From Mobula birostris (Eukaryota), in NCBI RefSeq assembly GCF_030028105.1, contig NC_092387.1:17358244-17422243 (forward strand): DNA of 64,000 nt, written 5' to 3'. The translations under genes were made by a program, and so were the position numbers. The notes below the pieces were generated by a model that saw only the letters and a program-made list of their open reading frames with translations, did no database searches and was not told the origin of the DNA. How positions within the stretch are numbered: the first letter of the stretch is position 1; every line of letters starts with the position of its first letter. Positions 1-64,000 of this stretch are shown piece by piece.

Positions 1-1479
1 AACATGACTCTTCTATGTTTTAATATGATCACCCCTCTACATGCCAAAAATGCAAATCCCTGTAATTAGTCTGTGGCAGAGGAAGAGTCCACTCAAGCAA
101 CCTCTGCAGTTCTATATGCCATGCACAGATGAAGACATCACACAGTGAAAGGTACATTCACTAGAGTGATTAACAGGACGGGCCTAATTAATGAGTGTAA
201 TGGTAATTAGACATTGCTAAAGGACATTAGGGTAAATGACTACATTCACATTTATCAACTTATTCACAATGTCAAGTTCAGAGGCAGGGAGATTCATCTA
301 ACCACATCATTCAGCACTTACACAAAAATATACTTCTATTTAGTACATAAAAATAAGAGTGTACTAATCAGTCCCTGCAGACATGCCCTGCTATTCAATA
401 TGATCATATGTGGTATGTCCCAGGCCTCAACAACTCCTCCACTCTCAACATCTTCCTCCTCTACTAAACGAACCAAAAAGAGCTGTCAAGGTGCTCAATT
501 GCGTGCTAACAGCTTCACACCATCTCAACTGACTGCTTCTGTCTGTCAACCACGAAGCGATCACCAACACCACAGTCCCCATTAGTCCACTCACCTGGAG
601 TGGTCATGCCATGGCTGGGATCGATGAATAACTATCAAACTGGTCATTTTTTTACTCTTAGCCATAGAATCCCCAACCCCTTTCCCTTTCCTTCCTGCAA
701 ACCTGGGTCTGGACCAAATCAGGTAATCTAGCCAAGATCTAAAATCTTTGTGATCCATATAGATCAAGAGCACATTAATAACAGCAATATTCAGTCAATT
801 AGTTATTGACTAATAACTGAAATCTGTGCAGAAATTAGAACAAACAATAGATACCGTACTGTGCAAAAGTCTTAGCCACGTACATATAGCTAGAATGCCT
901 AACAATTCTGTTGTAATTTTATGTATTGCACTGTACTGCTGCCACAAAAACAAGACAAATTTCATGACACATGTGAGTGATGATAAACCTAATTCTGATA
1001 TGGGTCTCTTCTGTGGACTGACAGTGAGAAGGGACAGGGAGAGAGGAATCATGGGAAAAGGGGAAGAGAGCGGGCACCAGACAGACATCCTGTAATGATC
1101 AATAAGACAATTGTTCGGAATCAAATGACCTTGCCTGGTGTCCCAGGGCCAGGTGTGTCGGCACCCGTACCCATCCTCCCCTGCCCGGCACTCCTTCTCT
1201 GCCACCTGTCCCACACCCCTCCCACAGTGCTCCATCCTCGCCATTCCCAATACCTTTGCTCCCACCAGATTTATAAGCTCGCTCTCCACTCCATGTTGAC
1301 AAAATACAGGACTATGCAAAAGTCTTAGCCACTCTAGCTGTATATATGTGCCTGAGGCTCATGCACTGTACGTACAGCACTCAGTGAGATAAACAGAACT
1401 TCTTTCAAGCTAGCTAACTGCTATTTCTGAGATGATGAAATTGAAAATGGTTCAGCAGGTCAGAATGCTCTGTACTCAC

Positions 1480-1692
1480 CAGCATTCCACAGAACATGCA
1501 GGGTCCCGAGCCTTCCTGCACACAGACAATGCGGCCACAGCCCAGGCAGTTGTTGATAAGCTTGTGTGTCTGTCCCAAACACTCACAGGGATGGCGGCCT
1601 GGGAGGATCACAGCAAGTCTGTCCTCACCCTCTTTTGTGTACAGGGACAAGTATTTTGTCTTCTTCTTGGATGAGGAACTAGCCTCCTGTGC
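1480..1692 (-). CDS. TRIP4: TRIP4 coding exon 4 (C2HC5-type zinc finger); gene continues beyond the window start
   Basis: 213 bp between tttaccag| and CTG|gtgagt. Encodes AQEASSSSKKKTKYLSLYTKEGEDRLAVILPGRHPCECLGQTHKLINNCLGCGRIVCVQEGSGPCMFCGML, the ASC-1 zinc finger. Confidence 0.97.
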
Positions 1693-2015
1693 CTGGTAAA
1701 AATAGAAGCAAAAAAAATATGATCTAGGAAAGAGTCACAAGAAAGTACAGATGCTGGAATCTGAAGCAAATAAGAAACTGCTAGGTCAAGCAGCATTTAT
1801 GAGGAGAAATGGATAGCTGCCATTTTGGGTCCAGACCCTTCATCTGGACTGCACCTGTGACATAAGAAACATGGCAGCTCACACAAACACCAGGGAGATA
1901 ATTAAAAAACATATTACGTTCAAATGTCATTGTGGATCAATTCATAGAGTTATACAACACAGTAACAGGCCCTCTGACTCACCATATCCATGCCAACTTT
2001 TATGTCCATCTAAAC

Positions 2016-2095
2016 CAGGCGTTCCCAATCTTTTTTTATGCACGGAGTCTCACCATTAACCAAGGGGTCCATGGACCCCAGGTTGGGAACCCCTG
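2016..2095. mobile_element. ~80-bp hAT-type MITE
   Basis: TIRs CAGGCGTTCCCAA / TTGGGAACCCCTG. 8-bp flanks ATCTAAAC / ATCGAAAC. Confidence 0.75.
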
Positions 2096-2344
2096 ATCGA
2101 AACTAATCTCACCTGGTTGCCTTAGGTCTGTATCCATCCATATCTTGCCTATGAATTGTATTTGATTCCACCACCTCCTCAGGCAGTGTGTTCCAGATAT
2201 TTGTGGAATCCTGAGCATTAGACCAAGAAAAGTGAAGGAGGAATACATGGGATGCTACCTGGAATGGATGGAGTTGTCATATCATAAATGACTAAAGAAA
2301 CAAAAATTGGTATTAGTATTAAGAATAAGAAGCGATCTTATTGA

Positions 2345-3032
2345 AATATAACAAAGGAGCTGGTTGTGGATTACAGGAGGAATGGAGACAGGCTAACCCC
2401 TATTGACATCAATGGATCTGGGGTTGAGAGGGCAAACAGCTTTAAGTTCCTCAGCATCCATGTTTCTGAGGTCTGTACACACCAGCTGTGTGGTGAAAAA
2501 GGCACAACTGCACCTCTTTCACCTCAGACGGTTGAGGAAGTTTGGTATAGGCCCCCAAATCCTAAGAACTTTCTACAGAGGCATAATTGAGAGCATCCTG
2601 ATTGGCTGCACCATTGCCTGGTATGGGAACTGTACTCCCCTCAATCACAGGACTCTGCAGAGAGTGGTGCGGACAGTCCAGCACAGCTGTAGTTGTGAAC
2701 TCCCCACTATTCAGCACATTTACAAAGACAGGTGTGAAAAAAGGGCCTGAAGGATCATTGGGGACCCAAGTCACCCCAACCACAATCTATTCCAGCTGCT
2801 ACCATCCGGGAAACGGTATTGCAGCATAAAAGCCTGGACCAACAGGGTATGGGACAGCTTCTTCCACCAGGCCATCAAACTGATTAACTGGCGCTGATTT
2901 GAGTAAATTTCTATGTTACATTGACTGTTCTATTTATTATAAATTACTATAATTGCATATTGCACATTTAGACAGAGATGTAAAGATTTTTATTCATGTA
3001 TATGAAGGATGTAAGAAATAAGTTCAATTCAA
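2345..3032 (+). mobile_element. Rex1/Babar LINE 3' fragment
   Basis: KAQ..LFHLRRLRKFG...FYRGIIESIL.GC..AWYGN, then 3' UTR and tail. Confidence 0.8.
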
Positions 3033-4571
3033 AACTGAAGAAGTACAACAGAGTAGTTATCAAAACTTTCCCACTCATGGGAGAATCTCAAAATAGTGGA
3101 CATAGCTACAGAATTAAAAGGGAAATTAATGGAAGCCAAGTGGAATTGACAAGGTTGTCCCATCTTCCAATGTCTGCCCCATCAAGCGCCTCCTGCCATG
3201 TCTGTAGAAGGAACTGTGATCACGACCCATCTCAGAATATGGATGGATGGATGTAAATTACCTTCATCATTAAGTAGGACAATGTTTCTCACCCTCTACA
3301 TGCCACCTTGGCTGAACAGAGGAGCACTTTTAGTAAAAGGTTAAGACAACTGTCCTGCTCCAACGAGCGCTATATGAGGTCATTCTTACCCTCGGCCATC
3401 AGGATCTACAATGAGTCAACCTATAGCCAGGGAAGTGATGACCCCCTTCTGTTAGACCGTTTGAGGTAAATTACTTTTTATTCTTTCTGCTTCTCTTCTA
3501 ATATTTGTATCTGTACACTTGTAATGCTACTGTGACACTGTAATTTCCTCTGGGATTAATAAAGTATCTATCTATCTGGTTGTTCACTTTCAGCAGCACC
3601 ATCTTAAACTGGAAACCACAATAAATATAAAAGCAATCTTATAAAACAAATGTACAAGTAACTGTTATATACGCAGAATTGATTGTGTGTATATAAAGTG
3701 ACGCTGATGGTGGACGCCTGTGGGGCAGGTTAATCGTTGGAGGTATTGATTAGTCTGACAGTTTGGGGGAGTATCTGTTTTTGAGGCTAGTGGTCCTGGC
3801 ATGAATGCTGCGTAATCTCCTCCCTGATGTGAACCTTTCATGACATAAGGTCTTCCAAGGCATTTTATAGCCAATTACATGTCATCATGGTTGCTAAGTA
3901 GATAGCTTAATTGACAACTGCCCACATAAAGTAATGAGCTATTGACTAGATATTTAGTTTTTTGTTAATGCTGGTTGGAAGATAAATATCAACCAAAGCA
4001 CCTTGAAGTAGCACAAAATACGCCACAACTGTTTAAACAACTGAAAGTGCACTATTCCTTCCACACAAGTTTAGTTTTCATGCGCAAAACTGGCAGGAGA
4101 CTTAAACTCAGCAATCACAGATGACTGTTTATCCAGACTTTAAGACTAACACTGTATTTGATTGAGTGATCTAGAGTCATAGAGATATACTGTTTTTTCA
4201 AGATAGGATTAAAGGTATGCATTGCCAAGTATGGTTAGCTTAGCAGCTAGCATAATGTTTCACAGTGCCAGAGAACCAGGTTTAATTCCGTTGGTCTGTA
4301 TGTTCTCCCTGTGACTATGGGTTTCCTCTGGGTGCTCCAGTTTTCTCCCACACTCCAAAGATGTATGGATTAGTAAGGATTAGTAGGTTATAGGAATGCT
4401 ACGGTGCTATTGGCACCAGAAGCATGGTGACACTAGCAGGCTGCCCCCAGCACATCCTTGGACCATGCTAGTCGTTGACGCAAATGACATATTTCTATGT
4501 ACATGTGACAAGAAAAGCTAATCATTGTTAAGCATCAATCTTTGCATAATGCTGCTGAAGTACCTTTAGAA

Positions 4572-4651
4572 CAGGGGTTCCCACGCTGGGATCCATGGAT
4601 CCCTTGCTTAATGATATTGGTCCATGGCATAAAAAAGGTTGGGAATCCCTG
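4572..4651. mobile_element. ~80-bp hAT-type MITE (same family, opposite orientation)
   Basis: CAGGGGTTCCC...GGGAATCCCTG. Internal sequence is the reverse complement of the 2016 copy. Confidence 0.75.
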
Positions 4652-5804
4652 CTTTATCCTTTCCCATAGTAATAAACACAAGTGCAAAAACAATACAAGC
4701 AAAAGTGGCCTGCAGTTTGAGCAGTCAAGAACCTCCTCAAACAAACCCAGGAGAAAGATAACCAAATAGTTATCACACCTCCAAAGTGACAATACCAGGT
4801 CAAAATGTATGATCAAGTATCACAGACAAAGGAATGATTCTTAATAAATCAAAGTTTTATACCGGTTTTAAAAAAATGATGTACTTCATTCTTCACTGAT
4901 TATACATAGCCTCATCAAATGGTTAAAATACAAATTGTGAACTTTTTTCCTATCCAACTTTTTCCAATAGCATACTTTGATTATTCAAGGAACAGGAGCA
5001 GATAGGGATCTTAGTCACAGAGACTTCAGACAGGCATGGGTGCATTCCATGAACTAACAGCACTGCTTATCAACATTCTGAGATTTGCCAATTCCATTCT
5101 CTTAGGCAAAATCCAAGCGATGCCATGAGTGCTGTTGAATATTGAAGTGAGGATTGTGTGGGTAGCTCGGTGGAATGTAGTTGTTAATACTGAAAATCAT
5201 TTCCACAATGCGCCCACATTCTTCAACCATCGGTGCCTAGAATATTCTTTTTTCAAAATGTGTACTACGTAGACCCAGATCAGTTTTAAAGTTAAAGTAA
5301 ATTTATTATCAAGTACATATATGTTACCACATACCACCTCGAGAATGATTTTCTTGCAGGAATTTACAGGAAAATTAAAAAATACAACAGGATTTATGAA
5401 AAACTATACACACTTAAAATCTGACAAACAACCAATGTGCAAATATTTAATAAATAAATAACACCAAGAATAATGAATTGTAAAGTCCAGGAAAGTGAGT
5501 CTTTAGGTGTGAAATCAGTTTGAAGTTGAGCTAATTGAAGTTATTCACACTGGTTCAGGGGCCTATTGATTGCAGGGTTATAACTGTTCCTTAACTGATG
5601 GTGTGGGACCCAAGGCTCCTGTACCTCTTGCCTGATGGTAGAGGCAAGAAGAGATTATGGCTTAGATGGTGGGGTTCCTTGATGCTGCTTTGCTGCTTTC
5701 TTTTGGTTGCTTGTAAATGTGATTAATAGTGGGGAGGGCTTTGAATGTTGATAAACTGGGTTGTATCCAAGCATGCTGAATGTATGCAAGCTTCTAAGAA
5801 AGTT

Positions 5805-7190
5805 CAAAGTAAATGTATTATCAAAGTCACCATATACAGCCCTGAGGCTCATTTTCTTATGGGCATACTCAGTAAATCCACAACAGAATAATAACCATAA
5901 CAGAATCAATGAAAGACTGCACTAACCTAGCGTTCAACCAATTTGCAAAAGACAACTGTTCAAATACAAAATGAAAGAAATGATAATAACAACAAATAAG
6001 CAATAAATATTGAGAACATGAGATGGAGAGTCCTTGAAAGTGGGTCCATAGGACGTGGGAACATTTCAATGATGGGGCAAGTGAAGTTATCCCTTTTGGT
6101 TCAAGAGCCTGATGACTGAGAGGTAATAACTCTTCCTGAACCTGGTGCTTTTGAGTCCTGAGGCTCCTGTACATTCTTCCTGATGGCAGCAGTGAGAAGG
6201 GAATATCTCCTGGGTGGTGGGGATCACTAATGATAGCTGCTGCTTTCCTGTGATAATGTTTTATGTTGACGTGCTCTATGGTGGGGGAGCGCTTTATCCA
6301 CGATGGACTGGGTTGCATCCACTACTTTCTGCAGGGTTTTCTGTTCAAGGGCATTGGTGTTTTCATACCCGGCTGTAATGCACCCAGTCAATATACTCTC
6401 CACTGCACATCTAAAGAAGTTTGTCAAAGTTTTAGATGTCATGCCAAATCTTCACAAACTAGAGGTGCTGTTGTGCTTTCCTTGTGACAGCATTTACTTC
6501 CTGGTCCTAAGAAAGATCTTTTGATATGATAATTCCCAAGAATTTAAAGTTACAGACCTCTCCACTTCCGATTCTCTAATGAGGAACAGTTCACGGATAT
6601 CTGGCTTCTTCTTCCTGAAGTCAATAATCAGCTCTTTGTTTTTGCTGATGTTGCGCGAGAGGTTGTTGTGGCAGAACCACTCAACCAGATTTTCGATCTC
6701 CCTCCTATATTCTTCAGCTTTGATTCAGCCAACAACAGTGGAGTCATCAGCAAACTTAAATATGCAATTGGAGCTATACCTAACCACACAGTCATAGGTA
6801 TAAAGTGAGTAGAGCAGGGGGCTAAACACACTGCCTTGTGGTGAACCTGCGCTGATAGTGATTGTGAAGGAAATGCTAGCAATCTGTAATGACTGGCATC
6901 TGCAAATTAGGAAATTGAGGATCCTTTTGCACAGGGAAGTATCAAGGTTGGAGCTTATTGATTAGTTCAGAGGGCCTGTCAGTATTGAATGCTGAGCTGT
7001 AGTCAATGAAGACCATCCTAATGTATGAATCCTCCATTGTCCAGATATTCCAGAGCTGAGTGAAGAGCCAATGAAATTGCACTTGCTGTTGAACTGTTAT
7101 GACTATAGGCAAATTGGAGTGGAACCAGGTCACTGCTCAGGCGGGAGTTGATATGTACCAACCTCTCAAAGCACTTCATCACAGTGGATG
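5805..7190 (-). mobile_element. Rex1/Babar LINE 3' fragment
   Basis: FIDYSSAFNT, FADD, FFRCAVESILTGCIT, DPHHPG...LLPSGR. Confidence 0.8.
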
Positions 7191-8565
7191 TATTTTAAGT
7201 GATACTGGACAATAGTAACAGTACTGGACCAATCAGACCAAATTGGTTAAAAAGGTACAGAAAATAAAGCAAGTTGAGAAACAGGCAACTCCTCCAGAGC
7301 AAAAATCCAATCAGCAGCTGAGATCCCTCATAGATCAAGGTGAGAATAAGATCATAAAAATTATCAGGAAACCTTTCATTAAACTATGCCTATATCAGAT
7401 CATTGGAAGCATATTTCAATTAGTCCCATTTCCCCTTTTCTACATTTATATGGTATATCCATCTAAACTATATACCTCTTCTACCACCAAACTGAGCATT
7501 CCATATCCTCAATTATAGGAAAATAAAACAATCACCAGAGTTTCCAAACTGGCCCTGCTTCAACTGCACAGCAGCTGTGATGCTTCCCCATTGAATCATA
7601 TTTCACCTGAGGGTTGGCTTTGAATTTGCATCAGCAGAATTAAACCCAAAATGAAGCCAACAAAAGACATGAGATATAGTAGGAGAATGAGGCCATTCAG
7701 CCCACTGAGTCTACTCCATTATGGCTGATTTATTATTCCTTTCAACCCCACTCTCCCGCCTTCTCCCCATAAACTTTGATGTTTACTCCAAGAACTTAAC
7801 TCTGCTTTAAATATAGTCATAGTCATACTTTATTGATCCCGGGGGAAATTGGTTTTCGCTACAGTTGCACCATAAATAATTAAATAGCATCTTGGTGGAA
7901 TGAGTCTCTGGCTGAATGACCCCTGGGCCCAACCAGTACATTATGTAGTGGATGAGAGACATTGTCCAAGATGGCATGCAACTTGGACAGCATCCTCTTT
8001 CAGACACCACCGTCAGAGAGTCCAGCTCCATCCCCACCACATCACTGGCCTTATGAATGAGTTTGTTGATTCTGTTGGTGTCTGCTACCCTCAGCCTGCT
8101 GCCCCAGCACACAACAGCAAACATGATAGCACTGGCCACCACACATATACACACAGACACATATACACAGTAACTTGGTTTCCACAGCCATCCGTGGGCA
8201 ATGACTTCCACAGATTTACCACCCTCTGGCTAAAACTCTCCAGGAAAAGCAAAAACTTAAAGAAAATGAACCTCAAATTAGATATTAGAGTAAGGATATA
8301 ACAGTTTTTGATTTATCATTTAAAGTTTACTAAGTAACCCCAACTTCAAAACTGAACCAATGGACATCGGTAAAATGAATAAAAAGGAGAAAACCATGAA
8401 ACTTTAGGACAAGTTTACAAAATCTGTTACTTAGAGAGAATAAGTAATTAAATTGCAGCGGTTATTTCAACTTGCCAAATCACCCTGAATTCAGGAATTG
8501 GCATTATGAAGTTCCAATCTGTTATCTGAAAGGGGAGAGGGGGGTGACACATCAATTTAACATCG

Positions 8566-9852
8566 CAGACATCTCACCCTGCAAAAACTCATTTCAGGGA
8601 GGTAGCACCCCCACCCCCCCCGGTCGACCTTCAAGGGTGTATGTAATACTTTGTTTAGTGATTTTGTCTAATCTGTAAACCAAGTTGGGTACATGCAGCA
8701 AATGTGACATTAAAATATGTACCTATATATTATATTATCATGTTTATTCTATTACAACTTTAAGCAAGTCTACAGGGAGTTTGGCCTCATCACGTAGGAC
8801 ATCAATAGTGTAGCTCCTTAGCAGCTAGCCGGCTAATTTAAATAACGTTAGCTATGCTAATGAACGAATGACACCTGTTAAGCTCACCTCAACATGTCTT
8901 TTACCTTTTAACCCACCATGGGCAATAGAAAAGTCACTGTTGCAAACAGTACAGTGAGCAACACTGCCATTATTTTTGAGGTTGACTGGAAAGCCCGCCC
9001 ACAGAGAAAACTGATAGGTCTACTTAGCAGGGGTCCCAATGCTTTTTGCACCGCAGACCAGTTTAATATCGACAACATTCTTGCAGACCGGCCGACTGGG
9101 GAGGTGGGGGGAGGGTGTTAATCATGACCGGAATATAGGTGATAAGTCAGTAGCATCATAACATTTTAAGTAACATGGATATTAAACACACATTGCATAT
9201 TTTCCCCATATGAACATACAAGATCATTGTAACACACCAATATCGCTGAATCAGTGGGAGCCCTGGGCTTGTTTCCCTGCAACAAGATGGTCCTATCGAG
9301 GGGAGATGGGAGACAGTGATACTCGAAGAGGGTTCCTTATGTCCAGTCTATTCCACAATTTAGTTTTCCTTGCATTCATTGCAGAAAACTCCACTTCGCA
9401 GCGATATCATGTTGGAAATGGAAGCAACGTTTTCAGTGCTTTCGTGGCTATCTCAAGATATTCAGCCTTGACTTTGATCCGGAATGCCGGCAGAGATGTT
9501 ATGTCAAACATGCTTTTCAGCCCACCGTCATTTGCAAGCTCGAGGAGTTGATCTCCTTCCCGCGCTGACATGGATGACGCGCGCGTAATGACCTCGCGTG
9601 CGTTCAAGCTCAACAGTGGGCGTGACAGGGAATGAGGAAAGGTGCAGCTGACTCATGTCGCCAAATCATATTGTTTCCTCGCGGCCCGGTGGTTGGGGAC
9701 CACTCTTAGCACGAAGAGAGACCAATCAGGATGCTCATTCTCCCTCTCCAAAAAATCTATTTTCGGGATATTGTATATAATTTCCGGGTGTCAGGGAGCC
9801 ATTATTGATATGCGGGAGACTCCCGGAACTTCCAGGAGAGGTGGGATGTCTG
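8566..9852. mobile_element. Non-autonomous TIR DNA element (hAT-like) carrying a nested hAT insertion
   Basis: Terminal inverted repeats CAGACATCTCACC and GGTGGGATGTCTG (12/13 match). Confidence 0.6.
9028..9704 (-). mobile_element. hAT (Charlie/Buster-type) deletion derivative with transposase C-terminus
   Basis: Termini CAGGGGTCCCAA...TTGGGGACCACT. Encodes a dimerisation-domain remnant: YLEIATKALKTLLPFPT*YRCE..FS....KTKL.NRL...QAQGSH. Confidence 0.85.
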
Positions 9853-10616
9853 ACATTGGTTGCAATTCGAAAAAGGATGGCTGACCAATTGGTCAAGTGT
9901 GAGCTGATTAAAGAGAATCAGCATGAATCTGTGGATTGGTTCACATTTAGCTAATCGAATTGAATGGTTGCAAAGGTTTAGAGAGCATCTCTGGATGTCA
10001 TCGGTCTGAACACTGATATAGGGTAAGAGTCTAAGGAACATATGGAGCCTCTTCAATGCCCCTACCATACTTACTTCCATCACTCACCACCCCCCTCCAA
10101 CCCAGCAACACACCCCAGATACCTACCACTCACTGTGTATAAAAGACATCTCCTTTGAAGTTTCACCCTCTCACTTCAATGCACATTCTCTGTATTTGAC
10201 ATTTTACTCTGGGGAAAAAGGCACCAACTGTCTACTCTCCCAATCTTTTGAGCTTCTGTCATTAAATTGATTGAGGCCTTCCACTGATCTAGGTCGACCA
10301 TGGATGTTGCACCCGAGCTGTCAATGTGATAGATAAGCCAAGGCAGTACAATATGGAGAGCAAGCTGTTGCCCATGCAGCAGGTTCCTCCTCACCATGCA
10401 GTGGATGAATCCAAAGGAACGGCAGAGACCAATACAGTTTGGCACCAGCAGTGTCGCAGAAGTTGCCGGTCAGTGTTGAACTCATCGTATGACTCTATTA
10501 GAGACTCCAGCTCTGGAGTTTTCCATAAGACCATAAGACAAAGGAGTAGAAGTAGACCATTCGGCCCATCGAGTCTGCTCCGCCATCTTATCATGAGCCG
10601 ATCCATTTTATCCTAT

Positions 10617-13610
10617 TTAGTCCCACTGCCCCGCCTTCTCACCATAACCTTTGATGCCCTGGCTACTCAGATACCTATCAATCTCTGCCTTAAATACGCC
10701 CAATGACTTGGCCTCCACTGCTGCCCCTGGCAACAAATTCCATAGATTCACCACCCTCTGACTAAAAAAATTTCTTCGCATTTCTGTTCTGAAAGGGCGC
10801 CCTTCAATCCTGAAGTCATGCCCTCTCGTATTAGACTCCGCCATCATGGGAAACAACTTTGCCACATCCACTCTGTCCATGCCTTTTAACATTCGAAATG
10901 TTTCTATGAGGTCTCCCCTCATTCTTCTAAACTCCAAGGAATACAGTCCAAGAGCGGACAAACGTTCCTCATATGTTAACCCTCTCATTCCCGGAATCAT
11001 TCTCGTGAATCTTCTCTGTACCCTCTCCAACGTCAGCACATCCTTTCTTAAATAAGGAGACCAAAACTGCCCACAGTACTGCAAGTGAGGTCTCACCAGC
11101 GCCTTATAGAGCCTCAACATCACATCCCTGCTCCTACACTCTATTCCTCTAGAAATGAATGCCAACATTGTATTCGCCTTCTTCACTACTGACTCAACCT
11201 GGAGGTTAACTTTAAGGGAATCCTGTACAAGGACTCCCAAGTCCTGTTGCATCTCAGAACTTTGAATTCTTTCCCCATTTAAATAATAGTCTGCCCGTTT
11301 ATTTTTTCTGCCAAAGTGCATAACCATACACTTTCCAACATCGTACTTCATTTGCCACTTCTCTGCCCATTCTTCCCATCTATCCAAGTCTCTCTGCAGA
11401 CTCCCCGTTTCCTCAGCACTACCGGCCCCTCCACCTATCTTCGTATCGTCAGCAAACTTAGCCACAAAGCCATCTATTCCATAATCCAGATCGTTGATGT
11501 ACAATGTAAAAAGAAGCGGCCCCAACACTGATCCCTGTGGAACACCACTGGTAACCGGCAGCCAACCAGAATAGGATCCCTTTATTCCCACTCTCGGTTT
11601 CCTGCCAATCAGCCAACACTCTATCCACGTATGTAACTTTCCCGTAATTCCATGGGCTCTTATCTTGTTAAGTAACCTCATGTGTGGCACCTTGTCAAAC
11701 GTCTTCTGAAAATCCAAATATACAACATCCACTGCATCTCCCTTGTCTAGCCTACTGGTAATTTCCTCAAAAAATTGTAATAGGTTTGTCAGGCAGGATT
11801 TTCCTTTAAGGAATCCATGCTGAGTTCTGCCTGTCTTGTCATATGCCTCCAGGTACTCTGTAACCTCATCCTTGACAATCGACTCCAACAACTTCCCAAC
11901 CACCGACGTCAAGCTAACAGGTCTATAATTTCCTTTTTGCTTCCTTGCCCCCTTCTTAAATAGCGGAGTGACATTTGCAATCTTCTAGTCTTCCGGAACC
12001 ATGCCAGAATCTATCGACTTTTGAAAGATCATCGCTAATGCCTCCGCAATCTCCACAGCTACTTCCTTCAGAACACGTGGGTGCATTCCATCTGGTCCAG
12101 GAGATTTATCGACTTTTAGCCTATTCAGCTTCCTGAGTACTTTCTCTGTCGTAATTGTGACTGCGCACACTTCTCTTCCCTGCCACCCTTGAGTGTCCGG
12201 TATCCTGCTGTCTTCCTCAGTGAAGACTGATGCAAAATACTTGTTCAGTTCCTCTGCCATCTCCTCATCTCCCATTACAATTTCTCCAGTATCATTTTCT
12301 ATCGGTCCTATATCTACTCTCACCTGTCTTTTACTCTTTATATACTTGAAAAAGCTTTTAGTATCCTCTTTGATATTATTTGCTAGTTTCCTTTCACAGT
12401 TAATCTTTTCTCTCTTAATGACCTTCTTGGTTTCCTTTTGTAAGGTTTTAAAAACTTCCCAATCCTCTGTCTTCCCACTAATTTGTGCTTCCTTGTATGC
12501 CCTCTCCTTTGCTTTAACTTTGGCTTTGACTTCTCTTGTCAACCACTGTTGCATCCTTTTTCCACTCGAAAATTTCTTCTTTTTTGGAATATACCTGTCT
12601 TGCACATTCCTCATTTTTCGCATAAACTCCAGCCACTGCTGCTCTGCCGTCTTTCCCGCCAGTGTCTCTTTCCAGTCAACTTTGGCCAGTTCCTCTCTCA
12701 TGCCACTGTAATTTCCTTTACTCTACTAAAACACCGACACATCAGATTTCGGCTTCTCTTTTTCTAATTTCACAGTGAACTCAATCATGTTATGATCACT
12801 GCCTCCTAAGGGTTCCTTCATCTCAATCTCTCCAATCACCTCCGGTTCATTACATAATACCCAATCCAGTACAGCCGATCCCCTAGTGGGCTCAACAACA
12901 AGCTGTTCTAAAAAGCCATCTCGCAGACATTCTACAAATTCTCTCTCTTGAGATCCAGTGCCGACCTGATTTTTCCAATCTACTCGCATGTTAAAATCCC
13001 CCACAATTATCATAACACTGCCCTTCTGACAAGCCTTTTCTATTTCCAGTTGTAATTTGTAGTCCACATCCCTGCAGCTGTTTGGAGGCCTATAAATAAC
13101 TGCCATCAGGGTCTTTTTACCCCTGCTATTCCTTAGCTCAACCCATAAAGATTCTGCACCTTCCGATCCTATATCACCTCTTTCTAATGATTTAATATCA
13201 TTTCTTACCAATAAAGCCACGCCTCCCCCTCCGCCTACCTTCCTATCCTTCCGATACACCATGTATCCTTGGACGTTCAGCTCCCAGAGACATGCAACCT
13301 TTAGCCAGGTCTCAGTGATGGCCACAATATCATACCTGCCAATCTATAGCTGTACAACAAGATCATCCACCTTATTCCTTATGCTGCGTGCATTTAAGTA
13401 CAACACCTTAAGACCAGTATTTGATACTTCTTGCTTTGATTTCACTGCAACTTTATTGCACTTCAACTCATCCCTATGGCTACACATTTGCCCCATCACC
13501 TGCCTGTCTTTCCTGACATCTTTACTGCTCACTATCTTAGATTTATTTCTGTTATCCCCTTCCTCTGCTCTATCATTCCGGTTCCCATCCCCCTGCCAAA
13601 TTAGTTTAAA
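10617..13610 (-). pseudogene. CR1 ORF2 (endonuclease/reverse transcriptase) with three in-frame TAG stops
   Basis: ORF-track pieces 13344-13532, 12726-13325, 11985-12701 and 10617-11912 share one frame. The only breaks are TAG codons at 13344, 12726 and 11985. Confidence 0.9.
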
Positions 13611-14427
13611 CCCTCCCTAACAGCTCTATTAAACTTTCCCGCCAGGATATTGGTCCCCTTCGGGTTCAGGTGTAACCTGTCCTTTTTGAACAGGTCATAC
13701 TTTCCCCAGAAGAGATTCCAATTATCCAAGAATCTGAAGCCCTGCCTCCTACACCAGTGTCTCAGCCAGGCATTCATCTGCCTGATCCAACTACTCTTGC
13801 CCTCGCTAGCATGTGGCACAGGTAGCGATCCCGAGATTACTGCCCTGGAGGTCCTGCTTCTCAGCTTTCTTCCTAACTCCTGGAAATCTCTCTTCAGGAC
13901 CTCCTCCTCCTTTGTCCTATCTATGTCATTGGTACCAACATGTACCAAGACAACTGGCTGCTCACCCTCCCCCTTTAGAATATTCAGGACCTGATCCGAG
14001 ACATCCCGTACCCTGGCACCTGGGAGGCAACACACCATGCGGGTATCTCTGTCAGGCTCACAGAATCTCCTGTCTGTTCCCCTGACTATGGAATCCTCCA
14101 CGACTACCGCATTTCTCTTCTCCCTCCTTCTCTCCTGCACAACAGCGCCAGGCTCAGTGCCAGAGACCCGGTCACCGTGGGCGTCCCCCATCAGGTCATC
14201 CCCCTCAACAGCATCCAGAACAAGATATTTGTTGCTGAGGGGGACAGCCACAGGGGTGCTCTCCACTATCCGGGCATTTCCCTTCCCTCTCTTGACAGTG
14301 ACTCAGTGTTCTGACTCCTGTAGCCTAGGGATGACTACCTCCCTGTAGCTCCTGTCTATCACCTCTTCACTTTCCCTGATAAGCAGTAGGTCATCAAGCT
14401 GCAGCTCCAGATCCCTAACACGGTCTC
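13601..14427 (-). pseudogene. CR1 ORF1 C-terminal part (coiled coil + SGNH esterase-like domain)
   Basis: ...RVRDLELQLDDL... coiled coil followed by an esterase fold ending REGLN*. The N-terminus is missing. Confidence 0.85.
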
Positions 14428-15730
14428 TTTTCCTTGGGGTTTACTCCTGAAGCCTGTCCCATGAGTGGTTATAGCTGCAAGGCAGCAGCGGTTGAGACCA
14501 GAGAATTCTTTCTCCTACATGAGCTACCAGCCACAGCTAACGAATCCTAGCTGCCCAAAGTGACTGGTTTTAAGGTGCCAGTAACCTGCCTTTGCCCCTT
14601 CTGCTATCAGAAGAAACGATTCACCAGACTTAGTAGCTAAGCCACACATGAAGTCCAGGAGTTGGACTTGGTTGTCAGAGACTATTTGAGATGCACGCCA
14701 TTGGGAGCATTTAATAGGTAGTGGGAGCATATCCCCACTACCTCCTCCGGCTTTGAGAACCTCAAGAAAACATTGAATTGATAACAAATGCAAATAAAAA
14801 ATAACTTCTTCCTCTAAGGGAGTTGAGAACAAATGAGGCACAAATTTAACACCAAAGTTAATCTAATGAACAAACATATTTTTCACAAATCCAGAAAAGA
14901 ACAGAGAAAATCCAGAAAACTCTTCCTAACACACTGTCCTTTGTAAGTCGATTGAAATTTTCCATCTGATGTATGAAGTATTTTACCAAAATCTTATCAG
15001 GGTGAAATGGAAAATGGTTTTAAAAGTATCCTGACTGGTTGCACCATTGCCTGCTACAACAATGTCAATGTACAGGAACGCAAAAGGCTGCAGAGACTTG
15101 TGGACACAACCCTCCCCACTGGCAGGATGTACAACACGAGGTGCTTCAAAGAGGTGGCATCTATCATGAAGGACTCCCCCATCATGCCATCTTCTTGCTA
15201 CTACCATCAAGAGGAGGTACAGAAATCTTCAACCACCAAGTTAAGGAGCTGCTTTTCGACAACCATCAGATTCTTGAACAGACCTGCGCAACACTAACCC
15301 TACCTCAGCAATGAAACACCTTGAACCACATCTTTCACTGCAAAGGCTGCCAAGGATTTGTCCCTAATTCTCTTTGTTTTTTGTATTAAGGTATTGCTTT
15401 TGCTCAGTCTTTTTCCTCCTCCTCTTTACTGTATTTTATCATTTATATTCCGCATTTTCTCTCCACCTATGTGCTTGCGATGCTACTACAAGCAAGATTT
15501 TCATTGTACTTGTACCCCACCATACTGGTGCACACAACAATAAGTTCAACTTGACTTGACAATCAAGAAGAATGGCATAAGAGTCAAAAAGGTTGAATGA
15601 CTTAGTAATCCTCAGTAAGTCAGATCTTAGCGCCTCTGCATCAATTCATCTATGTGCAGGAGTGCCCAGAACTACTTCATTCTTGGGTACCATAAACAAA
15701 TATAAAAATGGGTTTTGGCTTCAAACTGAC

Positions 15731-15867
15731 CTTCACCAGATCCATTGGTGTTTTAACTTCCTCAGCCGGAGGTTGTTGCTCAGAAATAGGCAGCGGCTCC
15801 TGCTTGTTCCGGCCTTTCCGCTTAGACTTCTTGAGCTGGTCACTTGTTTTTGAGAAATCTGAAACAT
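15731..15867 (-). CDS. TRIP4: TRIP4 coding exon 3
   Basis: 137 bp between tttttacag| and AAG|gtcagt. Encodes (D)VSDFSKTSDQLKKSKRKGRNKQEPLP...EEVKTPMDLVK, matching the TRIP4 KGRN.QE and EVKTP.DL.K motifs. Confidence 0.93.
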
Positions 15868-17501
15868 CTGTAAAAAGATGAATAATGATAGTACACCTTC
15901 ATCAACTCAGTTGCTTCAAAGCAATCTACAGGCAGAAAGATACATTTTAAAGTGCAGTAACAGTTGTTATCTCAGATACATGGATCAGGAAGTGGAAGAG
16001 TGAGTTAGTATGTTTGCAAATGACCTGAGGTTGTTGGAACTGTGGATAGTGCAGGAGTTGTCGCAGTTAACAATAGGACATTGACAGGATGCAGAGCTGG
16101 CCTGAAAAGTGGCTGATGGAATTCAACCCAGATAAGTATGAAGTGATTAAATTTGGAGGCACGAATACAGGGTTAATGGCAGAATTCTTAGCAGTATGGA
16201 GGAACAAAGTGAACTTGGAGTCCACATCCAGAGATCTCACAAAGTTGCCTCACAAGTTGATAGGGTTGTTAAGAGATGTATGGTGTGTTGACCTTCACTG
16301 GATGGGGGATTGAGCTCAAGATCCGTGACATAACATTGCAGCTCTATAAAACCTTGGTTAGACACACTTGAAATATTGTGTTCCAAATATTGCTTTGCCA
16401 CGGATGAGGCAGGAGGTTCCCGACAATTGGTAGTTTGACAAGAAGCGCACTGCTTCTTTTAGTTATGCTGAGCTGCTGCTTGCTCCTGACACATGGTTCT
16501 CAGTGCCACAGGAATGCTCATTCTTTACTTGGAGAAGTCATGGGATACGGACGTCCAGAAGTCATCTTCCAAGAAGGTTTTGAGAACTCTGGTGTGCCAG
16601 CACAGTCTTTGGCCACTGAGGGAAGGGGGTTGGAAGATGAAGGCCTCAGACTCTGGCACAAAATTCATGGAGGTCAGGGTGATTCTGCCCTCCGTACCTA
16701 TACCTGGGACCTAGTCTACTTACAGAAGGCCCCTCAGGGCACTGGAAAGATACCCCCCAATGCTGTCTCCGTAGAATCATCCAAATTCACTGAAAGAGCA
16801 AGTGAGCCAACATTAAGCTACTCTCCCACAGACCGAAGTCCCCAGCACTGAGACTCGGAAGAACCAGCCAGATGACTGAAGTTCTTCTCACGTCTTACAC
16901 CAAGTTTTCATAACAGTCACTCTATTCCAAGCTCTGTCACAGGATGTGATTACCAGGAAGACAGAGCAAAATTTTTGAAAATAAATATCACCAGGGTCAT
17001 TATGCATCTAAGACTGCCGAAGGTCCTTCTGTATCTGTAGAGCGAACACATGAGTTAAAGTCTCAACTGAAAATTGCACATCTAATAGTGAAGTTCTGCC
17101 CCAGTTCAGTACTGGGCAGCCAAAGTTCGCAGAAATTGTTCAGAATACTTTAAATTTCACGTTTAAAATCCTAATTAGTTAACGGTAAAATCATGGTCGT
17201 TATTATCAGTTATTATTGGTAAGCTCTTTACACAGAGACATGGAACTTCTTGCCAAGGGTGCTGGTAGAGGTAGATATATTAGGGGCATTTAAGAAACTC
17301 CTAGATAGGCACATGGATGATAGAAAAATGGAGGGCTATGTGGAAGGGAAAGGTAGATCGATCTTGGAGTAGGTTAAAAGGTTGGCACAACATTGTGAAC
17401 TGAAGGTTCTGTAGAGTGCTATATTCTTCTACGTTCTATAATTCTGAGCCAAAAATTTGAAAACTCAGGAGATTACATTTCTGTACTCAGTTTGCATGTA
17501 C

Positions 17502-17671
17502 CATCTTTTTTTCTGTATAATTGTCCTTGTCCAGGAGTAGGTGATTCTCGACACTGTTTCCACCTTTTCAGCAGCTCACTGGTGAAAAGCTGCTTCTTTC
17601 CATCAGTCCCTTGTAATAAGTCGGCAACGTACTCTTCAATTTCTTCTGCACTTTCCATCGACAAAATATAC
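17502..17671 (-). CDS. TRIP4: TRIP4 coding exon 2
   Basis: 170 bp between acceptor taacag| and donor G|gtacat. Encodes YILSMESAEEIEEYVADLLQGTDGKKQLFTSELLKRWKQ...YRKKD. Phases fit both neighbours. Confidence 0.95.
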
Positions 17672-18099
17672 CTGTTAATTAGAAAACCAAATGATTTTCT
17701 TGTACAATGGGGACGGAGTGAGAGCTGTAATTTAAAAATTGCATGAAGGTTATAGGAAGTAGACACGTATCACTTGCTATAGAGGCACAGGATCACAAGA
17801 GACTGCAGAGTGTCGTAGAGTCAGTCAGCTCCATCGTGCGCACAACCCCCTCCGCCAAGAGGCTGTGTATCAGAAAGACATATCCATGACTAAGGACCAC
17901 ACCATCTAGGTCATGCCCTTTTCTCATTACTACCATCAGAAAGGAGGTACAGGAGCCTAAAGGCCCACACTCAATGATTTAGAAAGCTTTTTCCCCTCTC
18001 TGTCATCAGATTTCTAAACAGTCTATGAACCCATGAATACTCCCTATTTTTCCACTATTTATTTTTCATAGTTATTTTCACATCTTTGCACAGTACCGC

Positions 18100-18580
18100 T
18101 GGAAATCCAAAGGAACACTCACAAAATGCTGAGGGAACTCAGAAGGTAAGACAGCATCTATGGAAATGAATAAACAGTCGATGCTATGGGCCAAGGCTCC
18201 TCTTCAAGGCTGGAAAGGAAGCGGGAAGAGGCCAGAATAAAAAAGTGGGGAGAGCGGAAGAAGGATAGCAAGAAAGTGTTAGGGTGAAGCCAGGTGGGAA
18301 GACAATGTAAAGGGCTGGAGAGGAAGGAATCTATAGGGAAGGAGAGAGGGAAGGAGGAGGGGCACTGGGGGGGGGGAGATGATAGGCAGGTGAGAAGAGG
18401 TAAGAGGCCAGAGTGGGGCACAGAAGAGGAATTTTTTTTTTAAACCAGAAGTAGAAATAAGTATTCATGCCATCAGGTTGGAGGCTACCCAGACAGAATA
18501 CAAGGTGCTGCTCCTCCACCCTGAAATTGGCCTCATTGTGGCACAAAAGGAGGCTATGGACCGACATATTAGAATGGGAT
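18100..18580 (-). mobile_element. Penelope-like 3' fragment
   Basis: EEQHLVFCLGSLQPDGMN, matching the GIY-YIG C-terminal L.P.GMN motif, plus terminal repeat. Confidence 0.75.
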
Positions 18581-19154
18581 TGAAAAATCGGAATATCAGT
18601 CAGAAATAGTAAACCTGATTCTGAGAGATCGTGTCTCTGATGTAATGCAGGTTAAATGCCCAAGTTCACAGTAGCAGTGTGCACATTTCTAACTTGTTCT
18701 CTGTATGTATGTCATTGGCAAAGCCCATCCCTAATTCCACTGGAAGGAGTTGGCTTGTTAGGCAATCCTGGAAAACACTTAAAAATCCATCTGTATGTCA
18801 GGGGTACAGGACTATAAGCTTCCTTCCCCAAATAGACAGTGAACTAGTTAGGAGTGCTGTAAGATCCTGTAAATTACTATCCAGATGATTAATCATTACT
18901 GGAACAACTTTTTAATTCAGTGTAGTTTTGGAAACACTACAGTAAATACTCCTCTTGCTGTTTATCCACTGCACATATCATGCTCTCAGGAAAATCAAGT
19001 TCCTGTGGATGTTGGACATCTGAAACAAATAACAGAAATGTTGAAAATATTCAGCAGGTTGTGCAGCACCAGCATTAGTGTTTCTTTGTCAGAGCAACTC
19101 TTTACTCCTCTTGCCTGACCCGCTGAATGATTCCAGTGTTCCCTGTTGTGTTTC

Positions 19155-21690
19155 ATGCTGCAGCCCGAGGGCTTCACCGTTCACCACGTGGACTGGACAG
19201 GGCAGTCAGGAAAAGGCTGAAGTGTCAGCATTTGCTTCATGATTAAGTAATCGTGGTGCACAGACGTGATGGTCATTTCAGTCCTTCTCCCCCAAAATGG
19301 AACATCTAGCAGTAAAATGTCATCTGTTTTATCTGTTGAGGAGGTTTTCCACCAACATCCCATTCGTAGTGTACATCCCACCCCTGGCCAACATCGGGCA
19401 GGCACGGGAAGAGCTGAGCACCGTGTTCAGCAGTCACGAAACAGCACATCCTGATGGCTTCCCGATCGTTGTGGGGTTTTCAACCAGGCCAGCGTGACCA
19501 ACTACCACCAACATATCACCTGTGAAACCAGAGGAGCCAACACACTTGAACTCCGTTTCACCACCACCGAGATTGTTTACAGTGCCATCCCACACCCACA
19601 CTTTGACAAGTCCGATCACCTGGCTGTACTTCTACCCCTGGCATACAAGCAGAGACTGAGGACCCACAGCACCAGTGGTGAGGATCACAATGGAATGGTC
19701 AAGGGAGGCAGAGAGCACTTACAGAACTGCTTTGAATCAGTGGACTGGACAATAGTCAGGGATTCGCTTTTGGAACTAAATGAATATGGCATAGTTGTCA
19801 CCGACTTCATCAAGACCTCCATGGATGTGTCCCTTTGAGAACGCACCTGACATACCCAAACTAGAAGCTATGGCCGAAGTGAAAGTTGCAGTCTGCTGAT
19901 TTGTGGCATTCAAGGCCGATAATCCAGAACTCTGTAAGAGTTCCGGGTTTCGCCTAAGGAAGAATATCTTAAGAGCGAAAAAGCAATTGAGTGATGCTAG
20001 AGAGGGAATCAAATGCATGTCAGATCTGGCAAGGTTTGCAGGCCATTTATTCCTACAAGGTGAAACCTAACACCATAAATGCCTGCGATGCTTCACTCCC
20101 AGATGAGCTCAATGCCACTTGTGCATGCTTTGAAAAGAAGATTAAAACTAATCTTGTGTGGATCTCTGCACCCTTGGTATCTGTCTCAAAGCCCACGTCA
20201 GAACATCTTTCAAGTGAGTGAACCCTCACAAAGTGTCAGGCCCCAATGGTGTGCCTGGAAGGACACTGAAAACCTGTGCCAGCCAACCAGCTGGAGTGTT
20301 CAAGGGCAGCTTCAATCTCTCACTGCTGCAGTCGGAAGTTCCCACCTGCTTCAAAGGGACATCAATCATGCCTCTGCCCAAGAAGAGCAGGCTGAGCTGC
20401 CTCAACAAGCATTACCCAGCTATACTCACATCTACTATGATGAAATGCTTTGAGAGGTTGGTCATGGCTAGAATCAACTCTCGCCTACACAAGGATTTGG
20501 ACACACTGCAATTTGCCTCCTGCCACAATAGATCTACAACAGATGCAAACTATTGGCCTTCTACTCAGCTTAGGACTACCTGGACAACAACAGCACTACC
20601 TAGGCCAGGCTGCTGTTTATTGATTGCAGCTAGCTGTTCTAAGCCATCACCCCCTCAGTGCTGATCAATAAGCTTCAAAACATGGACCTCTGTTCCTCCT
20701 CCTGCAACTGGATCCTTGACTTCCTCATCGGGAGACCTCAGTCAATGTGGATCTGAAACAACATCTCTTTGCTGGCAATCAATATCGGCGCACCTCAAAG
20801 ATCAGTGCTTCGCTTGCTGCTCTGCTCCCTCTACACCCACAACTGTGTTGCTATGCACAAATCAATCTCCATCTATAAAATCACCGATGGCATAACAGTT
20901 GTCGGCAGAATTGCAGATAGTGATAAGGAGTTGTACAGGAGTAAGATAGATCAACTAGTTGAGTGGTCTCACGACACTGAACTCAACATCAGTAAGACCA
21001 AGGAAGTGATTGTGGACTTCAGGAAGGGAAAGTTGAGGGAACACACACCAATCCTTATTGAGGGGTCAGCAGTGGAAAGAAAGGGTGAGCAGGTTAAATT
21101 TTTTGGGTGTCAACATCTCTGAATTTCTATCTTGGGCACAACATATTTATACAATTAGGAAGACGATATGCCAGTGGCAGAATTTCATTAGGATTTTGAG
21201 GAGATTTGTTATGTCAACAAAGACTCTAGCGAATCTCTACAGATGTACCATGAAGAGAATTCTAGCTGCTTGCATCACTAGCTGTTCCGCACAAGAGTGG
21301 AAAAAAGCTACAGAGGGTTGTAAACTCAGCCATCTCCATTAGGAGCTCTAGCAACCCCCCCCCCCCCAAGAACATCTCCAAAAGGTGATGTTTGAAAAAG
21401 ATGGCAACCCTTATTAAAGGATCCCCAACACCCATAACATGCCCTCTCCTCATTGCTTCCATCAGGAGGCACGGGTGTTTGAAGACACAGTGTTTTAGGA
21501 ACAACTCCTTCCCATCCACTATCAGATTTCTGAACGGTCAATGAATCCATAAAGACTACCTCAATATTTTTGCTCTATTTATTTAATTTTAATGTACATT
21601 ATTGTAATTTATGGTATATTTTATGCATTGCACTGTACTGCTACCGTAAGACAACAAATTTCATATCAGTGATAATAAACCTGACTCTGA
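19155..21690 (+). mobile_element. Rex1/Babar LINE, degraded
   Basis: Fragments PHFDKSDHLAV, GPNGVPGRTLK, LTSTMMKCFERLV, LNISKTKE.IVDFRK. Tail aataaacctgactctga. Confidence 0.85.
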
Positions 21691-22486
21691 ATATACTATG
21701 TGCCGTTGAAAGCTACTTGAGCAAAATTGTGCCAAATTACAATCAACTTAATATTTGAATTTGTTTCTGAATTATCAATTGGCAATGCTAATACATGGGA
21801 AATTATCTTATCTAACAGTTCCTACACTAACTCCATTCCTCCTCCTGTCTAGCATCTAATACTGGAACAAACCATTACAACCATACAGATCCACTTCAAG
21901 TAACCCATTCGATTGATCGTCAAATCTACCTACTTTTATCACATCAGCTTGACTATCTGCCTCATCAAATCACGAGTCCTGTTTATTGTCACGTGAAAAA
22001 CTTGCATGCAGCAACATCATAGGGATGTAGATGCAGCCAACAAAGAGCACATAAATTAACCATAAATCTGCTGCTAAAATCCTCATTCATTGCCATTCCC
22101 TTTGACTCAATTATTCCAAAGCTCACTTGCCTAGTCTCCCTCACTTGATTCATCCACATAACTAATCGAACCATCTGCTGCCAATATCAGAAATCACATA
22201 AAAATCCCCATCACTCATGTCCTCCTAGCACACTGTAGTTTTAGTTTAAAATTCTCACCGTCCTTTTAATTCCCTCTACGGTATTAAAAAAAAAGCCTAA
22301 TTCCCTTTCCTCCCCCCACCCCGTTAACAGTACCCGATTAATGGTTCGCTGTTAGACTGGGGAGGAAGTTGGATGGGTTGGTCGCGAGGGCAAGAACTTG
22401 GGCGAAGGAACCAATTCTAGGCCCGGACTGCGAACTCCCCCGTCCCTCGCCATCGTCAACAAATTCGGCCGACACCCTTCACATAC

Positions 22487-22599
22487 TGAATCAATTCCTC
22501 GTTTACTTCCAGGCCGAACTTCTGCACCAATTCTTTCTGACACCAACGTAAAAGAAACTCCGAGTCTCCAGCCATCCTCCCTCCAGCAGCGGCCATCAT
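22487..22599 (-). CDS. TRIP4: TRIP4 (ASC-1) coding exon 1
   Basis: Translates as MMAAAGGRMAGDSEFLLRWCQKELVQKFGLEVNEELI(Q), resembling the TRIP4 N-terminus (WC..L...FGL.V.EE.IQ). Donor CA|gtatgt is phase 2 and matches exon 2. In-frame ATGs at 22599, 22596 and 22575. CpG-rich context. Confidence 0.9.
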
Positions 22600-22710
22600 A
22601 ACCACCCGGAAACATTCTCATGCACACACGTCACAAGTAAAACGTCCGGTTCATCAGTACTTCCCCCATGCAATTGATGGTTCTGCACGAGTGTTCCGAA
22701 CTAGGAAGTC
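22600..22710 (-). promoter_or_regulatory. Probable TRIP4 proximal promoter/5' UTR
   Basis: CpG-rich sequence directly upstream of the TRIP4 ATG, with an ETS-like CCGGAAAC and a CRE-like ACGTCA. No TATA box seen. Confidence 0.55.
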
Positions 22711-24169
22711 TGCTGGTCTTGAGCACTTCCTTCAATAAAATAAAGCATTTTTAATAAGAAACAAAGATCAGCTAATACAGAGTTATTCAAACAAAACAAA
22801 TTGGATTAAATAAATCAGTCTATTCTGATTATAGTGATATAAGTGGAAATGACATATCAAAAAGTGATGGCATCTCAAAAACATGGCCACGTCAACACCT
22901 GTGATCTGTGGACTTGATTGTGCTGGAACACTGACCAATGTGTTATATTTGAGACTATTTACCAATCTAAATACAATCTGTGGGCTTCACAGTACTGTTG
23001 CCGTAAAGCTCCAGCAACCCAGGTTCAACCCTGACCTTTGGCACAGTCCACGTGGAGTTTGAAAGTTCTCCCTGTGACCATGTGAGTTCCCCTCAGGTGC
23101 TCTGGTTTGGAATGTAAATTGGCCATTGTATTGGTGGAGGTGGGTGGCAGGTATATCTGGGACATTGAGAGGGATGAGAGTGGGAATAGGTTACAGGAAA
23201 TGGGAAAATGAGAGCTAGCATATATTCAATATTGCCTCCTTCACTGTGATCGAAAAAAAATATTTTCACTCCCTAACCACTGAGCTGTGGAATTTCACAC
23301 TGCAAAGAGGGTAGGTGATGTATTTGAGATCTCCTAGCCACCACATTCATTTGTTGCAGATAAGCTGAAAATCTAGCCAAACAAATCAGTTAGGAGAGGT
23401 ACAATATTTTGGTTTGGACACTTCACTCATGTTCACCTTCCTCCTCAGGATTAGAAATCCCAGCAAACTGGACACACAAGAGACTGCAGTTGCTGGAATC
23501 CATAGCAACAATTTGCTGTCGGGCAGGTGGCCATTATAAAGAGGAGAAGGAGAACGGTGAAACAGGAGTTTGAGGTGACTGGAGGACTGAAGAGGAGAGT
23601 AAGATGACAGGCAAGTTGTGCCAGGTAAGTGAGACAGCAGCAGCTTTGGACTTTTATCTCACCACTTCCCTTCTACTCTTAGTGCTGGCTGTCTCACCTG
23701 TCCAGTCTCAATCCAGACACAGGATTTCAACCCAAAACATCAGCATCTCTTCCTCCTACAGGTGCTGCCTGACCTGCTGGTTTCTCTCAGTACATTACCT
23801 GTTATCCCATTGCACTATTTTGTGGAGGCAAGTTGTCCAGGCCAATTTATCTCCTAAGCAATTACTCCCCCTCTCACCCAACTACACCAATATGACCAAA
23901 AACATTATCTTTCCATTATTCTATTGCTGCCTTGAGACCTTGCAGTTATAAAGCCACCATTCCTTTTTTTCCTTGTTTCCCAATATGTAAAGAATAGTAA
24001 GTAAGGAAAAATGTAAATACTGGAAATCTGAAATAAAAGTGGAAGATACAGGAAATATTTAGCTGGTCAGCAGCATCTGTGGAGAGAGAAACAGTGTTAA
24101 TGTTTCAAATTCAATGGGAAAAGTGAGGAAACAAGCTTTTCAGAATCAGAATTGGGTTTAATACCACAG

Positions 24170-25580
24170 AAGATAGAACAGTACAGCACAGGAACAAGCC
24201 CTACCACCATACCAGGCAGCGCATTCCAGGCATCCACGACTCTTGGACAGAAAACTTACCCCTCACATCCTCTTTGAACCTACCCTCTCTCACCTTCAAT
24301 GCCCTCTGGTATTAGATATTTCAACCCTGGGAAACAGTTTCTGTCCACTCTATCTATGCCTTTCATAATCTTATAGATCACTATCCTAGATCTTCCCCCA
24401 GTCCTCACCACTCCAGAGAAAACAACCCAAGTTTAGGCAGCACCCTGGTAAACCTCTTCTGCACCCCCTCCAAAACTTCAACGTCCTCCCTAGAGCGGAG
24501 CAATCAGAATTGTACGCAATACTCTAGATGTGGCCTAACGACAGTTTTATATAGTTGCAACATAACCTCGTGACTTTTGAACTCAATGGCTCGACGATTG
24601 AAACAAGCGTTCCATAAGTCTTAAATACTCTATCAACCTGTGTAGGCACTTCGAAGAGCAACACTGTTAATGATCTCACCCTTAGCACTGTTCTGTCTCC
24701 TTGCATTTGCCCTACTAAGGTGCAGCATCTTACACTTACCTGGATAAACATTGTAAACCAGCTAGTTGTTTGTTATGTCTCCCCAGTCGCTGGGAAAATG
24801 GAGACACCCTTTTCTCCCTTATTAGGGGGAGAGAGAGAATCTGCGGTTTGTCGAATGCCGGGTGTAACACGAGGTCTTTGGGGTGAGTGCAAGTCTGTGT
24901 TTTTGCTGTTGCTTTGCTCACGCTGAGTGTTTGGTGATGTTGCCAATGCTTGCTTTTTTTGTCTGTGGGGGGAGGGAAGATTGCTGCTTGCTGCCGCTTA
25001 CGCGCGGGAGAAGGGGAGCTGGGGCGGACTTTGGGGTTCTTACGTTTATCTGTCGTTCATTCTTAGGGGCACTTCTCTGATTTCGTGGATATTTGTGAAG
25101 AAAAAGCATTTCAGGATGTATATTGTATACATTTCTCTGACATTAAATTGGACCTTTGAAACCTTTAAACTCCATCTGCCATTTCTCTGCCCATATCTAC
25201 AACTGACCTATATTGCGCTGTATTATTGACCAGTCCCTACACTATCCACAACTCCACCAATCTTGGTATCATCCACAAACTTACTAACCCACCCATCTAC
25301 ATTTTCATCCAGATCATTTAAATACATCACAAACAGCAGAGGTCCCAGCACAGGTCCTCTTCAGCTACTCATTCATCTGGGCTCTCCTGCCATTCCTACC
25401 TGCATTAGCCTTTGGCACCGGGAGTAATCCTGAGATTACTGGCTTGGAGGTCCTTTTCTTCATCCTCTTTCCCCTACACTCACTGTACACAAACTCTTCC
25501 CCTCTTCTGCCTACGTCAGTAGTGCCAACATGCATTGCGACCTCTGGCTGTTCACCCTCTCCCTTGCACATCGCTGGCAT
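24170..25580 (-). mobile_element. CR1 fragments (3' RT part and an ORF1 esterase piece) with a nested short repeat at about 24750-25165
   Basis: CR1 3' end sequence, and GEGEQPEVAMHVGTTD at 25365-25580 matching the ORF1 of the 10525 element. Confidence 0.7.
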
Positions 25581-26530
25581 ATGTTGTGAAATTTCTTATG
25601 TGGCAGCAGTACATCGCAATACATAATAACTAAAAGCTGAATGACTGTAAGTATATATACAAAAAGTTAAATTAGTGCAAAAAGTGGCAAAAAGGTCGTG
25701 AGGTAGTGTTCATTGGTTCAATGTTCATTCAGAAATTGGATGGCAGAAGGGAAAACCTGTTCCAGGATCGTTGAGTGTGTGCCTTCAGGCTTCTGTACCT
25801 CCTTCCTGGTGGTAGCAGTGAGAATTGGTCATGTCCTGGGTGGTGCAGGTCCCCTGTTGATGAATGCTCCCTTTCTGAGGTACTACTCCTCGAAGGTGGC
25901 CCTGATGGAGCTGACCGAGTTTATCACTTTCTGCAGATTATTTCCATCCTGTGCTGTGCACCCCCGACCCCCCAACCAGATGGTGATGCATCCAGTCAGA
26001 ATGCTCTCCACAATACATCTGTAAAAATTTGCCTTTCATGATGGACCAAACCTCCTCAAACTCCTAATGAAATATAGCCACTATTGTGGCTTCTTTGTAA
26101 TTGCATCGATATGTTGGGCCTGGGACAGATCCTCAGAGATGATGACACCCAGAAACTTGAAATTGCTCACCCTTTCTACTTCTGATTCCTTTATGAGGTC
26201 TGGTGCGTGTTCCCTCATCTTACCCTTTCTGAAGTCCACAATTAATTCTTTAGTCTTAAGTTGAGCACAAAGTTGTTGCTGCAATACCACTTGACCAGCC
26301 GATCTAGCTCACTTGTGTACACCTCTTCGTCACCATCTGAAACTCTGCCAGCAATGGTTGTGTCGTGAGTAAATTTTTAGATGACTTTTGAGCTGTGCCT
26401 AGCCTCACAGTCATGGGTGTAGAGAGAGCAGAGGGGTGGGCTAAGCATGCATCCTTGAGGCACACCAGTGTTGATTATCAGCAAGGCAGAGATGTTATTT
26501 CTGATCTGCACAGACTGGTTTCTTCTTAAT
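25580..26530 (-). mobile_element. Rex1/Babar LINE 3' fragment
   Basis: INTGVPQGCMLSP.L.SLYTHDC and KTKELIVDFRK. Confidence 0.75.
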
Positions 26531-26671
26531 ATCAGAACTGTTAACTCAGTTTTTCTCTCTGCACAAATACAGCCTGATCGATTGGTTACATGCGACAGCA
26601 AGATCTCTGATCTTCACCTCACAGCCTTTACTTGCCTTTGATCTCTCTCGATCCAACTGCCTTCATTATTC

Positions 26672-27580
26672 TGTTAACAAGACAGTTCTATAAATGGTAC
26701 GGCAAAAACCCCAAGCTCAGCGTCAATCAAATGAAGTGGAACTTTTTGCAGGGCTGCAAGGAAAAGGCAGGGTTGCTTGTTGTTTTGAACAGATGTAACT
26801 AAAGCTAGCTCAATAAGGCAACTGGCCTCTTTTTGTATCACATTCTGTGATTCAAAGAGCAGGTGCAACCGAGCACAGAGGAGATACAGCACCCTAGACA
26901 GTGTAGCTTCATTATCAGTCAGATCCACCAAAACACCTATTCCATTGCATTCTTTCCTGAACCTTTTGCTTTTGTGAAGGTCTGTAAGGAAGATGTTTAA
27001 CGTGATTGGTATACGTTCAGATAAAATGGATGTCTGTAAGATGAAATGGTGTTAGCTTGGAGAGGGATTGTTTTGAGAAAGTATAAGTGAAGCAGTCCAC
27101 AACAATTTTTTGAGAAAGTTGGGGGAGTACAAGTCTACAGTCATAATGGTGGAAAATGGTGATAAATATGCTTTTCATGGTAAGGCAAGATCATTGTGCG
27201 TGGAAAAGTACCAGTGTGAGGCGTTTTGAAGGGTATAAAAGGGGCACCTTCTTGGTGGAAGGGGAAGGGAGTTTTGTCTTAGGCTAGGTTGTGGCTGCTG
27301 ACATAGGGAACAGTACATTGCGAGAGTCCAGAGAGAGAGGAGAGGCTGTGTGAGTGTCTGTCAGCACTCCGCAGACCAGCTCATTTAGAGGATGATAAGT
27401 ATTATTTTGCTTTCTGTATTGCTGCTACTTACTACTGTAGAGATTTGTTTTTCCTTTTGTGTGGCACTTGTGCTATTTCTATTAAAGTTATATCTAGTGG
27501 CCTTGAACACATGGGTTGTCTCTTTTGTTTGCAAATACCCTGAGTGGAACTAGGAAAGGAAATATAATGAATTTTAGGAC
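26672..27580 (+). mobile_element. Possible solo LTR
   Basis: TG...CA ends, ATTGG at about 27005, TATAAAA at about 27234, ATTAAA at 27481. Left boundary and TSD uncertain. Confidence 0.35.
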
Positions 27581-27719
27581 AGTTTTCCATCTGCATCTGA
27601 AAAGTTGCACATATTTCTCTTAAAAGAAACTGAACCTCAGCAGGAGCTTTATCTTTGCCACCCATCACCTGCACCTCAGTGAGATCCACGGCCGCCACGC
27701 TCTTCTTCTGTCGCCAAGA

Positions 27720-29605
27720 ATTCCCCACCCCTCACTGATGACCTCTTCTCCCGTCTCCAGCCCTCCTCCTCGTCTCAGACACCACCCCCTGGTTCTCCAA
27801 CTGCTCTGGAATCTTTTCATCTCTAATGGCCGACGAGATGTCAGTCAGCACATCTTCAGCATTCCTCTCTCCTCATGGAACTTTACCCACACTAAACACC
27901 CTGCCCTCCACTCTCCCCGCACCAATCCCAACCACACCATCAAACCTGCAGATGAAGGGGTTGCTGCTGTTTGTGTGTGGCCAACTGACCACTAACTTAC
28001 TGAGGCCAGGCGGCTACTCTCAGACACCTCATAACTATCCCTCGTAAAGGACCCTATTCTGGACCATCAGAAAATTGTCTCTGGCACTATTACTAACCTC
28101 ATCAACCCTGGAGAACTCCCATCCACTGCCACCAAACTCATAGTTCCCTTATCACACACTGCTCTTTTCTACCTCCAAAGATACACAAATCTGACTGTCC
28201 GGGTGGGCCTGTTGTCTCTGCCTGCTCCTGCCCTATTGAACTTGTGTCCGCATATTTTGACTCCATTCTTCAGTCCCTTCCCACCTACATCCGTCACACT
28301 TCTCATGCTCTCCATCTCCTCAGCAACTTTCAATACCCTGGCCCCGACTGGCTCACTTTCACCATCAATGTCCAGTCCATACACACTTCTATTCCCCATC
28401 AAGAAGGCCTTAAAGTTCTCTCCTTCTTTCTCAACTAAAGGTCCAACCAGTTCCCCTCCACCACCCCCCTCCTCTGACTGGAAGAACTGGTCCTCACCCC
28501 CATCAGTTTCTCCCTCGGCTCCTCATACTTTCTCCAGACTCAGGGGGTGGGCATGGGCCCCAGAAATAAATAAATAAGCCTGCCTTTTCATTGGCTACAT
28601 AGAACAATCCATGTTCCATGCTGTTCATGGGAACACTTCCTAGCTACGTTGCTTTTGCTTCAAGCACCCATGCTGAGCTTGTCAATTTAATCAACATTTC
28701 CTCCAACTTCCACCCTGCCCTTATATTGGTCCATTTCTGACACCTCTCTCCCCTTTCTCGATTTGTCTCCATCTCTGGGGACGAACTGTGTACCGATATC
28801 ATTTATAAACTTACTGATTCCCATGGCTATCTGGACTTTAACTCTGCCACCCTGTCTCCTGTAAAAATGCTATTCCTTTTCGCAGTTCCTTCGTCTCCAC
28901 CACATCTGCTTCCAGGACAAGGCTTTACTTTCCAGGACTTCAGAGACATCCTCCTTCTTCAGAGAATGGGGTTTCCCTTCCTCCACCATTGATGCTGCCC
29001 CCACCCACATCTCCTCAATTTCCTGAACATCCACACTCAAACCATTTTCCCACTGTCTTAACAGGGATAGAGTTCCTCTTGTCCTCTCCTACCCCCCCCA
29101 TGAGCCTCCACATCCAACACATTACTCTCCACAACTTCTGTCACCTTCAACGCAATCCCACTACAAAACATACCTTTACCTCCGCTGCCCCACCTCTGCT
29201 TTCCACAGGGATTGCTCCCTCCATGATTCCCTTGTCCATTCATCCCTTCCCACTAATCTCTTTCCTGACACATATCCCTGCAAGTGACAGAAATGCTACA
29301 CCTACCCAGTCAACTCTTCCCTTACCTCCATTCAGGGCCCCAAACAGTCCTTCCAGGTGAAGCAACACTTCTCTTGCAAATCTGTCCTGTTTCACCTCTT
29401 ACCTTCTAGGTAGAGCTCCTTACCCTCTTTTAATTTTCACCTTTTTACTCTAACATCTTTCCCCTTCCTTTCCAGTCCTGAAGAAAAATCTCGGTCTGAA
29501 GGGTTGATTATTTATTTCCAGAGATGCTGCCTGACCTGCTGAGTTCCTCCAGCGTTTTTTATGTGTTATTCTGGATTTCCAGTATCTGCAGACTCTCTCG
29601 TGTTT
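27720..29605 (+). mobile_element. Penelope-like element (RT + GIY-YIG region), degraded
   Basis: TIKPADEG.A, YL.PKIHK, VQSIHTSIPHQEGL, G..MG, IYKLTDSH.YL. Ends in the family terminal repeat with a decayed hammerhead at about 29473-29508. Confidence 0.8.
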
Positions 29606-29986
29606 ATTAATCACTGCTCCTAGCAACTTCGCAGTGTTTAAACCATTTTCATTCTTCAAATAAAAATGCGATTCGTCAATGATTCAGGATATCTACATGC
29701 TAAAAAAGGTTTGCAGTGACAACTTATTTGTAAGTTTATTGATTTTTAAAGCACGCCAATCGTTCTGCATGCTTTCTTTATCTGCTGTTCCTGCATATAA
29801 TATCCCAAGCAATATAAACACGGATATTCGAATTCAATAATATTCTGCCACTGGAGTTCATAACAAAAGAAATAAAAACTATTCAGAGTAATTGAATGTT
29901 CCACTTTGCTGAAATTGCATCCTTCATTTAAAAAGGTACAAAACATCGAAAATATCCTTAAAACCCGAATTCCCTAATTATCCAAC

Positions 29987-30180
29987 CAAAACACATGAAA
30001 GTTGCTGGTGAACGCAGCAGGCCAGGCAGCATCTCTAGGAAGAGGTACAGTCGACGTTTCGGGCCGAGACCCTTCATCAGGACTAACTGAAAGAAGAGCT
30101 AGTAAGAGATTTGAAAGTGGGAGGGGAGGGGGAGATCCGAAATGATGGGAGAAGACAGGAGGAGGAGGGATGGAGCCGAG
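29987..30180 (-). mobile_element. Short Penelope terminal-repeat insertion
   Basis: Flanked by AATTATCCAAC / AATTATCCCAC (TSD with one mismatch). Contains a hammerhead core. Confidence 0.8.
30049..30084 (-). ncRNA. Minimal type I hammerhead ribozyme (Penelope-associated), core intact
   Basis: AGUC-CUGAUGA-A-GGGUCUCGGCCC-GAAA-C-GUC-GACU. Stem I AGUC/GACU, stem II, palindromic ACGU stem III, GUC cleavage triplet. Confidence 0.75.
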
Positions 30181-30394
30181 AATTATCCCACGTTAGCGAA
30201 CAGCGATTTGTAGAGCCCGCCAAACACGCAGCGACTCATTGGAGCAAATCACTGTCAATCTTCAAGTTCTTTTTATGCAGTGGAAACAATGTTAATGTCA
30301 CACTGCTGCAATATTTCATTGCTTGTGATTTTTACGAGCTATACTTTCCAGCGATCATTCTTTTCAGGAGTTTCATTCAGGAAAGCACCACAAA

Positions 30395-30615
30395 TCGGCT
30401 TCCCGCCACACACGTCACAGAGCACACTTATCTCTGATTGGAGGGGTAGGAGGTTGTTGAGACGTGCACTCCCATTGGTTCTAAGGTACAGGTAAAATAA
30501 GCCGAACAAAGGCGCCAGGCTGCTGGCCAATAGCGGCAGCGTTTGCTGTTTTGCCGGAGAAGGCGCGAAACTGCCCGAGCTGGCGCGCCCAGAGAGCGCT
30601 GAGCTCCGCAACGAC
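30395..30615 (+). promoter_or_regulatory. PCLAF cell-cycle promoter (CCAAT/NF-Y boxes, E2F sites, CRE-like site)
   Basis: TTCCCGCC at 30400, CACGTCAC at 30411, ATTGG at 30437 and 30474, CCAAT at 30527, GGCGCGAAA at 30562 (E2F consensus on the reverse strand), GGCGCGCC at about 30582. TATA-less CpG island. Confidence 0.75.
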
Positions 30616-30670
30616 ATGGTGCGCACCAAGGCTGACGGTCCCTCGGTCTCCACCGGCTCCTTCCGCAAGG
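30616..30670 (+). CDS. PCLAF: PCLAF (PAF15/KIAA0101) coding exon 1
   Basis: gacATGG start context. Encodes MVRTKADGPSVSTGSFRK, with the PAF15 N-terminus MVRTKAD. Donor G|gtaaga. Lies in a CpG island. Confidence 0.95.
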
Positions 30671-31134
30671 GTAAGAGTGGGAAGCGGGAGGAACGTCGCC
30701 TGTCGGGTGGGTGTGAGAGAGGAGGGAGGGGGTGAACGGGTTGGGCTGCCGCATTTCTCCGGCTGGCCTGTGTGGCGCTGGAATGCGCGCTGGAGTCGCC
30801 ATTGACAGGCGCCGGGCGTCGATTCCGCCGCTTGTCTCTGGTCGTCTTCCCCACAAGGCTCGCGCCTTTATACCGGCTACCTACCGACGCCTCTGCTGCT
30901 GGCGGGTTTTCACTCTAAACGTTGACTGTCCATTGACCTCCTCCCACCCCACATACACACATATGCTCCAGCCGCTGCCTCCTTCCAGTGTCTGCAGTAA
31001 AGCGGTATGTTCAATTTGCAGTTTATCATGGCCATTCATGTTCTCTCTAGAACGAAGTTCCCGGTGTCTAAGGATTTAGTGTCTAGTGGCAGCAGGATCC
31101 TCAAGACCAAGCTTTAGTACGTCCCTCGGCACCT

Positions 31135-32960
31135 ACTGTTTTTTTATTGCAACACCAACAAATTACATTCAATGCAACCAGTTGCCAACTACATTTTGAC
31201 TGTTTAACCCCGCCACCCCCCCAACCTTCATCACCATCCCCTCTCACCCCCCCATCCCTCTCCCGTCCACCAATCAACTGAATAGAAGTACATACACAGA
31301 CAAAGCATTCCTATTTTAACAAAAGATCTTTTAAGTTAGATATCAAATTTGTCCACATTATGATTGTTTGGTCGTGCATCATTTACTCTTGCTGATGAAA
31401 ATTCCAGGTAAGAAATGTCCAAAAAGCTCCGAAGCCAGTGAGTATTTGAAATATCATGGGGAGGTTTCCAACGCTGGACTACAATCATCTTCGCTGCAGT
31501 CAGGCCTGCCAGCCAGACTTTGCGTGTTTTTTTTCCGTAAGGGAAAGGTGGGAGTCATCATTTAGAAGGTTACAGTGGGGTCCATTGGTAATTGTACCCC
31601 TGTTAGTTCTGTAAGAACACTGATAACCTTCCCCTACAAATCAAAAACCCCTGGACATTCCCATACAACATGTATAAAAGAGCCAATGGCTCCATGGGGG
31701 CAAAATGAGCAATATGGGTCAGGAACCAGTCCCATTTGATGTTTAATTCTTGGTGTTAAATATGCTCTATGACAAAATTTCAAGTACATATACCGATGAT
31801 TTGGGTTTTTCGAAGCACCGGCAGCATTATCCCAAATCGCATCCCAGTCTAAGTCTTTTCAGATTCAGGTATATCTGAATAGGGACATGTCCCTATCCCA
31901 AGCTTTCATTCCCAATGTGGGCATATCATTCTGGGAGTTTAATTTATCATAGATATATGACACTATCTGTCCTGGAGCACTCTGTATCCAACTTAAAGTG
32001 GGATGGTCCTTTAAATCTGACCCCCAGGGAACGCTGTTGGCTTTACAAGTTGATCTTACTCAAAAGTAGAAGAAAAGAGAATGTTTGTCAATAATATATC
32101 AAGATTTCAGTTCTTGAAAGCTAAGGATAGTACTTACCCCATTAATATCTTGAAGAGTAGTAATACCTTTATCCTCCCAAGTTCTGTTAATGGATGGTTT
32201 CCCCCCAGATAGAAAATGATTATTGTTCCATAAATGGAGATGATTTGCACCATACACTTGTAAATTTTAGGAATTTTTCTGCTGCTTTAAACACTTGTAG
32301 TATATGGGTTAAAATTAGACTAATACAAATCACATTTTTTGGTAGTCATACTTATAAGAAGAAAGTCCTTCAACCTTATTGGTGCTATTAGCTCTTGTTC
32401 TGTATTTTTCCAGGATGAAACTTTATCCTCCTCCATCCAATAGCTAAGACTTTTTAATACAGATGCCCAGTGATACAATTTAAAATTTGGACATGCCAAT
32501 CCCCCATTTGACTTTTTGGATTGTAGAGCTGACCATTTTATATTGGGTCTTTTACCATTCCAAATATAGTAGCGTAGTAAGGAGTCCAGTTTTTGCCAAT
32601 ATCTTGCTGGAGGTGCAAGTGGGATCATGAGCTGATAAAATTAGTGATGGGTAAGATGTTCATTTTAATGACGGATATATGGGCCGAGACTGATGCTGGC
32701 AGGTGTCTCCATCTATTAATATCTTCTATTTTTTTCAGAATTAAAGAGTAATTTGTTTTAGCCACAGATGATAGGGAAGTATTAACTTTAATACCCAAGT
32801 AGAGGACTTCATTTGTAACTTTAATCTGGGGAGGAAAGACACCTTACTTTTATCTGTATTAATCAGCATCAATGCTGATTTTAACAAATTAACTTTGTAT
32901 CCTGAAAGAAATCCAAATTGCTCCAGTGTTTTTAAAATGAAGGGGAGAGTTCATTGAACA
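31135..32960 (-). mobile_element. L1/Tx1-clade LINE 3' fragment in PCLAF intron 1
   Basis: YIWNGKRP.IKW..LQ..K..GGLA.PNFKLYHWA, HRAYLTP and a C-terminal CCHC motif (CSFC...HVVWECP). Poly(T) on the plus strand at about 31138 is the tail. Confidence 0.85.
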
Positions 32961-34767
32961 TTTGCCATACTGTTTTTCCATTTGCACCTACTGTTCTTGT
33001 GGGGCCATCTAATTGCGCTGTCGGACAAGTTTGGGCCGACTGCGAAGAATCTTACACCAAGTAGTTGATTTTTCAGCAGCTGTTGATGTTTGCCAAACAA
33101 ATTTGGCATGAAGCTGTATAGGGAGATATTAGTGCAAGCTCGGGCTGGAGTTGTACTCAAGTGCTATATTAAGAGCTAATTTTCCTGCTGGTGTCATTCT
33201 CAAATACTAAACGCATACAGTTAATGTACTGGGTTAATCAAATCAAAGTTTAAAAAATTGTGTTACGATTTTATTGTGGGCAGCTGTATTTGAAAAATGA
33301 TCTTGTGGCAGTAAAATTAATGTGTCATGGTTTGTGTATGATGTGTTGCAGTTAATCTGTAGTGCCTTAGCTAACTGAACCCTGTACCTGTAGATACAGT
33401 GTTCTGAACTAATTGACATTTTATCAAGTTTGGCTCTACAAGGTTTTACTTCATTGTAATGTTATAGCTTCAATTACAATGCCCAATCTATTTCGATTTT
33501 GTCAAATTTTAGGACCCTACTCCTCATTCTTGTTTTCTTTTATAACGATACCCAACTGAAGTTTAATAGTACGACCACAAATGTTGCATATGATGAAAAT
33601 GCAACATCCTCACATCTATTGAGTGAGGAATAATTACATGAGCAGGTTTGTTTTCTGATTAAAGGCCATTAAGTGGAGGAAACATTATGTAGATGCTGTA
33701 ACGTGTCTTTTTCTGGTAAATTTCCAGTCAACAGTGAATATTTAATTACATATCCAAACAATTGGTTGCTGATGCACAGTGTATGGTGCCTTGGGGTTTT
33801 TTAAAAAAAAGCGCCTTGGAAATACATTTTTAGCTGTGTGTAAAAGCTGATTATAGCAGAAGCAATTTGAAATTGTTTAGTTTTAAGGTACAAACCTCTT
33901 ATGAAGTTATTGGGAGCAGACAAACCATGAGGATTCCTTTCCAGCAGATCTGGTTGCATTGATAAAATGAAAAAGTTATTTCAGGTTAGACTATTAATGA
34001 AAACTGGGGTGGAAGAACTAGGTGTATTAAAGCTGAGAAATGCAGGTTAGAACTGCTGAAGCCCTGTAGATTAGGCAATGTCGACATAAGGAAAAGGTAA
34101 CCTTGGAGCTAGGCAGGCTAGTTCTAAAAATAGGGAAATTGATTAAATTATCAGATCTTGCTGTCCTGTGTATTCCTTTGACATTTACAGGCCAAAACTC
34201 AGTTTAAACAGTATTAATAAGTATTCTACCTTTACTGGTTGCAATGTGAGCTAGCCTAATTGTGAGTTGCTTAATCTACTTTTTCAAATTCCTTTATGGT
34301 TGGTCTCATTCTGAGGTGAGACCTTAAGGCAGAATGTTGCTCCAAATGCCAGCATATGCAGTCTTATCAGTCCCAATGTTTCTGTGCTGCCTTCTCAGAA
34401 TGAGCCCTAAACTTTGGGTCAAGCTACACTTTTTATTTACTGATTGTATTTACAAATCATTCTTAGATTTTCTTTAAATAGTGTCTACCTTTAATTCATT
34501 GTCAAATAATGGTAGCATCCTTTCATTCAAAGTGCTTGTATTCTTAATGGTATTGTCGCCACGTGGTTTAATAAAACTAAATGTTAGCCAGGATTTATCC
34601 TCTGGCCAAAAAAGCAATTTTGCTAAAAGTTGGATATTTAATGGTTTCTTTGTTGTCATCAGACTTGGTGTTTATATTGGCATAATAATTTTTGGCCGAA
34701 CTATGCTTTTATTTTTTCAAATTTCTCCACCTGGCTTTAAGAATGAAAATGTGTTTTGTTTCCCTAG

Positions 34768-34848
34768 CTGTTGCTGCCAGAGCACCAAGGAAGGCACTTG
34801 GATCTACCAGTACAGCAAACATCTCTCTGACATCTCCTGGGAAAAAGG
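34768..34848 (+). CDS. PCLAF: PCLAF coding exon 2
   Basis: 81 bp between ccctag| and G|gtatgc. Encodes (A)VAARAPRKALGSTSTANISLTSPGKK (histone H3-mimic APRK, D-box-like RKAL). Confidence 0.95.
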
Positions 34849-35409
34849 GTATGCGCTGACAGAACATTTACGCTACTTGGAACTGTCCTGGAAATTGGCT
34901 TGTGGTGCCATGAATTTTCCAAGGAAAGCTGATCAAGAAAATGTATGACAATGTTGGGGATTTGTGAACATGTAGTCTATAGTAACTAATATAAAGTGGT
35001 GTTGTTTACTTTCTGTGCCCATTTGTGAAATGGTAAAAATTTTTTAGCAGAGACCAGTTGGCATGATAAAATATGCAATCTTTCAAAGATAAGATTGACA
35101 ATACCTAATTTGAAATTTTGACACCTTTGGCATAATCACACTATATACTTCAGGGATGAATTTTCATGGTTCCTATTTGAAATTAATTAATAATTTGCTA
35201 TATAAACCAGAACCTTTTGATGCAAGAAATAAGTTTAATGGCGTTTATTTTGTAATTGGTTCCGCAATCCATGTAAGATGAGCTCACTATTTAAATTTTT
35301 ATGCCAGTGCTGGGGTGTTTATCTTTGCATCTGTTTGCAGTTTTCTAAGAGTGCTTGCTGACTTGGTACGTTGGGATGTTTGGCTGAGTTCTTGTTTTGT
35401 TTTGAGCAG

Positions 35410-35581
35410 AAAATAAGTATGCTGGTGGAAATCCAGTGTGTCCAAGACCAACCCCAAAATGGCAAAAAGGGATTGGAGAATTTTTTGGTGGTCCAAAGAA
35501 AGATGTAGAGAAAGAAAATGCAGTTCCCTCAGATGATGAGCCAACCAGCAGCAAGAATGAAAAAAAGAAAGCTCCAAGGAG
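35410..35581 (+). CDS. PCLAF: PCLAF coding exon 3 (PIP box, KEN box)
   Basis: Encodes (E)NKYAGGNPVCPRPTPKWQKGIGEFFGGPKKDVEKENAVP..., with PIP box QKGIGEFF and a KEN motif. Tandem acceptor gag|cag| allows a start at 35407 or 35410. Donor AG|gtaaat. Confidence 0.95.
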
Positions 35582-35920
35582 GTAAATTAAACATTCTCTT
35601 TTAATTGCACCTGAAGCATACCATCATGGCTTTGTGCAATAGTTACTGATGTAGCACTTGCATCTGTGCTTCTAGTGAATTCAGTATTGGGCTCCAAGAT
35701 GTCTCTCTAGGTATTGTACTTTTAGAGATGGCATTCTCTTTGGCTACTATTGAAAAGGGATTGTTGGTTGCCATTGTACCTTTCAGGGATGTAAAAGCCA
35801 TCCTACCAATATATCTTGTATTGCATAAATATGTTGGGTAACATTTGCCATTGGGAATTTTGAAAATCCTTGGAGTTGATATTAAAATGCTTTGACCACT
35901 TTTTATTTTTTTTCAACCAG

Positions 35921-35978
35921 GGCACGTCCTTTGTCTGCAGAATCTTCAGATGAAGCTGCATCAGGAGATGAGAACTAA
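35921..35978 (+). CDS. PCLAF: PCLAF coding exon 4 (with stop)
   Basis: Poly-T tract then ccag|. Encodes (R)ARPLSAESSDEAASGDEN*. Phase matches exon 3. Full protein is 121-122 aa. Confidence 0.9.
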
Positions 35979-36097
35979 GCTCCATGTTCCTTCGACCATG
36001 TTTCTTACTTGAAGAGATCTTGACGTGTGTATGTGTATTTATGTCAATTACCGTTTGTACTTTGCAGTATGGACTTGTTAGTTTTGTACAGAAATTC

Positions 36098-36103
36098 AAT
36101 AAA
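36098..36103 (+). terminator. PCLAF polyadenylation signal AATAAA
   Basis: Canonical hexamer about 120 nt after the stop, with T-rich sequence downstream. Confidence 0.7.
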
Positions 36104-36188
36104 ATACATTTAAATTCATTTACAGTTTTGAGAAGCTATTTCACTTGCTCAATCTTTTCGTCTTGGGTCAATGCGGCTATTTTATTAA

Positions 36189-36582
36189 CACTCTCAACAC
36201 GCTGGAGAAACTCAGCAGGTCGGGCAGCATCCGTGGAAACGATCAGTCAACGTTTCGGGCCGGAACCCTTCGTCAGGACTGAAGAGGGAAGGGGGCAGAG
36301 GCCCTATAAAGAAGGTGGGGGAGGGGAAGCAGGGAGGTGATAGGCAGGAAAGGTGAAGAAGGAATAGGGGAAAACACAGTGGGTAGTAGAAGGAGGCGGA
36401 ATCATGAGGGAGGTGATAGGCAGCTGGGGGAGGGGGCAGAGTGAAATAGGGATAGGGGGAGGGAATTATTAGAAGTTGGAGAATTCTATGTTCATACCAG
36501 GGGGCTGGAGACTAACTAGATGGTATATGAGGTGTTGCTCCTCCAACCTGAGTTTAGCCTCATCATGGCAGTAGAGGAGACT
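36189..36582 (-). mobile_element. Recent Penelope 3' fragment insertion
   Basis: Perfect 14-bp TSD GGCTATTTTATTAA at 36175-36188 and 36583-36596. Confidence 0.85.
36245..36280 (-). ncRNA. Minimal type I hammerhead ribozyme (Penelope-associated), core intact
   Basis: AGUC-CUGACGA-A-GGGUUCCGGCCC-GAAA-C-GUU-GACU. Stem I extends to 6 bp (UCAGUC/GACUGA). NUH triplet is GUU. Confidence 0.72.
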
Positions 36583-37949
36583 GGCTATTTTATTAATCAA
36601 GTTTTTGGATTTTTGTTTAAATCCCTACGCTTTTGGGAAGGAAAATGAGTGAAAGCTTTTGTTTATTCTAACCAGAAGTTGCTTTTGTTTATCAATTGGT
36701 ACTGTCAATTACTAAGTATTGTTTGTTCCCAAGTGTTTCAGATTCAGTCCAGCCTTCAAGGATTGAAATGAATCAACCTTAAGGTTAATAAATTCAGAAA
36801 TGACATTTTCCCTTATTGGAGCACCAGTTCATGTGCTATTACATTCATTTCTAATGAAATGCAAATTAATGTGGTTCTAATCAGCTGAATTTTGGAACTT
36901 ACGCTGGAAAGCAAAATTAAGCATAGCTGTACTGTTTAATATCCAACATTGATTTACAATTTAATGTTTGCCATGTGAGGAATGTTAGTTCATGGTTATA
37001 GTTTCCAAACTTGAGTGCTTGTGGTTTCCAGCTTTTGTAGATTTGCAAAATAGTGTTTGGGAACCCTAGTATTGTATTCATTAATTGCACTTAGTACAGT
37101 TACTTTGGTAACTTGGATGGACTGGTGCCAATGCAAAACTTAACATGTAATATCAGACTTGGACAATCAAAATACTGCTGCTCCCCACAGTCCCAACTGA
37201 GAAAACATTGGATTTCCCAATGTCTGAAGCCTTTCAGTTCCTACTTGCTCTCGGTGGTCCTTAAGATGAATAAGTTAGTTTCATTTTGTTGATGTTCAAA
37301 CTGACTTAATAATTAAAAAAAAAATCAAGACCCCCCCACCCCAGCTCATAAAGTCTAATGTCTACATTTTCATCTGTCCACTCAATTGATTGCCTCCACT
37401 TTGGATGCTTCCCCAATAAAATCCTTCCCATCAAGTTACTTGCATCCATATGTTCCAGTTGACTGTGGATTTGGTCATAACTTCAACAACAAATAAACAC
37501 ATTTGTCAATACTTCAGGAATAAAGATGACCGCTGCTGCTTTGACTAAGCATCTCTGCCATTCTCAGGAGCTTGCTTTGTCTTTCATGTACATGACTTGG
37601 GCTGCTGAACCAGAATTTGTATCTGTCTGCATCTAAAATCTTCAGAGCTGTTTGCACAAGATCTTGTATACAGGACTTCCTTTGAGTAGTGTCTTTTTGA
37701 AAATATCTGTTGTGCCTCAAAGAGCATTGAAGTTAGTAATCTGGGTTTTGCCATAATTTTTAATATAGGGTTGTTACTATCTTTAATGTGTCATTGATTA
37801 TTGGGGGATCATTTTGGTAATTATATTTGGGATTTCATAGGGGACTGAATACTGCACAATGACTGAATTTCTACTCCTAAGTGACACTTTACACTCCTGC
37901 CTGTCATTTAGAAGAATGAGCACAACTGTTATGTGGATTTTGCAGAAGC

Positions 37950-39830
37950 TAGAAATGCAAAGCAGTACACAATCCTGGAGGAACACAGGTCAGGCAGCAT
38001 CAATGGAAATGAATAAAGTTTCAGGCCAAGACACTACTTTGGGACTGGCTTGGAAGAGGGAAGATGACAATGAAAAACTGGGGAGAGAAGGAGGTGAGCT
38101 AACTGATAGGTGAAGCTAGGTGGGTCAAGAAGGTAAATAGCTGGAGAGGAAGGAATCTGATAGGGTCATAGGAGGAGGAGGAGACCTAGAGGTAAAGGGC
38201 CAGAGTGGGGAATGGAAGAAAAAGGAAGGGAGAGGATTTTTTTTTTACACCAGAAGAAATTGATATTCATGCCTTAAGGTTGGGGGCTATCCAGATGGAA
38301 TATAAGGTGTTGTTCCTCCACTCTAAGGGTGGCCTCATCTTGGTGCAAGAGTAGGCCTTGGAATAACATGTTGAAATGGGAATCAGAATTAAAACGTTTG
38401 GCCACTGGGGAGTTCCGCTTTTGACGGAGGTCCTCGACAATGTCTCACCAATGTAGAGGAGGCCGCATCAGGAGCACTAGAGAAAACAGATGACCCCACC
38501 AGATTTGCAGGTGAAGTGTTGCCTCACCTGGAAGGAGAATGATGTGTTGGATGCGGAGACTCGTGGGGTGGTCGGTCAGGACAAGGGGAAGTCAAAGGGT
38601 AGAGTAAGGGAAAACCCATTCTTTGAAGAAGGAGGGCATCTCTGATGTTCTGGAAAGGAAAGCAGCATCCTGGGAATGTATGTGGTGGAGAGGAAGAAAC
38701 TAAGAAAAGGGAATAGCATTTTTACAGGGAATGAGGTGGGGGGAGAGAGATAAAGAACAGTGGGAATCAGATTATAAAAACTATTGCTTGATGGAGACAG
38801 GTTGAGAAAGGGGAGGGAGGTGTAAGAAATGCAGATAAATTTAAGGGCAGGGTGGAAGTTGGCGGCAATGTTGACAAAATTGACCAAGCTCAGCACGGGT
38901 GCGTGAAGCAGCACCAATATAGCACAGAAAGAGTTGAGTATTACCCAGGAAGACTTGGAACATACACTATTCTACATAGCCTTGCAGGTGGCCACAGCTA
39001 CTGTACCCCTAGAGTCTTAAGAAAACGGGAGGAGCCAAAGGAAAAATTATTGAGGGTGAGGACCAGTTCTGCTCGACAGGAGGGTACTGTGAAGGGGTAC
39101 TGGTTGTAAAGAAACGAAGAGCTTTAAGGCCTTCTTGATGGGGGAATAGAAGTGCATAGAGACTAGACATCCATGGTGCTGAGGGCCAGGGAATTGAAAG
39201 TTAGTGAGGAAATCGGGAGTATAAGAAGTGTCGTGGATGTAGGTGGAAGGGACTGAAACAAGGGGGACTAAATGGAGTTGACATATGAAGAAATATGTTC
39301 AGTGGTGTAGGAGCAGGCAAACACAATGGGTCTACCTGGACAGTCAAGTTTGTGGATCTTGGGTAGGAGGTAGCAGCAAGCAGTGTGGGGTAAGTGAATT
39401 ATGAGTTTGGTAGCAGTGGATGGGAATTCCTCAGAGGCCAGTGTTGGTGTTGGAGTCAGTTTTCTGACGGTCTGCAATAGGGTCCTCTTCAAGGGACAAT
39501 AGACAATAGGTGCAGGAGTAGGCCATTCGGCCCTTCGAGCCAGCACTGCCATTCACTGTCGGGTAGTTATGACTTGTCTGAGAGTTGCCACCTGGCTCTG
39601 AAAGGTGGAGATCAGTCTGCCACACTACAACAGCATCCCCCTCGTCTGTGGATTTGATGGTAATTTTAGGATTGGTCTGGAGAATAGTGCGTTTAGAGGG
39701 GGTAAGGTGCACAGGAGAGAGTAGAGTGCTGAAGCCAAACCAGTTGCAATTTGAGGTGAAAAGATTCAGAACAAGCAGAGAACTAGAGCAGCTGTCCAAG
39801 GAGAGACGAAGGGTTAGAGATGGGAGGAGG
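37950..39830 (-). mobile_element. Penelope-like element, degraded
   Basis: IKSTDEGDAVVVW, YLLPKIHKLDCPGRPIV, NFHPALKF. Terminal repeat at about 37960-38050. Confidence 0.8.
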
Positions 39831-42039
39831 AGTCATAAATCATAATGCTCAAACTACTAACAAGTTTACATAGCCCTTCAACTGTTTAAGAAAATGGCAT
39901 AATTTAAGACTCTGGAGTTAAGCAATGCATTATGGCTTTGCTAACAACAGCTTATTTTGAAGATGATGAAACTTATTCACAGTTCAGCTCAATTTAAATG
40001 AAAACAAATTATTAAAAATGTTGCATATGTTTGTATGGCATTTCCCCGAAGTTTCTGTAAGTGAGATGTCAACTATGCAGCCAAAAAAACTTAAAGTTGT
40101 ATTCAGTTATCTGATTTGAACAGTGTAGTTCCGAGTTTAAAAAAAAGACTTTAAAACTACTTGATTATAAGTTGCATCTTTAGACAGTGGAAGTGCTGCT
40201 ACGAAATGTGGTGGGAAGGTGAGATTGGCTTAAAGTGAGGCATTCTGCTGCTGAATTATCTATCCCTGCACATGGAAGAGAGTCAGTGAATAATCTAAAC
40301 TGATTTTTCAAATTGAGACAATGAGAAGAAGTCCATTCATTTTCCTTGTTACAGCATCAGAAAGAGGCAGATGACATGAGAATTTCAAACCATTCTTCAA
40401 CAAGGATAAAGATGTGGTTGGAATCTCAACAAATGTAGCTTATATTATTAATGGGGTAAAATTGTAAAATGAGGTAGAACGAGGGGAGATTTGATAAAGG
40501 TTTACAGAATTGAAGGGTATAAATGGGGTTAATTCAAGTGGGCTTTTTCCAGTGAGGTTGGGTGAAACTAGAACTAGAGATCATAGGTTTAAGGTGAAAG
40601 GTGAAATATTTAAGGGGAACTTCACTTATTGGTGTGAACATAAAGGAGATACCAGCAGAAATGATAGATATGGGATCAATTGTAACATTTACTTGCCACT
40701 GATCAGCACATGACAGTTATTTACCCCTCAGCCATCAGGCTCTTGAACAGGAGGGGATAATTTCACTTGCCCCATCACTGTTCCCACACCTTTTGAGGAC
40801 TTTCCATCTCATGTTCTCAATATATATTTCTTATCTATTTTTGTTGTTTTTTCTTTTTGTACTTTCACAGTTTGTTGTCTTGCAAGTTGGGTTGTCCACC
40901 CAGTTGGTGCAGTCTTTCATTGATTCTATTATGGTTATTGGATTTATTGAGTATGCCTGCAAGAAAAGGAATCTCTGTGGGTCGTATATGGTGACATATA
41001 TGTACTTTGATAATAAATTTACTTTGAACTTTGATAGGGATTTTACTGTGTGATAGATTGGACTTTTTCATTTGCTGAGAAGTTGCCAAGTTTCACAGAC
41101 TTTCCATAGGTAACAAAAAAACTGAAAGCAAGTCCATTGGCGATGACAAGGCTGCAAATTAATGTGGCAGTCATGTTTATAACATGCAAGTTTCATCTCG
41201 TCTGCTTTAGTTTGCCAAACCAAGTTTACATACAGTTTTTAAAAACTCGCATAATCTGCTGTTTGTTTCCAGGTGATGGTTTTACCATTTCCACTCTTCA
41301 GATCCCAATTTCCCACACTCCTCCGCTCGCCCGGATTTCCACAATCCCAACCACTTGCCAGATCCCAGTTCCAGCATTCCCTGGCCACTCGGCGGGGTCT
41401 GCGCGCCGGCACTTCTCGATCTCTAGCGGATCCCCGGTTGCCCTGTACCCTGTCCATCCACCGGGTCCCTGCTTCCTGCACTCTATAAACTCACCTGTTT
41501 TTTGTTGGCTGCCCTCTCTTGAAACTTAAACACGAGATTCTACCGACGCTGGAAATGCAGAATAACACACAAAATGCTGCAGGAACTCAGCAAGTTAGGC
41601 AGCATCCTTTAGAAGTAATAAAGAGTCGAAATGTCGGGTCGATACTCTTCATAATCCTGAAACAACACTAAAAAAAACCGTGGAGACACTCATGAGGTTC
41701 GGTCGCATCTATGAAGGGAGATGAACAGTCGCTGTTTTGGGCTGAGACCCTTCATCTCGAGTTCCCCCAGCACTTTTAAAATCTAGAATTAGCTGGGTTG
41801 TTATTTGCCCCGCTTCTTGCGACGAGAACATTTCTGGGCAATTAATCACATTGTCAGGTAGATGTCAGTGTTGTAACTATGAGAAGGCAGCGCTGCGGCT
41901 GTGACATTGGTCGTGTCCCGTGCTCACGGCTGCAGCTTGATGTCACGAATTTGAATTGGATGAAGTCTGTTGTCGAGATCTCAGGAGATGGCATTTCTGG
42001 CTGAACGTGGCAGAGTGGCAATTTGTTTTAAATCTTAAC

Positions 42040-42520
42040 TGAAGGAATCGGCCCTTTTCAACATCGTTTCACAGGGTAAGTTGCTAGTTGGCCGATGACT
42101 GCGGGGATTGAACTGCGGGTGGGCTGCTGGTTGGCCACCGGCTTCAGTTTGGAGCGGCCGGCGAGAGGTGAGGAGGAGCCGGAGCCGGGGCCGGGGCCGG
42201 GGCCGAGGCCGAGCGTGGGGAGAGACCGGGGACTGGATTTTATTTTGCGGGGTTGGGGGGGCGCAGGGGGTTTATACGTGTCTTGGGTTAGGATCGGGGC
42301 CGGTTGGAAGGGTCGAGGGAGAGGGGGAGGCGAAAGGAGGAGGAGGGCAGAGGGTCGAGGAGGTCCAGAGCTTTTACCCAGGTGAGTGGTCTGATTTGCA
42401 CTCTCACATTCCGGGTGTGGTGATAAAATCCCAAAAGGATGTGGAGCTGTTTCCCAATCGGTCGGCCCATTGGTGATATGGGTCCTTGGCAGTGTGCGGG
42501 CTGGGGTCATTCGTGGCCTG
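42040..42520 (+). promoter_or_regulatory. CpG island with non-coding first exon(s), probably the 5' end of CSNK1G1
   Basis: High GC/CpG content. Strong donors AGG|GTAAGT (42076), GAG|GTGAGG (42168), CAG|GTGAGT (42382). Gene identity rests only on the vertebrate order TRIP4<-, ->PCLAF, ->CSNK1G1; no kinase exon was found in the window. Confidence 0.55.
42175..42210 (+). repeat. GC hexamer array (GGAGCC)2(GGGGCC)3 GAGGCC
   Basis: Read directly from the sequence. Confidence 0.9.
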
Positions 42521-42711
42521 ATGAATCTCCTTGCCTCACTCGGCATCAAAATCACATCAACTTCTCCCCATTAGAACATTAGGGAAATTGACCTTGCCAT
42601 CCCCGAAGCCCAGCCTACTGGTGAACATACTCAACAGGTCAGCGACGTCTCTGGAAACAGAAATAGTTAATATTTTTGACATCTTTTGTCACAGGGTCTC
42701 AGACATGAAAC

Positions 42712-43069
42712 ATAGAACATAGAATAGTACAGGCCCTTCGGCCCACAGTGTTGTGCCGACCCTCAAACCCTGCCTCTCATATAAGCCCCCACCTTAAATT
42801 CCTCCATATACCTGTCTAGTAGTCTCTTAAACTTCACCAGTGTATCTGCCTCCACCACCGACTCAGGCAGTGCATTCCACGCACCAACCACTCTCTGAGT
42901 AAAAAACCTTCCTCTAATATCCCACTTGAACTTCCCACCCTCTACCTTAAAGTCATGTCCTCTTCTATTGAGCAGTGGTGCCCTGGGGAAGAGGCGCTGG
43001 CTATCCACTCTATCTATTCCTCTTATTATCTTGTACACCTCTATCATGTCTCCTCTCATCCTCCTTCTC
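42712..43069 (-). mobile_element. CR1 3' fragment with AAAC TSD
   Basis: RRRMRGDMIEVYKI...FFTQRVVGAWNALP and tail (catagaa)n. AAAC at 42708-42711 and 43070-43073. Confidence 0.85.
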
Positions 43070-44479
43070 AAACGTTAACTCATCTTCCAGCTCCACAGAT
43101 GTCGCCCAAGCTGCTGAGTGTTTCCAGAATTCTCTGTTTTTATTTCAGGTTTCTATATCTTTTCACTCCCAATACTCTTGTATTGATCGGGTGTGTAGTT
43201 TGCATTTAAAGACTTAATTTCTTATAGTGCCTCTGCTGCCCTTTGAATGTGCTATGGAGCAGTGAAGTACTTTTTGGACGTTTAAGGTCAGCAAATTTGT
43301 CACTACAAACAACACTGGAAAGATAATTGGCATCTAACCTAAACATTGCTGTTGATTGAGGGGTAATTATTGGTAAATCCACTGGGGAGAACCGTTCCTG
43401 AAAATGATTTGTTCTTATTAGAGACGCCGTTATGGAGGAACTAAGTCGGGCATTGTCAGTTAGCTTCACCGTCTCTCATGATCCAAACAGCATCGCAGCA
43501 CCACATCCCCGCCTTGCCCAGTATAAAGTCAAATACAATGCCCAGGAGCAGGCCGAACGCAGACGGAAACTTCTGGAAATCCAAAAATCGTAAGTCAGAA
43601 AACACAACTGAATCGTTAATAATCGTAGACATTGGACATAAGATCATCAGACTTTGGAGCAGAATTAGGCCTTTTGGCTCATCCAGTCTGCTCTGCCATT
43701 TGATCTGGGGGCCGATTTTTTTCCCCCCTCTCAACACCGTTCGTCTGCCTTCTTTCCATAACCTTTGATGCCCTTCCTAATCAAGAACCTATCAAATTCA
43801 GCTTTTTTGCCACAGTAGCGTAGCAGTTAGTGCAGTGCTATTATAGCTTGGGACATTGAAGTTTAATTCCAGCACAGTCTGTAAGGTTCTCCCCATAACT
43901 GCCTGGATTTCCACCCACAGTCCAAAGAAGTTCTGGTTAGTAGGTTAATTGGTCATTGTAAATTGTCATATGATCAGGCTGGAATTAAAAAGATGGCTTG
44001 TTGGGCAGTGCAGCTCATTGGGCTGGGAAGGGCCTGTTTCATGCTGTCTTTCTAAATAATAAAATGAACAATCAAACAAACAAACCCAGTGACCTGGCCT
44101 CCACAGCTGTCTGTGGCAATAAATTCCACAGGTTCACCGTGCTCTGGCTAAACAAAATTCCACCTCATTTCTGTTCTGAAGAGATGTACATCTATTCTGC
44201 AGCTATTCCCTCAGATCCTAGACTATCCCCCATTGGAAACATCCTCACCGTGTCCACTATGTCTAGGCCTATCAATATTCAGTAGGTTTCAATGAGATCT
44301 CCCCTCAATCTGCTACAGTTTCAGATAGTTTGTTTTTGAGGTCTCACTTCCCAAAATGGATTATCTGCACTTTAGGATGTTGTGGAAGTGCCTCTTGTTA
44401 TGATGACTAGTGGGGGAAATATATACTAACTCTGCAAACTTAGTGGGTTGTAAATGTGTTATTCCATTTTCTGCCCTGC

Positions 44480-44765
44480 AGAGGGGTGCGTAACACCATA
44501 GTGGTTAGCACAACACTTTACAGTACAATCGACTGGGATTCATCTTCCGCTGCTGTCTGTAAGGAGTTTGTACGTACTTCCCGTGACCGTGTGACTGCCC
44601 TCCGGGTGCTCCGGTTTCCTCCCGCAGTCCAAAGACGTACCAGTTAGTCGGTTACTTGGTCATTGTAAATTGTACCATGATTAGGCTAAAACTAATTCGG
44701 GATTTCTGGGCGGCGCACCTCGAAGCGCTGGAAGGGTCTATTCTGCGCTAAATCCCAATGAATAA
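44480..44765 (+). mobile_element. tRNA-derived V-SINE-like element
   Basis: A-box-like tagtggttagc and V-domain core gggtgctccggtttcctccc..agtccaaagacgt. Similar decayed copies at about 4230-4520, 22985-23130 and 43810-44065. Confidence 0.7.
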
Positions 44766-45175
44766 TGCTGGAAATGCGGTGCTCAATTTTTATTTTGTAA
44801 GGTTGGTATTTGATAGCTAATGTGTTGAACTGCGGGCATTACTTCTCACTCATGCCTCGCCGCATTCTGCACAAAGGAGGTGCTGGATTAGAGAGGGCCA
44901 GTGTTCATCAGAACAGGTCCCAGTGATAGTTTGGCTTTTGCAGATGACTGGAGGGAAAGTGCAAGGAGAGCCAACCTCCAACAAACTGGAGTCGTACCCT
45001 ACAGAAACATGCCCTCTGGCCCACCATCATCAACCACCCGTCTACACTACTCCTTCACTGAGTCCCACACTTGTATCAACTCCTCCCACTCACCTACGAA
45101 TCAGTGGGGGTTTACTGTGCCCAGTTAACCTACTAATCAATCTGCATGTAAATGGGAGGAAACCTGGACAGTCAC

Positions 45176-45762
45176 TGTACAGTGTGCTGCTGAGGCTTCA
45201 GAGATGACTTTTATGTCTTGGAGTTTCATGGCTGTCAGGGACTGTAAACGTAACTTTGCTGGATCAAATAACGACAGCACAAAAAGATCATTACTTATCT
45301 TTCCACCCGTTTATTTCTTCGAGCTCAGCTGGCGAGTGAACTTGGACCCGACATCCGGGAGAGACCCTTTCTCATCTCCCCGGCGGTTCTACAAGTTCAC
45401 TGCCCGATGTCAGAATTGTCAGAACTTATAAGGCCACTGATACAAAAGAACAATCAGTTTGATAACCATTCCAGTCAAGTCAATGGACTATTGATACAAA
45501 AGTACAATCAGTTTGTTAGACATTCCAGCCACATTAATTAAAGAAAGGAATGTCCTACCTGGTTTGCTGGAGCCACAACTTAATTACAAAGATAAGAACA
45601 TCCGTCAAATTTATGCTTTAATTAAGAAAGGAATGTTCTGTCTAATTTCCATCAGTTACTGCTTTTTGTCAAAATCAAAAGGTGTGAAAAGCCCAGAGAC
45701 ATCTATGTGGATCTGGGCGAACTTTAACCCTTATCTTCTCCAAAGAAGGCAGCTGTGAGACA
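45176..45762 (-). mobile_element. Possible solo LTR
   Basis: TG...CA ends, tandem U3-like direct repeats, TATAA at about 45426. TSD not found. Confidence 0.35.
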
Positions 45763-46412
45763 TTATTCAAACACACTGCAGTCACAGACATAGTCAGTAC
45801 TGAATCCATTGTTTACAGGAATCTTGAGTATTCCCCCATTCCCTTAAACTTTATCAGGACCAATGTGATTTGATTTGGGAATGAGGAGGAGAAAGAAAGG
45901 AAGGGAAAAATGTGAGTGCACATAATCATACACACACCCAGTCTACTTCCCAATGTGTATAGATGTGCATGGTACAGCCTCTCGTGGTTTAGTAATGTTC
46001 AAGGGTGGTAGTACAAGATTCCCTCAGTTTGTCACTGACTTTGCAATTAATCCCCAGAGCGGGGCATGAAACCACTACTTTCCAACTTGTGTGTGTAAGC
46101 GCTGAGGATAAATTTGGATCAAATCAGCGTTTGCCTTGCAACACTATTCCTTGCACTGTATCCCTACTGGCCTTTGACAGAGTAAGCTATACAGCCTGCT
46201 CATGCTCCTGTTTGATATGTTTCTGCCGTCAGTCTTTTCCTCTTCTAATGCAAAAGCACTGACCTGAGAAGTTAACTGTGTTGGTCTTGCCAAAGACGAT
46301 AGCTGAGCCCTGTATCATTTCAGACATTCTCTGTTCTTATTATAAAGGCAATTTAATTTAATGTCACTTTCTGCCCAGTATGTTTTCTTTAACTGAAAAC
46401 GTGCTTTGGTTA

Positions 46413-47220
46413 TACTGGACAATAATTTTTTTTTGCAAGTTTTGTTTCCTCGGAAGTATTTTTTTGTTTATGTTAGATAACTTGAAGCTGAACTCAAATA
46501 TAATTTCAGACTACTTGTATCATGTAGGAATTTGGAGAAACAAGAAATTAACTTTTATTGAACATAACGTGTTTAACTGCATAACAGTGCTGATATTTTG
46601 CAATAATTCAACTAAGCAAAAAAAATTTTGTTGATAATTTTCATTTGCATTCAGTGTTTCTCGTTTAAGTATCCAACAATAATGAGCCAGCATTGATGGA
46701 TTCCAATTGCTCTGATACCATTTCTCCATGACTGCAAAGTCCTAGTGAAACCTTTCACCATGCTTGTCATTGACAGCGCCAAGATTTACAGGGAAGAAGT
46801 CTAAATGGGAATGCAGAAAATGAATCTTTAGTGACACATTGCACTTCGTGGTTTGTTCTTTTTTATTGCTCGAAGCACGTTATCAGCCAGCTGCACGTAG
46901 TTTGGTGCTCTTTTGTTGCCAAGAAAATTTTCAACAAAATCTTTGAATGCCTTGCATGTGATTTTCTCCGGACCCCCTAGAAGTTCTTTGAATTGTCTGT
47001 CATTGATGACCTGTTTTATTTGGGGACCAACAAAAGTGCCTTCCTTAATCTTGGCATCAGTTATTTTGACTTGAATTATGAATTGAAATAGCAAGTGCAG
47101 GTGATTTTAAAAAAATAGTATGTGATAGGGAAATTTCATGATGATGTTCATAATCAGCAGCCCAAAATCCAAAAGATATATCTAAAAGTATTCAGGAAGC
47201 AAAATTTGTCCTGACCAGTG
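46413..47220 (-). mobile_element. Chapaev3-type (CMC) DNA transposon deletion derivative
   Basis: Transposase remnant DAKIKEGTFVGPQI...LKIHFLHSHLDFFP.NLGAV.DKHGERFH.D...MEK.YQ..WNPSMLA.YCW. Termini TACTGGAC (probable C>T) and ACCAGTG, with TTA on both sides. Confidence 0.8.
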
Positions 47221-48589
47221 TTACTATCTTATGGTGGGAGCTTACTGTGCAGAATTAATTACTGTATTTCCCTTATTGCAACAGCGGTAACAAAAATGGG
47301 GCTTTGGATTGTTCTAAGGTTGTTAACTCAAATAAATGCAGGTCCTTTCCCTCTTGCATTGTACTTAAGCTTTTCACTGCAGCAACTTCATATTCACTTG
47401 CTCTTTTCTGGATCAAAGGCAGCGGCTGAACTACGTTAATCACGCAAGGCGTCTGGCTGAAGATGACTGGACGGGAGGTGAGGACAGTGGGGAGAAGTCC
47501 GATGAGAAAGAGGAAATGGAAGTTGAGGTGGCAAAGAAGAAACTGCCCAAACGTTATGCAAACCAGGTCAGCAGATATTCAGAAAGTCACTTTCCAAGTG
47601 TGTTCTCCAAGGAAACAATTCAGCATTGTATTGGGAATATGGGCAGTACTGATGCTGCTTCATCATTCCAAATCCAGCTTCATTTTCCTTGATGGTCATT
47701 GTCAGGTGCACAGATACATGTATGCACAGGTACAATGACAATACTTTCAGCAACATCAGAAACATATAGTATCAAATATGCAGCATTCACAAGCAAATCA
47801 TAAACATAAGTTAGAGTCATAGTCAGAGAGCAACACAGCACAGAAACAGGCCCTTCTGCCCGATGAATCATGCTGACCACATTGCTCACTCAGCTAGATA
47901 GATAAATTCTTTATTCATCCCAAAGGAGATTAGTGTCACAGTAATATTACAAGTGCACAGATATACAAATATTAGAAGAGATATAAGAAAGAATAAAAGT
48001 AAGTGACCTCAAACAGTCTTGTCCTTTGTCCTATTACAGCCTAGAGTGTGTCCAGTTTGATTCCTATAACAGGACCAGCCTTTCTAATCAGTTTATTCAG
48101 CCTGTTGGCATCACCTGTGTTGATGCATTTGCCCCAGAACACCACCACTTAGAAAATTGTACTGACGATATAGACTGGTAGAACTTGTGAAGGAGAGGCC
48201 ACGCTGGCCCTTCTTGTACACAGCCTCTGTTGGTGTTCCACTCAGGTCTATCATTTATGTGCATCCCCAGTTACTTGTAGGTCCTCACCACATCCACATC
48301 CTCACCATCAGTAGTAACAGGGAGCTGTGCAGGCTTGGTCTTCCTGAAGTCGATCTCCATCTCCTTTGTCTTACTGATCTTGAGTTCCAAATTCATGCGT
48401 TTGGCCATATATCCCTCTATGCCTTGACCTTGTATGTCCCTATTCAAGGGCTTCTCAAATTATATTATTGAACCTGCCTTAACCTCTTCCTCCTACAGCT
48501 CATCCGATATACCTACTGTCATCTGCTTGAAGAAGTTGCCTCTCAGATCCCTTTTAAGTCTTTCTCTTCTGCCCCTAAACAGCACACCC

Positions 48590-50902
48590 TGGCACCCTTA
48601 CCATCATATTGGGGGATTTTAACCAGGCCAGCTTGAAAAAGTCACTAAATAATTATCATCAACAAATCACTTGTAGTACCAGAGGAAACAACACACTGGA
48701 CCACTGTTACATCACCATCAAGAGCGCTTACCGTGCTGTCTCACACCCACACTTTGGAAAGTCTGATCACCTGGCTGTACTTCTATTCCTGAGTATAGGC
48801 AGAGACTGAAGACTACAGCACCAGTAGTGAGGACCAAGAAGGTATGGACCAGGGAAGCACAGAAGCGATTACAGTACGGCTTTGATTCGGTGGACTGGAC
48901 TGTCTTCAGAAATTCATCTTTGAATCTGGATGAGTACGCCACAGTTGTCACCAACTTCATTAGAAGCTGCGTGGATGAGTGTGTGCCTTTGAAAACTTGC
49001 TGTACATTCTCAAACCAAAAGCAGTGGAGAACCAGGAGGTTCGTCGTCTGCTGAGGGCTTGATCTGTAGTATCTTTAAGTCTAGCATCCTCGGTCTGTAC
49101 TTGAAATCCAGGTATAACTTCCTATTTCAAGAGTGAAGTAACAGTTCCGAGCGAGGTTGGTGGCGATGTCAGATGCATGTCAACTCTGGCAGGGTCTGCA
49201 AGACATTACTTTCTACAAAGCGAAACCTATTAGCATGAATGGCAGCAATGCTTCACTACCAGATGAGCTCAACACCTGTTATGTCCACTTTGAAAGGGAG
49301 AATACAAATAGCTGTGAAAGTCCCTGCCACACCCGATGACCCTGTGATCTCTGTCTCAGAGGCTGATGTTAGGCTGTCTAGTGAACCCTCACAAGGCAGC
49401 AAGCCCCAATGGAGTACCTGGTAAGGTTCTAAAAACTTATGCCAACCAACTGGCGGATTATTGAAAGACATTTTCAACCTCTCACTGCTACAGTTGGAAG
49501 TTCCCACCTGCTTCAAAAGGGCAACAATTATACTGGTGCCCAAGAAGAGCAGTGTGAGCTGCCATAATGACTATCGTCCAGTAGCACTCACATCTACGGT
49601 GATTGAAATACTTTGAGAGGTTGATCATGTCTAGAATCAACTCCTGCTTCCGCAAGGACCTGGACCCACTGCAATTTGCCTATCACCACAATAGGTCAAC
49701 AACAGAGGCAATCTTAATGGCTCTTCACATGGCCTTAGATCATCTGGACAATACAAATAACTATGTCAGGATGCTGTTTGTTGACTATAACTCAGTGTTC
49801 AACACCATCAATCCCACAATCCTGATTGATAAGCTCCAGAACCTGGGCCTCGGTAGCTCCCTCTGCAATTGGATCCCTGACTCCCTAACCGGAAGACCAC
49901 AATCTGTGCGGATTGGTAATAATATCTCCTCCTTGCTGATGATCAACAGTGTTGTACCTCGGATGTGTGCTAAGCCCACAGCTCTAATCTCTGTATACCA
50001 ATGATTGTGTGGCTGGGCATAGCTCAAAAGCCATCCATAAATTTGCTGATGATACAACTATTGTTGGCAGAATCTGAGATGGAAACGAGAGGGCATACAG
50101 GAGTGAGATATACTGGCTAGTTGAGCAGTGTCGCAGCAAAAACCTTGCACTCAATGCCATTGAGATTAAAGAGCTGGTTGTGGACTGTGGAAAGGGAACA
50201 CAAACCAGTCCTCATAGAGGGATCAGAAGTGGAGAGAGTGAGCAATTTCAAGTTTCTGTGTGTCAAGATCTCTGTGGACCTAAGCTGGTACCAACATATT
50301 GATGCAGCTATAAAGAAGGCAAAACAGTGGCTATATTTCATTTGGAGTTTGAGGAGATTTGGTCACCTAAAACACTCAAAGATTTTTACAGATGTACTGT
50401 GGAGAGCATTCTGACAGGTTACATCACTGGTAAGGGAGGAGGGCTACAGCACAGGATCAAAAGAAGCTACAGAAAGTTGTAAAAATTCGTCATCTTCATC
50501 TTGGGTACTCGCCACCGTAGTAGCCAAGATGTCTTTAAGGAGTGGTGCCTCAGAAAGGCAGTGTCCATCATTAAGGACCGCCATCACCCAGGGCATGTTC
50601 TCTCCTCATCGTTACTGTCAGAAAGGAGGGGCAGAAGCATGAAAGCACACCGTCAGCAGTTCAGGAACAGCTTCTTCCCCTCTGCCATCCGATTCCTAAA
50701 TGGACATTGAATGCGTGAATACTACCTCACCTTTTTATTATTTCTGTTTTTGCACTATTTTTAATTTAATTTTTTATATATATCCCCTCCTGTAATTGAT
50801 TTACTTTTTTCTATATTGTTACGTATTACATTGTACTGCTGTCATTATGTTAACAGATTTCACGACACATGCTAGTGATATTAAACCTGATTCTGATTCT
50901 GA
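48590..50902 (+). mobile_element. Rex1/Babar LINE, degraded
   Basis: GDFNQASL, PHFGKSDH, DPLQFAY..NRST, RMLFVDYNSVFNTI, FADD. (CTGATT)n tail. Confidence 0.88.
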
Positions 50903-53900
50903 TGCCCTCTAGTTTTTAATTCCCCAACAGAGCGGAAATGACTGTTACTGTCCACCTTATCTGTGCTTTGTAATTTTAAACATTCCTATAAAGTATTCCT
51001 TTTTCCTCCCACATTCCATCTGAGCTTTGAATAAAGACCTAGCCTGGGCAACTTCTCTCTATACAGCAGGCTGCCTAGTTCTGGCAACATCCTTGTAAGT
51101 ATCTTCTGAACTCTTTCCAGTTTAACCACTTCTTTCCTATAACATAGTAACCAAAACTCAACACAATAGTCCCAAGTCCGGCTTTACCAGCGACTTGTAC
51201 AACTGCAGCATAATGTCCCAGTTCCCATACTCAATGTCCTGATTATATGTAATTTTTAGAACAAAAACAAGTTCATCCTGGTGCAAAATGACTAAAGTGA
51301 TCATAGTGTTGCAAACTGTAGTGATTAGAGTAGTACATGTTGGTTCTAGTATCAAATGGTTGAAGGGATATAGCTGTTCTTGAACCTGGTGCTGTGGGAC
51401 TTCAGGCTTTCATACTTCCAGCCTGATGGAAGCTGTGAGAAGGTGGCATGTCCTGGATTGTGGGGATCTTTGATGATGGATGCAACACACACAAAATGCT
51501 GGAGGAACTCAACAGGCCAGGCAGCATCTATGAAAAAAAAGTACAGTTGACGTTTTGGGCCGAGACCCTTCGGATGTTTTGATAATGAGGTGTTGCCTTC
51601 TGGAGGCATTGCCTCCTGCAGAAACTTATTGATGGTAGATGTTTATACATCAGTGTTTTTTTGGAAAAACAAGCAGAAACGGAGACTGTAACACTTAGTA
51701 TTGCTAAACAGTGACAAACCTAGGAAAATATATCACTGGTGGTTATTGAACCAAAGCCTAACATACTCTTCAGAAGAATCAAGGATAAGGATACGAGTTT
51801 CCCAGCATCTCTTGGCCTATATAATCTGCCTCTTGCATATTATGCAATAAAGGTTGGGATAGGGAAAATACAAGGATTCAAGAACTCCGGTTCATAGTGG
51901 ACGTGACTGGGGTTAGAAGGTTATACATCATTATGGCATGCGAGATCAAGCAATATGGAGATCAGGTCAGGCAAGATCGTCACCACAGGGTTGGTTGGAG
52001 ATCAGCAGGGTGGGGAAGTGGAGCAGGTGGGGTAATATTTGGTTTCAAATGTGAAGTAAACGATCAGGCATTAGTGGTTAAATAATGATGCCATGTTTTG
52101 CAGATCCTCAATTAAGAAGGTTAAGGATGATTTCATTGAGCTTTTTAAGATGATTTGAGTTCTTAGTGTTGATACGAGAACTTCTTACCCCAGAGAGTGA
52201 TTCCAGAATAAGGAAAATAGAATGAGGGCATAACAATCTGGGAATCAAAGAACATTACAATATAGTACAGGTTCTTTGGCCCTCAATGTTGTGCTGACCT
52301 TATAACCTATTTTAAGATTATCTAACCCTTCCCTCCTATGTAGCCTTCCATTTTTCTATCATCCATATGCCTATCTAAGAATTTCTCATGTGACCGTAGT
52401 GTATCTGCCTTCACCACCACTCCTGGCAGGGTGTTCCATGCACCACATACACTGAGTCATTTTCCACTTTAAATGAAGTTGGAATCTCTGGTTTTACTCC
52501 ATCTAAGATGTCATGGAAAAGGGTCAGTAACTACACAGCTGGTTGTAGGGCAGTCTGCAAGCTCAAGAGCTGGTGAAGGAGACTGTATCAATACATGTCC
52601 TTTTCTCCAGGCTTGGCTTAAAGTTATAAAAACTGAGAATGCTGGAAGCTGTCAGCAGGTCAGGTAACATCTTTGAAATGAAGTGATTGTTAACATTTCA
52701 TGTTGAAGAGTTTCTGTCAGAACTAGGGAAGAGAGAAAGAAAAATTGGTTTTAAGCTGTAGAGAAGGCGGGGAAGGGACAGATGTGACAAAGGGAATAAC
52801 TCCAATAGAGTGAAGCCAGGTTAAGTGTAGTCGATGGACTAATGGTAGCATTTGAGAAGTGATAATGTAACTAAAGGAGTGTATGATACTGCAAAATACA
52901 GGGTTGTTGGACATGACCAACTGTGCCAAAGAAGAGAGCAAAAGGAACTGAGTCAGTATCACGTGAATAGTTTATAGAACTGATCATTTTTGATGCAGGC
53001 AGAGAAAGCAAGTGAACTGAAGTTGGAGAATTTAATTTTTGAGTCTGGAGAATGCATTGTGACAAAGAAGGACGATGAAATTCTGTCCTTAAGCTATGGC
53101 CTTGTTATAACTGTGCAAGATGCCACAGACAGATAGTTTGGAGTGGGTGTGTGATGTAAGATTAAACTGTCAGGCAACAGGAATCTCAGGGTTGCTCCTG
53201 AGGAAAGCTATTTATATCTGCTTTCTCCAGTGCAAAAGATCAGTAGGTGTGGTTGGAAGAAGTGAAGATGAATCATTGCTTCATTTGAAAGGACTGTTTG
53301 GATCTTGGGTCTGTGGGAAAGAAAGAGGTGGAAGAGTAGGTGTTGCGTGAGAACGTGCTATAAAGAGGGAAGGAGTCAATGGAAGAGCTGACTAGGCAAG
53401 TTGGTAGGAATGGTACCTTTAAAATGCTGGAGGGGAAGATGTGTCTGTGGTGGGATTGTTGAAACCAGAAGAAAGTAGAGTCAAACAGCAAGGGTACATG
53501 CCCTTCGGCCCAACTGGTTCATGCCAATCACAGCATCCCCGTTACTAGTCCCAGTTAGTCATATTCAACCTACAACCCTCTGAGCCCCTCCCCTCCATGT
53601 ACCTTTACAAATGCCTCCAAAACGTTGCAATTGTTTTCACCTTTACTACTTCCTTTGGCAACTCATTACTGGAACTCACTTCTCTTGGTGTAAAGAAATT
53701 ACCCTATCAGGTCTCTCTTAAGTCTCTCTCTTATCTTGTATCTCTGCCCTCAACTTTTGTCTCATCAATCTTGGGGGAAAGACGATGATTGTCCAGACTC
53801 CTTAATGATTTTATAAACTTCTGTGAGGTCACCCCTCATGTCCTACGTTACAAGGAATAAAGATCCAGTGTGGCCAACCTCTCCCTATAACTCAGGCCCT

Positions 53901-55133
53901 CTAGCTCCGACAGCATCCTTGCGAATCTCTTCTGCGCCCACTCCAGCTTGACAATGTCTTTCACATAACAGGGTGAGCAAAACCATACACAATATTCCAA
54001 ACATAGCCTCACCAATGCCACATAAACTGCAACATAATGTCCCTACTCCTCAACTCAATACCTTGACTGATGAAGACCAACATGCTAAATGTTGCCATCA
54101 TCACCTTGTTTACTTGCTTGGCTGCTTTCAGTAAACTGTGTACTTGTACTCCCAGGTCCCTCTGTTCCACAACACTTGTTAGTGCCCTGCCATTCACAAT
54201 ATGTTGTACATCGGTTTGACTCTCAAGAACACATCACCTCACGCTTAGCTAAGTTGAAATCCATTTACTGTTCCTCAGACTGTCTCCATAACCAATGTAG
54301 GTCTCTTTGTAATTCATTCACCTCTTTGGCCTGCTTCACTGCCAACAAGACCCACTGATTTAAAGAGGAAGATTTTAAAAAGATTAGCTTCATTTGTCAC
54401 ATGTATATCAAAGCATACAGTGAATTGTGTCGTTTGCGTCAAACCAAATCAGTGAGAATTGTGCAAGGCAAGTGACATCACACTTATGGCACCAACTTAG
54501 CATGCCTGCAATTTGCATGTCTGGAATGTGGGAAGAAGCTGGAGCTGCTAGAGTACATCCATGCAAATATGGGGAGAACCTACAAACTTCTTACAGACAA
54601 TGGTGGGAATTGAATTCTGATCTTACACTGGCTCTGTAACTGCTACATCAGCAAACTTGCTAATTGAGTCATGTACACTGACATTCAAATCATTTACATA
54701 AATAATGAATAACAGAGGTCTCAAAACTGACCCTGGGGCACTTCACTTAGTAGCAGGCCTCCAGTCAGAGAAGCAATCTTTAACCATCACCGCCTGAATC
54801 TTATCATTGAGCCAGTTCTGAATCCACCTCACTAGCTTCCCCCTGAATTCCCTATGACCTACTCTGCTAGATCAGTCTGCCATGTGAAATCATGTGTCAA
54901 GAACCTTACTAAAGCCCTTGCAGACAGTCGCCATTGCTTACCGATGCAAAAGATGATCTTGTTTGATGTGGAGGCTGGTGAGTTGGAAGATGAAGACCAT
55001 GATCATTCTATTCTTGTTCTGAGCTGGTGCAGGAAATAAGTGGGATGTTTTCTACTGGGGTGGAGGGGAAGCTACGGTTCGGGAACCGGGAAGGTACCTT
55101 GGATGTACCTGTGTGGAAATCTTCTTCATCAGA

Positions 55134-55340
55134 AACTTGAGAAAATCTGCAGATGCTGGAAATCCAAAGCAACACACACAAAATGCTGGAGGATCTCAAC
55201 AGACCAGGCAACATCTATGGAAAAGAGTACAGTGGATGTTTTGGGCCAAGACCCTTCAGCAAGACTCCTGGTGAAGTTTCTGGTGAAAGGTCTCAGCCTT
55301 TACTCATTTACATAGATATTGCCTGGCCTGCTGAGTTCCT
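55134..55340. mobile_element. Inverted (hairpin) pair of Penelope terminal repeats
   Basis: Arms acacacacaaaatgctggagga... and ...tcctccagcattttgtgtgtgt. TSD TCTTCTTCATCAGA / TCTTCATCATCAGA. Confidence 0.75.
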
Positions 55341-56082
55341 CCAGCATTTTGTGTGTGTGCTCTTCATCATCAGAGCAAGATTGAGAGAGGTGGAGCAATT
55401 GGGAGAACAGAACAGATTCTTACACCTTTGTAAAAACTGTGAACGTTCCATTCCATCCTCCCATTTCATCCATCCCCATCATACCTGGTCCAACAATGGT
55501 ATCTTTCTGCTTCCCAAACCCACAGGGTCACAGGACGATTGTGTAAACTCCATTTAGTCAAAAAGGCAACAGTTCTATTAGTGGTCAATATCATGTAAAT
55601 TTACCAGGATTACTCAATTAATACTGGGTATCACTATATTGTGCTAAGCTGAGTAAAAAGATATTTTCAAGTTATTAATTTGGCTTGTCTTTTATATAAA
55701 ATGTTATTAATACGAGCTCTTTTTTCAGTATTGACGTGCTTTTACTTGCATATTTCCCACTATTTCAAAAAAACAAGTTGATTGACAAAACAATGCACAC
55801 AAAATGCTGGAGGAGCTCAGCAGGTCAGGCAGCGTCTGTGGAAATGGATAAACAGCAACGTTTCAGGCCGAGGAACCTCTACAGGACTGAGAAGGAAGGG
55901 GGAAGATGCCAAAATAAAAAGGTGGCAGGAGGTGAAAGAGGCTAGCTGGAAGGTGATTTATTTGAATAAGCCTCCCACCAAAACATCAACAGCTTTTATA
56001 GAAGCTGCTTTAAAGACTGATTCTGTTTTTGTTCAATAAATTCAATTGCCAAGAAGGGCACAAGGTTAGGAGAAGTTTAGAG

Positions 56083-56161
56083 CAGGAGTTCCCAAACTGG
56101 GGTCAGTGGTCCCCTTGCTTAATGGTATTGGTCCATGGCATAACAAAGGTTAGAACCCCTG
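56083..56161. mobile_element. ~80-bp hAT-type MITE with perfect 8-bp TSD
   Basis: TSD GTTTAGAG at 56075-56082 and 56162-56169. Same family as the 2016 and 4572 copies. Confidence 0.85.
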
Positions 56162-59100
56162 GTTTAGAGGATGTGGGATTAACTCAGGCAGGTTGTTCAA
56201 CGTGAACAGTTTGGGCCAACAGTTTCTGTGCTGTATAACTGGCTCTCAAAATTAAAAGACCATTTAATGGATGTGGTAACATACAAACTGTTGGAAAACT
56301 CAAGTGGATCCAGCAGCATCTGTCGACGTTTTGGCATCAGGGCGGCAGAGAGGGACAGGGTGAAGAAGAGGCAGCTGATAATAGGATGTTGTTGCAGCTG
56401 GCGGAAATGATAAGGAATGATAAACTGATGTGCGGATTAGGGAGACTCTATCTGTGTTCAATCTGATGGATGGAGCGTGAGACCGGAAGTCTGAAAAATG
56501 GAAGAGATCCAAGAGAGGGCTCCATCAGCCACAACAGAAATGAAGCTACATTTCCTGGAAATAGATGTCCAGGAATGAAAACTTTTGTATTGAGAGCAGA
56601 CATGAGTTTTCCACAAGTACAAAATATGTGGGAAATAAGAGCCTCTTCTCCCCTCCCCCACTCCTCTCCACAGTTCTGAAGATCCCCTAAATAGAACCCC
56701 ACGCTCCCCGCTCATTCAAAGAATGAAATTCTCTTCATATGGGAACCGTCAAAACCAATGCCTCATTCTGAATTAACACATTCCCCAATTTATCCTTCCC
56801 TTATGTAAATGAAGAGCCTGTATAAGTGCAGCACTGCTTTATGACTGTGATCTTTGTAATAGAGATGGAGAAACTTGGAAAAAGGAATGGCATCCTTACA
56901 GGAGACGATGAGAAAATGTGTAGTTTAGACAATTGTAGGAATCAGTGGATAAGTTTAGTTGAAGACGGGTCACGGAAAGGGAGAAAAGAGCTGGAAATGG
57001 TCCATGTGAGTTTCAGGGCGAGGTGGAAGTAATGGGTGCAAGAAGCAGTACCAATGCATTCACCAATTTTTTTTTTAAATTTCAAAATATACTTTATTCA
57101 AAAATAAATATATACAATAAACCATTCAATAACTTTTCATCCTTTACATACGTTTCCATTATAGTCAGTACATATCTGTATTTATAGCCACCCACGTGGC
57201 ACTCCAGTAGTTTAGCTTACCATATCATTGTTGAGGGGTATACTCCCCGCCCCAAAGAAGGTTTGGAATAGTGACTAGAACCCGGGGGGGACGTCCGCAG
57301 TACACCTTTAATTTGTAGGAACCAAGAGGAATCAGAAGAAAAGTTGTCTGGAGAGGTACAAGTTAAGTTCAGCCAGGCAGATGAGAGTGTTGGTGGAGGG
57401 GAACGGGTTGGATTCTTGTAGAGAAATAAGTTGAGGGCTTTGAGACCTTCCTGATGGGGAATGGACATCTGTAGGGAAGTGTTGTAGTTTTGGTTCCTGA
57501 CTGCAGGTGGCAGTGTAGTGCCATGTCCTGTGCATTCAGTGCATGGAAAAATAGGAGGAACCAATTCATGAGGTTGCTTCCCTGCTCCATTCATCTGTGC
57601 TAGGGTAGGGAAAGTACTGTAGCTGTTTCAAACTCACTGAAGTTAATAGTCTCTACCCTTTTGCTTTGTGAAAAGGATTGAAAGGACCCTTCCAGATGAG
57701 GCAGAGATTCATGTGCACATCCTCCAGCCTGGTTTGATGCATTCATACTCTCGATGTGGCTTCCTGTACATCAGTAAAACCATCTGTAGGCTAGGTTACC
57801 CTTCTGCAGATCACCCACACTCTGTCCACAATAGCAATCCTGAAATTCCAATTACATGTCACTTTATCTCTCCTTCCCACTCCCACACTGGCCTGTCTTG
57901 TTTCTTGACCTTTTCCATTGGTATGGAGAGACCAAATGCAAACTGGAAGCTGACAAGTTGGCGTGGACATTGAATTTTTCAATTTCAGGTAAACCACTCA
58001 CCTTTTGTGTTCTGTATACACACACACTCACTCACATGCCTTGGTCACACTTTACAGCCATTATCTGTCCCATATCGTAGTCAGAAAAGTGACCAAGAAG
58101 TGGATATCCAAAAAGGCCCTGCTCCCTGTAACTGGTTCCATCTGCCCATTATTCCCTTCCCATCCACCAGCCTCGGTCCTCTCCCACTACTACCCTGCAC
58201 TGATAAATGCTGCCAGTGTTTTCTCTCCTCTCTCAGTCTCAACCTGAAGTGTTAACTTGCATGTTTTGCCTTCACAGATGCTGCTTGACCCACTGAGTTC
58301 TCCCAGCGTTCTGTTTTTTCCCCAAATTTATATGGCACACCTTCTCCGTTGTCCAAGCTTTAAAAGGGTTGAATCAGTGTGGATGTTTAGCTACTGAGTA
58401 GACCCAGATACTAGAAAATGGAGCCAAAAAATATCTGTTGGGGAATTTGTGGATAGAAACGGACAGATGCCATCTCAGGGCAAGGCGCTGCTTCTAGCTG
58501 CTTGATTAGTTCAAAAGGCACACTGTATAAAGGTCTTGTTTACATAGAGGGAGGGTGGACAAAGGTGACAATTCCAGGCAGAAATGCTTTGTAATGCTGT
58601 CATTTATCACTGAATGCTTGGTTTGTCATGTTTCATCAGTTTTCAGCAAATGAGAGTGGCTGCGGGACAGAAACACTGTGGCTGACACTAGGAGGGGAAG
58701 CAAGACATCAACAGGTTTTATAGAAATGCTTTAATGACTGAATTCGTATGTTCTATGAATTCAGTTGCCAAAAATGGGTCATGGTTAGGAAAGATTTAGA
58801 GTGATATGGGCCAAACACAGGCAAGTGGGACTAGCTTAGGCAGGCAGCTTGTTCAAGGTGAACAGTTAAAGCTAAAGGGCCTGTTTCTGTGCTGTATAAA
58901 TTACTCTCCAAATTAATTTAAAAGGCCACTTAATGGATGTGGTAACATGCAAACTGTTGGAAAATTCAATGGATCCAGCAGCATCTGTAGAGGGAAGGTA
59001 ACTGTCAATGTTTTGGCATCAGGGTGGCGGAAAGGAGTAAGGTGAGAAGAGGTGGCTGGTGGTGGGGTTTCATTGCATCTGGCAGAAATGATAACAGATG

Positions 59101-60239
59101 ATGCGCTGATGCAAAGATTAGGGGTACTCTGTCTCTGTCCTATCTAAGGCATGGTGGGAGCAAGTGTGAGACCAAAAGTCCAAGACACAGAAGGGTTGCA
59201 GAAAAGGGCTCCATCAGCCAGAGCAAAAGGGAGACAACATTTCCTGGAAATGGAGGATATTTCAGATGTCTGGAAAAGGAAAGCTTTGTATTGAGAGCAG
59301 ATTTGTATTGAGAAACCGAAGGATACAAAGAGCCTATATTGCTCTGATGGATTTGTGAATCTATGATCTATGGAGAAACTGAGAGAAAGAATGGTATCCT
59401 TACAGGAGACAGGGTGGGAAAAGCTGTAGTCTAGATAGCTGTAAGAGTTAATAATTTGTTTGTTCATTATGTGTCGTGTTGTATGACATAGGTGATCATG
59501 GTCTTTCTATGACCATGATTGTTTTTGACAAATTTTTGTATGAATTTTGCCATTGTCTTTTTCTGGGCAGTGTCTTTACAAGACTAGTGACTCCAGCTAT
59601 TATGAATACTCTTCAGAGGTTATCTGCCTGGCGTCAGTGGATGCATAACCAGAATTTGTGATATGCACCATCTGCTCATCTGAAACCTATTGAATATTAA
59701 AAGATTTGGATAGAGTGGATGTGGAGAGGATGTTTCCTGAAGTGGGGTAGTCTAGGACCAGAGGGCACAGGTTTGGAATACAAGGGTGTCTCTTTAGAAC
59801 AGAGATGAGGAGGAAGTTCTTTAGTCAGAGTGTAGTGAATTTGTGGTGTTCTTTGCCACAGACGGCTATGGAACCCAACTCATTAGATATATTTAAAGTG
59901 GAGGTTGATAAGTTCTTGATTAGTAAGGACATCAAAGGTTACGAGGGGAAGGCAGGAGAGTGGAATTAAGAGGGTTAACATATCAGCCATGATTGAATGG
60001 CAAAGCAAACTTATTGGACCAAATACCATAATTCTGCCCATCATCCCCTCCCCATCTGATTCCACCTGGCATCTACCAGCCTCCTTCCCACCCTCTGTAC
60101 TGCTGTATTGGCAATATTTCCTCTTCACTCTAGTCCAGATGAAGGGTCTCAACCCAAAATGTTTTCCTCCACAGATACTGATCCACCAACTGTGTTCTTC
60201 CAGCGTCTTATTGGTGATTCTGGAGTCTGTTATGCCTCC

Positions 60240-61725
60240 ATGATGATGCAATTGCCCACCCTTCTATAGAAATCAACGATCTCTTGCAAATTGCAAATGA
60301 GTTGTTTGCTTAATGCCCTTCAAAATGTGCATGATCATAAAGCTATAAGAAGGAGAGGGACCTCCTTTACATAGGCCATCTGAAGTGAAGTCTGATTAAA
60401 AGGCTCTCTGCTGGATCATCTCCTGGCTTTCTTAAGGCAAAGTTAAATAGATTATGAAGTAAATAGAAGCATAAGGAGATGATGTATAGTATCCTAGTCC
60501 AGTGTTAGCAGAGTGTGTAGACAACAATCCCAACACCCTCAGGATTTTCGTGATGCATAATAATGGAATTCCTGCAATATTGGGTGTTACTCTTATTAAT
60601 ACCCTCGACACACTTCTGTTTCACATTGCACAATAGTGTAATAAACTTTTCAGTGAAACCATTGAGTTTAAAGGGACTGCCAGAAATGGAACCTGATGTC
60701 TCTACAGGGAGATCAGTGAGTTGGCAAACCACTGGGATTCCCAGGCAATCGATACCAGAATGTTGTTGTACTGCAGTGTACGCACACAGTAAGTTGAATA
60801 GTCTTTTACATTCTAATCTTTTATGAAGCCTAGTGTGTACACTCAAGTATTTGTTGGTTACAGACTCCTTCAAATTGTGATCTCTTTCCCAAGTTAGCCT
60901 TGTATGTGATCGAACAATCTTGTTAATTTCACTGTGTGGGTCCTTGTGTTTTGGTGCCACGTCCATATCACCGATCTCGCATTTGGCTCAGTTTTCCAGC
61001 AGTTGGAACACTAGGGGATCCCTTCATCCATGCTGCCCTGTGGATGAGACATTGCATCATCCCCACCTGCCCTTCAGGGGGGGACTATGCTGATATATTT
61101 ACCCTTCAGCTATTGTCAATAACACCGACTGACTGAATCATGCTGAGTTCCCACTGTTCGTTCGTAAAGAGCCCTTGGCTTAGGCACCAATCACTGAGCA
61201 CATGATTTAGGAGCCGGAAGAGCCTTTCAGGCCTTTGACAGTGCTGGATCATTCAGCATTTTCAAACTGACTGTAACCACAATCCTACCAACTGCCAGTA
61301 ATCTTTTAACTCCTTGCATATCAAAACTGTATCTCTGTCTGAAAAAAAAATCTTGACTTTTTCCAAATTGCTGACAATGGAAACAGTTCTGAAGAGTCGC
61401 ACACCATCGAGTGAACAGCTCTTGCCGCAGCTGTGCTTTGAATGTGTGGCCCATTGTGATAAATAGTGAGCCTGTGCATTATTGGCAGATGGCTGGTCTG
61501 GTTTACGACTGGATCCAATACTGAGTGCAGGGTTGGGGCTCAACAATGATGAGCTGAAAGGTGGGATACTCTTTGTATCTGGTCTTGTAGTCGTACAGCA
61601 GCCATATGCAACAGTTGCACTTGGAATAGGGTCCCTGGCTTGCATTGAAGAGGTGAGTCCATGGCAACTAGTGGGCATAAAAGAGTGAGATAGATTGGCT
61701 GGTTGAATAGAGTTGCAGTAACAAC
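60240..61725 (+). mobile_element. Highly degraded non-LTR retrotransposon, tentatively CRE-like
   Basis: RT-like motif remnants in colinear order across shifting frames (see findings). Confidence 0.35.
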
Positions 61726-61729
61726 CTTG

Positions 61730-62352
61730 CACTCAACAGCGGGAGGAGAGTGAGCAGCGCACCGTGTGTGCGCAGCCCTCCGGTGAAAAATGATATCGTA
61801 TCCGTTAAATAGGGGCCATGGACAATTCTGATTTGATGGAGATGGACGTGAAAGCACAGAGGAGCATCTGGAGAAATTTCTGAAATGCTCGTTTGCTGCT
61901 GTCGTTACTGCGTGGTCGGGAATCTTTCGGAGGGTAGGCCTCAAAATCCTCGGCTTTGCCTGCTGTTGGCAACCAGATTGAGGTCAAATCGTTTGGACAG
62001 AGATGGCGCTCAGTACTCGGTGTCGGAGAGCTGATCAGAGCTAGAAGTTTTCGGATGACTCAGAGTCGGACCGTGGTCGGGTATGGCAGGGAGAGTTCTT
62101 CCTTCTCCCAGCTGCGTGAGATGTGAGACATTTGAGAGACTTTGAACTTTTACTGTGCTCATGGACTTCTTCATCAAGTTATGGTGTTGTTGCACTGTTG
62201 TAACTATGTGTTATAATTATGTGGTTTTATAAGTTTTTTCAGTCTTGGTCTGTCCTGTGTTTTGTGATATCACACCGGAGGAATATTGTATCATTTCGTA
62301 ATGCATGCATTACTAGATGACAATAAAAGAGGACTGCGTGTCTTCATAATCT
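61730..62352 (+). repeat. CpG-rich non-autonomous retroelement with LINE-like 3' end
   Basis: CpG-rich body, no convincing ORF, ends ...atgacaataaaagaggactgcgtgtcttcataatctaa. Family not determined. Confidence 0.5.
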
Positions 62353-64000
62353 AAAATATCAGTGAAAATTGATAGTGGACGCCAGGAAGGGGAAGTTGTG
62401 AAAACGCACAATAATCCTCATTGAGTGGTCAGAGTGGTCACCAGCTTCAAGTTCCTGAGCCCATCATATTGATATAATCACAAAGAAGTGGCTATACTTC
62501 GTTAGGAGTTTGAAGAGTTTGGTATCTAGCTTGATATCCCTGTTTTTGTTTGTATTTTTGTGCAGGGAGAGGGGATTTGAGGGCTGAAGATCATATCGCC
62601 ATTCTTTTCTTTATTGGTTTTGTGGCTGTCTGGAGAGGACAGAGTTGTATACTTTGATAATAAATGAACCTTTGAATACCCAGTTTCTATGGGTGCACAG
62701 CACCATTTGGTATGGAGGCTCCAGTGCACAGGATCAAAAGAGGCTGCCAAGGTTTGTAGAGTCAGCCAGCTCTATCATGGGCACAAGCTTCAAGCGATGA
62801 TGTCTCAAGAAGGCGGCATCCAATATTAAAGGCATCTTCTTTCTGGGACATGCCCTCTTTATTACCATCAGGGAGGAGGTGCAAGAGCTTGAAGACGGAC
62901 ATTCAACGTTTTCGGAACAGGTTCTTCCCTTTCTCCTCTCCATCAGGGTGCTGAACAGTCGATGGACACACTAGCTCACTGTTCCTCTTTTGCACCATTT
63001 GGTTACTTAATGTTTAGTGATTTTTATGTTTTGCACTGTACTGTTGTCACAAAGCAAGAAATTTCACGACACGTGGCTGTGTAAATAAACCTGATTCTGA
63101 CTCTTGACCTTACATCAAAGTTATTTGTACTGAAGCTGCAAAAAAAATCTCTCAGTGTAGAGGTGAATGAGAGGTTGCTGCTCTTCCTGTGTAATGTTTG
63201 TCGATGTTGGGGTGGTGGTTTTATACATGTCTCCCTTTGCCCATCCTGGTGGAGGAGGACACATGGTGGTTGGGAGGTGTCGCCTGTGCACTTCCTGACC
63301 TCTTGTCCTGTCACCATGAAACGACCATCCACAACATGCGTCGAATACACCCATGCAGCCATATAACTACTACCCCTACCCCTACTACGTCGATTCAGGC
63401 CTAGGGGGTCAGCGTAAGGCAACCATATAACCCAGTTAGATAAATAACTGCTTGTTTCATAGAACGTTTGCAAGTGCTAAGCCTGTCTGTAAAACGGACA
63501 GGATTTGGGAACCTGGGAGCTGCCGAGAAATCACAAGGTAAATATTTTCTGCAACTGATCTGAAAGGGAAAGGTCAACAGTGAACCTCTTCCTGGTCGCA
63601 TTTCTGGCATTTGTCACAAACCACAGTGGCTCATCCTTGTTTTAGAAAAGATGAACGATCTGCCTGTATGTGATGTAGAGATGAATTGGTCTCCTTGGCT
63701 TGTGTATCTGAGTGTCTGATCAGTCCTGTGTTGGGTACAGCAGATAGATTAGACTGTTTAGTAAAAAGATTCATGGTCCTGGCACCCTCACCTCTCTGGA
63801 TCTGAAGCCGGTTCTTGGGCAGCAGCTTTGCTGCTCCCTTTGTTTTCTCTGTGGGAAATCACCTGTCAGGGAGAGAGTGGAAACTTGGCAGGGAGGAGGT
63901 TTTAGGTTCAACCTTTCAGTGCAAGGAAGAAACACTTACATTTTTGTAGCACTTTTCACAAGACATCCCAAACCATGAACAGCCAACTGAAATACTGAAA

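Follow-up and report, generated by a model that had tools for sequence, protein, structure and literature searches.

For the Dictyostelium elements TRE5-A and TRE3-A, a review states in a figure legend that a −1 frameshift is needed for ORF2 (PMC5911963), and for Paramecium elements +1 shifting or reinitiation has been suggested. The reviews consulted call the translation of LINE ORF2 an open question. PMC5009743 counts U_UUA_AAC and G_GGA_AAC as two of the four heptamers most prone to shifting; it adds that frameshifting can depend strongly on a nearby stop codon and that a minority of stimulators lie 11–15 nt away, may be linear and involve trans-acting factors. No description of a CR1 frameshift was found in the literature searched, part of which was available as extracts; the word 'frameshift' is absent from the main texts of PMC13343379 and PMC4120745, and 'translat' from that of PMC13343379, a 2026 CR1 survey, as far as these texts were accessible.

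The window analysed here (the whole stretch of 64 000 nucleotides) carries a CR1 copy on its minus strand, on which all features described below lie. Among the transposable elements of birds, reptiles and sharks CR1 predominates, and a short tandem repeat at the 3′ end in place of poly(A) is a defining feature; its first full descriptions are reportedly those of Haas 1997 and Kajikawa 1997. These two papers, Kapitonov and Jurka 2003 and the Repbase notes may already mention the overlap and so may have priority. In the window, ORF1 (13601..14440) encodes a C-terminal SGNH esterase domain (Pfam Lipase_GDSL_2, 7e-15; the family profile matches the ZfL2-1 esterase 4C1B at 5.6e-49) and ends in ...REGLN-stop. 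ORF2 (10617..13410) encodes an APE endonuclease (Exo_endo_phos, 6e-13) and a reverse transcriptase (RVT_1, 1.2e-29) and is followed by a 3′ UTR (10523..10616) with a terminal 8-base repeat in two copies and without poly(A). Esterase ORF1, APE and RT in ORF2 and the short repeat at the 3′ end place the element in CR1; its junction matches consensus rows labelled CR1, the 5′ part of ORF1 is similar by eye to the stingray consensus HypSab_CR1-6c, and the top ORF1 protein matches come from rays and sharks, which makes a cartilaginous fish the likely host. The copy is dead: ORF1 is 5′-truncated near 14440 (a limit read by eye) and has a premature stop at 14305, and ORF2 has four, at 13346, 12728, 12725 and 11987. 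Any function is therefore a property of its family. No second junction from this family was found elsewhere within the 64 kb window. A second CR1 piece at 25595–25167 consists of an ORF1 esterase fragment adjoining an RT fragment, an internal deletion having removed the junction, and another TTTAAACTAA at 22250–22241, which reads ...RILN-stop in an open frame without an esterase match, is probably a chance occurrence.

The 3′ end of ORF1 reads GAG GGT TTA AAC TAA. As the initial annotation had it, U_UUA_AAC stands in X_XXY_YYZ phase (13610–13604) immediately before the stop (13603–13601; TAA, TAG or TGA in relatives). It is overlapped by a second heptamer, G_GGU_UUA (13613–13607), likewise read from the sequence, and these two are the last of three in-phase heptamers in ORF1; in-phase X_XXY_YYZ words make up 8 of 1131 codon triples (0.7%) in the ORFs of the element. 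The −1 frame, said to open two codons upstream of the heptamer and to run without a stop into the APE domain, opens at 13616, after a TAG at 13619–13617, and contains no stop as far as the APE start, against 5 and 10 stops in the other two frames between 13600 and 13410. Its first part (13411..13616) is a charged linker between the overlap and the APE domain, and from 13616 to 10617 a single frame of 1000 codons, the four premature stops included, leads through APE and RT. Both of the in-frame ATGs noted ahead of APE were located (13496 and 13487). At the latter, 77% of the depth of the closest contig run has ATT, so this ATG is no general feature of the family. Before the first in-frame ATG there are three ATGs out of frame. 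The G-rich run noted 6 nt downstream of the heptamer is also present, and the G-tract GGGGGATGGG (13584..13593), a candidate linear stimulator that contains one of the out-of-frame ATGs (13588), begins 10 nt past the heptamer. The junction thus combines an in-phase heptamer, a downstream gene open in the −1 frame and, as described below, synonymous positions that are kept. It carries no UAAUG, since the window reads TAATT with AUU overlapping the stop, and lacks the spaced ORFs of L1, the ORF2 frame overlapping the final codons of ORF1. The best reading, and one that we regard as probable, is a programmed −1 frameshift giving an ORF1p–ORF2p fusion; comparative evidence supports this proposal of the initial annotation.

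Junction DNA of other vertebrates was taken from Supplementary Table 2 of PMC13343379, in which the first 400 bases of each consensus row were read, many rows being gapped; the common names used here are an interpretation of its row codes. TTTAAACTA had 23 matches in this table, 17 of them at ORF1 ends: alligator (2), crocodile (3), frog (1), coelacanth (1), elephant shark (1), stingray (1), sawfish (1), catshark (2), dogfish (3), bowfin (1) and one fish row labelled Crack. TTTAAACTG had seven, two at junctions, namely bearded dragon with TGA and catshark CR1-13 without a clean stop. The exact heptamer is thus found at 19 published consensus junctions, from sharks to crocodilians and a lizard. 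The free synonymous variation that would have counted against a frameshift was not seen: T TTA AAC is kept while the adjacent codons and the stop change, the stop being TAA, TAG or TGA and the codon before TTA being GGT, GCT, TAT, CTT, GAT or TGT, yet always ending in T. Because both searches were conditioned on the motif, searches with esterase and APE words were added; heptamer and stop were present in seven of the eight distinct rows with a visible junction, the exception being a poor gecko consensus that lacks one A and the stop. When 36 stingray and catshark CR1 rows were read in order, five junctions were obtained, four with the whole heptamer and one cut inside it. Among long bird gene models, the ORF2 frame reads S-F-K-L-D-x-K-G-E-G in five of seven, all from wood stork, and meets no stop in the roughly 95 codons that lead to APE; combined with the R-A-L-N that terminates bird ORF1 proteins, this fixes T TTA AAY. 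One painted-turtle protein likewise has S-F-K-L in the −1 frame. Consensus and protein rows are related, and the counts are of non-independent events. Conservation of the heptamer at the end of ORF1 is not due to chance and extends across jawed vertebrates; the junction signal is real and deeply conserved and, judged from sequence, likely to be functional. The supplement of PMC4120745 gave no sequence match, and that of PMC4316615, available in part, gave three, the two displayed lying in the end of ORF2. Although labelled Crack, the row AldAff_Crack-2 of Supplementary Table 2 (PMC13343379) carries the heptamer at an esterase end of CR1 type and is possibly misclassified.

Termination–reinitiation, which the initial annotation had left standing on account of the in-frame ATGs, is retained as the main rival, although we consider it unlikely. 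Having terminated on ORF1, ribosomes would begin again in the −1 frame, either on the stop-overlapping codon, whether AUG, GUG, AUU or any other, or on an AUG of the linker, and produce free ORF2p, the heptamer and G-tract only holding or repositioning them. TAATG with its AUG in the ORF2 frame occurs at three of the 19 junctions; SART1 uses UAAUG (PMC3894237) and the L1 ORF2 start tolerates any sense codon (PMC1965478). Methionines are present in the linkers of this copy, basking shark and stork, and in these ORF2 is not AUG-less. Against this, the stop-overlapping codon is not conserved (ATT, ATG, GTG, GTT, GGT, AGC, GAT or AGT), the conserved out-of-frame ATG in the G-tract precedes any in-frame ATG, and reinitiation leaves unexplained both the fixed T-TTA-AAC and the Q-G-N alternative found among protein ends (see below). 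Frameshifting and reinitiation may both be used in some families. The −1 frameshift is kept as the preferred reading in what follows.

Close relatives of the junction were collected by aligning two contig runs to 13360–13800, which yielded 19 694 and 98 records; two raw-read runs against the same interval gave no aligned reads. In the first contig run the summed depth was 1.25 and 1.44 million at 13585–13614 and 0.05–0.79 million elsewhere, and in the second it was 270 and 296 compared with at most 237. Of 80 variant sites 40 were listed, none of them within 13580–13617, and loose ends start at 13617 and 13628 upstream and at 13580, 13573, 13570 and 13561 downstream. Depth peak, variant sites and loose ends thus define a conserved island (13580..13617) that spans the junction; because loose ends flank it, the junction is common to subfamilies that differ on either side. 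In the ORF2 frame all four downstream loose-end consensuses are free of stops; of their eight other frames, five contain one (counted by hand). With the bird gene models, this indicates that other subfamilies, too, have an uninterrupted −1 frame, the point on which a stop would have spoken against the initial annotation. One upstream loose-end consensus, from four contigs, keeps the heptamer and then has TAT at its edge.

The G-tract, a candidate stimulator, is conserved in its placement in some of the families and forms no stable hairpin. GGGGGATGGG had nine matches in the table, seven in CR1 rows and all seven of these at the junction, and it lies exactly 10 nt past the heptamer in six rows (two alligator, elephant shark, sawfish and two catshark); other families have looser G-runs or, in gapped consensuses, none. 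Folding against shuffled sequences revealed no stable hairpin on the 3′ side (z = +0.4 to +1.4; hairpin-type folds). The G-quadruplex potential is weak, its G4Hunter score of 1.32 ranking fourth in the element, and the strongest long-range duplex, at −21.5 kcal/mol, falls among those of shuffled sequences (−16.5 to −24.7). By analogy, the long-spacer stimulators of PMC5009743 bear a likeness to the CR1 G-tract. At 13540–13660, heptamer and G-tract can pair with ORF1 bases just upstream (z = −2.0), a fold that would mask the heptamer until the ribosome arrives.

The same fold could be claimed for a junction that acts as an RNA or DNA signal in a non-decoding job such as packaging, protein binding or splice acceptance. 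The conserved island reaches about 20 nt beyond the stop, and CTAAT followed by TTTGGCAG resembles a branch point and acceptor; however, the AG is missing in the alligator rows and the branch-to-AG spacing is about 9 nt, and for any such signal the codon phase, the adjacent stop and the open −1 frame would be unnecessary. We regard this explanation as very unlikely and a −1 frameshift as the better account of the junction.

The ends of ORF1 proteins were compared in a set of 212 matches (first search, profile search and a few cluster members), of which 153 passed a filter that required the esterase end to be reached with a short tail; 59 were dropped as fragments or chimeras. Among the first matches 36 of 64 end in L-N-stop. 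A terminal tripeptide compatible with a slippery heptamer occurs in 107 of the 153, compared with 691 of 18 005 internal positions (3.8%), and in 32 of 53 clusters at 55% identity; 95 of the ends are LN and 11 are GN, and 46 do not fit a slippery heptamer. Thirteen kinds of residue precede LN, and a U-ending codon is possible in 94 of 95 cases, the single exception being E. No U-ending codon exists for E, K, Q, M or W. After dereplication these five residues occur before terminal LN in 0 of 44 cases, compared with 20.7% at nearby positions (binomial 4e-5) and with 14 of 119 internal xLN (about 0.004, by hand), both probabilities being optimistic because the proteins are related. GN ends are Q-G-N in 11 of 11, compared with one of 61 internal xGN; these ends, from distant families, would fit G_GGA_AAC, as CAG GGA AAC. 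As DNA, the Q-G-N codons gave no match in the consensus table, and locus scans of viral contigs gave no LINE locus.

LN lies 22, 23, 28 or 35 residues after the catalytic His; of 80 readable cases, 63 have the distance 22 and ten have 28 or 35. No predicted helix extends as far as LN, and the match to the solved structure of the ZfL2-1 (L2) esterase stops short of it; with the His distance varying and LN lying beyond both helix and esterase match, LN tracks the stop and not the fold. That Leu-Asn is a C-terminal protein motif of ORF1p, with the heptamer as a by-product, draws on the frequent distance of 22 residues, which does point to a constrained helix length, and is nevertheless largely refuted by codon data and extremely improbable, since the DNA junctions read have TTA for Leu and AAC for Asn (TTA being only 20 of the 99 Leu codons across the element), the preceding residue varies as described and avoids those without a U-ending codon, and LN stands outside the esterase fold. 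In a quick tree of ORF1, from which the number of changes of end type is not readable, LN is found in 33 of the 36 rows of a shark/turtle/bird group and in none of a fully supported eight-row group that is likely to be L2.

Several observations were made alongside these comparisons. Five proteins of a distant family (P0145, P0149, P0170, P0191 and P0195) have x-K-N at the usual end followed by 9–14 residues, which would fit A_AAA_AAC with the stop further on; a viral-contig locus scan found no DNA of this family. Internal x-K-N and x-F-L words elsewhere, which fit A_AAA_AAC and U_UUU_UUA, are known from protein only and were excluded from the support. In scans for LINE junction DNA, the one metagenome locus reads as a bacterial gene and was rejected, viral contigs gave no or weak matches, prokaryote genomes gave one 15-residue match and plasmids gave none. 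P0013, which NCBI lists as an SGNH hydrolase of Pseudomonas aeruginosa from a 4.2 kb contig, is a CR1 ORF1 of shark type and likely to be a contamination. P0019, P0046, P0047 and P0060 are ray host-gene isoform models that contain CR1 ORF1 sequence (ribosomal protein S24, TMEM204 and ABHD14A-like), owing to exonisation or annotation error.

In the frameshift model a minority of ribosomes would slip back one base at U_UUA_AAC, tRNA-Leu and tRNA-Asn re-pairing from UUA/AAC to UUU/AAA before decoding resumed at CUA. For the transframe peptide, given as EGLK or EGFK in the initial annotation, standard tandem slippage instead predicts mainly ...EGLN-LIWQGDG. The fusion would run esterase–linker–APE–RT over about 1,340 residues (a 344-residue ORF1 homologue plus 995 residues). 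Ribosomes that do not slip would terminate and yield ORF1p, so that the slip rate would set the ratio of ORF1p to RT, as for Gag and Gag-Pol. The weaker steps of the model are a pause that may be caused by the adjacent stop and the G-tract 10 nt downstream, the possible action of this G-tract as a linear, protein-bound or G-quadruplex element rather than as a hairpin, and the recruitment in cis of RT into the ORF1p particle that the fusion might bring about. Apparent ORF1–ORF2 fusions in birds were rejected as evidence, these being gene models that apparently skip part of ORF1; a search for longer proteins carrying the ORF2 linker gave one match.

If the model holds, the working CR1 enzyme would be a Gag-Pol-like fusion bearing a lipid-binding esterase, CR1 ORF2 starts would be misannotated, and constructs that recode the junction or start ORF2 at a Met would assay something other than the working protein. 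With a conserved slip site, LINE ORF2 translation becomes testable in a 40 nt cassette, and a stimulator without a hairpin would matter to the recoding field.

The element corresponds to the canonical vertebrate CR1 (PMC13343379) and to CR1 subgroup 7 (PMC4120745) in having an esterase ORF1, APE, RT and a short terminal repeat. Its heptamer is, as the initial annotation claimed, that of coronaviruses: U_UUA_AAC is the 1a/1b site of IBV according to PMC5009743. With retroviral gag-pol it would share a structural protein upstream and a polymerase in the −1 frame. It differs from both systems in that no hairpin was found 5–9 nt past the heptamer (hairpin-type folds) and in that the stop directly adjoins the heptamer; no protease was seen in the element, so a fusion would either remain uncleaved or depend on an enzyme of the host. 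In arteriviruses and cardioviruses the stimulator, linear or structured, lies 11–15 nt from the shift site and works with trans-acting factors such as nsp1beta–PCBP (PMC5009743), compared with a start at 10 nt for the CR1 G-tract, a likeness of spacing only, the CR1 motif being G-rich. SART1 and mammalian L1 are, like CR1, bicistronic LINEs that need a low ORF2 output, and a few CR1 junctions carry TAATG (three of 19). The ORFs of mammalian L1, unlike those of CR1, do not overlap, and in the literature consulted neither SART1 nor L1 is described with a conserved slippery heptamer. Dictyostelium TRE5-A and TRE3-A are also APE-type non-LTR elements with a −1 frameshift stated for ORF2 and provide the precedent for such a shift in a LINE; they belong to another clade, have another type of ORF1 and are not from vertebrates.
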